Notes under the pieces: model-generated
What the model saw: the letters and a program-made list of their open reading frames with translations, nothing else
The model's database searches: none
What the model was told of the DNA's origin: nothing
Shown here: positions 1 through 64,000 of the stretch, piece after piece
How positions within the stretch are numbered: the first letter of the stretch is position 1
Layout of the letters: the number at the start of each line of letters is the position of its first letter
NCBI GenBank assembly: GCA_963792675.1
Contig: CAWBWT010000008.1
Span: forward strand, 771-64,770
Source: an uncultured Alphaproteobacteria bacterium
Lineage (GTDB): Bacteria > Pseudomonadota > Alphaproteobacteria > Acetobacterales > Acetobacteraceae
Direction: 5' to 3'
DNA length: 64,000 bases
Position numbers and translations under genes: made by a program

Positions 1-832
1 CGGGCAGCACGTCGGTCAGCACGGCGAGCGCCTGCATCGGCTGCCCGATCTGCTGCCGGGCCGCGGTGACGACGTCGGCGGTGCCGCGGCTGGCGGCGAT
101 CTGCCGGCGCAGCCGCTCGGCCTCGGTGAGCTCGGGCCGCAGCGCCGCGACCCGCGCCTCCAGCGCCGCCGCCGCCAGCGACTGCTGCACGAACGGCAGC
201 GCCGCCGCGAGCAGCGCCAGCGCGGCGCAAACACCGGCGGCCCAGCCCTGGGCGCGGCGCCCGGCCCAGGCCGGCGGCAGCCGCTCGGCGCCGAGCGTGA
301 TCGCCCCCGCCCCCGTCTCCCCGGCCGCCACGATCCGCGCCGGCTCGAGCCCGGCCCGGGTCAGCGCCGCAACCGCCGGCTGCACCCGCCGGTGCGGCGC
401 CAGCAGCAAGCGGACATGCAGCCGCCCGGCCTTCGCGTCCCGCCGCTCGACCGCCGCACTCCAATAGACCTGGTCGGCACGGAACGGCGTGAACCGGTCG
501 AGCTCGAACGCGAGTAGCGCCCGCAGGTCGAGCTCCGCCGAAAGCGGCAGCACGACCCGGTGCTGCAGCATGTAACGGGCCGGCACCTCGAGGGTGACCT
601 GGCGGTTCGCGGAGGCCACCCGGGCGACGGCGTCATCCAGGTCGCCGTCGTCGAGCGTGTACCGTCCGAGCTCCGTGCTGCCCCCTCGCACGCGGTGAGA
701 CAGCGTCAGGCCGCTGCCCGCCTTGTCGAGCCTGGCAACAAGGCCGCTGCGGGTGGCGGGGCGGAAACGGATCGATGCGGGCACCATGTCCCGCATCTGC
801 TCGCACCACCACGTGGAAAAATCTCGGAGCAT
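1..832 (-). CDS. GspL/PilN-like type II secretion / pilus-assembly membrane protein. The C-terminal part lies beyond the left window edge.
   Basis: Absent from the supplied ORF track because the frame is open at the edge. Manual reverse translation from the ATG at 832-830 is uninterrupted to position 1. It reads MLRDFSTWWCEQMRDMVPASIRF..., then one TM segment (GWAAGVCAALALLAAALPFV), then a coiled-coil-like region (LEARVAALRPELTEAERLRRQI...ALAVLTDVLP). This is the GspL/PilN layout. Family assignment is from recall, not an HMM. Confidence 0.5.
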   Translation of the reverse strand, partial: MLRDFSTWWCEQMRDMVPASIRFRPATRSGLVARLDKAGSGLTLSHRVRGGSTELGRYTLDDGDLDDAVARVASANRQVTLEVPARYMLQHRVVLPLSAELDLRALLAFELDRFTPFRADQVYWSAAVERRDAKAGRLHVRLLLAPHRRVQPAVAALTRAGLEPARIVAAGETGAGAITLGAERLPPAWAGRRAQGWAAGVCAALALLAAALPFVQQSLAAAALEARVAALRPELTEAERLRRQIAASRGTADVVTAARQQIGQPMQALAVLTDVLP

Positions 833-891
833 GATGTCGCCTGAACTGGCCGCAGACGCCGGAGCGCCTGCGGGGTTGTTTCGGTAGGCGT

Positions 892-919
892 CCCGGACCG
901 GGTTCTTCACCGGTCCGGG
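892..919 (-). terminator. GC-rich hairpin just downstream of the peroxidase/RTX gene
   Basis: Perfect 10-bp stem (cccggaccgg / ccggtccggg) with an 8-nt loop, 9 nt after the stop at 928. There is no clear U-tract, so it may be only a stabiliser or weak terminator. Confidence 0.35.
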
Positions 920-927
920 GTGGCTGG

Positions 928-3900
928 TCAGATCCAGGTGTTGGTTCCAACCACGTTGTTCAGGGTGATGTTGCCGGTCAGCTTGAAAGTGTCGACCGTG
1001 CCACCCCCGACCTGCACGGCGTAGCTGGTCGGCGTGGCAGCGTTGCCGACTACTGTCTTCACCAGCGTGGCACCGGCGGCATAGCCGGAGAGCTGGATCT
1101 GGTCGGCCTGGGCACGGCTGAAATCCGTGATCAGGTCGCCATTCGCGTCCCCCTTGGCGAGGAAGAACACGTCGGCCCCGGTGCCGCCGGTCAGCTTGTC
1201 GGCCCCGGCCCCGCCGATCAGCGTGTCGTTGCCGGCACCCCCGCTCAGCGTGTCCGCACCCGCACCGCCGGTGATGACGTTGTCGCCAGTGTTGCCGGTG
1301 CCGGTGAAGGCGCCAGTCCCGACGAAGGTCATGTTCTCGACGTTGACACCGAGCGTGTAGGTGTTGACGAACACGTTGGCCGTGTCGGTGCCGCCGTTCG
1401 CGTTCTCCGTGATGACGTCGCCCAAGTTGCGGATGATGTAAGTGTCGTTGCCCGCGCCCCCGACCAGCGTGTCCTTGCCCGCGAGGTTTGCTCCGCCGTC
1501 GAGCGTATCATTACCCGCCCCTCCCGTAATAAAGTTGGCGAGGTTGTTGCCGGTGCCGGTGAAGTTGCCCGTTCCGGTGTAGGTCAGGTTCTCGACGAAG
1601 TTCGCAAGCGTCAAACTGGCCAGCGCCGTCTGCTCGGTATCGGTGCCGGCCCCTGCCGAACTCCACCACCGCGTCACCGACGTTGTTGATGACGTAGGTG
1701 TCGTTGCCGCCGCCGCCGATGAGCGTGTCGGCGCCGGTCGTATTCACCCCGCCGTCTAGGATGTCCGCGCCGCCGCCGCCGGTGATGACGTTCACGAGCG
1801 CATTGCCGCTGCCGGAGAAGGCGGCGTTGCCGGTGTGGGTCAGGTTCTCCAGGTTGTCGCCCAGCGTGTAACTGGTCAGAGCGGTCTGCACCGTGTCCGT
1901 CCCGCCGCCGGCCGCCTCCGTCACGACGTCGCCGATGTTGCGAACAATGTAGGTGTCGTCGCCCAGGCCGCCGATCAGCGTGTCCACGCCCACGGTATTC
2001 GCGCCACCGTCGAGCGTGTCGTTGCCGGCCCCGCCGGTGATGACATTCGCCAGGTTGTTGCCAGTCCCGTTGAAGTTGCCGGCCCCGATGAACGCCAGGT
2101 TCTCGACGTTGGTGCCGAGCTTGTAGGTCGCCAGCGTCGTCTGCACCATGTCCGTGCCGGCATTCGCCGCCTCCGTCACCACGTCGCCGACATTGTCGAC
2201 GATATAGATGTCATCGCCGCCGCCGCCGCTCATCCGGTCGAGACCGGCACCGCCGTCGAGGACGTCGTTGCCCGAACCGCCGGTCAGGTTGTCATTGCCA
2301 CCCAGGCCGAGGATCAGGTTGGCGCCGCCCACGAGTGGGGCGGTCAAGGTGTCGTTGCCGGCCGTCCCGGCCCGCACGCCCACCGAGAGCGGTGCCGACA
2401 CGTTGCCGGCCAAGTCCGCCTCAGTGATCGTCAATACTTTGTTGTAGTTGGTTGTCGGAACCGGTTTGATGATCGACGACCAGGTGCCATCGGCGCCCAC
2501 CAAGGCGGTCCCGACCGGCAACACACCGCCGTCCGAGATCGTGACCGTTGCGCCGGGCTCCCCGTGCCCAAACCCCGTGTAGCTGCTCAGCACGCCTCCC
2601 GTCGTGTCGTAGCTCACGGTGTTGACGACCGGCGCAACCGGCGCCTTGGTGTCCAGCGTGACGGTCAGCGACGCTGTGTTGGTGGTGACACCGTCGAGGT
2701 TCGGTTCGCTGGCGACAATGGTGTAAACGCCGTCCGCCAGCACAGGGGTGAACGACCAGGCTCCGGTCGCATCCGCGGTCACGGTGGCTTTAGCGACCGG
2801 GGTTCCATCCGCCAGGGAGATGGTGATGGTCACCACCGCGTTCGCGTTGCCGCTGCCGGCGATTGCCGCGTTCTTCGTGATCCGATCAATCGAGGACGCG
2901 CCGGTGTCGGAGACGAGGTGCTCCGTCACCTTAACGTCGGTCTGGACCACCTTGATCGTGACCGTGGCAACGTTGCTGGACTTCAGGAACACGTCACTGG
3001 CGACATAGGTGAACGTATCGGTCCCGAAGAAGTTCTTGGTCGGCGTGTAGGTGAAGGTGCCGTCGAGCTTGAGGGTAAGCGCGCCGTGCGCCGGGCCGGC
3101 CACGAGCTGGGCGGTCAGGCGGTCACCGATGTCCGGATCGGAGTCGTTGGCCAGCACGCCCATGGTGCTCAGCAGGGATTGGGCGATTGGCCGCACCACC
3201 GCCGGGCCGGGCTGGGCCAGGTTGATGGCGAGGGTGGCGTTTTCCAGGATCGAGTAGGAGTCGTTGTTCGCGGTCGGCGGGGTGTCGAGCGGCAGCAGGT
3301 TGATGAAGAAGGTGTCGGTGACCGACAAGGGAACGCCGGGGCCGGTATCGGTAGCCGTGACGCGGACCGCGATCTCGCCGGCGGCAACCTGGCTGCCGTC
3401 CGGGGCGATGAAGCCGCCCGCGCCGGTCGAGAACTCCCCATTGATGATGGCGCCGGTGATTGCGGTCTGGAAGGACAGGCCGACCGAGGCGAGGCTCGAC
3501 CCGTCCGCCAGGGTTGCGTTGTATGTCAGTGCAGTAGAGGCGGTCTGCGCGTCGGTGAAGATCGAGGAGAATGGGGAGAAGAAGTCGAACTTCTGGCCGA
3601 TCAGCGCCGTCGTGTTGGCGATCCCGTTGAACTGAGTGGCGAACGCGATGGTCGGCGCGGTGTTGACGTTGCCGGGTTCCGTCACTGCCACGGTCGGAGC
3701 GGAGATGACGGTTTCCGTGTAGCCCTTGCCGTCGACGTAGCTGGCCTTCACCCGGATGCCCAGGGCGCCTTCGAAGAAGGACTGGACTGTGTAGGTGGAA
3801 CTGGTCGCACCGGCGATGTTGACCCACTCGCCGCGCAGGATGTCGTTCTCCTGCCACTGCCAGGAGATCGGCGTGGTGATGCCGTCGGCATCGGTGACGG

Positions 3901-6900
3901 CGTTGATGCCCGCCACCTGGCCGCCGAGCACGCTGGCGGTCAGTGTCTGGCCGACATCGACCCGAACCGTGGGATCGAGGCCGCCGCTCTCGGTGATCGA
4001 GGGCGTGCTGACGGGGACTGCGTCGTAGTTGGCTTGGGTGATCGCGTTGTGGTCGACGAAGCGGCCATCGGACGACGTCAGGATATGTCCCTGGGAGTCG
4101 ATCGACACGGTGATGTCGCTGAATTGCAGCCGCTCGATGTTGCGGATGCGGTCGGTGCCGTCATCCACCCCGGCAAGCCCCTGGGGGTTGCCGCCGACGA
4201 CGACGCTGACACCGGTATGCTTGATGGTGAGGAACCCTTCGGCATCCACGGCGGGGCCGAAGCCCGCCCCGATGAACGGGCCGAAGAACCCGTCGCCGTA
4301 GTTTGCGAACACGTCATTGAAGACGGCGGTATCGACGTTGGCGGCATTGACCTTGCCCGCGATCAAATTGCCATTTGCATCGACCCCCGTCACCGTGCCG
4401 TTGCCATTCGGATCATACTCGATCTGTCGAATGATCTGTCCGCCGGCCGTGTAGCTGGTCAGCGCCACGTGCAAAAACGCGTCGCCGTCGATGATGTCGT
4501 CGCCGCCGCCGCCCTTGATGACGTCGTTGCCGCCGCCGCCCAGGATGATGTTGCCGCCGTCGAACGACACTGGACCCGGTGCGAAGAAGCCGGACAGGCC
4601 GGTGATCAGGTTGACGTTGTCGAGTTCGTCCTTGGTGGCCAGCGCCCGGGTGTTGTTGTCGCCGGTGATGATGTCGTCGAAGGCGGAGCCGCTGGCGCCT
4701 TCCGTGTGCTGCCAGATGTCGCGGATCGAGTCCTCGCCGCCGTTGGGGGCGATAAACTCCTTGCGGTTCATGTCCTCGCTGACGCCGTGCACCGCGTTCT
4801 CGTACGATCCCCAGTCGAAGCCGAGGCCGCCGATGAACTTGGTGAAGCTGCCGCCGCCGACCATGATGTCGTCGCCGGAGAAGCCCTTCATGATGTCGCC
4901 GCCGGCCACGCCGCCGATCATCACGTCGTTGCCGCTATAGAGGGGCTGGCCGCCGGTGGGGGCACCGGAGTCGCCGAACATGAGCTGGCCTTGGCCGCCC
5001 TTGCTCTCGAGCCAGTCGTCGCCCTCGCCGCCGATCAGCTGGTCCTGGCCTTCGTTGCCGATGATGATGTCGTTGCCGAGGCCGCCCATGATGACGTCGT
5101 CGCCGCGGCCGCCCTCGATGTAGTCGTTGCCGTCGCCACCGAAGATGTTGTCGATGCCGTCGCCGCCATAGATGGTGTCGTTGCCGGCGTCGCCGTGCAG
5201 GGTGTCGTCGCCCTGGCCGCCGATGAGGGTGTCGTTGCCGTCGCCGCCGAACAGGAAGTCGTTGCCGCCACCGCCATTGATGATGTCGTTGCCGCCGTCG
5301 CCATAGACGGTGTCGTCGTCGGCCGCACCGGCAAGCAGGTTGTCGTTGCCCGACGTGCCGCCGAGCACGATGGTGTTGCCGAGGAAGTTGTTCTCGCCCA
5401 CGAACTCGAGCTGATGGGTGCCGTCGGCCAGGGTGTTGATGGTGACGAGCGGCTGGCCGCTCGGGCTGTGCAGCCACGTCTTGCCGGTCGGGTCGATGAT
5501 CTTCCCGCTAGCGTCGAAGTAGTCGCTCGCCTCGATCGTGTATTCCGGCGTGAGAAACATGTTGCCGGGCAGGTGCAGCATATGGTTCGGGTCGTTGCTG
5601 GGATCGGTGTTCGCCCGGATCAACTGCGCGAGCGAGCTGTCCTGCAGCAACTCCTCGTAGTCCATGCCCTCGATGCGCGGCAGGTAATACAGCCGGTCGC
5701 CGTCCTGCAGCGCCTCGAGCTGGGTGCGGAAGATGTATTCGAACGTGGAGCCGAGCTGGCCGCCGAACAGGCTGATCTTCTCGGCCAGGCCGCCGATCCA
5801 GGCGTCGACGGTGTCGAGGCCGGTGACCGAACCGGTGCTCCACGCCGCCGGGTTGCCGGACGCGTCATGGATGGCGCGGGCGTCTTGCGTGTTGTTGGCG
5901 TAAGTGCCCTGGCTGTTGAGGAAGTTGTAGGCATCGAGGTCGAACGTCGCGCTGCCGAGCGTGCCGTTGGTGACGAGCGTCGTCGCAGCGTTGCGCTTGC
6001 CGGCGAGGGTGGTTGCGGCGGTGATCGTGGAATGCGTGCCGTAGGCAGCGATGAAGTTGATCAGCAATTCCGGGTGCTTGATCTGGCTGCCGAACTGGGC
6101 CCAGCTCGCGTAGGCCTTGAGTTGCGCTTCGCCGGTCTGCGAGTAGAGCTGGTTGCGCAGCAGGTTGAGCGGAGCGACGCCGGTGTCACGGCCGCGGGCG
6201 ATGTTGAGTGCCGGGAGGTCGAGCGGCAGGCCGAGCAAGTTATTGCGCAGCGAGCCGGTGACGAACTCGTCGATCGAGTTGCTGACCTGGTTGACGGTGC
6301 CGAGCACGAGGTCGGCCGTCATGTTGGGGTCGCTGGCGAACAGCGTCGGGTTGGTGAAGGCGGTGATCAGGCCCTCTTCGGTCATGACCGGCTGGCCGTT
6401 GGCGCCGATCACCGGCCGGCCGTCCGTGCCGAGCTGGTAGACGTTGACGTTCTCGTCCAGCATCGAATGGCCGAAGCGGTAGACGACGTTGGCGAACTCC
6501 GACGTGATGGCCGGGTTGATGTGGACGTTGACGCCGGCCGCCACGTGGATCGAGGGCGCCACGTAGCGGGCGAACTCGTCGAACACGATGTGCTGGTATT
6601 CGGTCTCGGTGCCGAACTTGGCCGCCTGGAACAGGCGCTCGCCGTTCCACTCGTTCGCGGCGATGATGTGGATCGGGTTGCCGTTGGCGTCGACGTCGGG
6701 CTTGCCGTTAGTCAGGGTCTGCTTGGTCAGATCGACGCCGGGCAGCACCCAGTTGCCGGCAAAGCCGGTGTCGCCCTTGTTGAGCTCGGCCTGGATGGTG
6801 GCCTTGTTCATCGCCAACAGCCGGTCGTGCTCGGAGTGGAAGATGTCCTGCACGGCGGTCAAGCCGATGTTCTCGTTGGCGCGGCCGTCACCGGCAGCGT

Positions 6901-8209
6901 AGTGCGCGTCGAGCAGCTTGCCGTCGTAGAAGCCGGCGGGGGGGAGGGTGCCGGCGGACACGGTGTCGCTGCGCGTCAGCGGAACGCCGAAGTCGTCGGT
7001 GGGCGAGGCGGAGTGCGCCATGTCGTTGATGAAGGCATGGCCGGTGCGCGCCGCCGTGTATCCGGCAGCGCCGGCCACAAACATGGGGATCGGGTGGGCA
7101 AGGTTGCCCTCGACCAAGCTGGTCGTGCCGTCTGGGTGGGTCACGACGAGCTGCGGCATCCCGTTCGGGCCGGCGATGAAGTTGCCGTAGTCGTCGGTCG
7201 CGAGCAGCGGCACGTTGCCGACGTCGGCGTCGGTCAGCAGGATGCCGAGCTTTGTCGCCGCCTGGAACTTGACGTCGGCCCAGGTCGCCATGCCGTCGGT
7301 GCCATTGGCTTTGGCTTGGCCCAGCAGGGCGCCGCTCGAATGCAGCTTGCCGTCGGCGCCGGTCATGTAGTCGCGCAGGAACACCTGGTGCGACGGATCG
7401 GATGCGTAGGTCTGGCTCTGGTCGACGAACGGCGAGGTCTGGTTGGTGTAGGCGCGGATGTCGTCCGCGGTTCCGAGCTTGCCGTCCGGGCCGGGCTGGT
7501 TGGTGGCGCGTGTCAGCACCATGAAGTTGGAATGTCCGCCCACCACATACAAAGGGTCGTCCGGCGTCAGAGGGATGTAGACCGTGCCGTTGCCGCCCTT
7601 GTCGATCATATCGAGGCCGTGGTCGAAGAACTGGCCGAAGAAGGTGAACCAGCTGTTCGACGGCGCCGACAGGCCGTTATCGGGAGTGACGTTGTTGATG
7701 AACAAGCTTTGCGCGAGGCCCGGGATGGCCTGGCTGCTGGCCGAGGCGCTGGTCGGCGTGGCCTGATTGCCGCCGACGATGTCGTCCGCCGTGCCGAAGA
7801 TTTTGTCGACGCCAGCCGTGGTCGTGTTCTGGTAGCCGGCGCCCAGAAAGCTTGCCTGCTGAAGTTGCGCAGCCACCGCCGCGGGGTTGTTCGCGGTCTG
7901 GTCGGAGATCAGGTTGCTGATCATGCGCGGCTGCGCGTCGACCACGAACCCGCTGGTCTGAGCATAGGTCGTGTTCGGCTGGCCGGGGCCGAACGACTGC
8001 GCCGTCTGGAACACCGGATCGGTCACCGTCGGGAACACCTCATCGGTCGAGCCGAAAGCGGTCTGGCCTGGGACTAGGTTGTTGCCGGTGCCGGACACGG
8101 TGCGCAACCCAAACGACAGTAGCGGGTTCACCGGCGGCTGCCCGGCCTCCGCCATCTTGATCTGGGTCAGGATGTAGTCGAGGTCGAGGCGGGTGAGCTT
8201 GACGGCCAT
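928..8209 (-). pseudogene. Giant secreted animal-type haem peroxidase fused to RTX Ca-binding, cadherin/Ig-like and modular repeat domains (MopA-like). One frame disruption near 1655-1665, possibly a sequencing indel.
   Basis: ORFs 1511..8209 (2232 aa) and 928..1677 (249 aa) are one gene. The 85-aa module ...TYVINNVGDAVVE breaks off and resumes as SAGAGTDTEQTALASLTL... in the other frame. Peroxidase signatures: WFTFFGQFFDHGLD (7610-7645) and YRFGHSMLDENV. A GGxGxDxhx nonapeptide run lies at about 5000-5440. A cadherin-like module (VLANDSDPDIGD...FTYTPTKNFFGTDTFTYVASD) and Ig-like modules follow. The C-terminus has DVFFLAKGDANGDLITDF...LSGY, a T1SS-type domain. Confidence 0.85.
1130..2370 (-). 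repeat. About five tandem coding modules of roughly 255 bp (85 aa) in the C-terminal part of the peroxidase/RTX gene
   Basis: The block recurs as GNNLANVITGGAGNDTLDGGAN..DTLIGG.GDDTYIVRN.GDVVTEAA.GGTDTVQT.L.SYTLG.N.ENL...G. I counted 85 residues between equivalent positions. Boundaries are approximate. Confidence 0.7.
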
Positions 8210-8759
8210 GGTCCGCGTTCCTTCACGATCGGTGCATCAAGCCAAGACCACAAGCAGACCTTGGCGAGCAGTTGAGAAAATTGGCAGTAATAGCGATCAC
8301 AAGACTGTCGACCAGAAACACATCACCGAACTCAATAGACCGTCCGGTTACGGCTCGAGGCTTAATACAGACTATGCGACTGGCAGCTTTTAGCGACGTT
8401 CCTGGATTTATTCCGACACGAGGCCGGCTCTGTCAGGAAAGATGACGAGAATTCAGGTGATATTCAACAATGATCCCTAAGCGGACCGCGCTAGTCACCC
8501 CAATTAGACCTTTTGACTAGTAACGTCTTTGCTCAGGGCATCGAGCACCAAGTATCGGCAGGCAGCATTACGCAGCCGCCTCATCTGGCGGCGGCGTGAA
8601 ACAACTGCCATGAGTGGAGAGCGCGTCCGGTCCGGAACGGCGCGATGTCGTCGAACTCGCCTCACCCGGCGCGCGACGCGCACGAGGTCTCCCGGGCACG
8701 CAAATGCGCGCCCGATCCGGGCCGCCGGTCGAGCGCCGGCGCGCCCGGCTGCCCGAGCG

Positions 8760-9476
8760 CTACAGCTCCACTGCCGCCGGCAGCGGCATGCTCGAAAGCC
8801 GGCACAGCAGCCGGGTCAGCGCGATCTGGCCGGAACAGTTGGTCTTCAAGCAGATCCGCTGCAGATGCACCCGCGCCGTGTTGAAGGCGATGCCCATGAC
8901 GGACGCGATCTCCTCCAGGCTCAGGCCGCGCGCGAACAGCTCCGCCAGTTCGGCCTCGCGCACCGACAAGCCGAGTATGGCGGAGAACGCCGAGCGGGCC
9001 GGACCGGTGTTGTCGGCGAAATCGGTCAGCGACAGCAGCACCTCGGCCCCCTCGCCCCGGCCTTCCACCTCGACCACGCACAGCGCATAGCGGGTGGCGC
9101 CGCTGCGGTCGGGCAGGCCGATCGCCTCGCCTACCGGGGCGCCGGCCGACAAGGCGGCGGTGGCCCGCCCGAGCAGCACCTCGAACGCGCGCTGGCTTTC
9201 GCCCCGCTCGATCGCGAGCCGGCCATGGCGGATGCCGAGGACGCCGTTGCCCGCCAGCATCGCGCGAGCCTGCGCGTTCAGGAACCGCACCACCCGCTGC
9301 CCGTCGATCACCAGCAGGCCCGAGCGGGACAGCTTGCTGACGGTTTCCAGGGCGAACACTCGGCCCGAAAGGGAGCCGTTCGATTCGGGCCCGGTGGCCT
9401 GCGGAGGCAGCCCGGCGACGAGCGCTGGTAGCCCATTGCGCGGCAACAGCTCGGTCTTCGCGTCAAACACCGACAT
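8760..9476 (-). CDS. LuxR/FixJ-family helix-turn-helix transcriptional regulator with a PAS-like N-terminal region
   Basis: The C-terminal HTH reads LSVREAELAELFARGLSLEEIASVMGIAFNTARVHLQRICLKTNCSGQIALTRLL. I chose the internal ATG at 9476 (MSVFDAKTELL...). The Arg-rich extension to 9542 looks non-coding. Confidence 0.8.
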   Translation of the reverse strand: MSVFDAKTELLPRNGLPALVAGLPPQATGPESNGSLSGRVFALETVSKLSRSGLLVIDGQRVVRFLNAQARAMLAGNGVLGIRHGRLAIERGESQRAFEVLLGRATAALSAGAPVGEAIGLPDRSGATRYALCVVEVEGRGEGAEVLLSLTDFADNTGPARSAFSAILGLSVREAELAELFARGLSLEEIASVMGIAFNTARVHLQRICLKTNCSGQIALTRLLCRLSSMPLPAAVEL

Positions 9477-9790
9477 TCCCGCTGCTCTCCCGACAGAACT
9501 CCGCCACCGCCGCCCGGCACGAACAAGCCGGCCGGACTTCACAGACGTTATTTGATCGTCATGGTGTCGTTACATAGTGGCAAGATATAGGCCCGAGTCC
9601 GCCGGCGATGCAATATGTTTCTGAATCGAAAATAACGCCTCAGGTGAGCCACAGGCGGGCACGCCCGCAACTTCCGGATCGGCGACCGGCTCGTGGAGCC
9701 CACGCGGAAAAGCTCTTCCCAAACGATGCCGCAACCCGATTAGATGCCGCGACGCCGGCAGCAATAGCCGGGTACTCCAGGGAGGCGTGG

Positions 9791-10849
9791 ATGAGGATCA
9801 CTCGACGGGCGATGGCGGCGGGCGCGGCCATGCTGCCATGGGCGACGGGCGCGCGTGCCCAACCAGCCGGGCCGGTGGACGCGAGCAAGGTCTCGCGCGA
9901 CATCGGCCAGAAAGCCGCCGGCAAGAAGTGGCAGATCGCCACCGTCGTGAAAGTGGACGGCATCGCCTGGTTCGACCGCATGCGCACCGGCGTCGAGCAG
10001 TTCGCCCACGACACCGGTCACGATGCCTGGATGGTCGGGCCCAGCCAGGCCGACGCCGCCGCCCAGGTGCAGCTCGTCGAGAACCTGATCGGCCAGGGCG
10101 TGGACGCGATCTGCATCGTGCCGTTCTCGGTCGAGGCGGTCGAGCCCGTGCTGAAGAAGGCGCGCGACCGCGGCATCGTCGTGGTCGCGCACGAGGCCAG
10201 CAACCTCGTCAACGCCGACACCATCATCGAGGCGTTCGACAACCGTGCCTACGGGGCCAAGCTGATGGAAGAGCTCGGCCGGCTGACCGGCGGCCAAGGC
10301 AAGTACGTCGCCACCGTCGGCAGCCTGACCAGCCAGTCGCACAACGAATGGATCGACGGCGCCGTTGCCTACCAGAAGGAGCACTTCCCGAACATGCAGG
10401 AGGCGGTGCGCCGGGTCGAAAGCTACGACGACGCCGAGGTCGCCTACAACAAGCTGAAAGAGGTGCTGACCGCGCATCCGGACCTGCGCGGGATCGTCGG
10501 TGCGCCCATGCCGGCCAGCGCCGGAGCCGGGCGGCTGATCGCCGAGCGCGGCTTGAAGGGCCGGGTGGAGTTCGCCGGCACCGGCCTGGTCTCGGTGGCC
10601 GGGCAATACCTGCGCGACGGCGACATCCAGTACATCCAGTTCTGGGACCCGGCCGTCGCCGGCTACGCCATGTCGGTGCTGGCGGCAATGCAGTTGCGCG
10701 GCCAGAAGGCGCAGATCAAGCCCGGCCTCGACCTTGGCCTCGAAGGCTATCACAGCCTGCTGGCGCCCGACCGGGCGCGTCCCGGCCTGCTATACGGCGC
10801 CGGCTGGGTCGGCGTCACCAAGGACAACATGGCCCAATACAACTTCTAG
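9791..10849 (+). CDS. Sugar ABC transporter periplasmic substrate-binding protein (type I PBP, LsrB/RhaS-like)
   Basis: Start ATG at 9791 is preceded by GGAGG (9781-9785). Signal peptide MRITRRAMAAGAAMLPWATGARAQ. PBP-I motifs include IATVVKVDGIAWFDRM and GVDAICIVPFSVEAVEPVLKKARDRGIVVVAHE. Confidence 0.85.
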   Translation: MRITRRAMAAGAAMLPWATGARAQPAGPVDASKVSRDIGQKAAGKKWQIATVVKVDGIAWFDRMRTGVEQFAHDTGHDAWMVGPSQADAAAQVQLVENLIGQGVDAICIVPFSVEAVEPVLKKARDRGIVVVAHEASNLVNADTIIEAFDNRAYGAKLMEELGRLTGGQGKYVATVGSLTSQSHNEWIDGAVAYQKEHFPNMQEAVRRVESYDDAEVAYNKLKEVLTAHPDLRGIVGAPMPASAGAGRLIAERGLKGRVEFAGTGLVSVAGQYLRDGDIQYIQFWDPAVAGYAMSVLAAMQLRGQKAQIKPGLDLGLEGYHSLLAPDRARPGLLYGAGWVGVTKDNMAQYNF

Positions 10850-10857
10850 CGCCCGAG

Positions 10858-12393
10858 ATGCCAGCGCAACCGGGAGAAAGGGCGGCTCCCGGGGCGACGC
10901 CGGTGGTCGCCCTGCGCGACGTGTCCAAGCGGTTCGGCGGCGTGCGCGCACTCGACCGCGTCTCGTTCACGGTGGCACAAGGCGAGGTCCGCTGCCTCGC
11001 CGGCGAGAACGGGTCCGGCAAAAGCACCGTGATCAAGGTGCTGAGCGGCGTCCACCGCGCCGACAGCGGCGAGGTCGTGCTGGACGGCGCCGCCCGGTCG
11101 GCCGTCACCCCGCGCGAAGCGATCGCCGCCGGCGTGCAGGTGATCTACCAGGACTTCTCCCTGTTCCCCAACCTCACGGTCGCCGAGAACCTGGCCATGA
11201 GCCAGGATCTGCGCGCCCGGCGCTGGCGCGTGGACCGCCGTCGCGCGCGGCGGGCCGCCGCCGAAGCGTCCGACCGGCTCGGCGTGGCGCTCGACCCCGA
11301 TGCCGAGGTCGGCACGCTGCCGGTCGCTGGGCGCCAGTTGGTCGCCATCGCCCGCGCCCTGCTGGCCGACGTGCGCCTGCTGGTGATGGACGAGCCGACC
11401 ACGGCACTCACCCACCAGGAGGTGACCCGGCTGTTCCACCTCGTCGCCGGCATGAAGGCGCGCGGCATCGCCGTGCTGTTCGTCAGCCACAAGATGCGCG
11501 AGATGCTGGACGTCGCCGACAGCCTGACGGTGCTGCGCAATGGCCGCGTGGTGGCCGAGGGCGCCATGGCCGGGTTCGGCGAGGCCAGCATCACCCGCGC
11601 CATGACCGGCCACGACCCCGGCCCGGTCCGCCACGACTGGCCCGCCGCCGCGCCCGAAACGCGGCCACGGCTGGAGTTGCGTCGCTTGACGGTGCCGGGC
11701 GAAGTCGCCGACATGTCGTTCCGCTTGGCGCCCGGCGAGATCGTCGGCGTGGCCGGGCTGCTGGGCTCGGGCCGCACCGAGCTGGCGCTCGCCTTGTTCG
11801 GCATGCGCCCGGGCTACACCGGCGACATCCTGCTCGACGGCCGCCCGGTGCGGCTGCGCAGCGTGGCCGACGCCGTGGCGGCCGGCATCGCCTACGTCCC
11901 CGAGGACCGGCTGACCGAGGGCCTGTTCCCGTCGCGCAGCATCGACGAGAACCTGCTGGCCGCAGCACTGGACCGGTTCACCGGCGCCACCGGCTGGGTG
12001 GACCGCCCGGCCACCCAACAGGCCGCCGCCGGCGCCATCCGCGACATGGCGATCGCCACCCCCAGCGGCGACCGCGCCGTGTCCGAGCTGTCGGGCGGCA
12101 ACCAGCAGCGGGTGGTGATCGGGCGCTGGCTGCTGACCCGGGCGCGCGTGCTGCTGCTGAACGGCCCGACGGTGGGCGTCGACGTCGGCAGCAAGGCGGC
12201 GATCCACCGGGTGATCCGCGACCTGGCCCGCGACCGCGGCCTTGCGGTGCTGATGGTGTCCGATGACGGGCCGGAGCTGGCGGAGAACTGCCGCCGCGTG
12301 CTGCTGGTCGGTGGCGGGCGCCTGATCGGCGAGCTGTCCGGCGACGCCTTGAGCGACGCCGCCATCACCGACCGCTTGCGGGCGATGACATGA
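10858..12393 (+). CDS. Sugar ABC transporter ATP-binding protein (duplicated ATPase, RbsA/MglA type)
   Basis: Walker A GENGSGKST, signature LSGGNQQRV, and two nucleotide-binding domains. The real start is the ATG at 10858. ORF-track entry 9787..12393 is an out-of-frame read-through across the SBP gene. Confidence 0.9.
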   Translation: MPAQPGERAAPGATPVVALRDVSKRFGGVRALDRVSFTVAQGEVRCLAGENGSGKSTVIKVLSGVHRADSGEVVLDGAARSAVTPREAIAAGVQVIYQDFSLFPNLTVAENLAMSQDLRARRWRVDRRRARRAAAEASDRLGVALDPDAEVGTLPVAGRQLVAIARALLADVRLLVMDEPTTALTHQEVTRLFHLVAGMKARGIAVLFVSHKMREMLDVADSLTVLRNGRVVAEGAMAGFGEASITRAMTGHDPGPVRHDWPAAAPETRPRLELRRLTVPGEVADMSFRLAPGEIVGVAGLLGSGRTELALALFGMRPGYTGDILLDGRPVRLRSVADAVAAGIAYVPEDRLTEGLFPSRSIDENLLAAALDRFTGATGWVDRPATQQAAAGAIRDMAIATPSGDRAVSELSGGNQQRVVIGRWLLTRARVLLLNGPTVGVDVGSKAAIHRVIRDLARDRGLAVLMVSDDGPELAENCRRVLLVGGGRLIGELSGDALSDAAITDRLRAMT

Positions 12394-13397
12394 GGCTGCT
12401 GCGCACCCCGGAGCTCGCGGTGGGCGCCATGCTGGTCGCGGTTGCGCTGGTCATCGGCGCCGTCAACCCGGCGTTCTGGGGCTGGGGCAACCTGTTCGGC
12501 CTGCTGCGCAGCGCTTCGGTGGTCGGCATCATGGCGCTGGGCGTGCTGCTGGTGCTGGTCGCCGGCGGCATCGACGTGTCGTTCCCCGCCTTCGCCGCGG
12601 CGGCCATGTACCTGTCGGTGCGGGCGGTGGTGGATTGGGGTTGGCCCGGCGGCGCCGTCCCGCTGTTCGCCGTCGCCGCCGCCATCGGCCTCGCCCTGGG
12701 CGCCGTCAACGCGCTGTTCGTCCACGCCGTGCGGCTGATCCCGCTGATCGTGACACTCGGTACCGGCGCCGCCGTGCGCGGCTTCCTGCTGGGCCTGGTC
12801 GGAACCAGCGTCGTCAATGTCGGCCGCATGCCGCCGGACGCAGTCGCGTTCGGACGCCTCGCGCTGCTCGAATGGCCGTCGGAGAACGGCCGCGTGCAGC
12901 TTTCGGTCGCCGTGCTGGTCTGGGCCGCGGCCGCGGTGGCGGTGCATCTGCTGCTGCGCTTTACGGTTGCGGGGCGCGGGCTGTACGCGCTGGGCGGCGA
13001 TGCGGAAGCGGCCCGGCGCGTCGGGCTCGGCGTCGGCCGCCTCACGCTCCTGGCCTACGGTCTCGCCGGCGCCCTGGCCGGCATCGCCGGCACCTTGCAC
13101 GCCTGCCTGGCGCAGCAGGCCAGCCCGCGCGAATTCATCGGGCTCGAGCTCGATGTGCTGGCGTCGGTGGTGCTCGGCGGCGCCAGCATCTTCGGCGGCC
13201 GCGGCAGCGTGCCGGGGACGGTGCTCGGCGTGCTGCTGCTGGTGCTGGTCAATAATAGCCTGATCCTGCTCGGCGTCCCGACCACCTGGCAGCGGGTGGT
13301 GGTGGGCCTGATCCTGGTCGGCGCCGCCGGGGTGACCACGCTGCGCGAACGCAGCCGCCGACGGGCCGCGCCGATCACCACGGCGGCGGCCGCTTGA
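12390..13397 (+). CDS. Sugar ABC transporter permease (RbsC/AraH family)
   Basis: ATGA start/stop overlap with the ATPase gene. Multi-TM protein with the GGIDVSFPAF motif typical of this permease family. Confidence 0.85.
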   Translation: MRLLRTPELAVGAMLVAVALVIGAVNPAFWGWGNLFGLLRSASVVGIMALGVLLVLVAGGIDVSFPAFAAAAMYLSVRAVVDWGWPGGAVPLFAVAAAIGLALGAVNALFVHAVRLIPLIVTLGTGAAVRGFLLGLVGTSVVNVGRMPPDAVAFGRLALLEWPSENGRVQLSVAVLVWAAAAVAVHLLLRFTVAGRGLYALGGDAEAARRVGLGVGRLTLLAYGLAGALAGIAGTLHACLAQQASPREFIGLELDVLASVVLGGASIFGGRGSVPGTVLGVLLLVLVNNSLILLGVPTTWQRVVVGLILVGAAGVTTLRERSRRRAAPITTAAAA

Positions 13398-14423
13398 GCA
13401 CCGACCTTGCGCCGCCGCCGTCACGTCCGGATGCGGCGGGGGTCCTGCTGCGCCGGCATGCCGGGCTGCTCGCCTTGGTTGCGCTGCTGCTGGCGGTGTT
13501 TGCCGCCATGGCCTGGCTGGTGCCGTCCGGCCGCTTCCTGCGCGCCGGCAATTTCGACGGGCTGTCCTACGTCGCGCCCGAGCTGGGGCTGCTCGGCAGT
13601 GGCCACCATGATCGCCATGCTGACGGGCGGCATCGACCTGTCGGTGGTCGGCATCGCCAACCTGGCCGGCATTCTGGCCGGGCTGCTGTTCCATTGGGCG
13701 GCCGGCGCGTCGCGCGGCCCGGAGCTCGCCGAGCTGTCCGCGGTCTGGATGGCGGCCGGGGTCGGCTGCGCCCTGCTGACCGGCGCCCTGGCTGGCCTCG
13801 TCAATGGCCTGCTGATCGCCCGCGCCCGGCTGACCCCGATCCTGGCCACCATCGGCAGCGGCCAGGTGTTCACCGGTGTCGCTTTGGTGCTGACCGGCGG
13901 ACCGGCCATCGTCGGCTTTCCATCCGCCTGGCAGTTCCTCGGTGGCGGCAGCCTGCTCGGGATCGCCCTCCCGCTCTGGGTGCTGCTTGGCTTCGCGATA
14001 CCGGTCGCGCTGCTGTTGTCGCGCAGCCTGTGGGGCCGCATCCTGATCCTGATCGGCTCCGGCGCCCGCGCCGCCGAGTTCGCCGGGCTGCGCACGGCCC
14101 GCGCCGTGGTGCTGTCCTACGTCGCCTCGGGCGTGCTGGCCGCGGCGGCCGGCGTGCTGCTGTCGGCGCGGACCAACGCCGCCAAAAGCGACTACGGCAC
14201 CAGCTACCTGTTGCAAGCGGTGCTGATCGCGGTGCTGGCCGGCACCAACCCCGGCGGCGGCCGCGGCTCGGTGCCCTCCGTGCTGCTGGCGCTGTGCACG
14301 CTGATGCTGCTGTCCAGCGGGTTCCAGCTGATGCGTTTCAGCAATTTTCTGGTGGACCTGATCTGGGGCGTCACCCTGCTCGCGGCGATGACCCTGGGCG
14401 CATTGTGGCGACGGAGGCGATAG
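13394..14423 (+). pseudogene. Second sugar ABC transporter permease (RbsC family). Frame disruption near 13591-13600, possibly a sequencing indel.
   Basis: The TTG start at 13394 overlaps the upstream stop (TTGA). The N-terminus MSTDLAPPP...LLALVALLLAVFAAMAWLV...YVAPELGLL is in one frame. The continuation AVATMIAMLTGGIDLSVVGIANLAG... is in the frame of ORF 13407..14423. Confidence 0.8.
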
Positions 14424-15518
14424 ATGGACGTCATGATCCCGCTGCGGCGCGAGGCGATCGGGCCGCTGAACCGGCAGCTGGTCCGCGCCGGTCCGCAAAC
14501 GGCGCTGGCCGCCGACGCCCACCGCCTGGACAACGGCATCGAGATCGTGCGCCTGTCCAATCACGAGGGCTGGGTCGACGTGCTGCCGTTCATGGGCGGC
14601 ATGGTGTGGGACGCCTGCTTCCTCGGCGTGCGGCTCGGCATGCGCGGCCATTTCCGCTCGCCGCGTCCTGCCAGCGGCATCCTCGGCACCTACGGTTGCC
14701 TGCTCTACCATGCCGGCCTGTTGCGCAACGGCTGTCCCGGTCCCGAGGACACCCACCCCCTGCACGGCGAGATGCCCTGCGCGGCAATGGACGAGGCAGC
14801 ATTGCAGGTTGGGCAGGACGAGGCCGGCCCGTATCTCCGGCTGACGAGCACGCGGGATCACGCCGAGGGCTTCGGTCCGCACTACCGCGCCGTTCCCTCG
14901 GTGACGATCCGGCCCGGGCAGACCGAGTTCGAGGTCGGCATGGAGGTGCGCAACCTCGCCGCCCGGCCGATGGACCTGATGTACATGGTCCACGCCAACT
15001 TCACCTTTCCGCCCGGCGCCCGCATCCGCCAGCCGGCGCCCTGGACCCCCGAGCACGTCCGGGTCCGCACCGCGGTGCCGGGCCACGTCCATCCGCCGCC
15101 GGGGTTCCTCGAACGCTTGGACCTGCTCGCGCGGGAGCCGGGCCGGCTCGAGCGGCTCGATCCCGCCCTGTGCGATCCGGAGCAGGTCTTCTACCTGCAC
15201 GGGCTCGGCGTCGACGGCGGCGGCTGGAGCCATTTGGGCTTGGAGCAGGAGGACGGCACCGGCTTCACCCTGTCCTACCGCCCGGCGGAGTTCCCGCATC
15301 TGGTCCGCTGGCTGCTGCACACCGCCGACGAGCAGGTCGCCGGCTTCGCCCTGCCGGCCACCTGCGAGCCGGAGGGCTACGAGGCCGAGCGGCGCAAGGG
15401 CAACGTCCAGTCGCTGCCGCCCGGCGAAACCCGGCGCTTCACCGTCCGCCTCGGCTGGCTGGACCGGTCGGCCATGGCGGCGCGGGTCCGCACCATCGCG
15501 GAATCGTCGCGGCCGTAA
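14424..15518 (+). CDS. Aldose-1-epimerase-like / DUF4432-like protein in the sugar-transport operon
   Basis: The ATG directly abuts the permease stop. Soluble 364-aa protein. Family is assigned from overall resemblance and the typical operon context, from recall. Confidence 0.5.
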   Translation: MDVMIPLRREAIGPLNRQLVRAGPQTALAADAHRLDNGIEIVRLSNHEGWVDVLPFMGGMVWDACFLGVRLGMRGHFRSPRPASGILGTYGCLLYHAGLLRNGCPGPEDTHPLHGEMPCAAMDEAALQVGQDEAGPYLRLTSTRDHAEGFGPHYRAVPSVTIRPGQTEFEVGMEVRNLAARPMDLMYMVHANFTFPPGARIRQPAPWTPEHVRVRTAVPGHVHPPPGFLERLDLLAREPGRLERLDPALCDPEQVFYLHGLGVDGGGWSHLGLEQEDGTGFTLSYRPAEFPHLVRWLLHTADEQVAGFALPATCEPEGYEAERRKGNVQSLPPGETRRFTVRLGWLDRSAMAARVRTIAESSRP

Positions 15519-15579
15519 TCGGCAAGTGCCCGCATAGCGGGTCGTCCACGATCGCCAGCCGAGTTGCACAGGAGCCCCG

Positions 15580-16626
15580 ATGCGCCCAACCGCGCCCGCA
15601 ACGACAGCCAGGCTTCCCCGTTTGCCGGGCCAGGCGATCGCCGCCGCCGTGCTGGCGGCGATAGGCCTCGCCCATCCCGCCGCCGCCGCCGAGACGCCCG
15701 CCCCCCTGGTGCTGGAGCGGCGCATCCCGCTGCCCGGCACGGCCGGCCGCATCGACCACATGGCGGTCGACCTGCGGCGAGGCCGGCTGTTCGTGGCCGA
15801 GCTCGGCAACGGCACGATGGACGTCGTCGACCTGGGCGGCGGCGCCGTCGTCCAGCGCATCGGCCCGCTCAGAGAACCGCAGGGCGTCGCCTACGATCCC
15901 GCCTCGGACACCGTCGCGGTGGCCAATGCCGGCGACGGCTCGGTCCGCCTTTATCGCGGCGCCTCCTATGCGCCGTCGGGCCGGGTCGAGCTGGGCGACA
16001 ACGCCGACAATGTCCGCCTGGACCCGACGGCGAACCGCTTCGTGGTCGGCTACGGCAGCGGCGGTCTGGCCGCCATCGACCCCGGCAGCGGCCGGGTCAC
16101 CGCCCGCGTCACGCTGTCCGCACATCCCGAAGGCTTCCGGCTCGACCGCACCGGCCGCCGCGCCTTCGTCAACCTCCCGGACCGCCACCAAATCGCGGTG
16201 GTGGAGCTGGACGGGCGCCGCCCCGCCGAAATCTGGGCGCTGCCCGACCTGAGCGGCAACTTTCCCCTGGCCTTGGACGAGCGCGAAACCACGCTCGCGA
16301 TCGTGTCCCGCAATCCCCCGCGTCTCCTCCTGCTCGACCCGGCGAACGGCCAGCCCAGGGCCCGTCTCGAGGCCTGCGGCGACGCCGACGACGTGTTCTT
16401 CGACACGCGGCGCGAGCGCATCTACGTCATTTGCGGATCCGGGAGCGTCGACGTGTTCGCGGCGGCCACGGGCGGCTACGCGCGCGTGGCCCGGATTGCG
16501 ACCGCGTCGGGCGCCCGGACCGCCTTGTTCGTGCCGGAACTCGACCGGCTGTTCGTCGCCGCCCGGGCCGGGTTCCTCGGCCTCGGCTCGGACGCGGCCA
16601 TCCTGGTGTTCCGACCCGGCGACTGA
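15580..16626 (+). CDS. Secreted YncE-like beta-propeller repeat protein
   Basis: AGGAG sits upstream of the ATG. The signal peptide ends AHPAAAAE. Repeated blades of the type GRLFVAELGNGTMDVVDL / TVAVANAGDGSVRLY / RFVVGYGSGGLAAID. Confidence 0.7.
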   Translation: MRPTAPATTARLPRLPGQAIAAAVLAAIGLAHPAAAAETPAPLVLERRIPLPGTAGRIDHMAVDLRRGRLFVAELGNGTMDVVDLGGGAVVQRIGPLREPQGVAYDPASDTVAVANAGDGSVRLYRGASYAPSGRVELGDNADNVRLDPTANRFVVGYGSGGLAAIDPGSGRVTARVTLSAHPEGFRLDRTGRRAFVNLPDRHQIAVVELDGRRPAEIWALPDLSGNFPLALDERETTLAIVSRNPPRLLLLDPANGQPRARLEACGDADDVFFDTRRERIYVICGSGSVDVFAAATGGYARVARIATASGARTALFVPELDRLFVAARAGFLGLGSDAAILVFRPGD

Positions 16627-16666
16627 CACAGAAGGGCCAGGCTCGGCCTCGGCGCGATAAGAAAGA

Positions 16667-16695
16667 CCCGGCGGCGCCATTGAGGCGCCGCCGGG
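16667..16695 (-). terminator. Intrinsic terminator-like hairpin between convergent genes
   Basis: Perfect 12-bp stem (cccggcggcgcc / ggcgccgccggg) with a 5-nt loop. On the minus strand it is followed by TCTTTCTTAT, 7 nt after the stop of the beta-helix gene. It could also act on the plus-strand gene ending at 16626. Confidence 0.7.
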
Positions 16696-16701
16696 GACGG
16701 C

Positions 16702-19700
16702 TCAGGCGAACAGGACGTTGGCGGGCACCAATGCCGCGGCGTTGGTCAGCTTGATCACGTCGTGGATGGCGCCGGATGCCGAGTTGGCGGTCCAGGTGGT
16801 GCTGTCCACCTGGGTCAGCGTCGCCCCGGTGCCGTAGCCCTTCAGCTCCAGGAAGTCGCCGGCGGTCAGGCTGGGCTTGAAGTTGGTGATCGTGTCGCCG
16901 TTGGACGTGCCGGCATGCAGCACGAACACGTCCCGCACGGTGCCGCCGGTCAGCGTCTTGCCGGCCGTGGCGCCGCCGTCGATCGTGACCGCCTTGGCCG
17001 CCGTCACGAACGCCAGCGTCGGGTTGCTGGCCAGGGTGGCCGGGCCGATCACCGCCGGCGTGGTGAAGCTCTGGCTGCCGGGCGCCATCAGCGACAAGCC
17101 GACCGCCTTGGTCACGCCGCCCGCGGTGAAGTTGTCGACATACAGGTTGCGGTCGGTCGCCGCGGTGCCGCCCCAGGCGTCGTTGAGGAAGCTGACGCTG
17201 ACGCTGTGCGGCCCGGCGCCGAACGCGCCCAGCACGTTGAACATCTGGCTTTTGCCCGCGGCATGCGACGCGGTCGCGGTCTGGGTGCCGCCGATCTGAA
17301 CCCCGTCCACCGCAATGGTGAACTGGGCGTCGCCTTGGTAGGCGTCCTCGGACAGGCCGACGACGATGCTGCCGGCGCCGCTGCCGATCGTGGTCACGCT
17401 CGAGGTGAGTGTCGCCGCGAAGCTCTGGCTGCCGTTGGACAGGAGGGCCGCGTTCGGGGTGGTCGTGGTGCCGCCCGCGGCGACGGTGTCGACATACAGG
17501 TTGCGGTCGGTGGCCGCGCTGCCGCCATAAAGGTCGTTGAGGAAGCTGACCGCGACGGTATGCGCGCCGGCTGCCCAGTTGCCCTTGAGGGTGAAGGCCT
17601 GGCTCTGCCCCGCGGCGTGCGAGGCGGTGGCGGTCTGGGTGCCGCCGATCTGGGCGCCGTCGACCGAGACGGTGAACTGCGCGTCGCCCTGATATGCGTC
17701 CTCGGACACACCGACGACGATGCTGCTGCTGCCCGAGCCCAGCGTCACTGGCGCCGCCGCCGGCGCCACCACGACCGGCGGCGTCGGCAGGGTTGCCGTG
17801 AAGCTTTGGCTGCCGTTGCCGTAGAGCGGTGCGCCCGGCACGGTGGTCGTGCCGGCGGTGACGCCGTCGACGTACAGGTTGCGGTCGGCCGTGCCGCCGC
17901 CGCCATAGAGGTCGTTGAGGAAGCTGACCGCGACGGTATGCGCGCCGGCCGCCCAGCTGCCCTTGAGGGTGAAGGCCTGGCTCTGGCCCGCGGCGTGCGA
18001 GGCGGTGGCGGTCTGAGTGCTGCCGACCTGGGCGCCGTCGACCGACACGGTGAACTGCGCGTCACCCTGGAATGCGTCCTCGGACACACCGACGACGATG
18101 CTGCTGCTGCCCGACCCCAGCGTCACCGGCGCCGCCACCGGCGACACCACGACCGGGGGCGGCGGCAGGGTCGCCGTGAAGCTTTGGCTGCCGTTGCCGT
18201 AGAGCGGCGCGCCCGGCACGGTGGTCGTGCCGGCGGTGACGCCGTCGACGTACAGGTTGCGGTCGGCCGTGCCGCCGCCGCCATAGAGGTCGTTGAGGAA
18301 GCTGACCACGACGGTATGCGCGCCGGCCGCCCAGTTGCCCTTGAGGGTGAAGGCCTGGCTCTGCCCCGCGGCATGCGAGGCGGTGGCGGTCTGGGTGCCG
18401 CCGACCTGGGCGCCGTCGACCGAAACGGTGAACTGCGCGTCGCCTCCATAGGCGTCCTCGGACACGCCGACGACGATGCTGCTGCTGCCCGACCCCAGCG
18501 TCACCGCACCCGAAGCGGTCGTGATCACGGGCGGAAGAATGATCGGCCCCGTAACCGTCGGCTGGTGCTCGAGCGCGCCGGCATCGGCGCGACCGTTCGA
18601 CGGCCGCGCATTGCCCTGCTGGTCGGTCGGCAGCCCATAGGCGGGGTTGGCGACGCCGATCGCCGCCGACCCGGCCTGCAGCTGGAAGTTCGCCGCACCC
18701 GCGTCGACGAACTTGGGATCCGCCTTGATGTCGTGCGCCCCGCCGGTCGCGGCGTTGCCGCCGTAAACGACGTTGTAATCCTCGGTGATGCCCGAGTTCG
18801 AACCGTCGATGCCGAACGCGCTCCCACCCGGACCGGCCACCGCGATGTTGTTCTCGAACACCCCGCCGTTCAGCTTGCTGCTGCCAAGCTGCCCGCCGCG
18901 CGTCCCGGTCGGGTCGTTGCCGTAAGCCGTGTTGCCGATGAAATCGACGTTGCTGCTGGCGTAAGCGCCCAGCCCGACGGCGCTGTTGCCGTAGACGATG
19001 TTGTTGGCGACGAGCGTCGAACCCTTGTATTGGACGCCGTCGGTCTGGAAGTTCGAGTTGCTGTCGATCAGCACGCCCTCCCCGTCGGTGATGGCCGAGG
19101 TGCCGATGGCGTAACTGCCGACCAGCTGCTGGATGTTGTAGATCGTGTTGCCGACGACGAAGTTCTTGTAACCCGTCGCCGAATCGCTGTCATGCGACCC
19201 GAACAGGCTGATGCCGCTGGTGCCGTAGGGGCTATACTTGCCGTCATTATAGACGGTGTTGCCCTGGACCGTGATGTAGTCGGACCGCTCGGCGCTGATG
19301 CCGTTGCCGGAGAAGTCGTGCACGATGTTGTTGGTGATCGACACGTGGTTGACGATGGTCGGATTGCCGTTCCAGCTGATCGTGATGCCGGTTCCGGTGA
19401 TGGTGCGGTTCGAGCCGCTGCCCGGCTGTGCCGCCAAGGACTGCGCTTGCGCCAGGCTGACGTTCTGAGCGTTGCCGATCAGCTCGAACCCGCTGAAGCT
19501 GACATAGGATCCATTGATCTGAACGGCCGCCACGCCGCCGCTCGGCATGCTGATGATCGGGCGGGCTCCGTTGTAGCCTTCGTAGACGATCGGGGCGCCG
19601 GCTGCGCCCGAATGACCGGTGGCGAGGACATAGCCGGTCGCCGCGTCGGCGGAATAGGTGCCGGCCATTACCTCGACCTTGTCGCCAGGCTGGGTCCGGT

Positions 19701-19794
19701 CAGCGGCCTGCTGGATGGTCGCAAACGCAGTTGAGGTCGAGGTGCCGTTATTGCTGTTGTTGCCCATGGTCGAATTGACATAGTAAATAGTCAT
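16702..19794 (-). CDS. Secreted right-handed parallel beta-helix protein (polysaccharide lyase/epimerase-like) with 4 carbohydrate-binding-like modules and a T1SS-type C-terminal domain
   Basis: The N-terminal 400 aa carry beta-helix repeats: NNIVHDFSGNGISAE, GNTVYNDG, GNTIYN, NNIVYGNSAVGLG and the ADPKFVDAGAANFQL tail. Four modules follow with the pattern VTLGSGSSSIVVGVSEDAYQGDAQFTVSVDG...SFLNDLYGG..ADRNLYVD. The C-terminus reads DVFVLHAGTSNGDTITNF...LKGYGTGATL. Confidence 0.85.
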   Translation of the reverse strand: MTIYYVNSTMGNNSNNGTSTSTAFATIQQAADRTQPGDKVEVMAGTYSADAATGYVLATGHSGAAGAPIVYEGYNGARPIISMPSGGVAAVQINGSYVSFSGFELIGNAQNVSLAQAQSLAAQPGSGSNRTITGTGITISWNGNPTIVNHVSITNNIVHDFSGNGISAERSDYITVQGNTVYNDGKYSPYGTSGISLFGSHDSDSATGYKNFVVGNTIYNIQQLVGSYAIGTSAITDGEGVLIDSNSNFQTDGVQYKGSTLVANNIVYGNSAVGLGAYASSNVDFIGNTAYGNDPTGTRGGQLGSSKLNGGVFENNIAVAGPGGSAFGIDGSNSGITEDYNVVYGGNAATGGAHDIKADPKFVDAGAANFQLQAGSAAIGVANPAYGLPTDQQGNARPSNGRADAGALEHQPTVTGPIILPPVITTASGAVTLGSGSSSIVVGVSEDAYGGDAQFTVSVDGAQVGGTQTATASHAAGQSQAFTLKGNWAAGAHTVVVSFLNDLYGGGGTADRNLYVDGVTAGTTTVPGAPLYGNGSQSFTATLPPPPVVVSPVAAPVTLGSGSSSIVVGVSEDAFQGDAQFTVSVDGAQVGSTQTATASHAAGQSQAFTLKGSWAAGAHTVAVSFLNDLYGGGGTADRNLYVDGVTAGTTTVPGAPLYGNGSQSFTATLPTPPVVVAPAAAPVTLGSGSSSIVVGVSEDAYQGDAQFTVSVDGAQIGGTQTATASHAAGQSQAFTLKGNWAAGAHTVAVSFLNDLYGGSAATDRNLYVDTVAAGGTTTTPNAALLSNGSQSFAATLTSSVTTIGSGAGSIVVGLSEDAYQGDAQFTIAVDGVQIGGTQTATASHAAGKSQMFNVLGAFGAGPHSVSVSFLNDAWGGTAATDRNLYVDNFTAGGVTKAVGLSLMAPGSQSFTTPAVIGPATLASNPTLAFVTAAKAVTIDGGATAGKTLTGGTVRDVFVLHAGTSNGDTITNFKPSLTAGDFLELKGYGTGATLTQVDSTTWTANSASGAIHDVIKLTNAAALVPANVLFA
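17059..18510 (-). repeat. Four tandem coding repeats of about 378 bp (126 aa); the first three are near-identical
   Basis: Protein residues about 429-543, 555-669, 681-796 and 800-912 of the beta-helix protein. Copies 1-3 differ at only a few residues. Antisense ORFs 17394..17711, 17745..18089 and 18123..18449 mirror the same periodicity. Confidence 0.85.
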
Positions 19795-19894
19795 CTGAAT
19801 TGCCCATCCATTACGATATATGGACAGGGTTATAACTTTCTGATTGTGCCGGGTTGAAACCAGGAAATGACAGTTTTCGGATTGTTTCTATAAT

Positions 19895-19915
19895 GAATTG
19901 TCAACTCGACAATTC
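19895..19915. promoter_or_regulatory. Perfect palindrome GAATTGTC-N5-GACAATTC in the AT-rich leader upstream of the beta-helix gene; candidate operator
   Basis: Read directly from gaattgtcaactcgacaattc, about 100 nt upstream of the start at 19794, in a 228-bp low-GC intergenic region. No binding protein is known to me. Confidence 0.25.
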
Positions 19916-20022
19916 TACTGATGACTCACACCCGACGCGGCGCCGGGGGACATCCAGGAGATTACGGGATGTGCTGCGCAGCGGCCGCGGCCGCGGCCGC
20001 CGCCTCGATGCGGGATCCGAAG

Positions 20023-21243
20023 CTAGGGCAGTGGCCGCAGCTGCGGTTCCGCCGGCCGCAACCCAGCCGCCCCGCTCTCGCCGTCCTCGGCGGCCAGCGC
20101 CGCATCCGCCACCGCATGCGATCCGAAATGCCGCCGTACCGCGAGCATCGGCCGCTCGATCCCGTAATATGACGCCGCTGACAGAGCCAGCGACGCCGCC
20201 ACCATCGGCCCGAACACCGCCGCCAGCCACCAGGCCGGCGGCATGCCGGGGACGACCAGCGGCTGCGTCAAGGCCGCCGGCATGCAGGCCAGCACAAGCG
20301 ATAGGACGATCCAGTGCCACAGGTATAACGAGTAGCTCAAACGCCCCAGCAAGATCGCAGGCCGAACCCCAGCCACCGCCCGCGCCCAGGCCAGGGTCGG
20401 CGCGTGGAGCAGCGCTCCGACGGCCAGGAACAGGCCCAACCCCTGCACCGTGAAGCGCAGCGTATGGCGGAACCACGGGTCCCGGATCAGCAACGACAAC
20501 AGCAGCAGCGCCAGCCCCGCGGCACAAGCCGCCCGGTTGCCGACCAAGCGCAGCACCGCCGCCCGCCACCGGCTCGCCAGCAGCACCGAGAACAGCGCGC
20601 CATACAGGATCGAGTCGATGCGCGTATCGGTGCCGTGCTCCACCCGCAGCGGAATGCTGCCGGCCAGTCCACCCGCCGCCACGTGGCAGCGCCAAAGCGT
20701 CACCCCGACGATGATGGCCGCCAGCGCCGCGGCCAGGCGCAGGCGCCGGGCGGCCAGGGACGCCGCGACCAGCGGGAACACGAGGTAGTAATGCTCCTCC
20801 ACCGCAAGCGACCAGAGCACGCTGTAGACATGCGACATGTTCGGGAGGTCGGAGTCGAAGCCGCCGTACATCTCACGGACGTTTGCGAAGTAGAACAGCG
20901 CCGACGCCACGTCCGCCAGCGTGATCACCCCGCCGGCGGCGACGTAGGCCAGGCCGCCGATGGTCACCATCGCAATCAGCGCCGGATACAGGCGCAGCGC
21001 CCGGCGCCAATAGAACAAGCCCACCGCCAGCCGTCCGTTCCGGTCGACCTCGCCCAGGATCTGCCCGGCGATCAGGTAACCGCTGATGAAAAAGAAGATC
21101 GTCACCCCGAGCAGTCCGGGTGCCTGCTGGATGCCGAAATGCGCAAGCACCACCAACGCGATCGACACCGCCCGCAGCCCATCGAGCGCGGGAACGTAAC
21201 GGCCTGGTGCCAGGTTCTCGGTCGACGCGTCTGCCACCATCAA
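20023..21243 (-). CDS. Acyltransferase family 3 membrane protein (O-acetyltransferase-like)
   Basis: N-terminal ALDGLRAVSIALVVLAHFG motif and about 10 predicted TM segments. Confidence 0.8.
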   Translation of the reverse strand: MMVADASTENLAPGRYVPALDGLRAVSIALVVLAHFGIQQAPGLLGVTIFFFISGYLIAGQILGEVDRNGRLAVGLFYWRRALRLYPALIAMVTIGGLAYVAAGGVITLADVASALFYFANVREMYGGFDSDLPNMSHVYSVLWSLAVEEHYYLVFPLVAASLAARRLRLAAALAAIIVGVTLWRCHVAAGGLAGSIPLRVEHGTDTRIDSILYGALFSVLLASRWRAAVLRLVGNRAACAAGLALLLLSLLIRDPWFRHTLRFTVQGLGLFLAVGALLHAPTLAWARAVAGVRPAILLGRLSYSLYLWHWIVLSLVLACMPAALTQPLVVPGMPPAWWLAAVFGPMVAASLALSAASYYGIERPMLAVRRHFGSHAVADAALAAEDGESGAAGLRPAEPQLRPLP

Positions 21244-21396
21244 GCCGCCCTTCTCGAGCCACGTTACGCCAAGCCAGCCCGGGATAGCACGTGCGCCGCC
21301 ATCCCTGGCTGGACAAATGGCAAGCCGGCGTAACGAACACGGGAAGCAGCGCCACCTCGTCTTGCGACCGCGCCGCCGCCATCGTTACACTGCGAA

Positions 21397-22620
21397 ATGA
21401 CCGAATACGTCGCCGTGCCCAATCGTCCCGCGACGATGCGAGCGCAACATCCGGACGGCGTCGGCGCCGCGCGGGCGCCGGCCCGCAAGCCTCGGGTCCT
21501 CCTCGTCGGGCCCATGCCGCCGACCACCGGCGGGGTCACGACCTTCATGCTCAACCTGATGGCGTCGCACCTGCGCGAAGAGTTCGACTTCGTGCCGTTC
21601 TCGACCTCGCGGCCGCCGAAGCGGAACGTCACGGACAATTACGGCTACGGCGCGATGTTCCGCGGCGGCCTGCGCCGCGTGCTGCTGGGCGCCGCCATCA
21701 CCCTATGGAACGTCGCCCGCTTCCCGGCGAAGGTGCTGACGACCCGCGCCGACATCGTGCAGATCCAGGCGTCGGACTATCAGGCGTTCTGGGAATCCGC
21801 GGTCTACGCCATCCTGGCGCGATTGCTCGGCCGCGTGGTGCTCATGCGCATCGGCGGCGCCTTCGATCACTTCCACGGCCACGCCGCGCCGTTCGCCCGG
21901 CGCCTGATCGGCGCGGCATTGCGCCACCCGGACGGCCTCATCGCGCAGTCCGACTTCGCCAGGCAATACCTCGTCGCCGCCGGGCGCCGGTCGGGGATCA
22001 CGGTGGTGCCGAACTGGTCCTCGCGCCCGGTGTTCGACGCACCGCGCCCGGACCGCCAATCACCCGTCTGCCTGTTCGTGGCCGGCTCGGACGCGCATCG
22101 CAAGGGCATCGAGGAGGTGCTCGCCGCCGCCGCCCGCCTGCAGCAGCAAGGCAGCCCGGCGACGCTGCATCTGCTCGCGATGTCGCCGGTGCTCGTGGCC
22201 CGCGTGGCCGAGCTCGGCCTCGCCAACGTGGTCGCCCGCGAGGGACCGGTGCCGCACCCGCAGCTGCTCGACATCATGCGCGACGCCGACATCTTCCTGC
22301 TGCCCTCGCACGGGGAGGGCTTCCCCAACTCCCTGATCGAGGCCATGGCGGCCGGGATGGCGCCGGTCGCGACACCCGTCGGCGCAGTGCCGGAGATCGC
22401 GTCCGACGCCGGCGTCGTTTTGGTGCCGGTCCGCGACCCGGTCGCACTCGCCGACGCCATCGCCCGGCTGGCCGCCGACCCCGAACTGCGCCGCGACGTG
22501 GGCGCCAAGGCCCGCGACACCGTCCGCCATCGCTTCATGCCGCAGGCCGCGCTGTCGGGGCTCGGTGCGCTGTACCGGGATGCGCTCGCGCAGTCGGGCG
22601 CGCAACGGCAACGGGCCTGA
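21397..22620 (+). CDS. Glycosyltransferase family 4 (GT-B)
   Basis: PRVLLVGPMPPTTGGVTTF N-terminal fold and the C-terminal PSHGEGFPNSLIEAMAAGMAPVATPVGAVPEI motif. The true start may be the internal Met (MRAQHPD...). Confidence 0.8.
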   Translation: MTEYVAVPNRPATMRAQHPDGVGAARAPARKPRVLLVGPMPPTTGGVTTFMLNLMASHLREEFDFVPFSTSRPPKRNVTDNYGYGAMFRGGLRRVLLGAAITLWNVARFPAKVLTTRADIVQIQASDYQAFWESAVYAILARLLGRVVLMRIGGAFDHFHGHAAPFARRLIGAALRHPDGLIAQSDFARQYLVAAGRRSGITVVPNWSSRPVFDAPRPDRQSPVCLFVAGSDAHRKGIEEVLAAAARLQQQGSPATLHLLAMSPVLVARVAELGLANVVAREGPVPHPQLLDIMRDADIFLLPSHGEGFPNSLIEAMAAGMAPVATPVGAVPEIASDAGVVLVPVRDPVALADAIARLAADPELRRDVGAKARDTVRHRFMPQAALSGLGALYRDALAQSGAQRQRA

Positions 22621-22650
22621 CCGCCGGCGTCGTGACCGTGACGCCGGCGC

Positions 22651-23790
22651 TTACCGTCGCGGCGCCGGCGCCTCGGCCCGCTGCGGCGCGTGCGCGAAGG
22701 CGTTCAGGATCGCGAAAAAGGCCGCCTTCGGCTGGAACTCGGCATCGAATGGCAACGGCCGGGCCGCCTGCCCGTCGGCGCGGGCGAACCGCTTGTCGTT
22801 CTGTGCGGTCAGCCAGGTGTAGCGGTCCGACAAGCCCCACAGCACGGCCGCGCTCACCGCCGGCTCGTCCAGCACCGTCCGCAGATACTCGCCGTAGAAC
22901 GAAGCGACCGCCGCGTCCCGCTCCGCTTCGCTCCCGCCCGTCTGCAAATCGAGCACGTCGAGTTCGGTGACCACGATGCGCAAACCGCGCGCCGCGATCT
23001 CGCGGAGGAAGCGCCGGAACCGTTCCGGGTCGAACCGACTGCCGTCCAGCTTCAGGTGCGACTGGAGTCCGACCGCATCGATCGGTGTCCCGCGCCGCTG
23101 CAGGCCGTCGAGCCAGCGGAGCAGCGCCACGCGCTTGGCTTCGTGGTCCTCCGTGGCCATCTCCACCGCATAATCGTTGGCGACCAGCAGTGCCGCCGGG
23201 TCGGCGGCGCGGGCGGCGCGGAACGCGGCATCGAAATGGCCGGGCCCCATGGCGCGGAGCGCCGGCGTTTGCCGCAGCCCTTCCGGGCGGCCCTCGCGCG
23301 GGTTGAGCACCTCGTTGATCACGTTCCAGGAATAGACCCGGCCGGCAAAGCGCGTCACGAGCGCGGTGATGTGGTCGGCCATCGCCGCGGTGGCGAGCGA
23401 GGCGGAGCCGAGCTCCGTGAGCCAGGCCGGCGTGCTCGTGTGCCACATCAAGTGGCCGCCCGACAGGCGCAGGCCGCTTGCCAGCAGCGGCGCGACGTTG
23501 GGATCGCCGTCGGACCGGCACGGGTCGCCCGGCCGGGCGCAATTCACCCGCCAGTCGAACAGCCCGGCGTAGAGGCCGCATTGGCGGACGAACAGGTCCC
23601 GGTAAGCGTGCGGGACGGTCGCGAGGTCCACGTCGCTGCTGGACCCGAAGGCCAGGCCGATCGCCGCGGCCGCCTCCTTCAAGCTCGGCGCCGTCTCGGG
23701 CTCCTCCGCTTTCGCCGCGAAAAGCGGCCCGGCTGCCAGCACCGGGATTGCGGCCCCTTGGCGCAACAGCCTGCGACGGGTCGTCAGCAA
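22651..23790 (-). CDS. Glycoside hydrolase family 10-like (endo-beta-1,4-xylanase fold) with a Tat-type signal
   Basis: Twin-arginine leader MLTTRRRLLRQGAAIPVLAA. GH10 acid/base-type motif YSWNVINEV and nucleophile-type motif IVVTELDV. Confidence 0.75.
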   Translation of the reverse strand: MLTTRRRLLRQGAAIPVLAAGPLFAAKAEEPETAPSLKEAAAAIGLAFGSSSDVDLATVPHAYRDLFVRQCGLYAGLFDWRVNCARPGDPCRSDGDPNVAPLLASGLRLSGGHLMWHTSTPAWLTELGSASLATAAMADHITALVTRFAGRVYSWNVINEVLNPREGRPEGLRQTPALRAMGPGHFDAAFRAARAADPAALLVANDYAVEMATEDHEAKRVALLRWLDGLQRRGTPIDAVGLQSHLKLDGSRFDPERFRRFLREIAARGLRIVVTELDVLDLQTGGSEAERDAAVASFYGEYLRTVLDEPAVSAAVLWGLSDRYTWLTAQNDKRFARADGQAARPLPFDAEFQPKAAFFAILNAFAHAPQRAEAPAPRR

Positions 23791-23812
23791 CTCCGTCCCG
23801 TGACGCTCCCTG

Positions 23813-25282
23813 TCACTCCCGCGGCAGCGCGAGCGGCTGCCGCTGCCGCGTCAGCAGCGGCACCGAAACCAGCACCGGCAGGCCGAGCATCCGCTCCACG
23901 TTCTCCTCGGTCACCAGCGTCCCGTTCGTCAGCGTGGCGATCACCATCACGAGGCCGGCGCTGAACAGGCCGATCAGCCCGCCGATCGCCGCGAACTTCG
24001 GCAGCTTCGGGAAGATCGGCTTGTGCGACGTCATCGCCGGCGCCACCTGAACCACGCTCACCAGCTTGGCGTTGTCCATCAGCTCGTCCGTGCGCGCCTG
24101 GTTGTAGCGGGTGCGGATGATGCCGAGGGTGTTCTTGAGCTCGTCCAGCCGGGTCTCGGTCGCCCGGAGGTCGCTATCCGCGGTTTCCATCCGCTGCAGG
24201 TCCTTGCCGATCGACGCCAGCAGCTCGGACGACCGCTTGATCTCGCCCGCGAGCGGCGACAGCTCCGCCTGGTCCATCACCAGATCCTGCTGCACCTGAA
24301 GCGCGAGCTTGCCGGGCTGGGTGGTGACATGCAGCGTCTGGTCGCCCATGCCGGCCATGCGCTGCCGCATGGTGGTGATCTGGTCCCGCACATGCTGGAT
24401 GCCCGGGTGCTTGGCGCCGTAGCGCGCCGACAGCGACGCCTCGGTCGCCAGCAGGTCGGTCAGCGAGTCACGGACATGGACCATCTCGTCGTTCTTGTCG
24501 GTGACGTTGGACACGACCATCGCCGGAATGCTCGGGCTGGCCGACTGCAGGTAGGCGACCCGCTTCTGCAGGATGTTCTGCTTGCTGGTCTGCTCCTCCA
24601 GCCGGGTCTGCACCGCTACCTGCTGGTTGATCAGCGCCTTGCGCTGCTGCCCGATGTCGTAGATGCCGTTCTCGACCTTGATCTTGGTCCGCTGCTGCTC
24701 GAGGCTGTTGATCTCGTCGAACTGGCGCGCCATGACCTCCTTGTAGACTTCCGACCGGCCGCCCGAGAACACCTCCGCATGCTTGTCCTGGTAGACGCGC
24801 ACGAGCGTGTCGAGCACGCTGGAGGTCTTGTCCGGGTCGCTGCCCTTGAAGCCGAGGTCGATCACATTGGACGTCTTGACCGACGCCACCGCGAGGTCGG
24901 ACTTGAAGCGGTCGATCGCCGCATCGGTCAGGGTGCCGGTATAGCCGGGCCGCAACTCCGGGTACAGCGTGTCGATGCCGATCTTCTTGATAGTCTCGCC
25001 GATCACCGCGCGGCTGCTGACCAGCTCGAGCTCGGAGTTGATCCCGGCTTCCTTGGTGGTGTCCGGCGCGTTGCTCGAGCGGCCGTCATCGGGGGCCAGA
25101 TACTCGCGGCCGTTCTTCACGATCAGGCTGGTTTCGGCCTGGTAGACCGGCGGCATCACGAAGAACAGCCCGATCGCGACCACCGGCGGGATCAGCAGCG
25201 CGCAGAGCAGCTTGCCTTTGTGCATCGACACAAGTGTCGCGATTTCGTGCAGCGAAGGCATCCCGGTCGATTTCAGCGTCAC
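23813..25282 (-). CDS. Polysaccharide co-polymerase / chain-length determinant (Wzz/GumC/ExoP-N family)
   Basis: N-terminal TM followed by YQAETSLIVKNG, then a long coiled-coil periplasmic region and a C-terminal TM (FAAIGGLIGLFSAGLVMVIA). There is no fused kinase domain. Confidence 0.8.
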   Translation of the reverse strand: MTLKSTGMPSLHEIATLVSMHKGKLLCALLIPPVVAIGLFFVMPPVYQAETSLIVKNGREYLAPDDGRSSNAPDTTKEAGINSELELVSSRAVIGETIKKIGIDTLYPELRPGYTGTLTDAAIDRFKSDLAVASVKTSNVIDLGFKGSDPDKTSSVLDTLVRVYQDKHAEVFSGGRSEVYKEVMARQFDEINSLEQQRTKIKVENGIYDIGQQRKALINQQVAVQTRLEEQTSKQNILQKRVAYLQSASPSIPAMVVSNVTDKNDEMVHVRDSLTDLLATEASLSARYGAKHPGIQHVRDQITTMRQRMAGMGDQTLHVTTQPGKLALQVQQDLVMDQAELSPLAGEIKRSSELLASIGKDLQRMETADSDLRATETRLDELKNTLGIIRTRYNQARTDELMDNAKLVSVVQVAPAMTSHKPIFPKLPKFAAIGGLIGLFSAGLVMVIATLTNGTLVTEENVERMLGLPVLVSVPLLTRQRQPLALPRE

Positions 25283-25369
25283 GCATGTCAGTCGAACCTT
25301 TGAGCCAAGGGGATCGGAAACGGGGACGCGGCGGCCGGCCGCCGCTGCGGAACGCCGGGTCGCCTCACG

Positions 25370-26035
25370 TCAAACCGCCAGCATGCTGGGCAGGCGGCTC
25401 TTTCGCTTGTTCAGCACCACGCCCAGGATGTTGGCCCCGAGCTGGTCGAGCACCCCGCGCGAGCGCTGCACCACCGCGTAACGGCTTTCCTCCGACGCCA
25501 CCACCAGCATCGAGCAAGTCGCCAGCGACGCGATCGCCGCCACGTCGGGCGCTTCCAGCACCGGCGGCGCATCGACGATGATCAGCGTGTAGTCTTCCCG
25601 CAGCCGCTGATACAGCGCGCGAACCGACTCCATCCGCGGCATGAACGGCCCGGCGCTGTGCAGCCGCCCGACCCCGAGCTTCGCGCCGCCCAGATCCAGC
25701 CGGCGGATCGCCACCTCCCCGGTCTCGGCGAACACGTCCACCATGCCCGGGAGCGGAATGGCCGGCCCCTCGCCCCCGCTCATCTCGCGCCCCACCGACC
25801 GGTTGGCGTCGAGCAGCGCGACCTTGCACCATTTCGACTGCGCCGCGCAGGCCGCGAGCGCGCGCGAAATGGTCGTCGTCCCGTCGCCGCCATGCGCCGC
25901 CGTCAAATGCAGCACGACGGCCCCGTGCCGGTCGATCATCCACAACAGCCCGCTCAGCAGGACCCGCATCTCCCGGAACAGCGGCTCGTCGATCGAAATG
26001 AACACCGAGCTCTTGTCATGGATCTGTATGTTCAC
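25370..26035 (-). CDS. BY-kinase/MinD-like P-loop protein with degenerate Walker A (CpsD/ExoP-C-like)
   Basis: Fold markers: a Walker A-like AAHGGDGTTTISRALA with no Lys, a Walker A'-like VALLDAN, and a Walker B-like YTLIIVDAPPV. There is no C-terminal tyrosine cluster (it ends ...KRKSRLPSMLAV). Confidence 0.65.
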   Translation of the reverse strand: MNIQIHDKSSVFISIDEPLFREMRVLLSGLLWMIDRHGAVVLHLTAAHGGDGTTTISRALAACAAQSKWCKVALLDANRSVGREMSGGEGPAIPLPGMVDVFAETGEVAIRRLDLGGAKLGVGRLHSAGPFMPRMESVRALYQRLREDYTLIIVDAPPVLEAPDVAAIASLATCSMLVVASEESRYAVVQRSRGVLDQLGANILGVVLNKRKSRLPSMLAV

Positions 26036-26566
26036 GCGCCCGCACTCCGCCTAAGCCCGGCTCGCACGCCAACTTTCCGCGCCACCGCCGGAACGGTCTC
26101 GCCCCGGGGACCGCAGCGAACCGCCGCGACGCGTCGGGGGAACGGCAAGGCGTAACGGACCATGGTTGTCCCCGCGCGAAGTCATGAAGTGTTATGAACG
26201 GTAACAGACGGTAAGTGGTAGCGAAAGGTGTGTCACAAGCTAAATTTTGCACAAAACACGGATCAGACCCCACTTTGCGGTCAGTTCGTCCCAGAACCAT
26301 CCCAGCACGCTCCCGCAACGGCCCTGCAACCGCCCAAGCCGCGCTGCCGCCGCCGCATCCGCCCCCCGCGCACGGCCGCTTGCCGCCGCAGCCCCTGAAA
26401 ACAGTGGCATACGCTCGACCGTTGTTCACCTGTGACTACGAATGCACCAGCCGCGACACTAGAAATTATGTGATGCACCCGCCGTCGTTTCGGGATCCAT
26501 CTCCGCCCGAAGATGGCCTATGCTGCAACGGCGTGGGTGTGATCGTGGGCAGAAAGACAACTGACG

Positions 26567-27607
26567 ATGGTGGCTGATGCTGCGGATATCCACTCGAAGC
26601 TGAATCATCTCTTGGCCGTAAAATGGGAGAAGTATTCTGGCCCCGACGGCCTGGCGCTCCTGCTGCTCTTCGCCACCGTCGTCCTGGCCGCGGTCATTAC
26701 TTTCCTGCAGCAGACGCAAGGACGGCGATCGCTGCGCGCGTTCATCCAGTATGCCCTGCCGCCCGAGGTGCTGCGCCACCCCTCCGCGCGCGCGGACGCG
26801 CTGTTCTGGGTGTGCCGGCGCCTGACCGGCCCGCTGCTCGCCTTCCCCTTCGTGCTGACCGCCGCCGCGACCGGCCTCGCCGTCAATGCCGCCCTGCTGC
26901 ATCTGACCGGATGGGACCCGCATCCCTCGCCGGGCATGTCGCCGGCGCTGGTGGTGCTGTTCACCGTGACGATGCTCATCGCCTACGACCTGTCCTACTA
27001 CGTCTACCACGTACTCCAGCATAACCTGCCGTTCCTGTGGGAGCTGCATAAGGTGCACCACTCGGCGGAGGTGATGGTCGGCATCACCTCGACCCGCATC
27101 CACCCGCTCGATCAGCTGATGAACCGCATCTGGGACGGCTTCATCCCCGGGATCGCCTACGGGATCTGGCTGTTCTTCGTCCTCGACCCGGTCGAAGCCC
27201 TGGTGTTCGGCCTCAACGTCTACGTCCTGCGCAACATCCTCATGATGGACACCGTCCGGCACACGCACCTGAAGCTCTCGTTCGGCTCCATGCTGGACCG
27301 CGTGATCCTGTCGCCGCACGCGCACCAGCTGCACCACAGCGTCGCCGAAGTGCATTGGAACAAGAATTACGGCCTGATGCTGTCCGTATGGGATCGCCTT
27401 TTCGGCACCATGATCGACCCGAAGCCCGGCGAAACCTTCCAGTTCGGCCTGGGCGGCCCAGAATCCCGCGAGTACCACACCTTGTTCGGGCTCTACGTTC
27501 TGCCGCTGGTCAACATGGCCCGCATGTCGCGCCGCGCCGCCGCCAACCTGGGCCGGCTCGTGCTCGCCGGGGCGCCGTGGCGGGACCAGGCCGTTCGCAA
27601 CAAGTAG
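26567..27607 (+). CDS. Fatty acid hydroxylase / sterol desaturase superfamily membrane protein
   Basis: Histidine boxes HVLQH, HKVHH and HQLHH, with 4 or more TM segments. Confidence 0.8.
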   Translation: MVADAADIHSKLNHLLAVKWEKYSGPDGLALLLLFATVVLAAVITFLQQTQGRRSLRAFIQYALPPEVLRHPSARADALFWVCRRLTGPLLAFPFVLTAAATGLAVNAALLHLTGWDPHPSPGMSPALVVLFTVTMLIAYDLSYYVYHVLQHNLPFLWELHKVHHSAEVMVGITSTRIHPLDQLMNRIWDGFIPGIAYGIWLFFVLDPVEALVFGLNVYVLRNILMMDTVRHTHLKLSFGSMLDRVILSPHAHQLHHSVAEVHWNKNYGLMLSVWDRLFGTMIDPKPGETFQFGLGGPESREYHTLFGLYVLPLVNMARMSRRAAANLGRLVLAGAPWRDQAVRNK

Positions 27608-27613
27608 CCTTCG

Positions 27614-28768
27614 GTGCAGATGAACCCGCTCCGCTTCGAGTTCGTCACCTCGGGCGAGCGCCTGTCCGCCGTCGCCGAGCCGTGGGACGCGCTATGGTCC
27701 GGCACGCACGCCGGCGCATTCCAAAGCCATCGCTGGATCTCCGCCTGGTGGTCGAGCCTCGGCGACGGCGCCGCCGAGCTGCTGGTCGCCATCGCCTGGG
27801 ACCGCGAGGCGGCGGTCGCGGTCCTGCCGCTGGCGATCGAGCGGCGCCGCGGCGCCCGCGTCCTTGTCTGGGCCGGCGAGGCCGTCAGCGACTATTGCGA
27901 CGCCCTGGCCGCCGACAACCCGGCCGGGCACCAGGCGCTGGCGCAACTCTGGGGCAAGGTCCGGGACGGCTGCGGCGCCGACCTGATCACCCTCAAGCAG
28001 GTCCGCCCCGACGCCAAGATCCGGCCGCTGCTGATGCTGCCGGCCGGCGGCCATCGCGGCCTCAGCCTGCGCGAAGACGGCGAGTCCAGCTTCCAGGTGG
28101 TCAACCACTGGCCGAACGGCGCCGCCTATTTCCGCAGCCTCAACAAGAAGGGGCGCAACAACCACACCCGCGGCAAGCGCATCCTCGGAGAGTCGGGCCA
28201 CCTCGTCTCGCGGCGCATCGACCCGCACGAGGCCGGCCCCGTGCTCGACCGACTGTTCGAGCTGAAGGCGCGGTGGGTCGCCGCCACCGGCAGCCAATGG
28301 CCGCTGCTCGCCAACCCGGCCGCCGGGCTGCGTCCCTACGGCGAAGCGCTGGCCGGCATCGGCCGCTTGGCCCTGTTCGTGCTCGAGATCGACGGCGTCG
28401 TGGTGGCCGCCACCATGAACATCCTCGACGGGCCGCGGATGCTGGCCTTCGTCGCGGCCTACGACCTCGCCTATGAGCGCGCCTCGCCGGGCACCATTCT
28501 GATGGTCGATTACGCGATGTGGGCCTTCGACGCCGGCATCCGCGAGATCGACTATCTGCGGGGCGAGCAGCCGTATAAGCTCCGCTTCGCCAACGCCCGC
28601 ACCGCCTTGTCCGGCTATCACGGCAGCCAGACCGCGAAGGGCCGCGTTCTTTACGCGCTCTACCGGGCCAAGAAGCGGTGGGACCGGCGGCGCGACCGTC
28701 CGGAGCGAGGGGAGCAGGTCTCTGCCCTGCACCCGCTGGGGCCGGCGGCCCCAGACCCGCTCAACTAG
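27614..28768 (+). CDS. GNAT-fold acyltransferase, CelD/BioF2-like (FemAB-related)
   Basis: N-terminal ...LSAVAEPWDALWSGTHAGAFQSHRWISAWW... and a C-terminal acetyltransferase-like region (...IDYLRGEQPYKLRFAN...). The last roughly 15 codons lie inside a repeat element. Confidence 0.65.
   Translation: MQMNPLRFEFVTSGERLSAVAEPWDALWSGTHAGAFQSHRWISAWWSSLGDGAAELLVAIAWDREAAVAVLPLAIERRRGARVLVWAGEAVSDYCDALAADNPAGHQALAQLWGKVRDGCGADLITLKQVRPDAKIRPLLMLPAGGHRGLSLREDGESSFQVVNHWPNGAAYFRSLNKKGRNNHTRGKRILGESGHLVSRRIDPHEAGPVLDRLFELKARWVAATGSQWPLLANPAAGLRPYGEALAGIGRLALFVLEIDGVVVAATMNILDGPRMLAFVAAYDLAYERASPGTILMVDYAMWAFDAGIREIDYLRGEQPYKLRFANARTALSGYHGSQTAKGRVLYALYRAKKRWDRRRDRPERGEQVSALHPLGPAAPDPLN
28722..28765. 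repeat. 44-nt GC-rich palindromic repeat (REP-like), copy 1
   Basis: ctgccctgcacccgctggggccggcggccccagacccgctcaac matches 62406-62449 at 40 of 44 positions. It contains the hairpin ctggggcc-N3-ggccccag. Confidence 0.75.
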
Positions 28769-28870
28769 AGCATGATCCGATCAACCGGGATCACCCATCG
28801 GATGCACATGCTCGCAAAACCAAGGAGGCTAGAGCTCAAGCCGATCCGCTTCGATCGGATTGGGCTCTAG
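28766..28870. repeat. Two adjacent imperfect palindromes bounded by CTAGAGC / GCTCTAG (MITE/REP-like), in a convergent gene gap
   Basis: Hairpin A spans about 28769-28813 (gagcatg-atccgat...atcggat-catgctc). Hairpin B spans 28829-28870 (ctagagc..ccgatc-cgcttc-gatcgg..gctctag). GC is lower than the flanks. The last codons of the minus-strand gene fall inside hairpin B. Confidence 0.6.
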
Positions 28871-29898
28871 GTGGGTCTGTCCACTCGCGGGCAAACGCGG
28901 CCAGCGTGTTCCCCTGGAAGTGTGGGCTCGCATGGGCGAACAGCGCGTCCATGTCGCGGAACAACGCCTCGATCGACTCCTCGGTCGGGAACGTCGGACT
29001 GCCGCCCGGCATCAGCTCCGACGAGTGCAGCATGAACTCCACGTAGTCGCGCCGCTCGGCCACGCAGGCGTCGATCAGCCGCTGCATCCGGAGGAGGTTG
29101 CGCCCGTTCGGACGCAGCCACTCGACCGGCCAAATCCGCCGGCGCAGGCGGCCGGCCGCGGCCACGCCGTCCAGTCGCCGCTCGTGCTCGCGCAGCAGGC
29201 GCGGCGCCGTATCTACCGTCGTCATCGGCACTTCCAACAGCCCCGATCGGCCCGCCGCGGCGATGTCGTCACGCCCGAGGAAGTACGGGCTCGCGGCGAA
29301 CGACCGGTAATCGGTCCCGCCCGCGCCCTCCGGATTGCCCTTCGCGCCGCGCCAATCGACGCCCGGCGTCACCGAGCAGTCGGCGACGTAGCCGAGCTCG
29401 TCCAGGATCCGTGCATAACGCGCGTCGAACGCCCACCGGCCGGCGCGATGGCTCAGCATCGGCGTCGCGAACACGTCCTCAAGCAACCGGGTCAGATCGG
29501 TGATCTTGTCCCGCATGACGGGCTCGGGATACTCGATCAGAAACGGCATGGTCCGCGTGTCGTGCGCCGTCAGCCTGTAATGCGGCGGCGAGTTCCAGGC
29601 GTGCAGGTGCATGCCGACCTCGCCGGCGCCCCGGTCGACCACGCCTCGCGCCCACGAGGCGAATTGCCGGTCGGTCGCCATCTCGTAATTCGTCAGGTAG
29701 GTCGGACGGAACCCGTAGCGTTCGCACAGCGCCTGGAACCGCGGCAGGAACGCGGTGTTCCGGGTGGTGACCTTCGTCCGGGCCGCTCCAAAGGTTGTCG
29801 CCTTCGGTGTCGATGGTGATGAGGAACGCCGGCCACCGCACCGCCCTGCCGCCGCACCCCGCCCCATTCCGCGGCGCCGAACCGCTAAGCCCGGCCAT
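28836..29898 (-). pseudogene. Polysaccharide deacetylase-like (WalW-type) protein. Frame disruption near 29779-29787, possibly a sequencing indel.
   Basis: The N-terminus ...RWPAFLITIDTEGDNLWS (ORF 29479..29898) continues as ARTKVTTRNTAFLPRFQALCERYGFRPTYLTNYEMA... in the frame of ORF 28836..29867. The family name is from recall. Confidence 0.6.
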
Positions 29899-31322
29899 GG
29901 CTCGCTGTCATCCGGCGCAAGCGGTCGAACAGGAACGCCCGCGCGTCCAGCACATCGAGCGCCAGCACCGCCCCCGCATAGGTCAGCGCGCCGAGGCCGA
30001 CCTGCAGCACCAGGAACACGGGCCCGTCACCCCGCAAGGACAGCACCACGGCCGCCATCGCGCCGCAGGCTGCCAGCAGCCGCGCCAGCACTCCGAACGG
30101 GATCGGCATGGGAAACGAGTAGCGGCCGAGCACCACGTCGAGCCCGCAGGACACCGCCGCCGCCGCGGCCATCGCCATCGCCGCCCCCATCGGACCGTAG
30201 AGCGGGATCAGCCACACGCCGAGCCCGATCGAGACCGTCGCCGTGATCGCCATGATCCAGGCCAGGTAGACCGGCTTGTGTCCGAGTTGGAAGGCATGGT
30301 CGAAATAGCAGGACCGCAGGCTTTCGAAGAACTGCCCGGCCGCCAGCCACGGCACCAACTGCGCCATCGCGTCGGAAAACCTGCGCGCCCACGAGCGTCT
30401 GCGCCAGGCCGTCGGCCGTCAGCGCCATGCCGAGCGCGGCCGGCGCGATCACCGCGAACAGCAACGACAGGTTGGCGACGAGCTGCTGCCGCGCCGCCGC
30501 CGGATCGCCCGACTCAACCGCCTGCACCGCCAGCTGGTATCCGGCGGCGACCACTCCGAAGGCGAGCACGCCCAGCGTGCTCTGCACCACGACATAGGCG
30601 GCGGTGAACAGCCCCAGCGCCTCCGCCGAATCGAGATGATTGATCAGCAGCCGCGTGCCGCTGGTCGACAGCGCGCTCAACGCCATGCACCCCGCGAGCG
30701 GCAGCCCGAACCGGCAGATCTGCCGCGCCAGCGCCGGGTCGAAACGGCTGGGACGCAGCGACCAATCGCGGGTGCGGCCCAGGGCGGACGCGCCGAACAT
30801 GCCGGCGCCGTAGCCGAGCGCGGTCCAGACCGGGTCGCCCGTCAGCCAGGCGGCGCCGCCGGCGCCGGCCATGATCAGCACGGCGCGGCCGAGCGACATG
30901 CTGAGATACGTGCCCGGCCGGAAGTTCACCACCTCGAAGCTGGACAGCAGTTCGAACCACGCATAGGCGACCATCAGCACGAAGCCGACCCCGTAGATCC
31001 GCGCCGTGTCGCCGCTCACCACCCCGCCGGCCCAGGCCAGCAGGAACGCCATCCCGGACCCGGCCGCCGTCAGAACGCAGATCTGCGCGAAGGTGGACGG
31101 CGTGCTCGGGTCGCCGCGCCGAGCCTGGTATAGCCGGGCGGTCGACACGACGATCCAGTTGAACAGGGTCTGCGCGCCGAACGTCATGACCACCAGCGCG
31201 AGCCCGTACTGCCCATACGTCACCGGCGTGAGCAGCCGCGTCAGCAAGGCCGTCGTCGCCATGGCGATCAGCCCGACCAGCAGCCGCGCGAGCAGGTAGA
31301 TGGCGCTTTGCTGGATCAGCAC
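29885..31322 (-). pseudogene. Wzx-type polysaccharide flippase (MOP superfamily). Frame disruption near 30374-30383, possibly a sequencing indel.
   Basis: ORF 30027..31406 reads ...LIQQSAIYLLARLLVGLIAMATTALLTRLL... with about 10 TM segments. It loses frame after ...LAQTLVGAQ and resumes as FSDAMAQLVPWLAAGQFFES... in ORF 29885..30367. I favour the GTG start at 31322; the ATG at 31406 would overlap the upstream gene by 50 nt. Confidence 0.75.
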
Positions 31323-31356
31323 GTCGCGACAGCGGCCCGAACCGCTTCCAGCCTGC

Positions 31357-32790
31357 TCACGAAGCGGCGCCGCCCCGGGTCCGGCCGGCCAAACCGGCGG
31401 CAGCATCGCCCGCCAAGCCCTGCCACGGCGCCGTCCGACGTTGCCGGCGCTCGCCCGCCACCCGCGCCCGGTGCGCCTGCTGCACGGTGAACAGGGTAAT
31501 GATGACGGCCGGCATCATTACCGTGAACGGGTCGGGATACGACATCGTGCCTTCGGAGAAGTTCAGCACGACGTCGTCCAGCATCAGCAGCAGGATCCAA
31601 ACCGCCTCCGGCATGCCGCCGCGCCGGGCCACCGCCAAGGCGCCGTAGATGATCCGTCCCCACACCAGCAGGAACATCGCCAGCCCCACCAAGCCGATCT
31701 GCAGCGCGGTGTCCATGTAGCCGTTATGGGCCGACGGCGCGTTCCACCCGATCTGGCGCCAGATATGCTGCACGACGCGGGAATCGGAGTTCCAGAACCC
31801 GGAGTAGCCGTAGCCGAACCAGGGCCGCTGTGCGATCGCCTCGAGGCTCGCCTGCCAAAGCGGCGCTCGTCCGGTGAAGCTCATGTCGCGGCCAACGAGC
31901 GTGAACGGCAGCGCCGGGTCGAGAACCGTGAGCGTGGCCAGCGCGCCGAGCAGCGACACCGCGACGAACAGCAGCAGAACGATCAGCCGGCTCCGCCAGA
32001 AGAACGCGAACATGCCGGCGCCGATCAGCGCCAGGCAGATCGTCGCCGCGGTGCTGGACCGGGCCAGGACCAGGCAGGTCAGCGCCATCACGAGGCCCAG
32101 GACCGGCCAGCCGAACCGGCGGTCGCGCAGGATCAGATAAAGGTAGTAGCCGGTCGCGAGCTCGATTGTGGTGCCGGTCTCGTTCTTGGTCGAGAACAAG
32201 CCCCGCAGCGCCCCTTCATAGCCGGCCAAGGTCTCCGAGCCCACCTCGGGGACCAGCAGCCAGACCACCAGCGACAAGCCCAGCAGCCACGTCACGCAGC
32301 GTCCGAGCGCGGCGATGGTGCCCGTCAAACCGAGTTCGAGGTAACAGAACAGGCCGAACCCCAAGCCGGTCAGGAACGACACGCTGCGCCGCACGCTCGC
32401 GAACGGATAATCCGACCAGAACGCCGACACGGCGCACAGCCCGATGATCGCGAGATACGGCGCCATCGGCCTGAGCGTCGCCCGGACCTTGGGCCAATTG
32501 CACAGGACATAGACACCGACGACGACCAAAATCGCGACCTGCGCGAAGGTGCCGAACGGATCCGTCTCGCCCACCTGCAGGTGCGGCGCACCGCGCAGGT
32601 TCCGCAGCGACGGCATCAGCGCCCCGGCATAAACCGCCATGCCCAGGAACACGAACACGCCGCGCAGCACCGCCAGCACCCGGTCGCGGCGGGCGATCGC
32701 CGCGCGCCGTCCGGGCGCCATGTCGCGCAGCGGCAACGGCGGGACCACGTCGCGCAGCGGCAATGGCGGGACCATGTCAGCCCGCAGCAT
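31357..32790 (-). CDS. O-antigen ligase/Wzy-like polysaccharide polymerase
   Basis: About 10-12 TM segments with a large loop carrying ...WNAPSAHNGYMDTALQIGLVGLAMF..., a Wzy_C-type motif. The start is uncertain because the N-terminus contains a 27-bp duplication. Confidence 0.75.
   Translation of the reverse strand: MLRADMVPPLPLRDVVPPLPLRDMAPGRRAAIARRDRVLAVLRGVFVFLGMAVYAGALMPSLRNLRGAPHLQVGETDPFGTFAQVAILVVVGVYVLCNWPKVRATLRPMAPYLAIIGLCAVSAFWSDYPFASVRRSVSFLTGLGFGLFCYLELGLTGTIAALGRCVTWLLGLSLVVWLLVPEVGSETLAGYEGALRGLFSTKNETGTTIELATGYYLYLILRDRRFGWPVLGLVMALTCLVLARSSTAATICLALIGAGMFAFFWRSRLIVLLLFVAVSLLGALATLTVLDPALPFTLVGRDMSFTGRAPLWQASLEAIAQRPWFGYGYSGFWNSDSRVVQHIWRQIGWNAPSAHNGYMDTALQIGLVGLAMFLLVWGRIIYGALAVARRGGMPEAVWILLLMLDDVVLNFSEGTMSYPDPFTVMMPAVIITLFTVQQAHRARVAGERRQRRTAPWQGLAGDAAAGLAGRTRGGAAS
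32719..32772 (-). repeat. 27-bp in-frame tandem duplication (2 copies plus a partial third)
   Basis: ca[t/c]gtcgcgcagcggcaa[c/t]ggcgggac occurs twice. It encodes VPPLPLRDV / VPPLPLRDM at the 5' end of the wzy-like ORF. Confidence 0.8.
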
Positions 32791-34003
32791 GGGACCGCAC
32801 CTGCGCTCGATCGGGCATGATGACCTCTTTTTCGCCGGCTGGCACCGCGCCGGCCGCGCCGCTCAGCAGCTGGGTGATCAGGCGGCGATAGCGATCCGCC
32901 ACGGCGGCGGCGGAGAAATCGTCGGCGCGCCGGCGCAACGCCGCCGCATCGGCGGGCTCGGCCAGGGCGGCGTCCATCGCCGACGCCAGCGCGGCGGCAT
33001 CGCCGACCGGAACCAGGCGCCCCCACTGGCCGCCGCCCAGGATCTCGGTCGGACCGTACGGGCAATCGGTGCTGACCACCGGCAACCCGGTCGCCATCGC
33101 CTCCACCAGCACGTTGCCGAACCCCTCGTGACGCGACGTCAGCACCAGCACCCGCGCCCGCGCCATAAAGCGCCACGGGTTGGAGGTGCCGCCCAGCAGC
33201 ACCGCACGGCCGGCCAGGCCACGCTGCGCAATCAGCCCTTCCAGCTCGGACCGCAGCGGCCCGTCGCCGAACATCACCAGCCGCGCGCGCGACGCCGCCG
33301 GCAGCAGGGCGAATGCCTCCACCAGCAGCCGGGGGTCCTTGCACTCGTGCAGCCGGCCGACGCTCAGGATCACCGGGTCCTGGCCGGGGGCGAACCAGGG
33401 ATGGTCCACCTCGCGCTGCGCCAGCGCGAGCAGGCGCGGGGTGACCACCGGATTGTGGATGACGGAAAAGCCGATGTCGCGGGACAAGGTCCGGCACAGG
33501 TCGGCGCCGACTCCGCGCGACACCGCGACCACCGCCGCCGCCCGCGGCAGCGTCGCCCGGTACAACCACGGCACCAGCCGGAACTGCGGCGACGGCCGCG
33601 CCGCCGTCTCGAACGACAGCGGCGCATGGATCGTCGTCACGACCCGGCTGGGACGTCCGGCGACCAGGTTCGCCCACACCGCCATGACATTGTTGAACGA
33701 CAGGAACGCCACCACCGCGTCGGGCCGTTCGCGCCGAAGGAAGCGCACCAGCGGCCAGAACGCCGCCAGGGTACACGACGCCCCCAAGCTCACCACCTCG
33801 GCGCCGGGCGGCAATTGCTCGAGCAGCGGGCCGTCCATCCGATTGACCAGCAACGACACATGCAGGCCCGGACCCGGCAACGCCTCGAGCAGGTTGAGCG
33901 CCACCCGCTCCGCCCCGCCCGCGCTCAAATCGGGGATGTACAGCACGACCCGCCGCACCGACGCCGGCGTCGCGTCCGCTTGCCGGCTGGAGCCCGGCGT
34001 CAT
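32777..34003 (-). CDS. Glycosyltransferase family 4
   Basis: The start ATG at 34003 forms an ATGA overlap with the stop of the upstream GT. N-terminal RRVVLYIPDLSAGGAERVALNL and C-terminal TSRHEGFGNVLVEAMATGLPVVSTDCPYGPTEIL. The ORF-track extension to 34345 is rejected. Confidence 0.85.
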   Translation of the reverse strand: MTPGSSRQADATPASVRRVVLYIPDLSAGGAERVALNLLEALPGPGLHVSLLVNRMDGPLLEQLPPGAEVVSLGASCTLAAFWPLVRFLRRERPDAVVAFLSFNNVMAVWANLVAGRPSRVVTTIHAPLSFETAARPSPQFRLVPWLYRATLPRAAAVVAVSRGVGADLCRTLSRDIGFSVIHNPVVTPRLLALAQREVDHPWFAPGQDPVILSVGRLHECKDPRLLVEAFALLPAASRARLVMFGDGPLRSELEGLIAQRGLAGRAVLLGGTSNPWRFMARARVLVLTSRHEGFGNVLVEAMATGLPVVSTDCPYGPTEILGGGQWGRLVPVGDAAALASAMDAALAEPADAAALRRRADDFSAAAVADRYRRLITQLLSGAAGAVPAGEKEVIMPDRAQVRSHAAG

Positions 34004-35274
34004 GCGTCGTTGACCGCTCGGCCCCGGCCCCGCAGCAACGTCCGCCGCGGCGCCTGCCGAAGCCCGAAGGCGTGGTCGTAGGCCGCCAGCAACGGCGGGA
34101 CCGAGTAAGTCCAGGCCAGCACCTGGCGGACCCGGTCGTAGCCGGACTGTCCCATCCGGTGCCGGGTCTCCGGCTCGTTCAGCAGCCGCTCGATCCCTTC
34201 CGCGAGCGCCCGTTCGTCGTTGGCCGTCACATACAGCCCCGCCTCCCCGGCCGACACGCGCGTCTCGTGCAGGTCGTAGCTGAGCACCGGCAGGCCAAAG
34301 AACATGTACTCGACGACCTTGTTCATCGTACTCTTGTCGGACCACTCGTTCTTCGGATCGGGATCAACGCCAATATGCGCCGACGAAAGTACATCGCAAA
34401 GCACGTCGTCGCTGACCCGACCCAGGAAGGTGCAGCAATCCGCCACCCCGATCTCGTTCGCATAGGCGACGATCGCCGGCTGGTGCGGGCCGCCGCCGAC
34501 GAACACGCAGTGAACGTCCGGCCGGCCCCGTTCGTCGCGCAGGATGCGCATCGCCCGCACCAGATGATCGACCCCATCCTGCGCGCACATCTCGCCGAGA
34601 TAGGTCAGCAGGAACGGCTTGCCCTGCGCCCAATCGGCCCGCGGCGGCTTCACGCTGAAGCGCGACAGGTCCGGACCCGAGCGCACCACATAGACGTCCC
34701 GCGGCGACTTGCCGCCCCGGCCGGTGGCGATCGCCCGATGACTCTCGTTGGTGGTGATCACCACCTGCGCCACCCGGAATGTCAGCGTCTCCATCAGCAG
34801 CAGCATGCGATGCAGCAGCCCGGACGAGCGCCCGAACTTGGCGCCGAACATCTCCGGCGACAGATCGTGATGGTCGAACACGAACACCCGTCCCAGCATC
34901 CGCCAGAACAAGCCGAGCAGCCAATACGTTTCCGGCGGGTTGCACGCATGCAGCACGTCGAAGCCGCGCCCGAACAGCGCCACCCGCACCGACAGCGCCG
35001 ACGCCATCACCAGGCACCACGCGAACTCGGCCGCGAACCCCACAGCCCCCTTGGCGTCGATCGGCAACGGATAGCGGTAGATCGCCACGTCCTCGATGAT
35101 CTCGTGCGAGGCGTTGAACCCCTTCATCTTCGGGCAGATCACGCTCACCCGGCAGCCGGCCTTGGCGAGCGTGGTCGCCTCGAGCCACACCCGGCGGTCG
35201 AACGGCACCGGCAAGTTCTGCACGATGATCAAAACGCGGCGCTGAAACCGGCCGGACCGGGGAACGAGTGCCAA
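34000..35274 (-). CDS. Glycosyltransferase family 4
   Basis: RRVLIIVQNLPVPFDRRVWLEATTLAKAGCRVSVICP N-terminal domain and a GT-B C-terminal domain (...FVGGGPHQPAIVAYANEIGV...MNKVVEYMFFGLPVLS). Confidence 0.8.
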   Translation of the reverse strand: MALVPRSGRFQRRVLIIVQNLPVPFDRRVWLEATTLAKAGCRVSVICPKMKGFNASHEIIEDVAIYRYPLPIDAKGAVGFAAEFAWCLVMASALSVRVALFGRGFDVLHACNPPETYWLLGLFWRMLGRVFVFDHHDLSPEMFGAKFGRSSGLLHRMLLLMETLTFRVAQVVITTNESHRAIATGRGGKSPRDVYVVRSGPDLSRFSVKPPRADWAQGKPFLLTYLGEMCAQDGVDHLVRAMRILRDERGRPDVHCVFVGGGPHQPAIVAYANEIGVADCCTFLGRVSDDVLCDVLSSAHIGVDPDPKNEWSDKSTMNKVVEYMFFGLPVLSYDLHETRVSAGEAGLYVTANDERALAEGIERLLNEPETRHRMGQSGYDRVRQVLAWTYSVPPLLAAYDHAFGLRQAPRRTLLRGRGRAVNDA

Positions 35275-35283
35275 TATCGGCTC

Positions 35284-37443
35284 CTAAGTTGGTGCTGCTG
35301 CGACCGCGCCGACCGGGTCCGACCGGGTCTGCGCCGCCGCGAAAACGATGTCCGTCACCAGAGCGCGCCCAGGTTCGATCCGGCCGCAACCCACGAGGCT
35401 CGGCGCCGGCTGCTTGCGGCCGAACCCCGGCGAATACCAGCCGAGCATTGGCTCCGTCCGCCCATGGTGCAGCGTCCACTGCATCGCGTCCGGCAACCTC
35501 ATGACCGCCTCTCGCGGCCCCGCCGGCGTGCTCCACGCGAGCGTCGCCCGGTGTCCCTCCAGGCGGCAATCGATGCGCGGGTGCAGGTGGAACGCCAATC
35601 GGCCGCGCAACGGACCGGGCGCCTCCACCACGTCGTGCACGACCAAGCTGCGCGCCTGCCGGTCCAGCACCAACCGCCGCCGGTGCACCGCCTCGCGCTG
35701 AGCCCCGCGCTTGGCCCCTCGCTTTGCCCAATACCCGTCATGGCTCGCCTCGACCGTGGCCCTCGGCCCCTCGCCCAGCCCCGCGGCCTCGATCAGCCGC
35801 ACCGCCGGCGCGCTCGACCACAAGAACGCCCCCGCCTGCGTCGCCTGGTCGGCGCCGTCCAGCTCGAGCGTGTTGTGCGCCACCGTGGACCTGAAGAAGC
35901 GCCGCCATTCCGGCTCACCGTGGTAGCAATACGTTCCGGGGTCGACCAGCACCTCCGCCCCCCCGGCGCGCAACTCGAACGACAGCGCGTCGGCATGGGC
36001 GTGGGCGGCGATCGACAGGAACCCGTGCGGCCCGCAATCGAACCGGCACCAGAGCTCGTCGGCGGCCGGCTGCAGGTCGCGCAGGATCACCACGCCCGCA
36101 TCGACGAACAGGCTCGGGCGGGTCGGCGCATGTACGACGGTGCGCGGCGCCCCCGGCGAGGCCGCGCGCAGCAGCCGGGCGCCGACGCTGCCGACCGCCG
36201 GACGCGGCCACCAGCCCGCGCGTCCGAGCAGCAGCGTCCCGGCCTCCAGCAGCATCTCGGTCTGGCTCACCCCGCGCCCGTCGGCGACCAGCACCCGCCC
36301 CTCGTCGCCGTCGCCCTGCCGGGGCGGACGGAGCCGCGTATCCACGCTCGCCGCCAGCGCGTCGATCATCCGCGCCAGGTGGGTCCAGTACGCCTCGCTC
36401 AGCGGCGCGCCCGACGCATCCGCCTCGACCGCGGCCACCAGGAACAGCTCGCTGGTGAAGCCGTGGTAATCGGACGCGAGCTCGCGGTTGAGCCCATCCG
36501 GGAAGCTCTGCCGGGCGATGTCGCGCTCCAGCTGCGCGGCCGCCAGCGCCGACCACGCTTGGCTGGCCGCGAACATCGGAAACGCCCGGCTCGCGGCCAG
36601 CAGCCCCGCCATCTCGGCGATCACGTGGTTGTTGGCCGACGACCCGCGACTATAGAACGTTGCGATCCAGTGCTGGTGCGCATGCAGCTGCATTTGGAAC
36701 TGCGTGCTGCGCTCGAACGCGTCCTCGACCCCCGGGTAGTCCTGCAGCAACCGCCGCATCCAGCACCAGTTCAGCAGCCGCAAGCCCATCTCGATGCCGC
36801 TGACCCAGTGGATGCCCCGCAGCGGCGGGTTGGCGTCCTGCCACGACCGCAGGTGCTCCAGCGCCCGCCGTGCGTAGCGTTCATCGCCGGAGCTGCTGTA
36901 AGCCGCCGCGAGCACCGTCAAATGATGCAGCCGCGAGATCTCCCAAACCGCCTTGACATTGCCGACCACATGCTCGTCACGGTACCGCACCTGGAACCAG
37001 GGCGCGTCCGACGGCGCACGCCGGCCGGTGACCGGATCGAGGAACCAGTCGGGTGCGGCTCCCGATAAATCCGCCGTGGCGCCGAACACCGCCCACTTTC
37101 CGGAGTCCAGCAGCGCCTCGGCGCACTCCAGCAGCTGCCGGGTCGCCGCGGCCGCCGGTCCGCTCGGCGCACCGCCGCCGCCGGCCCATCTCGGCACCGC
37201 CGCCGGCGTCGGCCAAGCCTGGCGAAACCGCGCATGCCACAGCCGCTGCAAGGCGACGTTGCGGGCGCGCCAGGCGATCTCGCCCGGGCCCATGCGCCGG
37301 AGCCGCTGCAGGCGCCAAGCGAAACGCCGGGCTAGTCGCACGAGGCCGACGGCCGGCGAGGCAAGTGCCCGGCCGGTCGGTCCCGTCCCGCAGCGCTCGG
37401 AACGCGCATGGCCGGAGCCCGGCGGCCGATGCTCAATCGGCAT
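35284..37443 (-). CDS. Heparinase II/III-like (alginate-lyase-fold) protein
   Basis: The N-terminal alpha/alpha-toroid-like region has NHVIAEMAGLL. The C-terminal part has HAHADALSFEL...GTYCYHGEPEWRRFFRSTVAHNTLELDG, the heparinase II/III signature. The start is uncertain; 37443 overlaps the upstream stop by 11 nt. Confidence 0.7.
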   Translation of the reverse strand: MPIEHRPPGSGHARSERCGTGPTGRALASPAVGLVRLARRFAWRLQRLRRMGPGEIAWRARNVALQRLWHARFRQAWPTPAAVPRWAGGGGAPSGPAAAATRQLLECAEALLDSGKWAVFGATADLSGAAPDWFLDPVTGRRAPSDAPWFQVRYRDEHVVGNVKAVWEISRLHHLTVLAAAYSSSGDERYARRALEHLRSWQDANPPLRGIHWVSGIEMGLRLLNWCWMRRLLQDYPGVEDAFERSTQFQMQLHAHQHWIATFYSRGSSANNHVIAEMAGLLAASRAFPMFAASQAWSALAAAQLERDIARQSFPDGLNRELASDYHGFTSELFLVAAVEADASGAPLSEAYWTHLARMIDALAASVDTRLRPPRQGDGDEGRVLVADGRGVSQTEMLLEAGTLLLGRAGWWPRPAVGSVGARLLRAASPGAPRTVVHAPTRPSLFVDAGVVILRDLQPAADELWCRFDCGPHGFLSIAAHAHADALSFELRAGGAEVLVDPGTYCYHGEPEWRRFFRSTVAHNTLELDGADQATQAGAFLWSSAPAVRLIEAAGLGEGPRATVEASHDGYWAKRGAKRGAQREAVHRRRLVLDRQARSLVVHDVVEAPGPLRGRLAFHLHPRIDCRLEGHRATLAWSTPAGPREAVMRLPDAMQWTLHHGRTEPMLGWYSPGFGRKQPAPSLVGCGRIEPGRALVTDIVFAAAQTRSDPVGAVAAAPT

Positions 37444-38860
37444 CCTTGGTGATGAACCCGCCCCAGATCGTCCGCAGGATGATCACGGCGTCCAGCAGCA
37501 GCGACCAGTTCTCGAGATACCAAAGATCCAGCTCGACCCGGCGCCGCGCCTTCGCGACGCTGTTGACCTCCCCGCGGGAGCCGTTCACCTGCGCCCAACC
37601 GGTGATGCCCGGCTTGATCACATGCCGCGTCCGGTACTGCAGCACCACGTCGAAGTAATAGGCCTCGCCGACCCGCATATGCAGCGGGTGCGGCCGCGGT
37701 CCGACCAGCGACATGTCGCCGCGCAGCACGTTGAACAATTGCGGCAGCTCGTCGAGGCTGAGCCGCCGCAGCACACGCCCAACTGGAGTGACCCGCGGAT
37801 CGCGCGCAAGCGTCCGCTGCGCGCCGCTGACGTCGCACGCCTGCTGATACATGCTGCGGAACTTGTACACCTCGATCGCCCGGCCGCCGAGGCCGAAGCG
37901 CTTCTGCCGGAAGATCGCCGGACCCGGCAACTCCCAGCGCACGAGCACGGTGATGAGCAGGAACGCAGGCAGCAGGAACGCGATCGCCGCCGCGCTGACG
38001 GTGATGTCGATGGCGCGCTTGGCGGCGCCGGCCAGGCCCGCATGCGGGTCGCCCACCAAGTCGATCAGGGTAGCGCGGCCGAACCGCTCGAGGCTGCTCG
38101 GCGGCCGGCCGAGCGCCACCAAATCGATCGCCAAGCAAATCCGGACCGGCTGATCGGCCAGCCCGCTGCAGATTTCAGCGATCTGCGTCTCCTCGCCTTG
38201 GCTGGTCAGCGCCAGCACGACCACGTCCACGCTCTGCTCGATCACCGCCGAATAAAGCCGGCTGAGCCAATCCGGCTCGCGCACATCGACCTGCTCGATG
38301 ACCCGCCAGCGGCTCTTGGGGCTGCTCATCGCCGAGTGCCCCAGTGTGGCCGTGTGATCCGGATGGCCGACCACCACGACGCGCACGGCGCCGATCACCG
38401 CCTTCTCGAACAGGCTCGCAACGACCCGCAACCCGCCCGACAGCACCGTCGAGATCAACGCCCAGGCGCCGAACCACTTCATGATGAATTCGGCCGTCGC
38501 CCGCGGCGCGAGCAGCCCGCACAGCACCCCGGCCAGGCACAGCGACGCAAGCGTCGACACCGCGGCTTGCGCACTCGACGGCCACGCCGAATTCTTGCTC
38601 GCGGCACCGGCGCCGCGAACGGCCCGGCGGGTCGCGACGGCGATCACCGCCACCACGGACCCGGTGACGAAAACCTTCCACAGCCCGGTGCTATGCCCGG
38701 CAACCGCCGCATGCGCGACGACGCCGACCCCGACCGTCTGCGCAACATCGGCCGCAGCGACACCCAGCCGCACCATTCTTGGCGTGATCCACTGGCTCGG
38801 CTTAGTAACAGGAGTGGTCAAGCCCGGTATTACAGTACCGAAGGCCAGCGCCGGGGCCAT
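37433..38860 (-). CDS. Undecaprenyl-phosphate hexose-1-phosphate transferase (polyprenyl glycosylphosphotransferase, WbaP/ExoY/GumD family); the priming enzyme
   Basis: N-terminal TM bundle. The C-terminal sugar-transferase domain reads KRAIDITVSAAAIAFLLP...FRQKRFGLGGRAIEVYKFRSM...DELPQLFNVLRGDMSLVGPRP. Confidence 0.9.
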   Translation of the reverse strand: MAPALAFGTVIPGLTTPVTKPSQWITPRMVRLGVAAADVAQTVGVGVVAHAAVAGHSTGLWKVFVTGSVVAVIAVATRRAVRGAGAASKNSAWPSSAQAAVSTLASLCLAGVLCGLLAPRATAEFIMKWFGAWALISTVLSGGLRVVASLFEKAVIGAVRVVVVGHPDHTATLGHSAMSSPKSRWRVIEQVDVREPDWLSRLYSAVIEQSVDVVVLALTSQGEETQIAEICSGLADQPVRICLAIDLVALGRPPSSLERFGRATLIDLVGDPHAGLAGAAKRAIDITVSAAAIAFLLPAFLLITVLVRWELPGPAIFRQKRFGLGGRAIEVYKFRSMYQQACDVSGAQRTLARDPRVTPVGRVLRRLSLDELPQLFNVLRGDMSLVGPRPHPLHMRVGEAYYFDVVLQYRTRHVIKPGITGWAQVNGSRGEVNSVAKARRRVELDLWYLENWSLLLDAVIILRTIWGGFITKDAD

Positions 38861-39556
38861 CGAGCTTCTGGATCTTCATCGCACCGAGGCCCGCCTCTCC
38901 AGTTGTTACCTGAGCAAAATATGTAACCGGCCCTTTAGGACATAACCGCTACTGATCGCTTCGGCAAGGCATCGATCCAAGTGCAATCATCACGAGATCA
39001 AATCGATTTATACTTGCACGCCCAAAGACAACGTTACCCTCCCCAGCAGACCGCTACGCAGCCGCAATCACACCTTCGCTGCGTCGACTGTCTCCCCCTA
39101 ACCACCTCGCACTGCTCACCTTCTACACCACTTAAACACCTCGACAGATGACAACGACGTCAAAATATCGCGACTTCGGCAAAAGACGAAGAGGTCGTTA
39201 ACTTGAACTTTTTGAGCAGGCAACGTCACACCGCATCCCACCGTTAATGCCCGTTCAAGATACCGTGATGGAACAGCGCCTCGGCTGCACAACTCTCGCG
39301 CCATTATCGACCAAGCATTCCGCAAGCCATCGACCCCGGTCCAGCCATCCCGCCCCGGTCAGTATTTGCGCCGGACTTTGCCGCCGTCGGCATCGGTCTC
39401 CGAGTGTTCGTGCGCGCGGCGCCCGCCAATCGCGCGCCGCACGCCGCTCGCCGCGCCCGCAGGTCCGGCAGCTACATTCTTGCCAGCGCTCGGCCCGTCG
39501 CCTAGCCTCCGTTGTGATCGGCGATCGAATAGCCATGCCGTAGCGTCACCCCACTC

Positions 39557-40273
39557 GTGAGACACACCATGGACACGACAATGACGGACGCGGTGGCGTT
39601 CTATTCCAAGAGCGCCGGCACCTTCCACGACAGCTATGCCACCGACGCCAACCGGCTGGAGCGTGTGCGGGTCTGGCGCGACTTCCTCGATCGCTATGCC
39701 GGCGGCGCTCGTTCCGCCTACGACCTAGGCTGCGGCTCCGGCATCCTCGTCTGCGAGCTCGCCCGGCGCGGCATCGCGACGGTGGGGATCGATGGCTCGG
39801 CGGAAATGCTGGCCATCGCCGCAACCGCCATACGCCAACACGGCTACGCGGACGTGCAGCTGCAGCGGCACCAGCTCCCGATCGCCGACACGGCCGGGTT
39901 CCGCCCCGCCGACCTCGTCATCTCTTCCAGCGCGCTCGAATACCTGCCATCCATCACCGAAGCGCTGGCCTTCGTGCGGCGGCTCACCTGCCCCGGCGGC
40001 ACCGTGATCTTCTCCGTCTCCAACCGCGACTCGCTGAGCCGGAAAGCGGTCCGGCTGGTGCACCGGCTCACGCAGCGGCCGCGCTACCTCGGCTTCCTCA
40101 AGCACTTCATGACGGTCCCGGACATCAAGGATGCGCTTCGTTCCGCCGGGCTCGACTATGTCGAGCACGCCTACTTCGCCCGCGCCGACCGCATCAACCG
40201 CGCTCTCGGCCGCGCCTTGCCGGCGCGCTTCAGCAGCAACATGATCATCGTCGTCGCCCGTCGGCCCGCCTGA
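39557..40273 (+). CDS. Class I SAM-dependent methyltransferase
   Basis: Motif I is AYDLGCGSGILVCELARRG, followed by GIDGSAEML. The start could be GTG 39557 or ATG 39570. Confidence 0.8.
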   Translation: MRHTMDTTMTDAVAFYSKSAGTFHDSYATDANRLERVRVWRDFLDRYAGGARSAYDLGCGSGILVCELARRGIATVGIDGSAEMLAIAATAIRQHGYADVQLQRHQLPIADTAGFRPADLVISSSALEYLPSITEALAFVRRLTCPGGTVIFSVSNRDSLSRKAVRLVHRLTQRPRYLGFLKHFMTVPDIKDALRSAGLDYVEHAYFARADRINRALGRALPARFSSNMIIVVARRPA

Positions 40274-41014
40274 CGCGGCCCCAGGGCGGGCGCCGGCCGG
40301 GCGTGGCCGGCCGTTCCGGACCATACCGCCGCGCATAAGTCATAGGTTCTCGCAAGCAGATCAGGTTGCGTGCGCCGGCGCCTATATCGCGCCTAGCCGA
40401 AACTGGCCGATCACCTCGCGAGGACCCCATGCAACACCAATCGACCCACGACGCGATCAGCACCGACCGCATGCTGGCCGAGCTTCGCGCCGAAGAAGGC
40501 GAGCAGAAGCTTACCTTCCGCGACCTCATCACGGTCGCCGAGCAGTCAATCGGCGTCGTCGGCGCCTGCGCCCTCCTCAACCACCTGATGTAACCCGCCG
40601 ACATTCGACCCGATCGCGGCGAACGCGGTCGCGCCCAACCCGGCCAAGCCCACCCGCTCCGGCGCCCGCTCCTGCCGCCCAAACCCCGCCCGGACCTGAA
40701 CTGCGCACCGCCGGATCGGCCCGCACGGGTGCGCCCTCCCGAGGGTGCAGCCCCGTACGCCGCGCCGCCGCGCTGTCCTCCCATCCGCCCGTCGAACAAT
40801 CGTTGACCGGAGCTTGACTCGGCCCTTGGGCCGGTTGAGGCTAATTCCTTGTTTCCGGACGCATCGCACGGCGACCGGCAACGATCGGGGCGGGTCGGCC
40901 GCCTCCGTCTTCGCCCAGGGCGAGGCGGAGCGGCGCCGAAACCCCTCGGTCCCAACCGTCACGCTCGGCTCGCTTTGCACACCGTCCCACCCCAAGAGGC
41001 ACGGAGCACCCAGG

Positions 41015-42013
41015 ATGGATACCGCGACCAACGTGCAACCGCTCACCGCGCCCCGCACCACCGTCGGTGCCCGCCTGCTCCGATCGCGCGAAGCCGGCAT
41101 CCTGGTCGCGCTTGCAATCATGGTCGGGTTGCTCGCGGTCACCTCGCCCGAGTTCCGCACCGCCGACAACCTGCTCAACAACGCCCGCAACCTCTCCTTC
41201 GTCGGCATCGTCGTGCTCGGCCAGGCCATGGTGATGATCACCGGCGGCATCGACCTCTCGGTCGGCAGCGTCTGGGGCCTGACCGCGGTCTCGACCGCGG
41301 CGCTGATGGGCCAGGGCTGGCCGACCGCGCTCGCGGTGGCCGCCGGCCTCGGCATCGCCGCCCTGTTCGGCCTGTTCAACGGCCTTTGCGTCACCAAGCT
41401 GCGGATGCCGCCCTTCGTGCCCACGCTCGCCACCATGAGCATCGCCCGCGCCCTGGCGCTGGTGATCACCCGGGGCAAGTCGATCAACGACTTCCGCGAA
41501 GAAGGCGACCTGTTCTTCGGCCTTGGCGGCGGCGACACCTTCGGCCTGCCCAACCCGTTCCTGCTGTTCCTCGTGCTGGCCGCGCTCACCTGGGTCGTGC
41601 TCGACCGCACCGTGTTCGGCCGCCAGCTCTACGCGGTCGGCGGCAACGAGCGGGCGGCCAAGCTGAGCGGGCTCGACGTGGACCGCTTGAAGCTGTCGGT
41701 CTACGTGATCTCGGCCGTGCTCGGCGGCCTCGCCGGCATCGTCGAGGTGAGCTACCTGTCCTCGGCCATCGCCAACCAGGGCTTGGGCAAGGAGCTCAGC
41801 GTCATCGCCGCGGCAGTGATCGGCGGCACCGCGCTCACCGGCGGCGAAGGCACTGTGCTCGGCATCTTCGTCGGCACCGTCATCCTCGAAGTGCTGCGCA
41901 ACGGCCTCGTGCTGCTCGGCACCAACTCCTACTGGCAGGGCATCTTCGTCGGCGGCGTCATCATCCTGGCGGTGTTCATCGACCAGCTGCGCAAGGGCCT
42001 GTGGCGCCGCTGA
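41015..42013 (+). CDS. Sugar ABC transporter permease (RbsC family)
   Basis: ATG at 41015 with GGAG 9 nt upstream. Sequence ...GIVVLGQAMVMITGGIDLSVGSVWGL.... The ORF-track extension back to 40745 is rejected. Confidence 0.85.
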   Translation: MDTATNVQPLTAPRTTVGARLLRSREAGILVALAIMVGLLAVTSPEFRTADNLLNNARNLSFVGIVVLGQAMVMITGGIDLSVGSVWGLTAVSTAALMGQGWPTALAVAAGLGIAALFGLFNGLCVTKLRMPPFVPTLATMSIARALALVITRGKSINDFREEGDLFFGLGGGDTFGLPNPFLLFLVLAALTWVVLDRTVFGRQLYAVGGNERAAKLSGLDVDRLKLSVYVISAVLGGLAGIVEVSYLSSAIANQGLGKELSVIAAAVIGGTALTGGEGTVLGIFVGTVILEVLRNGLVLLGTNSYWQGIFVGGVIILAVFIDQLRKGLWRR

Positions 42014-42055
42014 CGGGCAGCGGTCACCATTAGAACAAACATCGGGGAGGACATC

Positions 42056-43003
42056 ATGATCAGAAGAGAATTGCTGCTGACGGCCGGCGCGCTCGGGCTC
42101 GCCGCCGCCTTACCCAACCGCCTCATGGCGCAACAGAAGAAGATCTTCGCGCTGGTGCCGAAGCTGGTCGGCGTCCCGTTCTATGCGGACGTCGAAGCCG
42201 GCTGCAAGGAACAGGCCGCCAAGATGGGCGTCGAATGCCTGTTCACCGGCCCGACCGCGGTGGACGAGGCGGAGCAGGTGCGCGTTATCCGCGACCTCAT
42301 CACCCGCAACGTCTCCGGCCTCGCCATTGCCCCCAACAACCCGGAATCGGTCGCCTCGGCCATCGTCGCCGCCCAGGCCAAGGGCATCCCCGTCATCACC
42401 TTCAACTCCGACGCGCCCAAATCCAAGCGCACCGCCTTCGTCGGCACCGACAACCGCGGCGGCGGCGAGCTCGGCGGCAAGGCCTTCCGCGCCGCCATGC
42501 CCGGCGGCGGCACCTACGCCATCGTCACCGGCGGCCTCGCCGCCGACAACCTCAACGACCGCATCGCCGGCTTCAAGGCGGGTCTCGGCGACGGCTTCAA
42601 GGAGGTCGCCGGCTCGCCCTACCCCTGCGAGGACGACAGCAGCCGCGGCATCCAGATCGTCCAGGACGTGCTGGCCAAGAACCCCAATCTGTCCGGCTTC
42701 TTCTTCTCCGGCGGCTGGCCGATGTTCGCCCCCGAGGCCTATACCCGCGCCGTCCGCAGCCGCACCGACGCGCTCAAGTCCGGCAAGTTCGTCGTCGTCT
42801 CGTTCGACGTGCAGGACCCGCAACTCCGGCTGCTCAAGGCCGGCCTCGCCACCGCGCTGGTCGGCCAGCGCCCGCGCGCCATGGGGGCGCAATCCCTCAT
42901 CGCGCTCGATGCCCTGCTGAACAAGCAGAAGATCCAGCCCGTGATCGACACCGGCGTCGACCTCGTGGAGGCCAAGAACGTGGACCAGTTCCTGAGCAAG
43001 TAA
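42056..43003 (+). CDS. Sugar ABC transporter substrate-binding protein (RbsB-like)
   Basis: GGGGAGG sits upstream. Signal peptide MIRRELLLTAGALGLAAALPNRLMA. PBP-I core includes KKIFALVPKLVGVPFY and VSGLAIAPNNPESV. Confidence 0.85.
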   Translation: MIRRELLLTAGALGLAAALPNRLMAQQKKIFALVPKLVGVPFYADVEAGCKEQAAKMGVECLFTGPTAVDEAEQVRVIRDLITRNVSGLAIAPNNPESVASAIVAAQAKGIPVITFNSDAPKSKRTAFVGTDNRGGGELGGKAFRAAMPGGGTYAIVTGGLAADNLNDRIAGFKAGLGDGFKEVAGSPYPCEDDSSRGIQIVQDVLAKNPNLSGFFFSGGWPMFAPEAYTRAVRSRTDALKSGKFVVVSFDVQDPQLRLLKAGLATALVGQRPRAMGAQSLIALDALLNKQKIQPVIDTGVDLVEAKNVDQFLSK

Positions 43004-43032
43004 CGCCGCAATCCGGCACCGGGGAGGCCGCT

Positions 43033-44535
43033 ATGGCAGTTCTGCTCAGCGTGGAGCACGTGTCCAAAAGCTTCCCCGGCGTGAAGGCGCTGCAGGACGT
43101 GTCGTTCGACGTCGAGTCCGGCACCGTCCACGCCGTCATGGGCGAGAACGGCGCCGGCAAGTCCACGCTCATGCTGTGCATCGCCGGGGTGCAGCGCCCC
43201 GACCCCGGCGGCCGGCTGGTGTTCGAGGGCAACCCGCTCGACCTCGCCACCACCCGCGACGCCAACGCCCACGGCATTGCCATCGTGTTCCAGGAGCTCA
43301 ACCTGGCGCCGAACCTGTCGATCGCCGAGAACATCGTGCTCGGCCAGGAGCCGCGCGCGTCGAAGCTGTTCGTCGACCGCCGGGCCATGGCCGAGCAGGC
43401 ACGCCAGGTCATGCGCCGCCTCGGCATGACGCTCGACCCCGGCACCCGCCTCGGCAGCCTCACCATCGCCCAGCAGCAGCTCGTCGAGATCGCCAAAAGC
43501 CTGGTGCACCGGCCGCGCCTGCTGATCCTCGACGAGCCCACATCGAGCCTGTCCGAAGCCGAAACGCTGGTGCTGTTCCGCGTCATCGCCGACCTCAAGC
43601 GCGAGGGCGTGACGATCCTCTACATCTCGCACCGCATGCGCGAGGTATTCGCGCTCTGCGACGTCGTCACCGTGCTGCGCGACGGCCGCCACGTCCGCAC
43701 GATGCCGCTCGCCGGCACCGACCAGGACGAGATCGTCCGCCTGATGGTCGGCCGCGACCTCGCCTCGGTGCAGCGCGTGCCGCCCACGCCGGAGGAAAAG
43801 CCCGTCGTGCTCGCGGTGCGCGGGCTGACCCGGGCGCCGCAATACCGCGACATCTCGTTCGAGCTGCGCCGCGGCGAGATCGTCGGCCTCGCCGGCCTCG
43901 TCGGCGCCGGGCGGTCGGAGATGGCGCTCGGCGTGTTCGGGGCACCCCCGCCGGACGCAGGCGAGGTTTGGCTCAACGGCAGCCGCCTCCAGGTCGACCG
44001 GCCGCTCACCGCCATGCGCAACGGCATCGGCCTGGTGCCCGAGGACCGCAAGGGCCAGGGCCTCGTGCTGATGCACGGCGTGGGCGTCAACCTGTCCTTG
44101 GCCGCACTGCGTCGCTTGTCCAAGGCCGGCATGATCGACTTCGCCGCCGAGCGCAGCGTGGTGGACAAGTACGTCCAGCGCCTGCGGGTCAAGACCCCCG
44201 GCACCGAGCAGGTGATCGGCCTGCTCAGCGGCGGCAACCAGCAGAAGGTCGTGCTGGCGAAATGGCTCGCCACCAACCCCGCCGTGCTGATCGTGGACGA
44301 GCCGACCCGCGGCGTGGACGTCGGCGCCAAGGCCGAGATCTACGCGCTGCTGCGCGAGCTGGCCGCCGAGGGCCTCGCCATCCTGGTGATCTCGTCCGAC
44401 CTGCCCGAGGTGCTGACCATCTCCGACCGCGTGCTGGTGATGCGCGAAGGCCGCATGATGGGCGAGCTGTCCCACGCCGACGCCACCGAGGAGCGCATCA
44501 TGGCGCTCGCCGCCTTGGAGCACGCTGCCGCCTGA
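43033..44535 (+). CDS. Sugar ABC transporter ATP-binding protein (duplicated ATPase)
   Basis: GGGAGG sits upstream of the ATG at 43033. Walker [10 protein letters not shown], signature LSGGNQQKV and Walker [12 protein letters not shown]-track entry 42235..44535 is a read-through artefact. Confidence 0.9.
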
Positions 44536-44620
44536 CGGGGGAAACTGCCCGCCGCTCTTAACCGAAAACTTACTCCGCTCACCGATCATCGCCGCACGGG
44601 GAGACGGTCGAGGCGATGAC

Positions 44621-46225
44621 GTGCGGGCTGCAGCGGACCAATTGACGCCACCGATCGAGCAGTCCGCGTCCCGCTGGGGCCTGCACTGGCTGACCGCCGC
44701 CGGGGTCGTCCTCGCGGCGGCAACGCTGGCGCTCGGCATCCTTGTCCTGACCGACCTTCGCGGCGACGCTTGGACGCAAGCCGAAAAAGCGTCCGGCAAC
44801 CTCGCCGCCGCCCTCGAGCAAGACATCACCCGCAACCTCGAAACCCTCGACCTGTCGATCCAGCATGTCGCCGAAGCGCTCGCCCTTCCGGGCATCGAGG
44901 CGGCGACGCCGGAGGTACGCCGCGCCGCGCTGTTCGACCGGGCGGCGGCCGCCAAGCACCTGGGGGTGATCTCGGTGATCGATGCGGACGGCTCTGTCCT
45001 CGAGACCTCGACGGCCAGGGTGTCGCTGCCGAACTACGCCGACCGCGACTACGTCCAGGTCCATCGGCAGCAGCCGGATCTCGGCCTCTTCATCAGCCGG
45101 CCGTTCCACAGCAAGACCACCGGCAACTGGGTGATCGCCTTGAGCCGCCGTCTGTCCACCGCCGACGGCGAGTTCGGCGGCGTCGTCGTCGGCACGGTGC
45201 GGCTCGCACTCTTCTCGAGCATGTTCGAGCGGCTCGATCTCGGGCCGAACGGCACCGTCAGCCTGTTTCGCGAGGACGGCCGCGTGATCCTGCGCAGCCC
45301 CTTTGTCGAAAGCGACATTGACCGCGACCTCGGCGGCGCGCCCACCTTCCAGGATTGCGTCCGGATCGGCGCCGGCAACTTCGTCGCCAAGGCGGCGGTC
45401 GACCAGGTCCGCCGCCTCTACACCTGCCGCCGCCTCCGCCGTCTGCCGTTGGTCCTGAGCGTCAACGTCTCCACCGACACCATTCTCGCCGCCTGGCGCA
45501 GCAAGGCTGCGGCGATCGGCTCGACCCTCACCACCCTCTGCGCCGCCACAATGCTGCTGTCCCTGCTGTTCCGGCGCGAGCTCCGTCGCCGCCAACGCGT
45601 CGAGCTCGCGCTGCGCGCATCGGCCGAGCGACTGTCCACCCTGGCCTCGACCGACGCCATGACCGGCCTGGCCAACCGCCGCGTCTTCGAGGATGCGCTC
45701 GAGCGGGAGTGGCGGCGCGCTATGCGCAACGAGCTGCCGATCGCCCTGCTGCTGTTCGACGCCGACTTCTTCAAGACGTTCAACGACCAATACGGCCACC
45801 CGGCCGGCGATCAGGCGCTGCAAGCGATCGCCGCCTGCATGCTGCAAGGCGTTCGCCGCCCGAACGACCTCGCCGCCCGCTACGGCGGCGAGGAGTTCGC
45901 CATCCTTCTCCCCGACACCGACGACGCGGGCGTCGTCGCGGTGGCCGAGCGCATCCGTGCGGCGATCGAGAGCCTCGGCATCCCGCATCTCGGCAATCCC
46001 GCTGGCCGCATGACCGTCAGCGTCGGCGCGGTCTCGAAGCGGCCACGCCTCGCCGACGACGTCCGCCACTTGGTCGCCGCGGCCGACAAGGCGCTCTACT
46101 CGGCCAAGCGCGCCGGCCGCAACCGAACCGGCCTCACCGGCGACCAGCCGCCGCGCGCCTCCCACGCCGCTTCTGTGACGAAGCCGCTGAACATCGGGCT
46201 GCGCTTGTTCGAGGGAAATCGTTAG
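44621..46225 (+). CDS. Membrane-anchored sensor diguanylate cyclase (periplasmic Cache-like domain plus GGDEF)
   Basis: Two TM segments flank a roughly 250-aa periplasmic region. The GGDEF domain has the active-site motif RYGGEEFAILLPD. I did not look for an I-site. Confidence 0.85.
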   Translation: MRAAADQLTPPIEQSASRWGLHWLTAAGVVLAAATLALGILVLTDLRGDAWTQAEKASGNLAAALEQDITRNLETLDLSIQHVAEALALPGIEAATPEVRRAALFDRAAAAKHLGVISVIDADGSVLETSTARVSLPNYADRDYVQVHRQQPDLGLFISRPFHSKTTGNWVIALSRRLSTADGEFGGVVVGTVRLALFSSMFERLDLGPNGTVSLFREDGRVILRSPFVESDIDRDLGGAPTFQDCVRIGAGNFVAKAAVDQVRRLYTCRRLRRLPLVLSVNVSTDTILAAWRSKAAAIGSTLTTLCAATMLLSLLFRRELRRRQRVELALRASAERLSTLASTDAMTGLANRRVFEDALEREWRRAMRNELPIALLLFDADFFKTFNDQYGHPAGDQALQAIAACMLQGVRRPNDLAARYGGEEFAILLPDTDDAGVVAVAERIRAAIESLGIPHLGNPAGRMTVSVGAVSKRPRLADDVRHLVAAADKALYSAKRAGRNRTGLTGDQPPRASHAASVTKPLNIGLRLFEGNR

Positions 46226-46279
46226 TCCGGCCAAAACGATCGCTTCAGCAAGCCGCCGCCGCTGCCCTACACTGCCGGG

Positions 46280-48310
46280 ATGACCGGCACCAATCCCCTG
46301 CTGCAGCCTTGGACCACCCCGTTCGGCATCCCCCCGTTCGACCGCATCCGCCCCGAGCACTTCGAGCCCGCGTTCGCCGACGCCATGGCGCGGCACCTGG
46401 CCGAAATCGCCGCCATCGCCGCCGACCCGGCGCCGCCGACCTTCGCCAACACGCTCGAGGCGCTGCAACGATCCGGCCGCCCGCTTACCCGGATCGAGGC
46501 CGTGTTCGACAACCTGGCCGCAAGCCTCGGCGGCGCCGACCTCGAAGCCGTCAAGCGCACCATGTCGCCCCGCCTCGCCGAACATCGCATGCAGGTGGCG
46601 CTCGACCCCGGCGTGTTCAGCCGCCTCGACCAGCTGTTCCATGCGCGCGACCGGCTCGGCCTCGCCGAGGACCAGGCGCGCCTGCTCGAACGCACCCACC
46701 TCAACGCGATCCGCAGCGGCGCCGCCCTCGACCCGGCCGCCAAGCAGCGGCTGACCGCCATCTCGGCGCGGCTCGCGCAGCTGCACACCGCGTTCGGCCA
46801 GAACGTGCTGCACGACGAAACCACCTGGCATCTGCCCCTGGCCGGCGCCGACCTCGACGGCCTGCCCGATTTCGTGCGCGACGGCGCCGCCGCGGCCGCC
46901 GCCGAGCGCGGGCTCGAAGGCCACGTGGTCACCCTGTCGCGCTCGCTGATCGAGCCGTTCCTCACCTTCTCCGACCGCCGCGACCTCCGGCGCCGCGCCT
47001 ACGAGGCCTGGATCGCCCGCGGCACCCATCCCGGCGCGCACGACAACCGTCCGTTGATCCCCGAGATCCTGGCCTTGCGGCACGAGCGCGCCGCACTCCT
47101 CGGCTACGACGACTTCGCCGTCTTCAAGCTCGCCGACACCATGGCCGGCACGCCGGAAGCCGTGCAGCGCCTGCTGCACCGGGTGTGGGAGCCGGCCAAA
47201 GCCAAGGCCGCCGCCGAGCGCGACCGCCTGCTCGCCGCCGCCCGCGCCGAGGGCTTCAACGACGCCATCGCGCCCTGGGACTGGCGCTACTACGCCGAAA
47301 AGGTGCGCCGCGCCGACTACGCCCTCGACGAGGCCGAGCTCAAGCCGTTCTTCGAGTTCGAATCCATCCAGCAAGCCGCCTTCGACACCGCCACCCGCCT
47401 GTTCGGCGTGCGCTTCGTGCCCCTGCCGGGCGTCCCGCTCTACCATCCCGACGTGCGCGCCTTCGACGTGCGCGACGCCGATGACGCGCATGTGGGCGTG
47501 TTCCTGGCCGACCCCTTCGCCCGCCCGGACAAGCGGTCCGGCGCCTGGATGAGCAGCTACCGCGACCAGGAAGCCATGGACGACCCGGTCGCGCCGATCA
47601 TCACCAACAACAACAACCTGTCCAAGTCGGCGCCGACCCTGCTGAGCTTCGACGACGCGACCACCCTGTTCCACGAGCTCGGCCACGGCCTGCACGGCCT
47701 GCTGAGCCGCGTGCGCTACCCGGCCCAGTCCGGCACCAGCGTCCGCCGCGATTTCGTCGAGCTGCCGTCGCAGATCTTCGAGCACTGGATGGCGCTGCCC
47801 GACACGCTGCACCGCTACGCCCGCCATCACGCCACCGGCGCGCCGCTCCCGGACGCGCTCATCGCCCGCCTCGTTGCCGCGCGCAACTTCAACGGCGGCT
47901 TCGACACCGTGTCCTACACCGCCTCCGCCTTGATCGACCTGGCCCTGCACCGCCACCCGGCCCCCGCAACGATCGACGTCGACGCGTTCGAGGCGGCGAC
48001 CCTGGCCGAGATCGGCATGCCCGCCGAGATCGGCCTGCGCCACCGCCCGGCCCACTTCCAGCATCTGTTCGACGGCGGCAGTTACGCGGCCGGCTACTAC
48101 AGCTATCTCTGGGCGGAGGTGCTCGACGAGGACGGCTTCGACGCCTTCATCGAAGCCGGCGACCCGTTCGACCCCCGCCTCGCCGCCGGCCTGCGCACGA
48201 TCCTCGCCGCCGGCGACACCCGCGACCCGATGGCCCTCTACGTCGCCTTCCGCGGCCGCGAACCGGACCCGGCCGCGCTGCTCCGCTCGCGCGAGCTGCT
48301 GCCGGCCTGA
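46280..48310 (+). CDS. dcp: M3-family zinc metallopeptidase, peptidyl-dipeptidase Dcp
   Basis: HELGHGLHGLLS (HExxH) with a downstream ...FVELPSQIFEHW.... Length and N-terminus (NPLLQPWTTPFGIPPFDRIRPEHF) are typical of Dcp. Confidence 0.85.
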   Translation: MTGTNPLLQPWTTPFGIPPFDRIRPEHFEPAFADAMARHLAEIAAIAADPAPPTFANTLEALQRSGRPLTRIEAVFDNLAASLGGADLEAVKRTMSPRLAEHRMQVALDPGVFSRLDQLFHARDRLGLAEDQARLLERTHLNAIRSGAALDPAAKQRLTAISARLAQLHTAFGQNVLHDETTWHLPLAGADLDGLPDFVRDGAAAAAAERGLEGHVVTLSRSLIEPFLTFSDRRDLRRRAYEAWIARGTHPGAHDNRPLIPEILALRHERAALLGYDDFAVFKLADTMAGTPEAVQRLLHRVWEPAKAKAAAERDRLLAAARAEGFNDAIAPWDWRYYAEKVRRADYALDEAELKPFFEFESIQQAAFDTATRLFGVRFVPLPGVPLYHPDVRAFDVRDADDAHVGVFLADPFARPDKRSGAWMSSYRDQEAMDDPVAPIITNNNNLSKSAPTLLSFDDATTLFHELGHGLHGLLSRVRYPAQSGTSVRRDFVELPSQIFEHWMALPDTLHRYARHHATGAPLPDALIARLVAARNFNGGFDTVSYTASALIDLALHRHPAPATIDVDAFEAATLAEIGMPAEIGLRHRPAHFQHLFDGGSYAAGYYSYLWAEVLDEDGFDAFIEAGDPFDPRLAAGLRTILAAGDTRDPMALYVAFRGREPDPAALLRSRELLPA

Positions 48311-48514
48311 CCCGGCGCCACTCGTCCGGCGCCGCCCCACGATTGCCGTACCCGGAGCCCGCGTGCACTCTGGCTGCCGCCGAACGCTTCCGCGGCGCAC
48401 CGCCGAGTCCGCGCGACCCCGCGCGGTCGTGGGAGAACCGCGACGATGACCCCCGCCTCCATCCCGCCGCCCGACACGCCTGCACCCCGCCCGGCCCAAG
48501 CGCGGCACTGAACC

Positions 48515-49336
48515 ATGTCCGATTTCTGGACGGCCGGCGGGGTGCTCCTGGTCCTGCTCGTCAGCGCCGCCGCCGGCATGCTCGTGCAAAGCTTCACCGC
48601 CGACGCGCACAAATCCCGCGAAATGCGCGAGCTGTCCCAAGTCGTCACCAGCATGCTCGTGACCCTCGCGGCCCTCGTGCTCGGCCTGCTCACCAGCTCG
48701 GTCGTGCAGTCGTACAACCGGGCCGGCAACAACCTGGGCGACTACGCCGTCGAGCTGATCCGGCTCAGCCAGACGCTCCGGGAGTTCGGGCCCGACGCCG
48801 ACCCGGCCCGCACCCTGCTGCGCGGCTACGTCGCCAACGCGATCGCCACCACTTGGCCGGACGAGCCCAAGCCCGCCGGCATCGACGCCACGCCCGACGC
48901 ATCGCTCCCCGCACCGTCCCCCGCCGCCGCACCGCACTCGAGCCTGGAAAGCGTCGCGCTCGGAACCCTGCTCGACCGCGTCGGGCGAACGATCCGCAGC
49001 CTGCCCACCACCGACCCGGACCACGCGTCCCTGGCCGCCACTGCCAACCGCCAGTTCGAACAGCTCCTCCAGGACCGCTGGACCCTGCTCGAACAAGCCC
49101 ACAGCTCGATCCCGCTGCCGTTCTTCCGGGTGCTGGTGTTCTGGCTCATGATCGTCTTCACGAGCCTGGGCCTGATCGCCCCGCGCAACCTCCTCGCCGG
49201 GGTGATGCTCCTGCTGGCGGCCCTGGCGATCGCCTCGGTCATCTTCGCCATCATGGAGATGGACACGCCGTTCAGCGGCCTCATCGCCGTCCCCAGCGCC
49301 CCGATGCGCGACGCCCTGGCCCACCTCAGCCAATGA
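48515..49336 (+). CDS. Membrane protein of unknown function (possibly DUF4239/bestrophin-like)
   Basis: One N-terminal TM, a second TM (VVTSMLVTLAALVLGLL) and two C-terminal TMs. The family guess is from recall only. Confidence 0.55.
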   Translation: MSDFWTAGGVLLVLLVSAAAGMLVQSFTADAHKSREMRELSQVVTSMLVTLAALVLGLLTSSVVQSYNRAGNNLGDYAVELIRLSQTLREFGPDADPARTLLRGYVANAIATTWPDEPKPAGIDATPDASLPAPSPAAAPHSSLESVALGTLLDRVGRTIRSLPTTDPDHASLAATANRQFEQLLQDRWTLLEQAHSSIPLPFFRVLVFWLMIVFTSLGLIAPRNLLAGVMLLLAALAIASVIFAIMEMDTPFSGLIAVPSAPMRDALAHLSQ

Positions 49337-49390
49337 CGAGCGCCCGTAATCGCCGACACCGACCCCCGACTTCGCAAAGGAGACGCCCGC

Positions 49391-50395
49391 ATGCATGAAC
49401 ACGCACATGGCGGCATGAACCATCAAGCGACCGACGGCCTCCGCCTGCCGCTCGGCCACCTGCCCGGCTCCCGCTACCCCGACCCGCGCATCGAGGTGCT
49501 CGACCGCCGCTTCACCGCCCGCCAAGGCAACGCCGCCGTCGAGCGTATCGCCACCGGCTTCCGCTGGGCCGAGGGACCGGTCTGGTTCGCCGACGGCGGC
49601 TACCTGATCTGGAGCGACATCCCCAACAACCGCATGATGCGCTGGCTCGAGGACGACGGCCACGTCAGCGTGTTCCGCACCCCCAGCCACCACACCAACG
49701 GCAACACCCGCGACCGCGAGGGCCGCCTCGTCAGCTGCGAGCACGACACCCGACGCGTCACCCGAACCGAGCTGGACGGCAGCATCACCGTTCTGATGGA
49801 CGCGTTCTCCGGTAAGAAGCTGAACGGCCCCAACGACATCATCGTCGCCTCCGACGGCGCCGTCTGGTTCACCGACCCCGGCTACGGCATCGACGGCCCC
49901 TACGAAGGCCACGCCGCCCCGCACGAACTGCCCTGCAACGTCTACCGCCTCGACCCCGCCTCCGGCGCCGCCACCGTCGTCGCCGGCGACTTCACCCGCC
50001 CCAACGGCATCGCCTTCTCGCCCGACGAGCGCCTGCTCTACATCGTCGACACCGGCATCACCCATGGCGGCCCGTCGCACATCCGCGTCTTCGACGTGGA
50101 CGGTCCCCGCCTCGCAAACGGCCGCGTCTTCGCCGAGAACTTCGCCCCGGGCATGACCGACGGCATGCGCACCGACACCGAAGGCAACGTCTGGTGCAGC
50201 ATGGGTTGGAGCGACCCGGCCGAGGACGGCGTCCGCTGCTACGCCCCCGACGGCGACCTGATCGCCAAGATCCACCTGCCCGAAGGCTGCGCCAACCTGT
50301 GCTTCGGCGGCAAGAAGCGGAACCGCCTGTTCATGACCGCAAGCACCTCGGTCTACGCCCTCCACCTGAACCGCTGCGGCGCCCTGCGGCCCTGA
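49391..50395 (+). CDS. SMP-30/gluconolactonase/LRE family protein
   Basis: ...EGPVWFADGGYLIWSDIPNNRMMRW..., NGPNDIIVASDGAVWFTDPGYG and PNGIAFSPDERLLYIVDT. These are classic six-bladed lactonase motifs. Confidence 0.85.
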   Translation: MHEHAHGGMNHQATDGLRLPLGHLPGSRYPDPRIEVLDRRFTARQGNAAVERIATGFRWAEGPVWFADGGYLIWSDIPNNRMMRWLEDDGHVSVFRTPSHHTNGNTRDREGRLVSCEHDTRRVTRTELDGSITVLMDAFSGKKLNGPNDIIVASDGAVWFTDPGYGIDGPYEGHAAPHELPCNVYRLDPASGAATVVAGDFTRPNGIAFSPDERLLYIVDTGITHGGPSHIRVFDVDGPRLANGRVFAENFAPGMTDGMRTDTEGNVWCSMGWSDPAEDGVRCYAPDGDLIAKIHLPEGCANLCFGGKKRNRLFMTASTSVYALHLNRCGALRP

Positions 50396-50500
50396 GCCGC
50401 ACGCCGCACCCGCGCGCGCCTCCGTGGCCGAAGCGGTGCCGCCGTTGCTGCAAGCCTCGCAGGCACCGTCCGACGCGGTGCGGATGACCGGAATAAAGCC

Positions 50501-51613
50501 ATGACGACGCTGCGGCTGCTCGCCGACGACCTGACCGGCGCGCTCGACACGGCGGCCGAGTTCGTCGGCCTGACCGGCCCGATCCACGCCTTCTGGCAAG
50601 GCGCACGGCGAGAGACCGCACCGGCTGCGCTGCCCGCCAATGCCGCGCTCGACCTCGGCACCCGCGAAGCCGGGCGCGACGCCGCCGTCGCCGCCACCCT
50701 CGCCGCGGCGCCGCTGCTCGAGGGGGCCGGCATCGCCTTCAAGAAGATCGACAGCCTGATGCGCGGCCAGACCCTGCCCGAGCTGGCCGCCTGCTTCGTC
50801 GCCGGCCGCTGGACCCATGCCGCGCTGGCGCCCGCCTTCCCCTTCCAGGGCCGGGTCACCTGCAACGGGCAGCAATGGATGCGTTCGGGCGCCGACTGGG
50901 TCGCGGTCGGCCCGGATCTGATCACGGCCCTCCGTGAGCTGAACCTCGCCGCGCAACGAGCCGTGCCCGGCGCGTCCCTGGCGCCCGGAGTGAGCGTGTT
51001 CGACGCCGCCACCGACGCCGAGCTGGACGCCGCCGTCGCAGCCGCCGGTGGCACAAGCGCCCCGGTGCTCTGGTGCGGCACCGGCGGCCTGGCGCGGGCG
51101 CTGGCCGGCACCGCTCCCCCGGCCCTGCCGCCGCTGCCGCGCCCGGTGCTGGGACTGTTCGGCAGCGACCAGGCGGTGACCGCTTCCCAGCTGGCCGCCT
51201 GCGCCCCGCACTGGCACGCCGTGCCCGATGCCGGCCCCGCCGCCGCCGCCCGGCTCGCCGAAGCCCTCGACCGCCACGGCGTCGCACTCGCCAGCCACGA
51301 CCTGCCGCCCGGCCTCTCGCGCGCCGAAGCCGCCGGACGGATCGAGGCCGCGTTCCGCACCCTGGTCCAGCAACTGCCGAAGCCCGGCACGCTCGCGGTC
51401 GCCGGCGGCGAGACCCTGCGCGGCCTATGCCTGGCCCTCGGCGCCGCCAGCCTCGAAGTGCAGGGCCGCGCCGTGCCGGGCGTCCCCATTTCCATCCTGC
51501 GCGGCGGACCGTGGGACGGCGTCACCGTCGTCTCCAAGTCCGGCGCCTTCGGCCATCCCACCCTGCTGCGCGAGCTGCTGCGCCTCCCCGAACCCGAAAG
51601 GACCGCTCCATGA
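50501..51613 (+). CDS. Four-carbon acid-sugar kinase family protein (DUF1537 type)
   Basis: N-terminus MTTLRLLADDLTGALDTAAEF. ATGA overlap with the downstream PdxA-family gene, which is the usual pairing. Confidence 0.75.
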   Translation: MTTLRLLADDLTGALDTAAEFVGLTGPIHAFWQGARRETAPAALPANAALDLGTREAGRDAAVAATLAAAPLLEGAGIAFKKIDSLMRGQTLPELAACFVAGRWTHAALAPAFPFQGRVTCNGQQWMRSGADWVAVGPDLITALRELNLAAQRAVPGASLAPGVSVFDAATDAELDAAVAAAGGTSAPVLWCGTGGLARALAGTAPPALPPLPRPVLGLFGSDQAVTASQLAACAPHWHAVPDAGPAAAARLAEALDRHGVALASHDLPPGLSRAEAAGRIEAAFRTLVQQLPKPGTLAVAGGETLRGLCLALGAASLEVQGRAVPGVPISILRGGPWDGVTVVSKSGAFGHPTLLRELLRLPEPERTAP

Positions 51614-52671
51614 CCCCCCTTCCCCTCGCGATCACCATGGGCGACCCGGCCGGCATCGGACCCGAGATCATCGCCAAGGCCGCCGCCCGGCTGCGCCCGC
51701 GCCTCGAGAACGGCTCTCTGCGCCTCCTGGTGCTCGGCTCCTGCCCGGCGCTGGAACGGGCGCGCTCCCAGTTCACCCCGGACCTCGACATTGCCGAGGT
51801 CTCCGACGCGGACACGCAATGGCCGGCGTTGGCCATGATGCAAGCGGGCCCGGAAGGCGCGCCGATCGTGCCCGGCCAGCTCTCGGCCGATGGCGGCCGC
51901 TTCGCCTTCCAGGCGGTCGAGCGCGGCGTGCGCCTGGCGCAAGCCGGCCGGGTCGGCGGCATCGTCACCGCGCCCCTCAACAAGGAGGCGCTGAACCAGG
52001 CCGGCTACCACTACCCCGGCCACACCGAAATGCTGGCCGAGCTCACCGGCGTCCGCGGCTCCTGCATGATGCTGGCGCACGGCAACATGCGGGTCAGCCA
52101 CGTCACCACCCACATCGCGCTGGAGGACGTGCCGAAGCGCGCCACCCCCGAGCGCCTGCGCCGGGTGCTGGAGCTCACCCACGGCGCCCTCACCCGCCTC
52201 GGCCTCGGCCGGGCACGGATTGCGGTCGCGGCGCTGAACCCGCACGCCGGCGAGGGCGGGCTGTTCGGCCGCCACGACATCGACATCGCCGCCCCGGTCA
52301 TCGCCCAGGCGGTGGCGGACGGCATGGACGTGGTCGGCCCGGTGCCCGGCGACACCGTCTTCGTGAAGCTCCGCGCCGGCCAATACGACGCCGTGGTCGC
52401 CAACTACCACGACCAGGGGCACATCCCGGTCAAGCTGCTGGGCTTCGAGATCGATCCCGCCACCGGCAAGTGGAACGACCTGTCGGGCGTCAACATCACC
52501 CTCGGCCTGCCGATCATCCGCACCTCGGTCGACCACGGCACCGCCTTCGACATCGCCGGCCAAGGCATCGCCAACGAGCAAAGCCTGGTGGAGGCGATCG
52601 AATACGCCGAACGCTTGGCCGCCCCCGCCGCACAGGCCGCCCCCCAGACAGCCCCCCAGATAGCCCCCTAG
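51610..52671 (+). CDS. PdxA-family NAD-dependent dehydrogenase (4-hydroxythreonine-4-phosphate dehydrogenase-like; PdxA2-type by context)
   Basis: LAITMGDPAGIGPEI, ...GHTEMLAEL... and ...NPHAGEGGLFG...YHDQGHIP...SVDHGTAFDIAG. Confidence 0.85.
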   Translation: MTPLPLAITMGDPAGIGPEIIAKAAARLRPRLENGSLRLLVLGSCPALERARSQFTPDLDIAEVSDADTQWPALAMMQAGPEGAPIVPGQLSADGGRFAFQAVERGVRLAQAGRVGGIVTAPLNKEALNQAGYHYPGHTEMLAELTGVRGSCMMLAHGNMRVSHVTTHIALEDVPKRATPERLRRVLELTHGALTRLGLGRARIAVAALNPHAGEGGLFGRHDIDIAAPVIAQAVADGMDVVGPVPGDTVFVKLRAGQYDAVVANYHDQGHIPVKLLGFEIDPATGKWNDLSGVNITLGLPIIRTSVDHGTAFDIAGQGIANEQSLVEAIEYAERLAAPAAQAAPQTAPQIAP

Positions 52672-52712
52672 TCGGCCCCCTAGTCGGCCCCCTAGTCGGC
52701 CCCCCAGTCGGC
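52639..52712. repeat. Tandem 11-12-nt repeat (C5-6-[T/C]AG-[T/A]C[G/A]G). Three perfect copies of tagtcggccccc plus degenerate flanking copies.
   Basis: Read directly: ...cccccagacag ccccccagatag ccccctagtcgg ccccctagtcgg ccccctagtcgg ccccccagtcgg. The array straddles the stop codon (52669-52671) of the PdxA-family gene. Confidence 0.85.
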
Positions 52713-52769
52713 CGAACCATTCGGCGGCGCCTCGCTGTAACCGGTGCCGCTCGGCCCAAGCCTTCGTCG

Positions 52770-53837
52770 CTACCTCAGCCGGACGGCGGTCCCGCACGCC
52801 GCCGCCTGCTTCACGGCCTCGATCACGCGCAGGGTCTCCAACCCGTCCCGGCCCGAGACGACCGGCTTGGCGGTTCCGCGCACCACCTCGCACAGGTTGC
52901 GGACCTGAAGCGCGAACGGGTCCGCCCGCTCCGACGGCAGGCGCTCGCACTGCATCGGCTCCACCCAGCTCGGCTCCGCCTCGTGGCGCCACAGGTCGAG
53001 CGACGGGATCGCCAGCGACCCCAGCGTGCCGCCGATCATGGTGCAGGCCTCTCCGGTCGGCCGGAATGCCGGGTTCTCGTCGCTGGTCAACTCCCAGCTC
53101 CAAGGCGCCGCGATCGTGTCCGACACGGTCATCGTGCCGAGCACGCCGTTGGCGAACCGCAGCAGGATGACCGCGCTGTCCTCCACCTCGTGGCCGCGCA
53201 CGGCATTGCCCTCCAGCGCCAGCACCTCGACCACCTCGCCGCACAGAAACCGCAGCAGGTCCACGTCGTGGATCAGGTTCAGCAGCACCGGCCCGGCGCC
53301 CTTCTGCCGCCGCCAGGCCACGTCGAAATAGTCGTGCGGCTTGTGGAACCAGCAGAACCCGTGCACCGACACGAGCCGCCCGAGCCGTCCCGCCTCGATC
53401 GCCGTCTTGGCGTGCTGGACCAGCGGATTGTGCCGGCGATGATGGCCGGTCAGCAACGCAACGCCGGCCCGTTCCGCCGCCTCGACCAGCGCCGTGGCCC
53501 CCGCCACGTCGTCGGCGAGCGGCTTCTCGATCAACGCCGGCACGCCGGCGGCGATGATCTCAAGCCCGGCCGCCACATGGGTCTGGTTGGGCGTAGCAAT
53601 GATCGCGCCGTCGGGCCGCTGGTGGAGCAGCATCTCGGTCAGGCTCGGATACCAGGCCACGCCCCGTTCGGCCGCGAGCACGCGTCCCCCGTCGGCCGGA
53701 TCGACGACCGCGGCCAGCGTCGCGCCATCGTGCGCGATCACCTGCTCGAGGTGCCGCCTGCCGATGGTTCCGGCGCCGACCACGGCGATCCGGACCTGTG
53801 CCTCGGGCCGATTGCTCACGCGGCGGTGCCTTCCCAT
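52770..53837 (-). CDS. Gfo/Idh/MocA family oxidoreductase
   Basis: Rossmann N-terminus VRIAVVGAGTIGRRHLEQV and EKPLADDVAGATALVEAAERAGVALLTGHHRRHNP. I chose the start at ATG 53837; the ORF-track start 53897 adds 20 unlikely residues. Confidence 0.85.
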   Translation of the reverse strand: MGRHRRVSNRPEAQVRIAVVGAGTIGRRHLEQVIAHDGATLAAVVDPADGGRVLAAERGVAWYPSLTEMLLHQRPDGAIIATPNQTHVAAGLEIIAAGVPALIEKPLADDVAGATALVEAAERAGVALLTGHHRRHNPLVQHAKTAIEAGRLGRLVSVHGFCWFHKPHDYFDVAWRRQKGAGPVLLNLIHDVDLLRFLCGEVVEVLALEGNAVRGHEVEDSAVILLRFANGVLGTMTVSDTIAAPWSWELTSDENPAFRPTGEACTMIGGTLGSLAIPSLDLWRHEAEPSWVEPMQCERLPSERADPFALQVRNLCEVVRGTAKPVVSGRDGLETLRVIEAVKQAAACGTAVRLR

Positions 53838-53965
53838 CCAGCGATGTCGCGACCGTGCGACGGGCACGCTGATATCCCCGCCCGCCGCAACCGGCAATCA
53901 GCCCCCCGGGTCACCCCCGGGCGGCCGCGCAGCGCAGCGGCCGCCGACGCGGCGAACCGAACCAC

Positions 53966-55726
53966 TCAGACGACCCAGAACGCCGCCGTGAACAGCGCCA
54001 GCCCGACCGCCAGCCACGCCACGTAGTCGCCGACCGCGCCGCTATGCAGGGCGCCCAGCCCGGTAGCCAGCGGTCCGGTCACCCGCCCGACCACCGCCGT
54101 GACCGGGCCGGGCAGGTGCCGCTGCAGCAGGTCGAACGCCGCCAGCAGCAGCGCCAGGCCGACCGTCACCCAAGGCAGAACGCCGGGAGCATGGGTCGCG
54201 GCGCCCGCGGCCGCGCCGACCTGGTCGGCGGCATGCCGCGCGAGCGCGTCCGTGCGGCCGGTCGATCCCAACACCACGATGACCGGGACCGCGGCGCACG
54301 CCAGCATCAGCGGCAGCGGCCGATCGGCCTTCTCCTGCTCCTCGTTGGTCGGCGACCGCTCCTCGTCGCCGGCCACCGGGCCCCACCCGGCAAAGATACG
54401 GCCCGTCGCACGCAGCACTGCGCCACCCGTGGTGGCGCCGCCGAACGCCAGCACCGGCAGCAGCGCAGCATGGCCCCCCGCCACCGCCGACCCGGCCACG
54501 GCCGAAAGCCCGTCCTCCATCAGCCCGAGCGGCAGCCCGGCCAGCAGCAGCCCACCCGCCCCCATCACGACGCCCGCCGGCCAGTTCGGCCGTCCCCGGC
54601 CGCGCAACCCGATCTCGTCGACGCCGCCGCACGTCGCGAGCAGGATTCCCGCCACGGCGAACAGCGAAGCCTTCACCAGCCCATGCCCGGCCAGGTAGGC
54701 CAGCAACCCCGCCACACCCTCCCGGTCCCCCGCGGCCAGGCCGATCAGCAGCACGCCGGTGTGCGATACGGTGGAGAACGCCAGCATCCGCTTCAACTGC
54801 CGCTGCAGCAGCGCCATGGCCCCGCCCACCACCACGCTGACCGCCCCCATGCCGAGCAGCAGTGTGTGGGTCACCCGCATGGCGGCCGGGTCGCCGGCGA
54901 ACACGGTGAAGATCAGCCGCATCAGCCCGAATACGCCCAGCGCCACCATGGCGCCGGAAAAGATGACGGACACCGGGCTGGGCGCCACCGCATGGGCATC
55001 CGGCAGCCAGAAATGGAACGGCGCCTGCGCCGCCTTCACCAGCAGCCCGGCCGCCAGCAGCACGAAGGCCGCGTCCGCCACGATCGGGTTGCCGCCCGCA
55101 CCAACCGCGCGCCCGATCGACGCCATGTCCAGCGAACCGGCCAGCGCATACAGCAGCCCGATCCCGCCCAGGAACAGGTAGGAGCCGATCGTGTTCATCA
55201 CCGTGAAGTTGATTGCGCCCTCGAGCGGCGACGCCTTCAGCTCGTACCCGGTGAGCGCGAAGGCGGCGACGCTCATCACCTCGAACCAGACGAACATGTT
55301 GAACACGTCCCCCGTCAGGCAGAAGCCGATCATCGCCGCCATGAACAGCAGCATCAGCACCTGGAAATGCGCGTGCACCTCGTCGAAGTAGCTCCAGGCA
55401 AACAGCAGCGTGGTGGTGAACAGCCCGGCAATGAAGGTCGACACGCAAGCGCCGGCCAGGTCGACGCGGAACGAGATGCCGATCGCCTGCCCTGCCCGGG
55501 GCTCCCAGCCGCCGAACCAATAAACCATCGGCCCCTCGGCCGCCTGCACCCCGAGCAAGACGCAAGCGGCCGCCGCCGCGAGCGCGGTCAGAACCGCGAT
55601 CACGTCCGGTCCCCTCCGCGGCAGCAGCTTGCCCCCGGCCAGCAGCAATCCCGCCACCGCCAACGGCCCCGCCACTGGCCAAGGCGGTAAAGCCGCGAGC
55701 GACCAGTTCGGCAAAATCGCTAGCAC
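53966..55726 (-). CDS. mnhD: Mrp/Mnh antiporter subunit D (NuoL/M/N-type proton-conducting membrane subunit)
   Basis: About 14 or more TM segments. Sequence ...[47 protein letters not shown]... and ...[24 protein letters not shown].... Confidence 0.85.
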
Positions 55727-55745
55727 CAGTTCGGCAGCGCCGCCG

Positions 55746-56105
55746 TCACTTCGGACGCATCGGACGCAGCTCCTCCGGGTCGAGCGTGCCGCGGCGCTTA
55801 TGCAGCTGCATCACCAGCGCCAGCAGCAGGGCGGTGACGGTCGCGCCCACCACCACGTCCGTCAGCACCAGCGCATGCGTGACCGGGTCCACCGCCGGGG
55901 TGCCCGGCGGCTTGGTGTAGAAGATCGGCGCAATCCCGCCGGTCCGGAACCCCACCGACAGCAGCAGCACGTAGGTCGCCGCCTGCACCACCGACAGGCA
56001 GCCGATCAGGTGCACCGCATTGCGGCTGGTAACGACGCCATACAACCCGACCCCAAGCAGCCAGGCGGCAGCCAACCAGGGCAACATGTCCACCAAACCC
56101 GTCAT
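55746..56105 (-). CDS. mnhC: Mrp/Mnh antiporter subunit C (NuoK-like)
   Basis: 119 aa with 3 TM segments: ...[29 protein letters not shown].... ATGA overlap with mnhB. Confidence 0.8.
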
Positions 56106-56863
56106 GACGCGTCCTCCGCCGGCACCACCCGCGTCTCCTCCAGGAATTCAATGAACACCACAGCGAACCCGCCGAACACGGCCAAGGTGACGCCCGCATT
56201 CTCCACCAGCATGAGGCCGCCGGAGAACAGGTCGCCCGGCGTGCCGAGCGGCAGCATGTTCTGCCCGAACGGCAGGCCGAGCAGGACCCCGGCAAACCCG
56301 CACAACACGTAAAGCGTGGCGCCCAGCCCCTCGCAGGCGTCGGCGGCGGCCGATTGCGCCAGGCGGCGCCAGCCCGCATAGCCGTCGCCCAGGAACACCA
56401 GCAGTAAGCCGGACGCCAGCATGACGCCGCCCTGGAACCCGCCGCCGGGCGTGGTCATGGCATGCAGCGCCACATACAGCCCGAACAGCAGCAGCACGCC
56501 CGCGCCCATCCGGCCGGCCACCACGATCGCGTCCGTGCGAGGCAAGACCGGACGATGCCCGGTGCGACCCGGCCGGGCGCTCCGCTGCTCGCCGCGCTGC
56601 CCGCGCAGCAGCACGGTCACCCCGGTCACCGCGCACAGCAGCATGAATTCCTCGCCCAGCGTGTCGAAGCCGCGGTAATCGAAATTGACCGCGCTCGTCA
56701 TGTTGGTGACGTGGCGCTCGGGCGGTGCCGCGGCATTGATCGCGTCGCCATACGGCAACGGGTGCGCGCCGAAGCCGGGCATGTGCGCCGCCACCCGCAC
56801 GACGCCGGGCAGCACGATCAGGACCGCGGCGGCGAACAGCACCAGCCGGATCCGCGGGCTCAT
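56102..56863 (-). CDS. mnhB: Mrp/Mnh antiporter subunit B
   Basis: Start ATG at 56863 (MSPRIRLVLF...). MnhB motif SAVNFDYRGFDTLGEEFMLLCAVTGV. The ORF-track N-terminal extension is rejected. Confidence 0.8.
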   Translation of the reverse strand: MSPRIRLVLFAAAVLIVLPGVVRVAAHMPGFGAHPLPYGDAINAAAPPERHVTNMTSAVNFDYRGFDTLGEEFMLLCAVTGVTVLLRGQRGEQRSARPGRTGHRPVLPRTDAIVVAGRMGAGVLLLFGLYVALHAMTTPGGGFQGGVMLASGLLLVFLGDGYAGWRRLAQSAAADACEGLGATLYVLCGFAGVLLGLPFGQNMLPLGTPGDLFSGGLMLVENAGVTLAVFGGFAVVFIEFLEETRVVPAEDAS

Positions 56864-56883
56864 GCCGCGCGGCGTCTCCGCCG

Positions 56884-57144
56884 TCACTCCCGCTCGTCTC
56901 CGCGCGGCCCAGGATCCATCTGGATCGAGGCCAGCACCACCAGGAACAGCAGCGGCAAGGCCGCGGTCCCGACCGCAATCTCGGCGAACGCGACGTCCGG
57001 CGCCTGCAGCGCCATGAACAGCAGGGCCAGCGCCATGCCGTTCGCCGACATGGCCAGCACCTGCCGGCGCGGCGTGCGCGACAGCGCGACCCCGGTGCCG
57101 GTGACGGCCACCAGGACGAACAGCAGGGCCAGCAGCGCCGTCAC
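56884..57144 (-). CDS. DUF4040 / MbhD-like small membrane protein (equivalent to the MrpA C-terminal segment)
   Basis: The GTG start at 57144 forms a GTGA overlap with the mnhG stop. 86 aa with 3 TM segments and the motif ...ALQAPDVAFAEIAVGTA.... Confidence 0.65.
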   Translation of the reverse strand: MTALLALLFVLVAVTGTGVALSRTPRRQVLAMSANGMALALLFMALQAPDVAFAEIAVGTAALPLLFLVVLASIQMDPGPRGDERE

Positions 57145-57437
57145 CGCGGCCCGAGCGACCGGAAGCGCTCCCGATACAGCAACGCCCGCCCGGCCGCGTG
57201 CGACAGCGCCGCCCCGCCCACCACCCCGGCCAGAACGGTCGCCAGCACCTTCCAGGACCGGACCGACGGCCCGTCCGCCGCAAACGCCGCCGCCGCCAGC
57301 ACCGCCCCGGCCGCCACGTTGACGAAGGCCGCGCAGTGCAGCCGGTCGAGCGGCGTCCGCAGCCGCACGAACCCCAGGCAGCCGAGCCACGTCACCGCGA
57401 CCAGCAAGCCCAGCAGCCCGTCCACCACCAGCGTCAC
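57141..57437 (-). CDS. mnhG: Mrp/Mnh antiporter subunit G
   Basis: The GTG start at 57437 forms a GTGA overlap with the mnhF stop. Motif WLGCLGFVRLRTPLDRLHCAAFVNVAG. Confidence 0.7.
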   Translation of the reverse strand: MTLVVDGLLGLLVAVTWLGCLGFVRLRTPLDRLHCAAFVNVAAGAVLAAAAFAADGPSVRSWKVLATVLAGVVGGAALSHAAGRALLYRERFRSLGPR

Positions 57438-57685
57438 AGCCAACGTTCCAAGAACAGCGCCAGCGCCAGCGTGCCCGGCACCGTCAGCAGCGGCACCGCA
57501 AGCGCGAGGTCGATGAACGAGCTCTGGTCGAACGCGAAGGTCATCAGCGCGAGCACGATCGTGAACACGCTGCTCGCCAGTTGCACCGCCGCCAGCCGGT
57601 CGCCCGAGCTGCCGCGGCACGCCGCCACCGCCGGGATCGCAAACGCCGGCACCAACGCCACCGCCGCCAACTCCCAACCCGTCAC
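57434..57685 (-). CDS. mnhF: Mrp/Mnh antiporter subunit F
   Basis: The GTG start at 57685 forms a GTGA overlap with the mnhE stop. 83 aa: ...GDRLAAVQLASSVFTIVLALMTFAFDQSSFIDLALAVPLL.... Confidence 0.7.
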   Translation of the reverse strand: MTGWELAAVALVPAFAIPAVAACRGSSGDRLAAVQLASSVFTIVLALMTFAFDQSSFIDLALAVPLLTVPGTLALALFLERWL

Positions 57686-58167
57686 GCCGGCCAGTCCGCG
57701 CCGGACACCGGCGAGGCCGGCGCCAACCGATGCAGCAGAAGCCCGTGCTCCGCCTCCGGCAAGGCCGACGGCCGCACATCCAGCACGAAGCCGTTCGGCG
57801 CCAGCGACGTCGCGAGCGTCACCAGCGCCCGCCGCCCGGCGTCGCTCGACCGGACGCCGCCCGGCCGGAACGCCTGCCAACTCTCCGCGCCGCTCATACC
57901 GCCCGCCAGCGCACCCACCAGCGCCGCGCCGACCCGCCACGTATCCGTCACCAGGCTCGCCAGCACGCTCGCCGCCCACCGCCCAGGCGGCACCGGCAGC
58001 ATCACGCCACGCGCCCCCCGCAACCGCTCGATTGTCATGAACCCGGCCGATACACCCGCCGCCGCCACCCCAGCGACGCTCTCCGTCCAACTCAGGCTGC
58101 CGGCCAGCAGCAAGTAGGCGGGCAGCAAGGCCCCGAACGACAGGAGGGCAAACCAGGCGATCGACAT
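57682..58167 (-). CDS. mnhE: Mrp/Mnh antiporter subunit E
   Basis: 161 aa. Two N-terminal TM segments and the C-terminal ...ALVTLATSLAPNGFVLDV...GLLLHRL, a MnhE-type signature. Confidence 0.7.
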   Translation of the reverse strand: MSIAWFALLSFGALLPAYLLLAGSLSWTESVAGVAAAGVSAGFMTIERLRGARGVMLPVPPGRWAASVLASLVTDTWRVGAALVGALAGGMSGAESWQAFRPGGVRSSDAGRRALVTLATSLAPNGFVLDVRPSALPEAEHGLLLHRLAPASPVSGADWPA

Positions 58168-58191
58168 CCGCTCCGCTCCCAGCGGCGGGAT

Positions 58192-58268
58192 TGGCGGACC
58201 CGAGACGATTCGAACGTCCGGCCTTTGCCTTCGGAGGGCAACGCTCTATCCAGCTGAGCTACGGGTCC
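58192..58268 (-). tRNA. tRNA-Arg (anticodon CCG), 77 nt including the encoded CCA
   Basis: Folded by hand from GGACCCGTAGCTCAGCTGGATAGAGCGTTGCCCTCCGAAGGCAAAGGCCGGACGTTCGAATCGTCTCGGGTCCGCCA. Acceptor stem 7 bp, D-stem GCTC/GAGC, anticodon stem TTGCC/GGCAA with loop CTCCGAA, T-stem GGACG/CGTCT, T-loop TTCGAAT. Confidence 0.95.
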
Positions 58269-58318
58269 AACGCCGCCCTCTTAGCGCGTCGGGCCCGCCC
58301 TGCCAAGCCGCCCCACCG

Positions 58319-59341
58319 CTACCGGTGATCGGCCTGCCACGCCGCTGCCGCGAGGTCCGCCCCCGACGGCAGCCAATCCGCCGGCTGCTCGATCCAGCCG
58401 ATGATGTCCCCGGTCGGCGCCGCCCGCCCCTTGTCGCGCAGCAGCAGATGGTAGCCCCCCGGATACAACGCCCGCCGCACTCCCGCCGGCATCCGCGCCC
58501 AGGCCCGCCCCATCGCCTCCGCCGGCACCAGCGTATCCCGCGCCCCATACAACGCCAGCACCCGCCCATGCAGGAACGGCGCCGCCGCCTGCGCCTCGTC
58601 CATCAGATCCGTCAGCCCGCGCAGCGCATCGAACCGCGTCCGCCGGATCGTCAGCGGATCCCGCGCCAGCCGAATCAGCGCCTCCCGGTTGTCGCTCGCC
58701 ACCACCCGCAGCGGCACCTCCGCCCCCGTGACGCTCAGCCCCGGCGCCAACCCCGACACCAGCCACAACCCGCCGCTCAACGCCGGCCCCATCTGCTGCC
58801 GCCCCCACACCGCCGGCGACAGCAGGATCCACCCATCCACCGCCGGCGCATCCGGCCGCGCCGCCACCGTCATCAGCACCGCCCCGCCCATGCTCTCGCC
58901 CATCGCATACAGCGGCACCCCGGGATACCGCGCCCGCAGGCTCCGCAGCATCGCCACCACGTCGTCCCCCAGCACCTCGGCGCCCGCCCAGGTCCCCCGC
59001 ATCGGCGCCGCCCCGAACCCCCGCTGATCCGGCGCGAACACCGCGATCCCAGCCGCCGTGAACTGCGGCGCCGGGATCTCCCACGCGTCCCGACTGTCGT
59101 TGAACCCGTGCAGCGCCAGCACCACCGCCCTCGGCGCTTCCGGAGGCAACCAAGTCCGCACCGGCAGCCGAGCCCCGTCCGGCATCGTGAACGTCTCGTC
59201 CGCCTGCAGCAGCGCCCCCGGCAACGGCGGCAGCGCCACGCCATACCGCGGCAGCCCGGTGCACGCCGTCAGCGCCAGCAGAAGGAGAAGCGGCCGCAGC
59301 CGGGCCAGCAAGGTTGAACTCACGGCGGCCACGCGTATCAT
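58319..59341 (-). CDS. Alpha/beta hydrolase lipoprotein (lysophospholipase / monoacylglycerol-lipase-like)
   Basis: Start ATG at 59341. Lipobox LLLLALTAC. HGFNDS oxyanion region and the nucleophile elbow GESMGG. The ORF-track extension to 59575 is rejected. Confidence 0.8.
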   Translation of the reverse strand: MIRVAAVSSTLLARLRPLLLLLALTACTGLPRYGVALPPLPGALLQADETFTMPDGARLPVRTWLPPEAPRAVVLALHGFNDSRDAWEIPAPQFTAAGIAVFAPDQRGFGAAPMRGTWAGAEVLGDDVVAMLRSLRARYPGVPLYAMGESMGGAVLMTVAARPDAPAVDGWILLSPAVWGRQQMGPALSGGLWLVSGLAPGLSVTGAEVPLRVVASDNREALIRLARDPLTIRRTRFDALRGLTDLMDEAQAAAPFLHGRVLALYGARDTLVPAEAMGRAWARMPAGVRRALYPGGYHLLLRDKGRAAPTGDIIGWIEQPADWLPSGADLAAAAWQADHR

Positions 59342-59371
59342 CACCGCACCCTCAAATCCAACGAGAACCGC

Positions 59372-59578
59372 ATGCCCTTCGGCGCCGACACGCCCCGCCC
59401 GCAACTCGGCACGACCGAGACAATCCACGTCGACAGCCGCACCGTCGCCTGCGACGGCGGTGACGGCCCCCTCGGCCACCCCCGCGTCTGGCTCCACATC
59501 GACCACCAGCAGACCTTCTGCCCCTACTGCTCCCGCATCTTCGTCCTCAACGAGGGCGCCCACGACGATGGACACTAA
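59372..59578 (+). CDS. Small zinc-finger (zf-CHCC-like) protein
   Basis: 68 aa with C..(D)GG...HPRVWL...CPYC. This class of small protein commonly precedes polA in alphaproteobacteria (recall). It overlaps the polA start by 11 nt. Confidence 0.65.
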   Translation: MPFGADTPRPQLGTTETIHVDSRTVACDGGDGPLGHPRVWLHIDHQQTFCPYCSRIFVLNEGAHDDGH

Positions 59579-62394
59579 CGCGGGTCAGGCGCCGCCGGCC
59601 CCAGCGGGTGCAAGGACAGAGCCCTCGGAACACCTGATCCTCATCGACGGATCCGGCTTCATCTTCCGCGCCTTCCACGCCCTCCCGCCCATGACCCGGC
59701 CCGACGGCACCCCCGTCAACGCCGTCTTCGGCTTCACCAACATGCTCGCCCGCCTCCTCCAGAATCACGAAGGCACCCACCTAGCCGTCGTGTTCGACGC
59801 CGGCCGAACCACCTTCCGCAACGACCTCTACGACCGCTACAAAGCCCAGCGCCCCGAGCCCCCGCCCGAGCTCGTCCCCCAATTCGCCCTCGTCCGCGAC
59901 TGCACCGCCGCCTTCGGCGTCCCCGCGGTCGAGCTCCCCACCTGGGAAGCCGACGACCTCATCGCCTCCTACGCCTGCGCCGCCACCGCCGCCGGCTGGC
60001 GCACCACCATCGTCTCCTCCGACAAGGACCTGATGCAGCTCATCGGCGACCGCGTCGTCATGCAGGACCCGATCAAGCAAAAACCCATCGGCCCCGCCGA
60101 GGTCCTGGAGAAATTCGGCGTCCCCCCCAGCCTCGTCGTCGAAGTCCAGGCCCTCATGGGCGACAGCGTCGACAACATCCCCGGCGTCCCCGGCATCGGC
60201 CCCAAAACCGCCTCCCAGCTCATCCAGGAGCACGGCACCGTCGAAGCCGTCCTCGCCGCCGCCCCCGCCATGAAACCCAGCAAGCGCCGCGACATGCTCA
60301 TCGAGCACGCCGAAGCCGCCCGCATCTCCCGCCGCCTCGTCGAGCTCGCCTGCGACGTCCCCCTCCCCCTCCCGCTGGAAGACCTCCGCGCCAAGGACCC
60401 CGACCGCCAAACCCTCACCGCCTGGCTCCACGCCATGGGCTTCCGCTCCACCGCCATCCGCCTCGGCTACGAAGGCGGCGCCCCCCCACCACCCTCGCCC
60501 GAGCCCGCCGAACTCGAAGCCCCGCCCGAACAGCCCCCCTTCGGCCCCTACGAGCTCGTCACCACCGAAGCACAACTCGCCGCCTGGATCGCCGAAGCCC
60601 GCACCGCCGGCGCCGTCGCCCTCGACGTCGCCCTCGACGGCCCCCGCGCCATGCGCGCCACCCTCGTCGGCCTCTCCCTCGCCACCGCCCCCGGCCGCGC
60701 CTGCTACCTCCCCCTCCGCCACCGCCTGCCCGACGGCGCCAACCAGCTCGGCCTCGACCCCGCCGCCCCCGAGCCCCCGCCCCCCCTGCAGCAGCTCGAC
60801 CCCGACGCCGCCCTCGCCGCCCTCCGCCCCCTCCTGCAAGACCCGGCCATCCTCAAGATCGCCCACGACGCCAAGCACGTCCTCGAAGCGCTCGCCAGAG
60901 TCGGCACCGGGGCCTCCCCGGTCGACTGCGCCATGCTCATCTCCTACGCCCAGGGCACCGGCGCCCACGGCCACGGCCTCGACGAGCTCTCCGTCAAAAA
61001 CCTCGGCCACAAGCCCACCCCGCTCGACGCCATCACCGGCACCGGCCGCGCCCGCCTGCCCATCGCCCTCGTCCCCCCCGACCGCGCCGCCGCCCACGCC
61101 GCCGAGGCCGCCGACGTCGCCCTCCGCCTCTGGCGCCTCCTCCGCCCCCGCCTCCGCCCCGCCCGCTCCCTCGCCATCTACGAGCACCTCGAGCGCCGCC
61201 TCATCCCCGTCCTCCTCGCCATGGAGCAAGCGGGAATAAAACTCGACGAAACCGAGCTCCGCCGCATGTCCGCCGACTTCGCCACCCGCATGGCCGTCAT
61301 GGAAACCGAAATCCACGCCATGGCCGGCCGCCCCTTCAACCTCGGCAGCCCCAAAGCCCTCGGCGAAATCCTGTTCGACGAAATGAAACTCCCCGGCGGC
61401 CGCCGCATGGCCACCGGCGCCTGGGGCACCGACGTCAACGTCCTCACCACCCTCGCCGAGCAAGGCCACGACCTCCCCGCCCGCATCATCGACTGGCGCC
61501 AGCTCAGCAAGCTCCGCTCCACCTACACCGAAGCCCTCGTCGCCGAGATCAACCCCGAAACCGGCCGCGTCCACACCTCCTACGCCCAAGCCATCGCCAG
61601 CACCGGCCGCCTCTCCAGCAACGACCCCAACCTCCAAAACATCCCCATCCGCACCGAGGAAGGTGCCGCCATCCGCAAAGCCTTCGTCGCCGAGCCCGGC
61701 CACGTCCTCGTCTCCGCCGACTACAGCCAGATCGAGCTCCGCCTCCTCGCCCACATGGCCGACATCCCGCCCCTCCGCGAGGCCTTCGAAACCGGCCAGG
61801 ACATCCACACCCGCACCGCGTCCGAAGTCTTCGGCGTCCCCGTGGCCGGCATGGACCCCTCGACCCGCCGCCGCGCCAAGGCCATCAACTTCGGCATCAT
61901 CTACGGCATCTCCGCCTTCGGCCTCGCCCGCCAACTCTCCATCGAGCCCGGCGAAGCCAAGCTCTACATCGACGCCTATTTTGAAAAATACCCCGGCATC
62001 CGCACCTACATGGAGCGCACCAAGGAGGAAGCCCGCATCCACGGCTACGTCCTCACCCCCTTCGGCCGCCGCTGCTGGGTCCCCGGCATCACCGAGAAAA
62101 CCCCCCACCGCCGCGCCTACGCCGAGCGCCAAGCCATCAACGCCCCCCTCCAAGGCGGCGCCGCCGACATCATCAAGCGCGCCATGGTCCGCCTCCCCGC
62201 CGCCCTCGCCGCGGCCGGCCTCCGCGCCCGCCTGCTGCTGCAGGTCCACGACGAGCTGCTGTTCGAAGCACCCGCATGCCGAAGCCGCCGCCACCGCGTC
62301 CCTGGCGCAGGACGTGATGCAGCGCGCGGCGTCGATCCGGGTGCCGCTGGTGGTGGAGACGGGGGTGGGGCTGAACTGGTCGGCGGCGCACTAA
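59568..62394 (+). pseudogene. polA: DNA polymerase I. Frame disruption near 62274-62280, about 120 nt before the stop, possibly a sequencing indel.
   Basis: 5'-nuclease N-terminus HLILIDGSGFIFRAFHALPPMTRPDGTPVNAVFGF. Polymerase motifs RVHTSYAQAIASTGRLSSNDPNLQNIPIR, SADYSQIELRLLAH, RRAKAINFGIIYG and LLLQVHDELLFEAP. After LFEAP the frame is lost. The canonical tail AEAAATASLAQDVMQRAASIRVPLVVETGVGLNWSAAH* is in the frame of ORF 61663..62394. Confidence 0.9.
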
Positions 62395-62397
62395 GCG

Positions 62398-62449
62398 TCA
62401 GGGCGCTGCCCTGAACCCGCTGGGGCCAGCGGCCCCAGACCCGCAAAAC
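62398..62449. repeat. Two consecutive GC hairpins immediately after polA. The second lies inside copy 2 of the 44-nt REP-like repeat (62406-62449).
   Basis: Hairpin 1 is tcagggc-gct-gccctga (62398-62414). Hairpin 2 is ctggggcc-agc-ggccccag (62420-62438). There is no U-tract. 40 of 44 positions match 28722-28765. Confidence 0.7.
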
Positions 62450-62481
62450 TTGCCTCTGATCCACCGATTAGAGGTTTGACA

Positions 62482-63072
62482 ATGATCGTCAATGAGGTTT
62501 TCAAACTACCTGACCTGGAGCATCGTCCAAGGTCAAATTCGCGTCCGAGGAACTTTGACCAAATGTCGGTTTTGCTATACCTAGACGCCGTAAAAGATAG
62601 CACCTATGGAATAGTGTTGCTTGGTGCCATCGGCAGCTTAATCGCCACGATGTTGGCGTTTCTCACCAAATATCTCATAGATCGGAACACACGCCTAAAC
62701 AAAGCAACCCACTGGAATTTTGGTTGGATGAGTAAATTCTGCTCAGATGACGTGGGGCATCATCCTATATACCTAACATTCGTAGCAGCCCATGTTGCAA
62801 AAATCGCTATCCAATGCACCTCCTGTATATTTTTTATCTTACTAGCCCAGAGCACCCTTGTTTACTATCCGTCCGTTTTGTTTTACATAGTTCCGGTTGT
62901 TTGTCTCTCGTTAGCAGTATTGTTTTTCATGCGTGCTGTGTCTGACTATAAGGCCCTCCGTGGCAGTTATCGTCACTGGATAGATGAGCTTGACCGTGAG
63001 GATCGTAAGGCAGTTCGCAGCCTGAAAAAAGCTACTCTCAATAACAGTCCAAATCTCATTGAGAGAGAATAA
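62482..63072 (+). CDS. Hypothetical membrane protein (about 3 TM) encoded in the low-GC island
   Basis: ATG at 62482 with GAGG 7 nt upstream (the track start is TTG 62476). A/T-rich codon usage unlike the rest of the window. TM segments: YGIVLLGAIGSLIATMLAFL, IYLTFVAAHVAKIAIQCTSCIFFILLA and VLFYIVPVVCLSLAVLFFM. I recognise no domain. Confidence 0.6.
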   Translation: MIVNEVFKLPDLEHRPRSNSRPRNFDQMSVLLYLDAVKDSTYGIVLLGAIGSLIATMLAFLTKYLIDRNTRLNKATHWNFGWMSKFCSDDVGHHPIYLTFVAAHVAKIAIQCTSCIFFILLAQSTLVYYPSVLFYIVPVVCLSLAVLFFMRAVSDYKALRGSYRHWIDELDREDRKAVRSLKKATLNNSPNLIERE

Positions 63073-63154
63073 ATGACGGTTCTTAATCGTCATCGCAGGT
63101 TGTAGCCAATCGTGAACGACAAGGAGGGACGGCTTTCTCAAACTCGCACTTAAT

Positions 63155-64000
63155 CTACCCTGCGGTTCTTTGCCTTGCGACCCATTGTGTGTGCTCCCGC
63201 GAAAATGCCAACTCCGTGTCATTGACGAAATCCGAAAACGTCTGCTCATTCTCGATTTCCACGATAGCCTCTCTAGCCAGTCCAATCTCGGTAGCCGTCA
63301 TTGTATAGCTGGATGCGAGCTCTGAATGGCGCTTGATCTGGATCCAACCGATTGCACACGTGGCAAAAACTATTACGGGTTCAAGCGGCACGAACCTCCA
63401 AGAAGGGCGTGCAATTCGGGATAGTGCCAAAATAAAAGCTACAACGTACGAAAGTACGGAAATCGCCAACCATATTTTGAATGCCCTGCGGTTCTGTCTT
63501 GCCTTCACGCTGTACCAGAGTTGTTGATCCCTGATTCGGTAATCAATATAGAAATCAACTCTCGACGATAATGGAAGCGTTCTTATCTGTCTCATTGAGG
63601 GTGTTGCTTGATCTCCTGAAACACGTCCGTGGATGTCTCCTCGCATCAACACCGGATTACTTGCCACTACATCCAGAATGCGCCCGGTAAACACCGTAAC
63701 GGCCTGCTGCTCCGAACCTACAGCATTAAACGGGTGCGCTCGCATGGCAAACCGCCAGGCTAGCGTCTTAATGGACTCTGCGCCCGCGCGTGCTTCGTAC
63801 CACTTTCGTTCTGGCGTTAGAAGAGAACGAGTAATTAGTATCGTCAGAGAAATTACGAATACAAGAGCATACCCACAGTAATAAAGTGGATCATTGGAGA
63901 ACTCTACCGAAAAAACAGATGCTAGCAAAAGACTCGCGTACTCACCACGCAGCAGCAAATGATAACTTCGCTGATAGTTTTTTGATAGCTCGTTTGAGGC
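63155..64000 (-). CDS. Tandem 2TM SLATT/DUF4231-like protein (predicted membrane effector). The N-terminus lies beyond the right window edge.
   Basis: The frame stays open upstream of the track start (63958) to position 64000 (...ASNELSKNYQRSYHLLLRGEYAS...). First 2TM hairpin: SLLLASVFSV...YCGYALVFVISLTILI, followed by ERKWYEARAGAESIKTLAWRFAMRA. Second unit: FYIDYRIRDQQLWYSVKARQNRRAFKIWLAISVLSYVVAFILAL...VIVFATCAIGWIQI, followed by ...FSREHTQWVA. The family call is from recall of SLATT/DUF4231 sequence patterns, not an HMM. Confidence 0.6.
   Translation of the reverse strand, partial: ASNELSKNYQRSYHLLLRGEYASLLLASVFSVEFSNDPLYYCGYALVFVISLTILITRSLLTPERKWYEARAGAESIKTLAWRFAMRAHPFNAVGSEQQAVTVFTGRILDVVASNPVLMRGDIHGRVSGDQATPSMRQIRTLPLSSRVDFYIDYRIRDQQLWYSVKARQNRRAFKIWLAISVLSYVVAFILALSRIARPSWRFVPLEPVIVFATCAIGWIQIKRHSELASSYTMTATEIGLAREAIVEIENEQTFSDFVNDTELAFSREHTQWVARQRTAG

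What the first reader, a model, noticed from the sequence alone, without database searches (positions are those of the whole stretch)
62450..64000. Abrupt low-GC island immediately 3' of polA, running off the window
Composition drops visibly from about 70% G+C to about 40-45% (by eye) within a few nucleotides at about 62,450. This is directly after the REP-like hairpin pair that follows polA. Both visible ORFs use A/T-rich codons, unlike every other gene here, which argues for recent horizontal acquisition. The visible content is entirely membrane proteins, one of them SLATT/DUF4231-like. No integrase, transposase or tRNA sits at the visible border, so the insertion mechanism and the rest of the cargo are unknown. 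This is the most likely place for an undescribed conflict or defence system, but only its left 1.5 kb is visible.
Basis: seen in the sequence. Interest (0 to 1): 0.7.

Follow-up and report, generated by a model that had tools for sequence, protein, structure and literature searches.

The report
Low-GC islet carrying Thoeris SLATT effector
The last 1.55 kb of the window is foreign, low-GC DNA placed right after polA; it encodes a rare small membrane protein and the membrane-disrupting effector of a recently described anti-phage system (type VII Thoeris), so it is a new example of a known kind.

Summary
G+C falls from 75.6% (62278-62445) to 47.0% (62446-64000). The rest of the window is 69.8 +/- 3.9%. 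GC3 of the two island ORFs is 0.48-0.49, against 0.86-0.95 for 31 other genes.

The border is 62446, just after a REP-like double hairpin that has a second copy at 28715.

The visible cargo is two convergent genes.
- A 169-aa membrane protein (62563-63072, +) from a very rare, unannotated family.
- A SLATT_3+SLATT_1 protein (63155 to beyond the window, -). Its full 294-aa form starts 39 nt past the window end.

Among 85 assessable loci with homologues of the SLATT protein, 72 have a ThsB-type TIR gene within 600 nt. In 58 it lies directly upstream. All 7 loci at 47% identity or more have this layout. These TIRs are 40-80% identical to ThsB proteins of type VII Thoeris, which was shown experimentally to use cADPR as its signal and a SLATT effector, ThsH.

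The island therefore most likely carries thsB-thsH, with thsB just outside the window; this is inferred, not seen.

None of 80 relatives has these genes beside polA. Synteny downstream of polA is not conserved, so no empty site can be defined. No integrase or tRNA sits at the border.

Verdict: new member of a known kind, modest interest.

The parts
59568..62394 (+). polA (context, not part of the island). It carries an apparent +1 frameshift (extra T at 62277). The true stop is TAA at 62392-62394. The uncorrected frame runs on to TGA at 62412-62414.
   Evidence: Pfam finds DNA_pol_A, the 5'-3' exonuclease and the 3'-5' exonuclease domains. A DNA alignment with 12 relatives shows a 1-nt insertion. 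The last 39 codons read correctly in the +1 frame.
62399..62445 (.). REP-like double hairpin that follows polA. It is native sequence and marks the left edge of the island.
   Evidence: A second copy at 28715-28761 is 43/47 identical. The fold of the 86-nt stretch containing it has z = -5.0. It is absent from all 172 fetched loci.
62446..64000 (.). Visible part of the low-GC island (47.0% G+C). It runs off the window. The source contig is 68,130 nt long, so at most about 4.1 kb more exists there.
   Evidence: The contig length comes from the record of P0001.
62563..63072 (+). Small membrane protein of unknown function. It is 169 aa from ATG 62563; the mechanical ORF starts at TTG 62476 and is 198 aa. 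It has 3-4 hydrophobic helices.
   Evidence: The only close homologue, P0121 (56% identity), starts at the residue that aligns with M30. Only 18 representatives match among 1.84 billion proteins. There are no significant Pfam, NCBIfam, PHROG or PADLOC matches. Hydrophobic segments are shown. It is never found next to SLATT homologues.
63155..64000 (-). thsH-like effector gene encoding a SLATT_3 + SLATT_1 (DUF4231) protein. 281 of its 294 codons are visible. The start codon lies at about 64039, outside the window.
   Evidence: Pfam: SLATT_1 8.8e-33, SLATT_3 1.6e-27, DUF4231 7e-12. NCBIfam: SLATT_3 1e-36, SLATT_1 9e-31. P0001 is a 100% identical 294-aa protein. It keeps all 55 columns that are invariant across 23 homologues. 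The AlphaFold2 model is all-helical with pLDDT 86.8.

Best explanation
A small, horizontally acquired, low-GC segment begins at 62446, directly after the native REP-like hairpins downstream of polA. Its visible cargo is (a) a rare small membrane protein of unknown role and (b) the effector gene of a type VII Thoeris anti-phage system, thsH, which encodes a SLATT_3-SLATT_1 membrane protein.

In this system a small ThsB-type TIR protein is encoded immediately upstream of thsH in the same operon. Here that position would be about 64040-64450 on the minus strand, just outside the window. ThsB senses phage infection and converts NAD+ into canonical cADPR. ThsH binds the signal and is proposed to oligomerise in the membrane and breach it, which stops the infected cell (abortive infection).

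Shown here:
- the compositional break and its position;
- the domain make-up and intactness of the SLATT gene;
- its end-to-end homology to partners of ThsB proteins from validated type VII systems;
- the strong TIR-SLATT gene linkage in homologues.

Inferred:
- that a thsB gene sits just beyond the window;
- the cADPR signal and the membrane mechanism, both taken from the preprint;
- how the segment was inserted, which remains unknown.
For: Foreign origin:
- The G+C and GC3 break is large and abrupt.
- tblastn finds no homologue of either ORF within 10 kb of polA in 80 alphaproteobacterial relatives, although the upstream hydrolase is syntenic.
- The TIR-SLATT cassette is also lower in G+C than its flanks in other high-GC hosts.

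Identity of the effector:
- Pfam and NCBIfam find SLATT_3+SLATT_1.
- 480 homologues were found, and the 120 listed all have the same architecture.

Linkage to TIR:
- The four look-ups of the closest homologues show a 136-aa ThsB_TIR gene ending 0-3 nt before the SLATT start.
- All 7 loci at 47% identity or more have this layout.
- Of 85 assessable loci, 72 have a TIR gene within 600 nt, and in 58 it is directly upstream on the same strand. Other upstream partners are also ThsB_TIR subfamilies.

Link to the validated system:
- These TIRs are 40% identical (E 5e-34) to the Pseudohongiella type VII ThsB.
- The TIR of L163 is 80% identical to the Alteromonadales type VII ThsB. Its SLATT partner has the same architecture and aligns with the window protein over residues 10-292 at 36% identity, E 2e-61.
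- The preprint reports phage defence, phage-dependent cADPR production and cADPR-induced toxicity for type VII systems.
Against: - The TIR gene is not visible. No TIR-like ORF exists anywhere in the 64 kb.
- I could not retrieve the rest of the source contig.
- No TIR hit among the best 120 of 1830 sits on a 68,130-nt contig.
- 13 of 85 homologous loci have no TIR within 600 nt. Some have a TPR-S/MAP3K_TRAF_bd protein instead.
- PADLOC-DB v2 has no model that matches.
- No integrase, att repeat or tRNA explains the insertion.
- The function of the 169-aa protein is unknown.
Confidence: 0.72

Rival explanations
1. The SLATT gene is not paired with a TIR gene here. It is either an orphan or remnant effector, or it is paired with a different sensor in the unseen DNA, for example a TPR-S/MAP3K_TRAF_bd (SLOG-like) protein.
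For: 13 of 85 assessable homologous loci have no TIR within 600 nt. The Agrobacterium plasmid locus L087 and locus L130 have a TPR-S/MAP3K_TRAF_bd gene upstream instead. The partner is invisible in this window.
Against: All 7 homologous loci at 47% identity or more have the 136-aa TIR directly upstream. The non-TIR cases are all more distant, at 45% identity or less.
Confidence: 0.15
2. The adjacency to polA is an assembly artefact. The contig comes from a metagenome-assembled genome. It could be a chimeric join at the repeated REP element (62399-62445) or within the conserved motif-C region of polA (about 62228-62278). The low-GC DNA would then belong elsewhere in this genome or to a related strain.
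For: The border coincides exactly with the end of a repeated element. A 1-nt frameshift lies about 170 nt to the left of the border, and a sharp switch of third-position C/G preference lies within about 50 nt of the frameshift (0.84 to 0.30, Fisher p = 1e-12). In two related MAGs the contig breaks 85-177 nt after polA.
Against: The closest relatives (L001, L005) show a weaker shift in the same direction in the polA tail, so part of it is intrinsic to this stretch of the gene. Large ORFs elsewhere, up to 2232 aa, are intact, so the assembly is not generally error-prone. No read data are available to test this.
Confidence: 0.12
3. The SLATT gene belongs to a reverse-transcriptase system of the DRT10 (UG17) type, which consists of a ncRNA, a SLATT protein and an RT.
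For: SLATT proteins are required partners of DRT10 reverse transcriptases.
Against: No RT-sized ORF flanks the gene on its visible (3') side; the next gene is the convergent 169-aa membrane protein, and then polA. Most homologues of this SLATT_3-SLATT_1 protein sit next to TIR genes. The upstream ORFs I checked in loci without a TIR were a TPR-S/MAP3K_TRAF_bd protein or apparently unrelated genes, not reverse transcriptases. No Rfam hit was found.
Confidence: 0.02
4. The low-GC genes are old, vertically inherited residents of this locus rather than a recent acquisition.
For: None beyond the lack of a mobility gene at the visible border.
Against: GC3 is 0.48-0.49 against 0.86-0.95 for every other gene. 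The genes are absent from the polA flank of 80 relatives. The nearest SLATT homologue is only 53% identical and occurs in unrelated contexts rich in integrases, restriction-modification and toxin-antitoxin genes.
Confidence: 0.03

Closest known systems
Type VII Thoeris (ThsB TIR + ThsH SLATT effector; bioRxiv 10.64898/2025.12.03.692087)
   Same: The effector has the same SLATT_3+SLATT_1 architecture and aligns end to end (36% identity, E 2e-61) with the partner of a TIR that is 80% identical to a validated type VII ThsB. The closest homologues sit in the same two-gene TIR-SLATT operon. Those TIRs are 40% identical to the validated Pseudohongiella ThsB.
   Different: The thsB gene is not visible here. 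The host is a high-GC Acetobacteraceae. The cassette lies in a tiny islet next to polA, with an unrelated rare membrane-protein gene convergent to it. Neither defence nor cADPR signalling has been tested for this clade.
CBASS systems with SLATT/2TM effectors (Burroughs et al. 2015 defined SLATT; this attribution is from my own knowledge)
   Same: A SLATT-domain membrane effector that is thought to oligomerise and breach the membrane on binding a nucleotide second messenger (as summarised).
   Different: No CD-NTase/SMODS gene is seen. The homologues are linked to TIR genes, not cyclases. The signal would be cADPR rather than a cyclic oligonucleotide.
Type II Thoeris (ThsB + Macro/TM effector)
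   Same: It is a two-gene TIR-plus-membrane-effector abortive-infection system. According to the preprint, some type VII TIRs cluster with type II TIRs.
   Different: The effector domain is SLATT, not Macro. The signal is cADPR, not His-ADPR.
DRT10 (UG17 reverse transcriptase + ncRNA + SLATT)
   Same: It uses a SLATT protein as the presumed effector.
   Different: No RT or ncRNA is seen here, and homologues of this protein pair with TIR genes.

Membership tests
Type VII Thoeris | Effector protein with a SLATT domain (ThsH) | tested here: met
   Pfam SLATT_1 8.8e-33 and SLATT_3 1.6e-27. NCBIfam SLATT_3 1e-36 and SLATT_1 9e-31.
Type VII Thoeris | Effector homologous to the ThsH of an experimentally validated system | tested here: met
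   Indirect, because no ThsH sequence was on hand. Locus L163 has a TIR 80% identical to the validated Alteromonadales ThsB. Its SLATT partner aligns with the window protein over residues 10-292 (36% identity, E 2e-61) and has the same domains.
Type VII Thoeris | ThsB-type TIR gene adjacent to the effector, in the same operon | not testable with these tools
   The position lies beyond the window end, and the source contig could not be fetched. No TIR exists inside the window. By analogy, 72 of 85 homologous loci have one, including all 7 of the closest.
Type VII Thoeris | TIR makes canonical cADPR on infection, and cADPR activates the effector | not testable with these tools
   This is biochemistry reported only for three TIRs in the preprint.
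Type VII Thoeris | Confers phage resistance | not testable with these tools
   Requires an experiment. In the preprint three of six tested type VII systems defended.
Genomic island (horizontally acquired) | Composition and codon use deviate from the host | tested here: met
   47.0% against 69.8% G+C. GC3 0.48-0.49 against 0.86-0.95.
Genomic island (horizontally acquired) | Absent from the same locus in relatives (empty site) | tested here: inconclusive
   The genes are absent from 80 polA loci. However, the relatives share 86% PolA identity or less, and their genes downstream of polA differ from one another, so no empty site can be defined.
Genomic island (horizontally acquired) | Mobility gene, tRNA target or flanking direct repeats | tested here: not met
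   This applies to the visible left end only. There is no integrase or transposase domain. The nearest tRNA is 4.2 kb away. No meaningful repeats were found and no dif-like site. The right end is unseen.
CBASS | CD-NTase/SMODS cyclase gene next to the effector | tested here: not met
   In the homologous loci surveyed the commonest adjacent gene is a ThsB-type TIR, and no cyclase appeared among the gene calls returned or the upstream ORFs checked. The window's own upstream flank is unseen.
DRT10 | UG17 reverse transcriptase and ncRNA flanking the SLATT gene | tested here: not met
   The visible flank holds a 169-aa membrane-protein gene and polA. There is no Rfam hit. Most homologous loci carry a TIR gene next to the SLATT gene.

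The most novel reading that the evidence does not exclude
The SLATT effector here might not be part of a standard thsB-thsH pair. It could work with something new in the unseen 4 kb or less. Alternatively, the convergent 169-aa membrane protein could itself be a new defence-associated or counter-defence membrane factor. Its family has only about 18 representatives among 1.84 billion proteins and no annotation. A related open point is whether the element entered through the 3' end of polA and left a real frameshift in Pol I.
Probability: 0.1. Interest if true: 0.5.

Novelty: new member of a known kind. Interest (0 to 1): 0.25.

Why it matters
It adds a high-GC Acetobacteraceae example of a recently described TIR-to-cADPR-to-SLATT immune module. 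This kind of gene would otherwise be labelled only 'DUF4231 domain-containing protein', and the 2023 PADLOC models do not match it. It also shows that such cassettes travel as very small low-GC islets that can sit next to core genes without any visible integrase. The practical consequence is modest: it is an annotation correction and one more natural variant (53% identical to its nearest relative) for anyone studying ThsH. The rare 169-aa membrane protein and the polA frameshift are small loose ends, not discoveries.

Tried and rejected
1. Extending the contig. Exact-protein look-ups failed for three start variants of the first ORF, for the full SLATT protein P0001 and for the frameshifted polA product. 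A JGI metagenome scan with P0001 found nothing. The source contig (68,130 nt, NCBI/ENA) is not in the position index.

2. Finding the contig's own TIR. I searched the TIR profile and looked for a hit on a 68,130-nt contig. None was among the 120 listed of 1830, so this is uninformative.

3. Empty-site comparison. Eighty polA loci were fetched, but the gene order downstream differs in every lineage.

4. The island as an XerCD/dif-integrating element. No dif-like site was found with up to 10 mismatches.

5. DNA-level source of the island. No blastn match was found in the plasmid or phage collections.

6. Function of the 169-aa protein. There is no significant Pfam, NCBIfam, PHROG or PADLOC match. 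The AlphaFold2 model is too poor to search with (pLDDT 58.6). Its one sequenced context shows only a transposase fragment and unannotated ORFs.

7. Structural relatives of the SLATT model. No solved structure matches by sequence or by fold (best E 0.06, TM about 0.2).

8. Replacement of the polA tail as proof of an attL junction. The shift in third-position preference is significant, but it is partly shared by relatives, so I leave it open.

9. Promoter, terminator and Rfam scans of the island gave nothing above chance.

Full report
OBSERVATION

The compositional break is real and abrupt. In 200-nt windows the sequence stays at 0.64-0.82 G+C up to 62399. It falls to 0.525 at 62400-62599 and stays at 0.42-0.57 to the end of the window. 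Positions 62278-62445 are 75.6% G+C and 62446-64000 are 47.0%. The 500-nt windows of the first ~62 kb average 0.698 (sd 0.039, minimum 0.544). The ten lowest 1500-nt windows all lie at the right end, from 61.5 kb on.

At codon level, GC3 is 0.48 and 0.49 for the two island ORFs, 0.92 for polA, and 0.86-0.95 for 31 other ORFs.

The hairpin pair after polA is real. The 86-nt stretch holding the pair and a third hairpin folds at -43.3 kcal/mol, z = -5.0. The pair is a repeated native element: 62399-62445 matches 28715-28761 at 43 of 47 positions, and the similarity ends at 62445. I therefore place the left border of the foreign DNA at 62446.

No tRNA is closer than tRNA-Arg(CCG) at 58192-58268. 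Neither island ORF matches an integrase or transposase family. No informative repeats or dif-like site were found.

WHAT IS ENCODED

Two convergent genes are visible.

Gene 1 is listed mechanically as 62476-63072 (198 aa). Its only close homologue, P0121 (56% identity), begins at the residue that aligns with M30. The likely gene is therefore 62563-63072, 169 aa, with 3-4 hydrophobic helices.
- A profile search of 1.84 billion representative proteins found only 18 relatives, all about 110-210 aa except one weak 631-aa hit.
- Neither it nor the seven relatives scanned match a Pfam family above threshold, and it has no significant NCBIfam, PHROG or PADLOC match.
- Its structure model is unreliable (pLDDT 58.6).
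- The one sequenced context of its homologue has a transposase fragment and unannotated ORFs, and no SLATT gene.
- None of 86 loci carrying SLATT homologues contains a relative of it.
I treat it as unrelated passenger cargo of unknown function.

Gene 2 (63155 to beyond 64000, minus strand) encodes a SLATT_3 + SLATT_1 protein that also matches DUF4231. Pfam gives 1.6e-27 and 8.8e-33; NCBIfam gives 1e-36 and 9e-31. A 100% identical 294-aa protein, P0001, is on record from a 68,130-nt NCBI/ENA contig. It has 13 residues more than the window shows, so the start codon is at about 64039. The protein keeps all 55 columns that are invariant across 23 homologues. Its AlphaFold2 model is confident (pLDDT 86.8, pTM 0.83) and all-helical. 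It has no solved structural relative by sequence or by fold.

GENOMIC CONTEXT OF HOMOLOGUES

I looked up the closest homologues (49-53% identity). In every case a 136-aa ThsB_TIR gene ends 0-3 nt before the SLATT start codon. These loci are rich in integrases, restriction-modification, toxin-antitoxin and IS genes.

A scan of metagenome contigs with a 23-sequence SLATT profile gave 80 more loci, and a viral scan gave four.
- All 7 loci at 47% identity or more to the window protein have the TIR directly upstream.
- Of 85 loci that can be assessed, 72 have a ThsB-type TIR gene within 600 nt. Of these, 58 are upstream on the same strand, 6 downstream on the same strand, 6 downstream and convergent, and 2 upstream and divergent.
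- Partners that BLAST missed are other ThsB_TIR subfamilies.
- A minority of loci have a TPR-S/MAP3K_TRAF_bd protein instead.
- In other high-GC hosts the cassette is also lower in G+C than its flanks, 0.46-0.58 against 0.55-0.71.

COMPARISON WITH WHAT IS KNOWN

A December 2025 preprint (bioRxiv 10.64898/2025.12.03.692087) defines type VII Thoeris as a TIR protein (ThsB) plus a SLATT effector (ThsH). It reports the following:
- three of six tested systems protect against phage;
- their TIRs make canonical cADPR only upon infection;
- added cADPR is toxic to cells carrying the system;
- ThsH is proposed, from AlphaFold3 models, to form membrane-spanning oligomers.

The TIR fragments listed in its Table S1 allowed a test.
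- The TIR family next to the closest homologues of the window protein is 40% identical to the validated Pseudohongiella ThsB (E 5e-34).
- Locus L163 has a TIR 80% identical to the validated Alteromonadales ThsB. Its SLATT partner has the same SLATT_3+SLATT_1 architecture and aligns with the window protein over residues 10-292 at 36% identity, E 2e-61.

The window protein is therefore a member of the ThsH family.

What cannot be shown is the thsB gene itself. Its expected position, about 64040-64450 on the minus strand, lies outside the window. No TIR-like ORF exists anywhere in the 64 kb. Every attempt to fetch the rest of the contig failed. A TIR profile search listed only 120 of 1830 hits, none of them on a 68,130-nt contig.

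PADLOC-DB v2 (2023) has no model that matches the SLATT protein. Annotation with those models would therefore leave it as 'DUF4231'.

Other SLATT-using systems are less likely. CBASS needs a cyclase, and DRT10 needs a reverse transcriptase and a ncRNA. The visible flank holds neither, and most homologous loci carry a TIR gene next to the SLATT gene.

HORIZONTAL ORIGIN AND THE LOCUS

The host is an Acetobacteraceae. The best PolA match is 86% identical, in an uncultured Acetobacteraceae MAG. None of 80 polA loci from relatives contains either island gene within 10 kb, although the hydrolase upstream of polA is syntenic. The genes downstream of polA differ in every lineage examined. The proposed empty-site test therefore cannot be done at this phylogenetic distance. 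No blastn match to the island exists in the plasmid or phage collections. The insertion mechanism remains unknown.

A CAVEAT ON THE JUNCTION

About 170 nt to the left of the border, polA carries a 1-nt insertion (T at 62277) relative to 12 relatives. This shifts the last 39 codons out of frame. Within about 50 nt of that point the third-position preference flips. C/(C+G) is 0.84 in the body of the gene, and never below 0.62 in any 40-codon window. It is 0.30 in the tail (Fisher p = 1e-12).

This could mark a recombination or assembly junction inside the conserved motif-C region, or a join at the REP repeat. However, the closest relatives show a weaker shift in the same direction, and long ORFs elsewhere are intact. 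I leave it as an unresolved rival, with about 0.12 probability that the adjacency is artefactual. It does not affect what the island encodes.

MECHANISM, WITH STATUS OF EACH STEP

- Foreign DNA starts at 62446: shown.
- A thsH-family SLATT effector is present and intact: shown.
- thsB lies immediately upstream: inferred from 72 of 85 homologous loci, including all 7 of the closest.
- The TIR senses phage and makes cADPR, and cADPR triggers SLATT oligomerisation and membrane failure: inferred from the preprint, where the signalling is experimental and the pore model is a prediction.
- The role of the 169-aa protein: unknown.

VERDICT

The system is most likely a described one, so this is a new member of a known kind. 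Interest is 0.25.

Noticed in passing
window 62228-62394 (polA 3' end): polA has a 1-nt insertion (T at 62277, GCA[T]GCC) relative to 12 relatives, so its last 39 codons are out of frame. Third-position C/(C+G) flips from 0.84 to 0.30 within about 50 nt of this point. It could be a real frameshift, a recombination scar or an assembly error.
   Followed up: partly
window about 20000-62270: The + strand GC skew grows steadily more negative, from about -0.1 to -0.35, and then vanishes at about 62270. polA (GC3 skew -0.63) and the ORF at 49391-50395 (-0.60) are extreme. Some related MAGs (L005, L001) also show very strong local skew. No explanation was found.
   Followed up: partly
window 28715-28761 and 62399-62445: This is a two-copy REP-like double hairpin, 43/47 identical. 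The hairpin core motif has no exact match in any of the 172 loci fetched from other genomes.
   Followed up: yes
window 58192-58268 (-): tRNA-Arg(CCG) sits between upstream genes and the alpha/beta-hydrolase-like ORF. It is 4.2 kb from the island border and is not an obvious integration target here.
   Followed up: no
L002 (ends 85 nt after the polA stop) and L005 (ends 177 nt after it): In two related MAGs the contig stops just after polA. In L005 the sequence turns AT-rich immediately after the stop codon. This hints that the spot after polA is variable or repetitive in relatives too.
   Followed up: partly
L088 (CP067841.1, Klebsiella pneumoniae 5.2-kb plasmid); also Salmonella and E. coli plasmids H14, H15: Small mobilizable plasmids carry a SLATT_3-SLATT_1 gene (about 37% identity to the window protein) with a convergent TIR gene. 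This is a different gene order for what is presumably the same system.
   Followed up: partly
L087 (Agrobacterium sp. MA01 plasmid) 3539-5882; L130 1273-3456: Here the SLATT_3-SLATT_1 gene is preceded by a 425-447-aa TPR-S/MAP3K_TRAF_bd protein instead of a small TIR. This is an alternative partner for the same effector family.
   Followed up: partly
L081 765-4093 (JGI Ga0597045_0044434): The only close homologue of the 169-aa membrane protein sits beside a DDE transposase fragment and four ORFs (329, 72, 65 and 195 aa) with no Pfam match; the three scanned against PHROGs also have no match.
   Followed up: partly
window 1511-8209 (-): A very long intact ORF of 2232 aa. It was not examined.
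   Followed up: no

Follow-up and report, generated by a model that had tools for sequence, protein, structure and literature searches.

A divergent SLATT_3-SLATT_1 protein on a low-GC island of an uncultured alphaproteobacterium is a putative ThsH-type effector of TIR-based phage defence

At the right-hand end of a 64,000-nucleotide stretch of DNA from an uncultured alphaproteobacterium (the whole stretch is called the window here), a minus-strand gene runs off the sequence, and the question raised by this locus is what the gene encodes and with which partner its product works. The original prediction was that of a membrane effector of the SLATT/DUF4231 type whose gene continues past position 64000. 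ORF scanning and translation gave a frame that is open from the window edge at 64000 to a stop codon at 63155-63157 on the minus strand; none of the 281 visible codons interrupts it, and no residue that is invariant in the family is missing. A database protein of 294 amino acids (P0001) was 100% identical over all 281 visible residues. The visible part of the gene corresponds to 281 of 294 residues, i.e., codons 14-294 plus the stop. The gene does continue past 64000, with the 13 N-terminal residues MIPEDIQISALHD lying off-window according to P0001; the start codon is at about 64037-64039, and the window stops 39 nt short of it. The features of this end of the window are collected in Table 1.

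Table 1. Features at the right-hand end of the window, in window coordinates
Feature	Position	Strand	Basis
Visible part of the low-GC island right after polA	62420..64000	.	Composition profile, gene GC values
Convergent neighbour, ~168 aa, three hydrophobic segments	62566..63072	+	Homologue search; longest ORF from 62476/62482
ThsH-like SLATT effector gene (putative)	63155..64000	-	ORF, 100% match to P0001, full-length homology to the SLATT protein beside a near-validated type VII ThsB
SLATT_3 domain (PF18184/NF033610), overlapped by DUF4231	63560..63997	-	Pfam, NCBIfam, hydropathy, AF2
SLATT_1 domain (PF18181/NF033634)	63182..63550	-	Pfam, NCBIfam, hydropathy, AF2
C-terminal signature ELAFSREHTQWVARQ	63170..63214	-	Alignments

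The assignment to the SLATT/DUF4231 group was upheld by an HMM search of the Pfam models, in which SLATT_3, SLATT_1, and DUF4231 all scored above their cutoffs. SLATT_3 matched residues 2-147 of the visible fragment (E = 1e-29; 104 bits; cutoff, 26.3) and SLATT_1 matched residues 151-273 (E = 9.4e-33; 113 bits; cutoff, 26.3), while DUF4231 (PF14015) overlapped the first SLATT unit (E = 2.8e-12; 47 bits; cutoff, 24.7). The corresponding NCBIfam models gave E = 7e-36 and 124 bits for SLATT_3 (cutoff, 45) and E = 1e-30 and 106 bits for SLATT_1 (cutoff, 41). SLATT_5 was absent from the Pfam matches of the window protein, its best models being SLATT_3 and SLATT_1. As measures of sequence likeness, the scores of the SLATT domains are far beyond chance. 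It was also observed that residues 164-288 of P0001 (about 63176-63550 of the window, the SLATT_1 half) weakly matched phrog_7395, a phage protein family of unknown function (E = 1e-6); SLATT_1-like proteins are thus present in phage genomes as well.

Each of the two units had been predicted to consist of a two-transmembrane (2TM) hairpin and a helical region, and both hydropathy and structure modeling fit this description. On the Kyte-Doolittle scale, strong hydrophobic segments were found at full-length residues 50-77, 185-213, and 215-235, together with a weaker one at about residues 31-48. By hydropathy, the hairpin of the SLATT_3 unit comprises TM1 (about 63896-63949) and TM2 (63809-63892), and that of the SLATT_1 unit comprises TM3 (63401-63487) and TM4 (63335-63397). 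An AlphaFold2 (AF2) model computed from a 30-sequence alignment was all-helical (mean pLDDT, 92.4; pTM, 0.86). Its helices H10-43 and H51-74 match the first hairpin and H157-210 and H219-236 match the second, so that the hydrophobic segments coincide with long helices of the model and indicate one 2TM hairpin per SLATT unit. As modeled, each SLATT unit is a helical hairpin followed by a polar helical region. A Foldseek search of the model against the PDB returned nothing better than E = 0.1, with TM scores of at most 0.25, and the top matches were ABC transporters and G protein-coupled receptors, i.e., generic helical bundles. Likewise, phmmer found no match for the protein among PDB sequences, and no SLATT structure was found in the PDB by either the fold or the sequence searches.

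The motifs quoted in the original prediction, W-Y/R-A/E/K/W-R and Q/W-Y/K, proved to be real and invariant across the family. The first lies in the SLATT_3 unit as W80-Y81-x-x-R84-A85-x-x-E88-S89-x-K91-T92...W95-R96, and the second lies in the SLATT_1 unit as Q172-x-x-W175-Y176-x-x-K179. Conservation in the family peaks in the C-terminal signature (Table 1), in which E276, F279-T284, W286, A288, and R289 are invariant; judged by this conservation, it is a candidate piece of a cytoplasmic ligand or oligomerisation surface. In all, 43 columns were invariant across 30 sequences of 40-53% identity, which marks a strongly conserved family.

The family itself is large. A word-indexed search recovered at least 480 database homologues of about 285-310 aa, all with the same three Pfam domains; their records are named "DUF4231 domain-containing protein" or "hypothetical protein", and one homologue record is named "conflict system pore-forming effector with SLATT domain". 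In species-representative genomes, at least 574 loci encode such proteins, and among the matches listed there the relatives were at most 48% identical to the window protein and came mostly from Alphaproteobacteria, with some from Gamma- and Betaproteobacteria and one from Calditrichia. In a collection of 5.8 billion proteins, the nearest relative besides P0001 was only 53% identical. By these identities, the window protein is placed in a sparsely sampled clade of alphaproteobacterial type. A search of PADLOC-DB v2.0.0, which dates from 2023 and is older than the description of type VII Thoeris (see below), assigned the window protein to 0 families at E <= 1.

To ask which genes accompany the family, every ORF lying up to 4 kb from the SLATT gene was collected at 81 loci in species-representative genomes, and these ORFs were clustered. 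The sole neighbour family that recurred beyond local synteny was a small protein whose gene is co-oriented with the SLATT gene and directly adjoins it, found at 68 of the 81 loci, with a second such family at 16 loci; the remaining clusters reflected Mesorhizobium synteny. Pfam searches with representatives of the recurrent neighbours identified them as ThsB_TIR (E = 4e-16 and 1e-18) and TIR_2/ThsB_TIR. A ThsB_TIR/TIR_2 ORF was thus adjacent and co-oriented at about 68 of the 81 loci, upstream of the SLATT gene at about 50 and only downstream at about 18, a downstream-only count that includes two copies cut by contig ends. At about seven to nine loci, there was no TIR within 4 kb or there were other neighbours, among them genes for DUF4062-TPR and nSTAND1-WD40 proteins and housekeeping genes.

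The closest relatives gave the same picture. In all four that were looked up (P0003, P0005, P0007, and P0011; 51-53% identity), a gene for a 136-aa ThsB_TIR protein was found that ends 0-3 nt before the SLATT start or overlaps it. These TIR-SLATT pairs are set amid genes for integrases, restriction-modification, toxin-antitoxin, TraD, and plasmid Rep/ParA proteins; by analogy, such a mobile or defence-island setting is consistent with a role in phage resistance. TIR proteins were also tied, indirectly, to the contigs of P0004, P0008, and P0009, which brings the number to at least 7 of the 10 closest relatives. Among the partner types that had been listed beforehand, and judged on these relatives, only the TIR type held up, in the form of ThsB-type TIR proteins; CD-NTase/SMODS, SLOG, HEPN, and reverse transcriptase did not. 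Indeed, neither a CD-NTase nor a reverse transcriptase stood beside the SLATT gene on the Pfam-annotated contigs of close relatives, and at the 81 loci CD-NTase/SMODS was not a recurrent neighbour, TIR being the only one.

Several loci of the survey depart from the simple pair. At the Mesorhizobium loci L026, L028, L030-L037, L040, L049, and L054-L056, co-oriented TIR genes lie on both sides (~9396-11377), with a 195-aa TIR_2-like protein encoded upstream and a 168-aa ThsB_TIR protein downstream of the ThsH-like gene, a layout reminiscent of Shaseng and of multi-ThsB Thoeris operons. TPR-S proteins of 441-444 aa are encoded beside the ThsH-like gene in L050 (11365-12699, where MAP3K_TRAF_bd is found as well) and in L057 (4185-5510, where a TIR lies about 4 kb from the ThsH-like gene); these two loci resemble the rare operons, described in a recent preprint, that join type VII (ThsH) and type VIII (ThsI) effectors (bioRxiv 10.64898/2025.12.03.692087). 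L084, from Pseudoalteromonas viridis, holds a plain TPR-S and TIR pair. Upstream of the ThsH-like gene, L078 encodes a 703-aa protein with DUF4062 and TPR (7809-9920) and L046 encodes a 1169-aa nSTAND1 NTPase-WD40 protein (6016-9525), which may be alternative sensors for ThsH-like effectors. Apparent SLATT-TIR fusions in L003 and L016 were ruled out, as there is a stop codon between the ORFs in each case; the fusion was an artefact of ORF extension.

The pairing of TIR and SLATT genes is that of a defence system described recently. In December 2025, Yirmiya et al. (Sorek) scanned TIR operons in defence islands and validated seven new types of Thoeris; operons of TIR plus SLATT were named type VII, in which the effector is ThsH and the TIR protein is ThsB (bioRxiv 10.64898/2025.12.03.692087). 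For three type VII TIRs, canonical cADPR was made only after phage infection, and it was cADPR in the medium, not 2'cADPR or 3'cADPR, that halted the growth of type VII cells. AlphaFold3 predicted ThsH to form a homo-oligomer that spans the membrane, the pockets between its protomers being positively charged, and types VII and VIII, counted jointly, were reported from about 2% of genomes. For the type VII system validated from Pseudohongiella nitratireducens, the same preprint tabulates the sequence of the TIR domain. A TIR protein 90% identical to this validated ThsB domain (P0121) is encoded, with an 8-nt overlap, just ahead of a gene for a 294-aa DUF4231/SLATT_3/SLATT_1 protein. The window protein was 37% identical over 234 residues (E = 3e-49), and 33% identical end to end, to this SLATT protein, which is a close proxy of validated ThsH and not the validated ThsH sequence itself.

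An alignment of seven sequences that included the proxy had 60 invariant columns, among them WY-x-x-RA-x-AES-x-KT-x-x-WR, R160/Y164/R168/Q172/Y176/K179, and, at the C-terminus, FSREHTQW-x-AR. The window protein therefore shares with the proxy both the DUF4231/SLATT_3 plus SLATT_1 architecture, at a length of 294 aa, and the signature motifs along a full-length alignment, although at only 33-37% identity. The likeness extends to the partner genes, in that relatives of the window protein also come in a two-gene operon of TIR and SLATT, with TIRs that belong by sequence to the type of the validated cADPR producers: the 136-aa TIRs of the closest relatives were 38% identical (E = 3e-30) to validated cADPR-producing type VII/VIII ThsB domains and shared with them the motifs F-x-S-H-x-W and G-M-Y...W-x-Q-x-E-I. 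Whereas the TIR partner is a feature of the known system, at the window locus, where only the SLATT gene was read, it is predicted to lie off-window. Judged by its sequence, the window gene is a divergent ThsH-like effector, and membership of its product in the ThsH family can be held with high confidence. The original view that a double-SLATT architecture had not been characterised did not survive these comparisons, since SLATT_3 plus SLATT_1 is a common family and TIR plus SLATT has been validated both as type VII Thoeris and as Shaseng. Neither of the two outcomes named beforehand as refuting the SLATT effector prediction, a lack of SLATT/DUF4231 matches or neighbours of a purely housekeeping or transport kind, was encountered.

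Shaseng consists of one or two TIR proteins (SasA/SasB) and a SLATT transmembrane protein; immunity is lost when the TIR is mutated, and derepression proves toxic (bioRxiv 10.1101/2024.12.27.630466). It resembles the system proposed here in combining one or more TIRs with a SLATT effector in phage defence of the abortive-infection type, and it can have a two-TIR layout like that of the Mesorhizobium relatives. Unlike the window locus, at which no CRISPR-Cas is visible, Shaseng lies inside CRISPR-Cas loci and is under their control, and the likeness drawn here is one of description. The 2TM/SLATT effectors of CBASS, and SLATT as first defined (Burroughs et al. 2015, as cited in later papers), belong to the same superfamily and share their proposed principle with the window protein: a nucleotide second messenger would lead to oligomerisation of the 2TM module and to membrane damage. 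In contrast to these, the relatives of the window protein pair with TIR and not with CD-NTase/SMODS, and the window protein has two tandem SLATT units. In DRT10/UG17, a reverse transcriptase and a noncoding RNA are combined with a single-domain SLATT_5 protein of about 185 aa (bioRxiv 10.64898/2026.04.29.721553; Mestre et al. 2022, PMC9226505). There, too, a SLATT membrane protein is the toxic output of a defence system, but the window protein is of the SLATT_3 plus SLATT_1 type, not SLATT_5, and its relatives have no reverse transcriptase neighbour.

The setting of the window gene agreed with the low-GC island beside polA that had been noted for this high-GC host. The GC content is 0.45-0.50 from about 62420-62450 to 64000 and 0.70 in the rest of the window, and the composition shifts about 30-50 bp past the polA stop. 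The SLATT gene has a GC content of 49% and its left neighbour one of 45%, compared to 70% for the remaining window, and the island runs on past the right window edge. On the reading favoured here, the island was acquired horizontally and recently. A blastn search of the island against the plasmids of PLSDB gave no match, and an exact 43-mer from 63950-63992 was absent from JGI metagenomes. Within 61500-64000, scans for promoters and terminators found nothing above shuffled expectation, and a repeat scan found neither repeats above that expectation nor an att-like repeat. A tRNA-Arg(CCG) gene (58192-58268, minus strand) lies ~4 kb left of the island, away from its boundary, and is flanked by an Mrp/Mnh-like antiporter operon and an alpha/beta hydrolase (Hydrolase_4) gene.

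The adjacent polA gene (about 59574-62394, plus strand) is apparently frameshifted near its 3' end (62268-62290). In one frame (...QVHDELLFEAPA), its DNA_pol_A match reaches no further than position 343 of the 381-position profile, and the canonical C-terminus (AEAAATASLAQDVMQRAASIRVPLVVETGVGLNWSAAH, followed by the stop) carries on in the next frame. The frame change is consistent with one extra base at ~62277, arising either from a sequencing or assembly error or from a real lesion, and it lies in native high-GC DNA, ~120 bp before the island junction.

The ORF that converges on the SLATT gene belongs to a very rare family, with 10 homologues among 1.84 billion representatives (best, 51% identity; 167 aa). 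Since these homologues align from query residue 29-35, the true start of the ORF is probably the ATG at 62566. It matched no Pfam, PADLOC, or PHROG family, and its nearest homologue had no SLATT or TIR gene alongside; the three short contigs that carry this homologue held only unannotated small genes. The convergent 168-aa ORF is probably cargo of the island and not a conserved partner of the SLATT gene. No TIR was found within 56000-64000 of the window, i.e., none downstream of the SLATT gene. Any TIR partner must therefore lie on the upstream side, beyond 64039, in line with the original prediction of an off-window partner to the right.

We consider it likely that the window gene codes for an effector of the ThsH type and that it belongs, together with an adjacent TIR gene, to an abortive-infection system based on TIR and akin to type VII Thoeris, carried on the low-GC island. 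At the window locus, the predicted partner is a gene for a 136-aa ThsB_TIR protein on the minus strand at ~64040-64450, ending a few bases from the SLATT start. By homology to the validated systems, phage infection would cause the TIR protein to turn NAD+ into canonical cADPR, and cADPR alone would suffice to arrest the growth of cells that bear the system. It may bind positively charged pockets between the cytoplasmic helical parts of ThsH protomers, probably with the involvement of invariant Arg, Lys, and His residues. Binding would then lead to a membrane-spanning ThsH oligomer by which the inner membrane is breached or depolarised, and the infected cell would die or arrest ahead of phage release. 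The steps of oligomerisation and membrane breach are predictions from the preprint, based on AlphaFold3.

Other readings differ from this one mainly in what they place beyond the window edge. The SLATT gene might be an orphan or decaying effector that was acquired without its TIR or whose TIR was lost, and that is now inert or answers a signal made elsewhere in the genome. Some relatives do lack a TIR within 4 kb (about 7-9 of 81, e.g., L024, L059, L061, L062, which lies beside an adenosine deaminase gene, and L079), L081 has a frameshifted C-terminus, and the apparent frameshift in the neighbouring polA hints at a possible flaw in the assembly or in the region itself. In a profile search built from the four closest TIR partners, a TIR from the source contig was absent from the best 120 of 2,028 matches, a result that carries no weight either way. 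However, the frame is intact across the 281 visible codons with all family-invariant residues kept, and an upstream TIR was found in 7 of 7 closest relatives for which there was information, upstream being the one side that lies outside the window. We regard an orphan or decaying gene as unlikely, though not far-fetched. Because about 10% of relatives have no nearby TIR, there is also room for an island that carries the effector only, fired in trans by cADPR or another TIR product that is made elsewhere in the genome or by an invading element, or for a SLATT protein re-wired to an undescribed off-window sensor; we hold this reading, in its two forms together, to be decidedly doubtful.

SLATT domains are interchangeable effectors in CBASS, RADAR, AbiA/UG23, and DRT10, and single relatives have a DUF4062-TPR (L078) or nSTAND1-WD40 (L046) protein encoded upstream, so that a known sensor of another kind might lie off-window, be it a CD-NTase/SMODS, a SLOG protein, a UG17/DRT10-type reverse transcriptase, a DUF4062-TPR protein, or a STAND NTPase. 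This is very improbable, given that ORF clustering at the 81 loci returned TIR as the only recurrent neighbour, that SLATT proteins linked to reverse transcriptases are SLATT_5 while the window protein is SLATT_3 plus SLATT_1, and that CD-NTase and reverse transcriptase are absent beside close relatives. It is hardly credible that the SLATT protein and the convergent 168-aa membrane protein (62566-63072) form a two-component module, holin-like or of the toxin/immunity kind, that works with no nucleotide signal. Both are membrane proteins encoded 82 bp apart on the same low-GC island, and the neighbour had weak, sub-threshold holin-like matches (E = 0.012), yet the opposing orientation means that the two genes are not co-transcribed. 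Furthermore, the family of the neighbour counts 10 representatives against thousands of SLATT_3 plus SLATT_1 proteins, no SLATT or TIR gene lies beside its closest homologue, and none of its homologues recurs at the loci of the 81 relatives.

Taken as a ThsH-type effector with an adjacent TIR, the window gene is an ordinary further member of a known defence system. The sensing of cADPR and the membrane action of SLATT proteins are better pursued in the systems that have already been validated, and the window copy raises no new question in this respect. It does widen the family to a divergent clade that is at most 53% identical to other known proteins, and it is an example of the family on an island of low GC that a genome of ~70% GC took up recently. 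If the reading of an effector-only or re-wired SLATT gene were true, SLATT_3 plus SLATT_1 proteins would be free-standing, shareable "receivers" of nucleotide alarm signals. For the family at large, records named "DUF4231" or "hypothetical", and proteins that were missed by PADLOC in 2023, can now be interpreted as effectors of the ThsH type in TIR/cADPR signalling.
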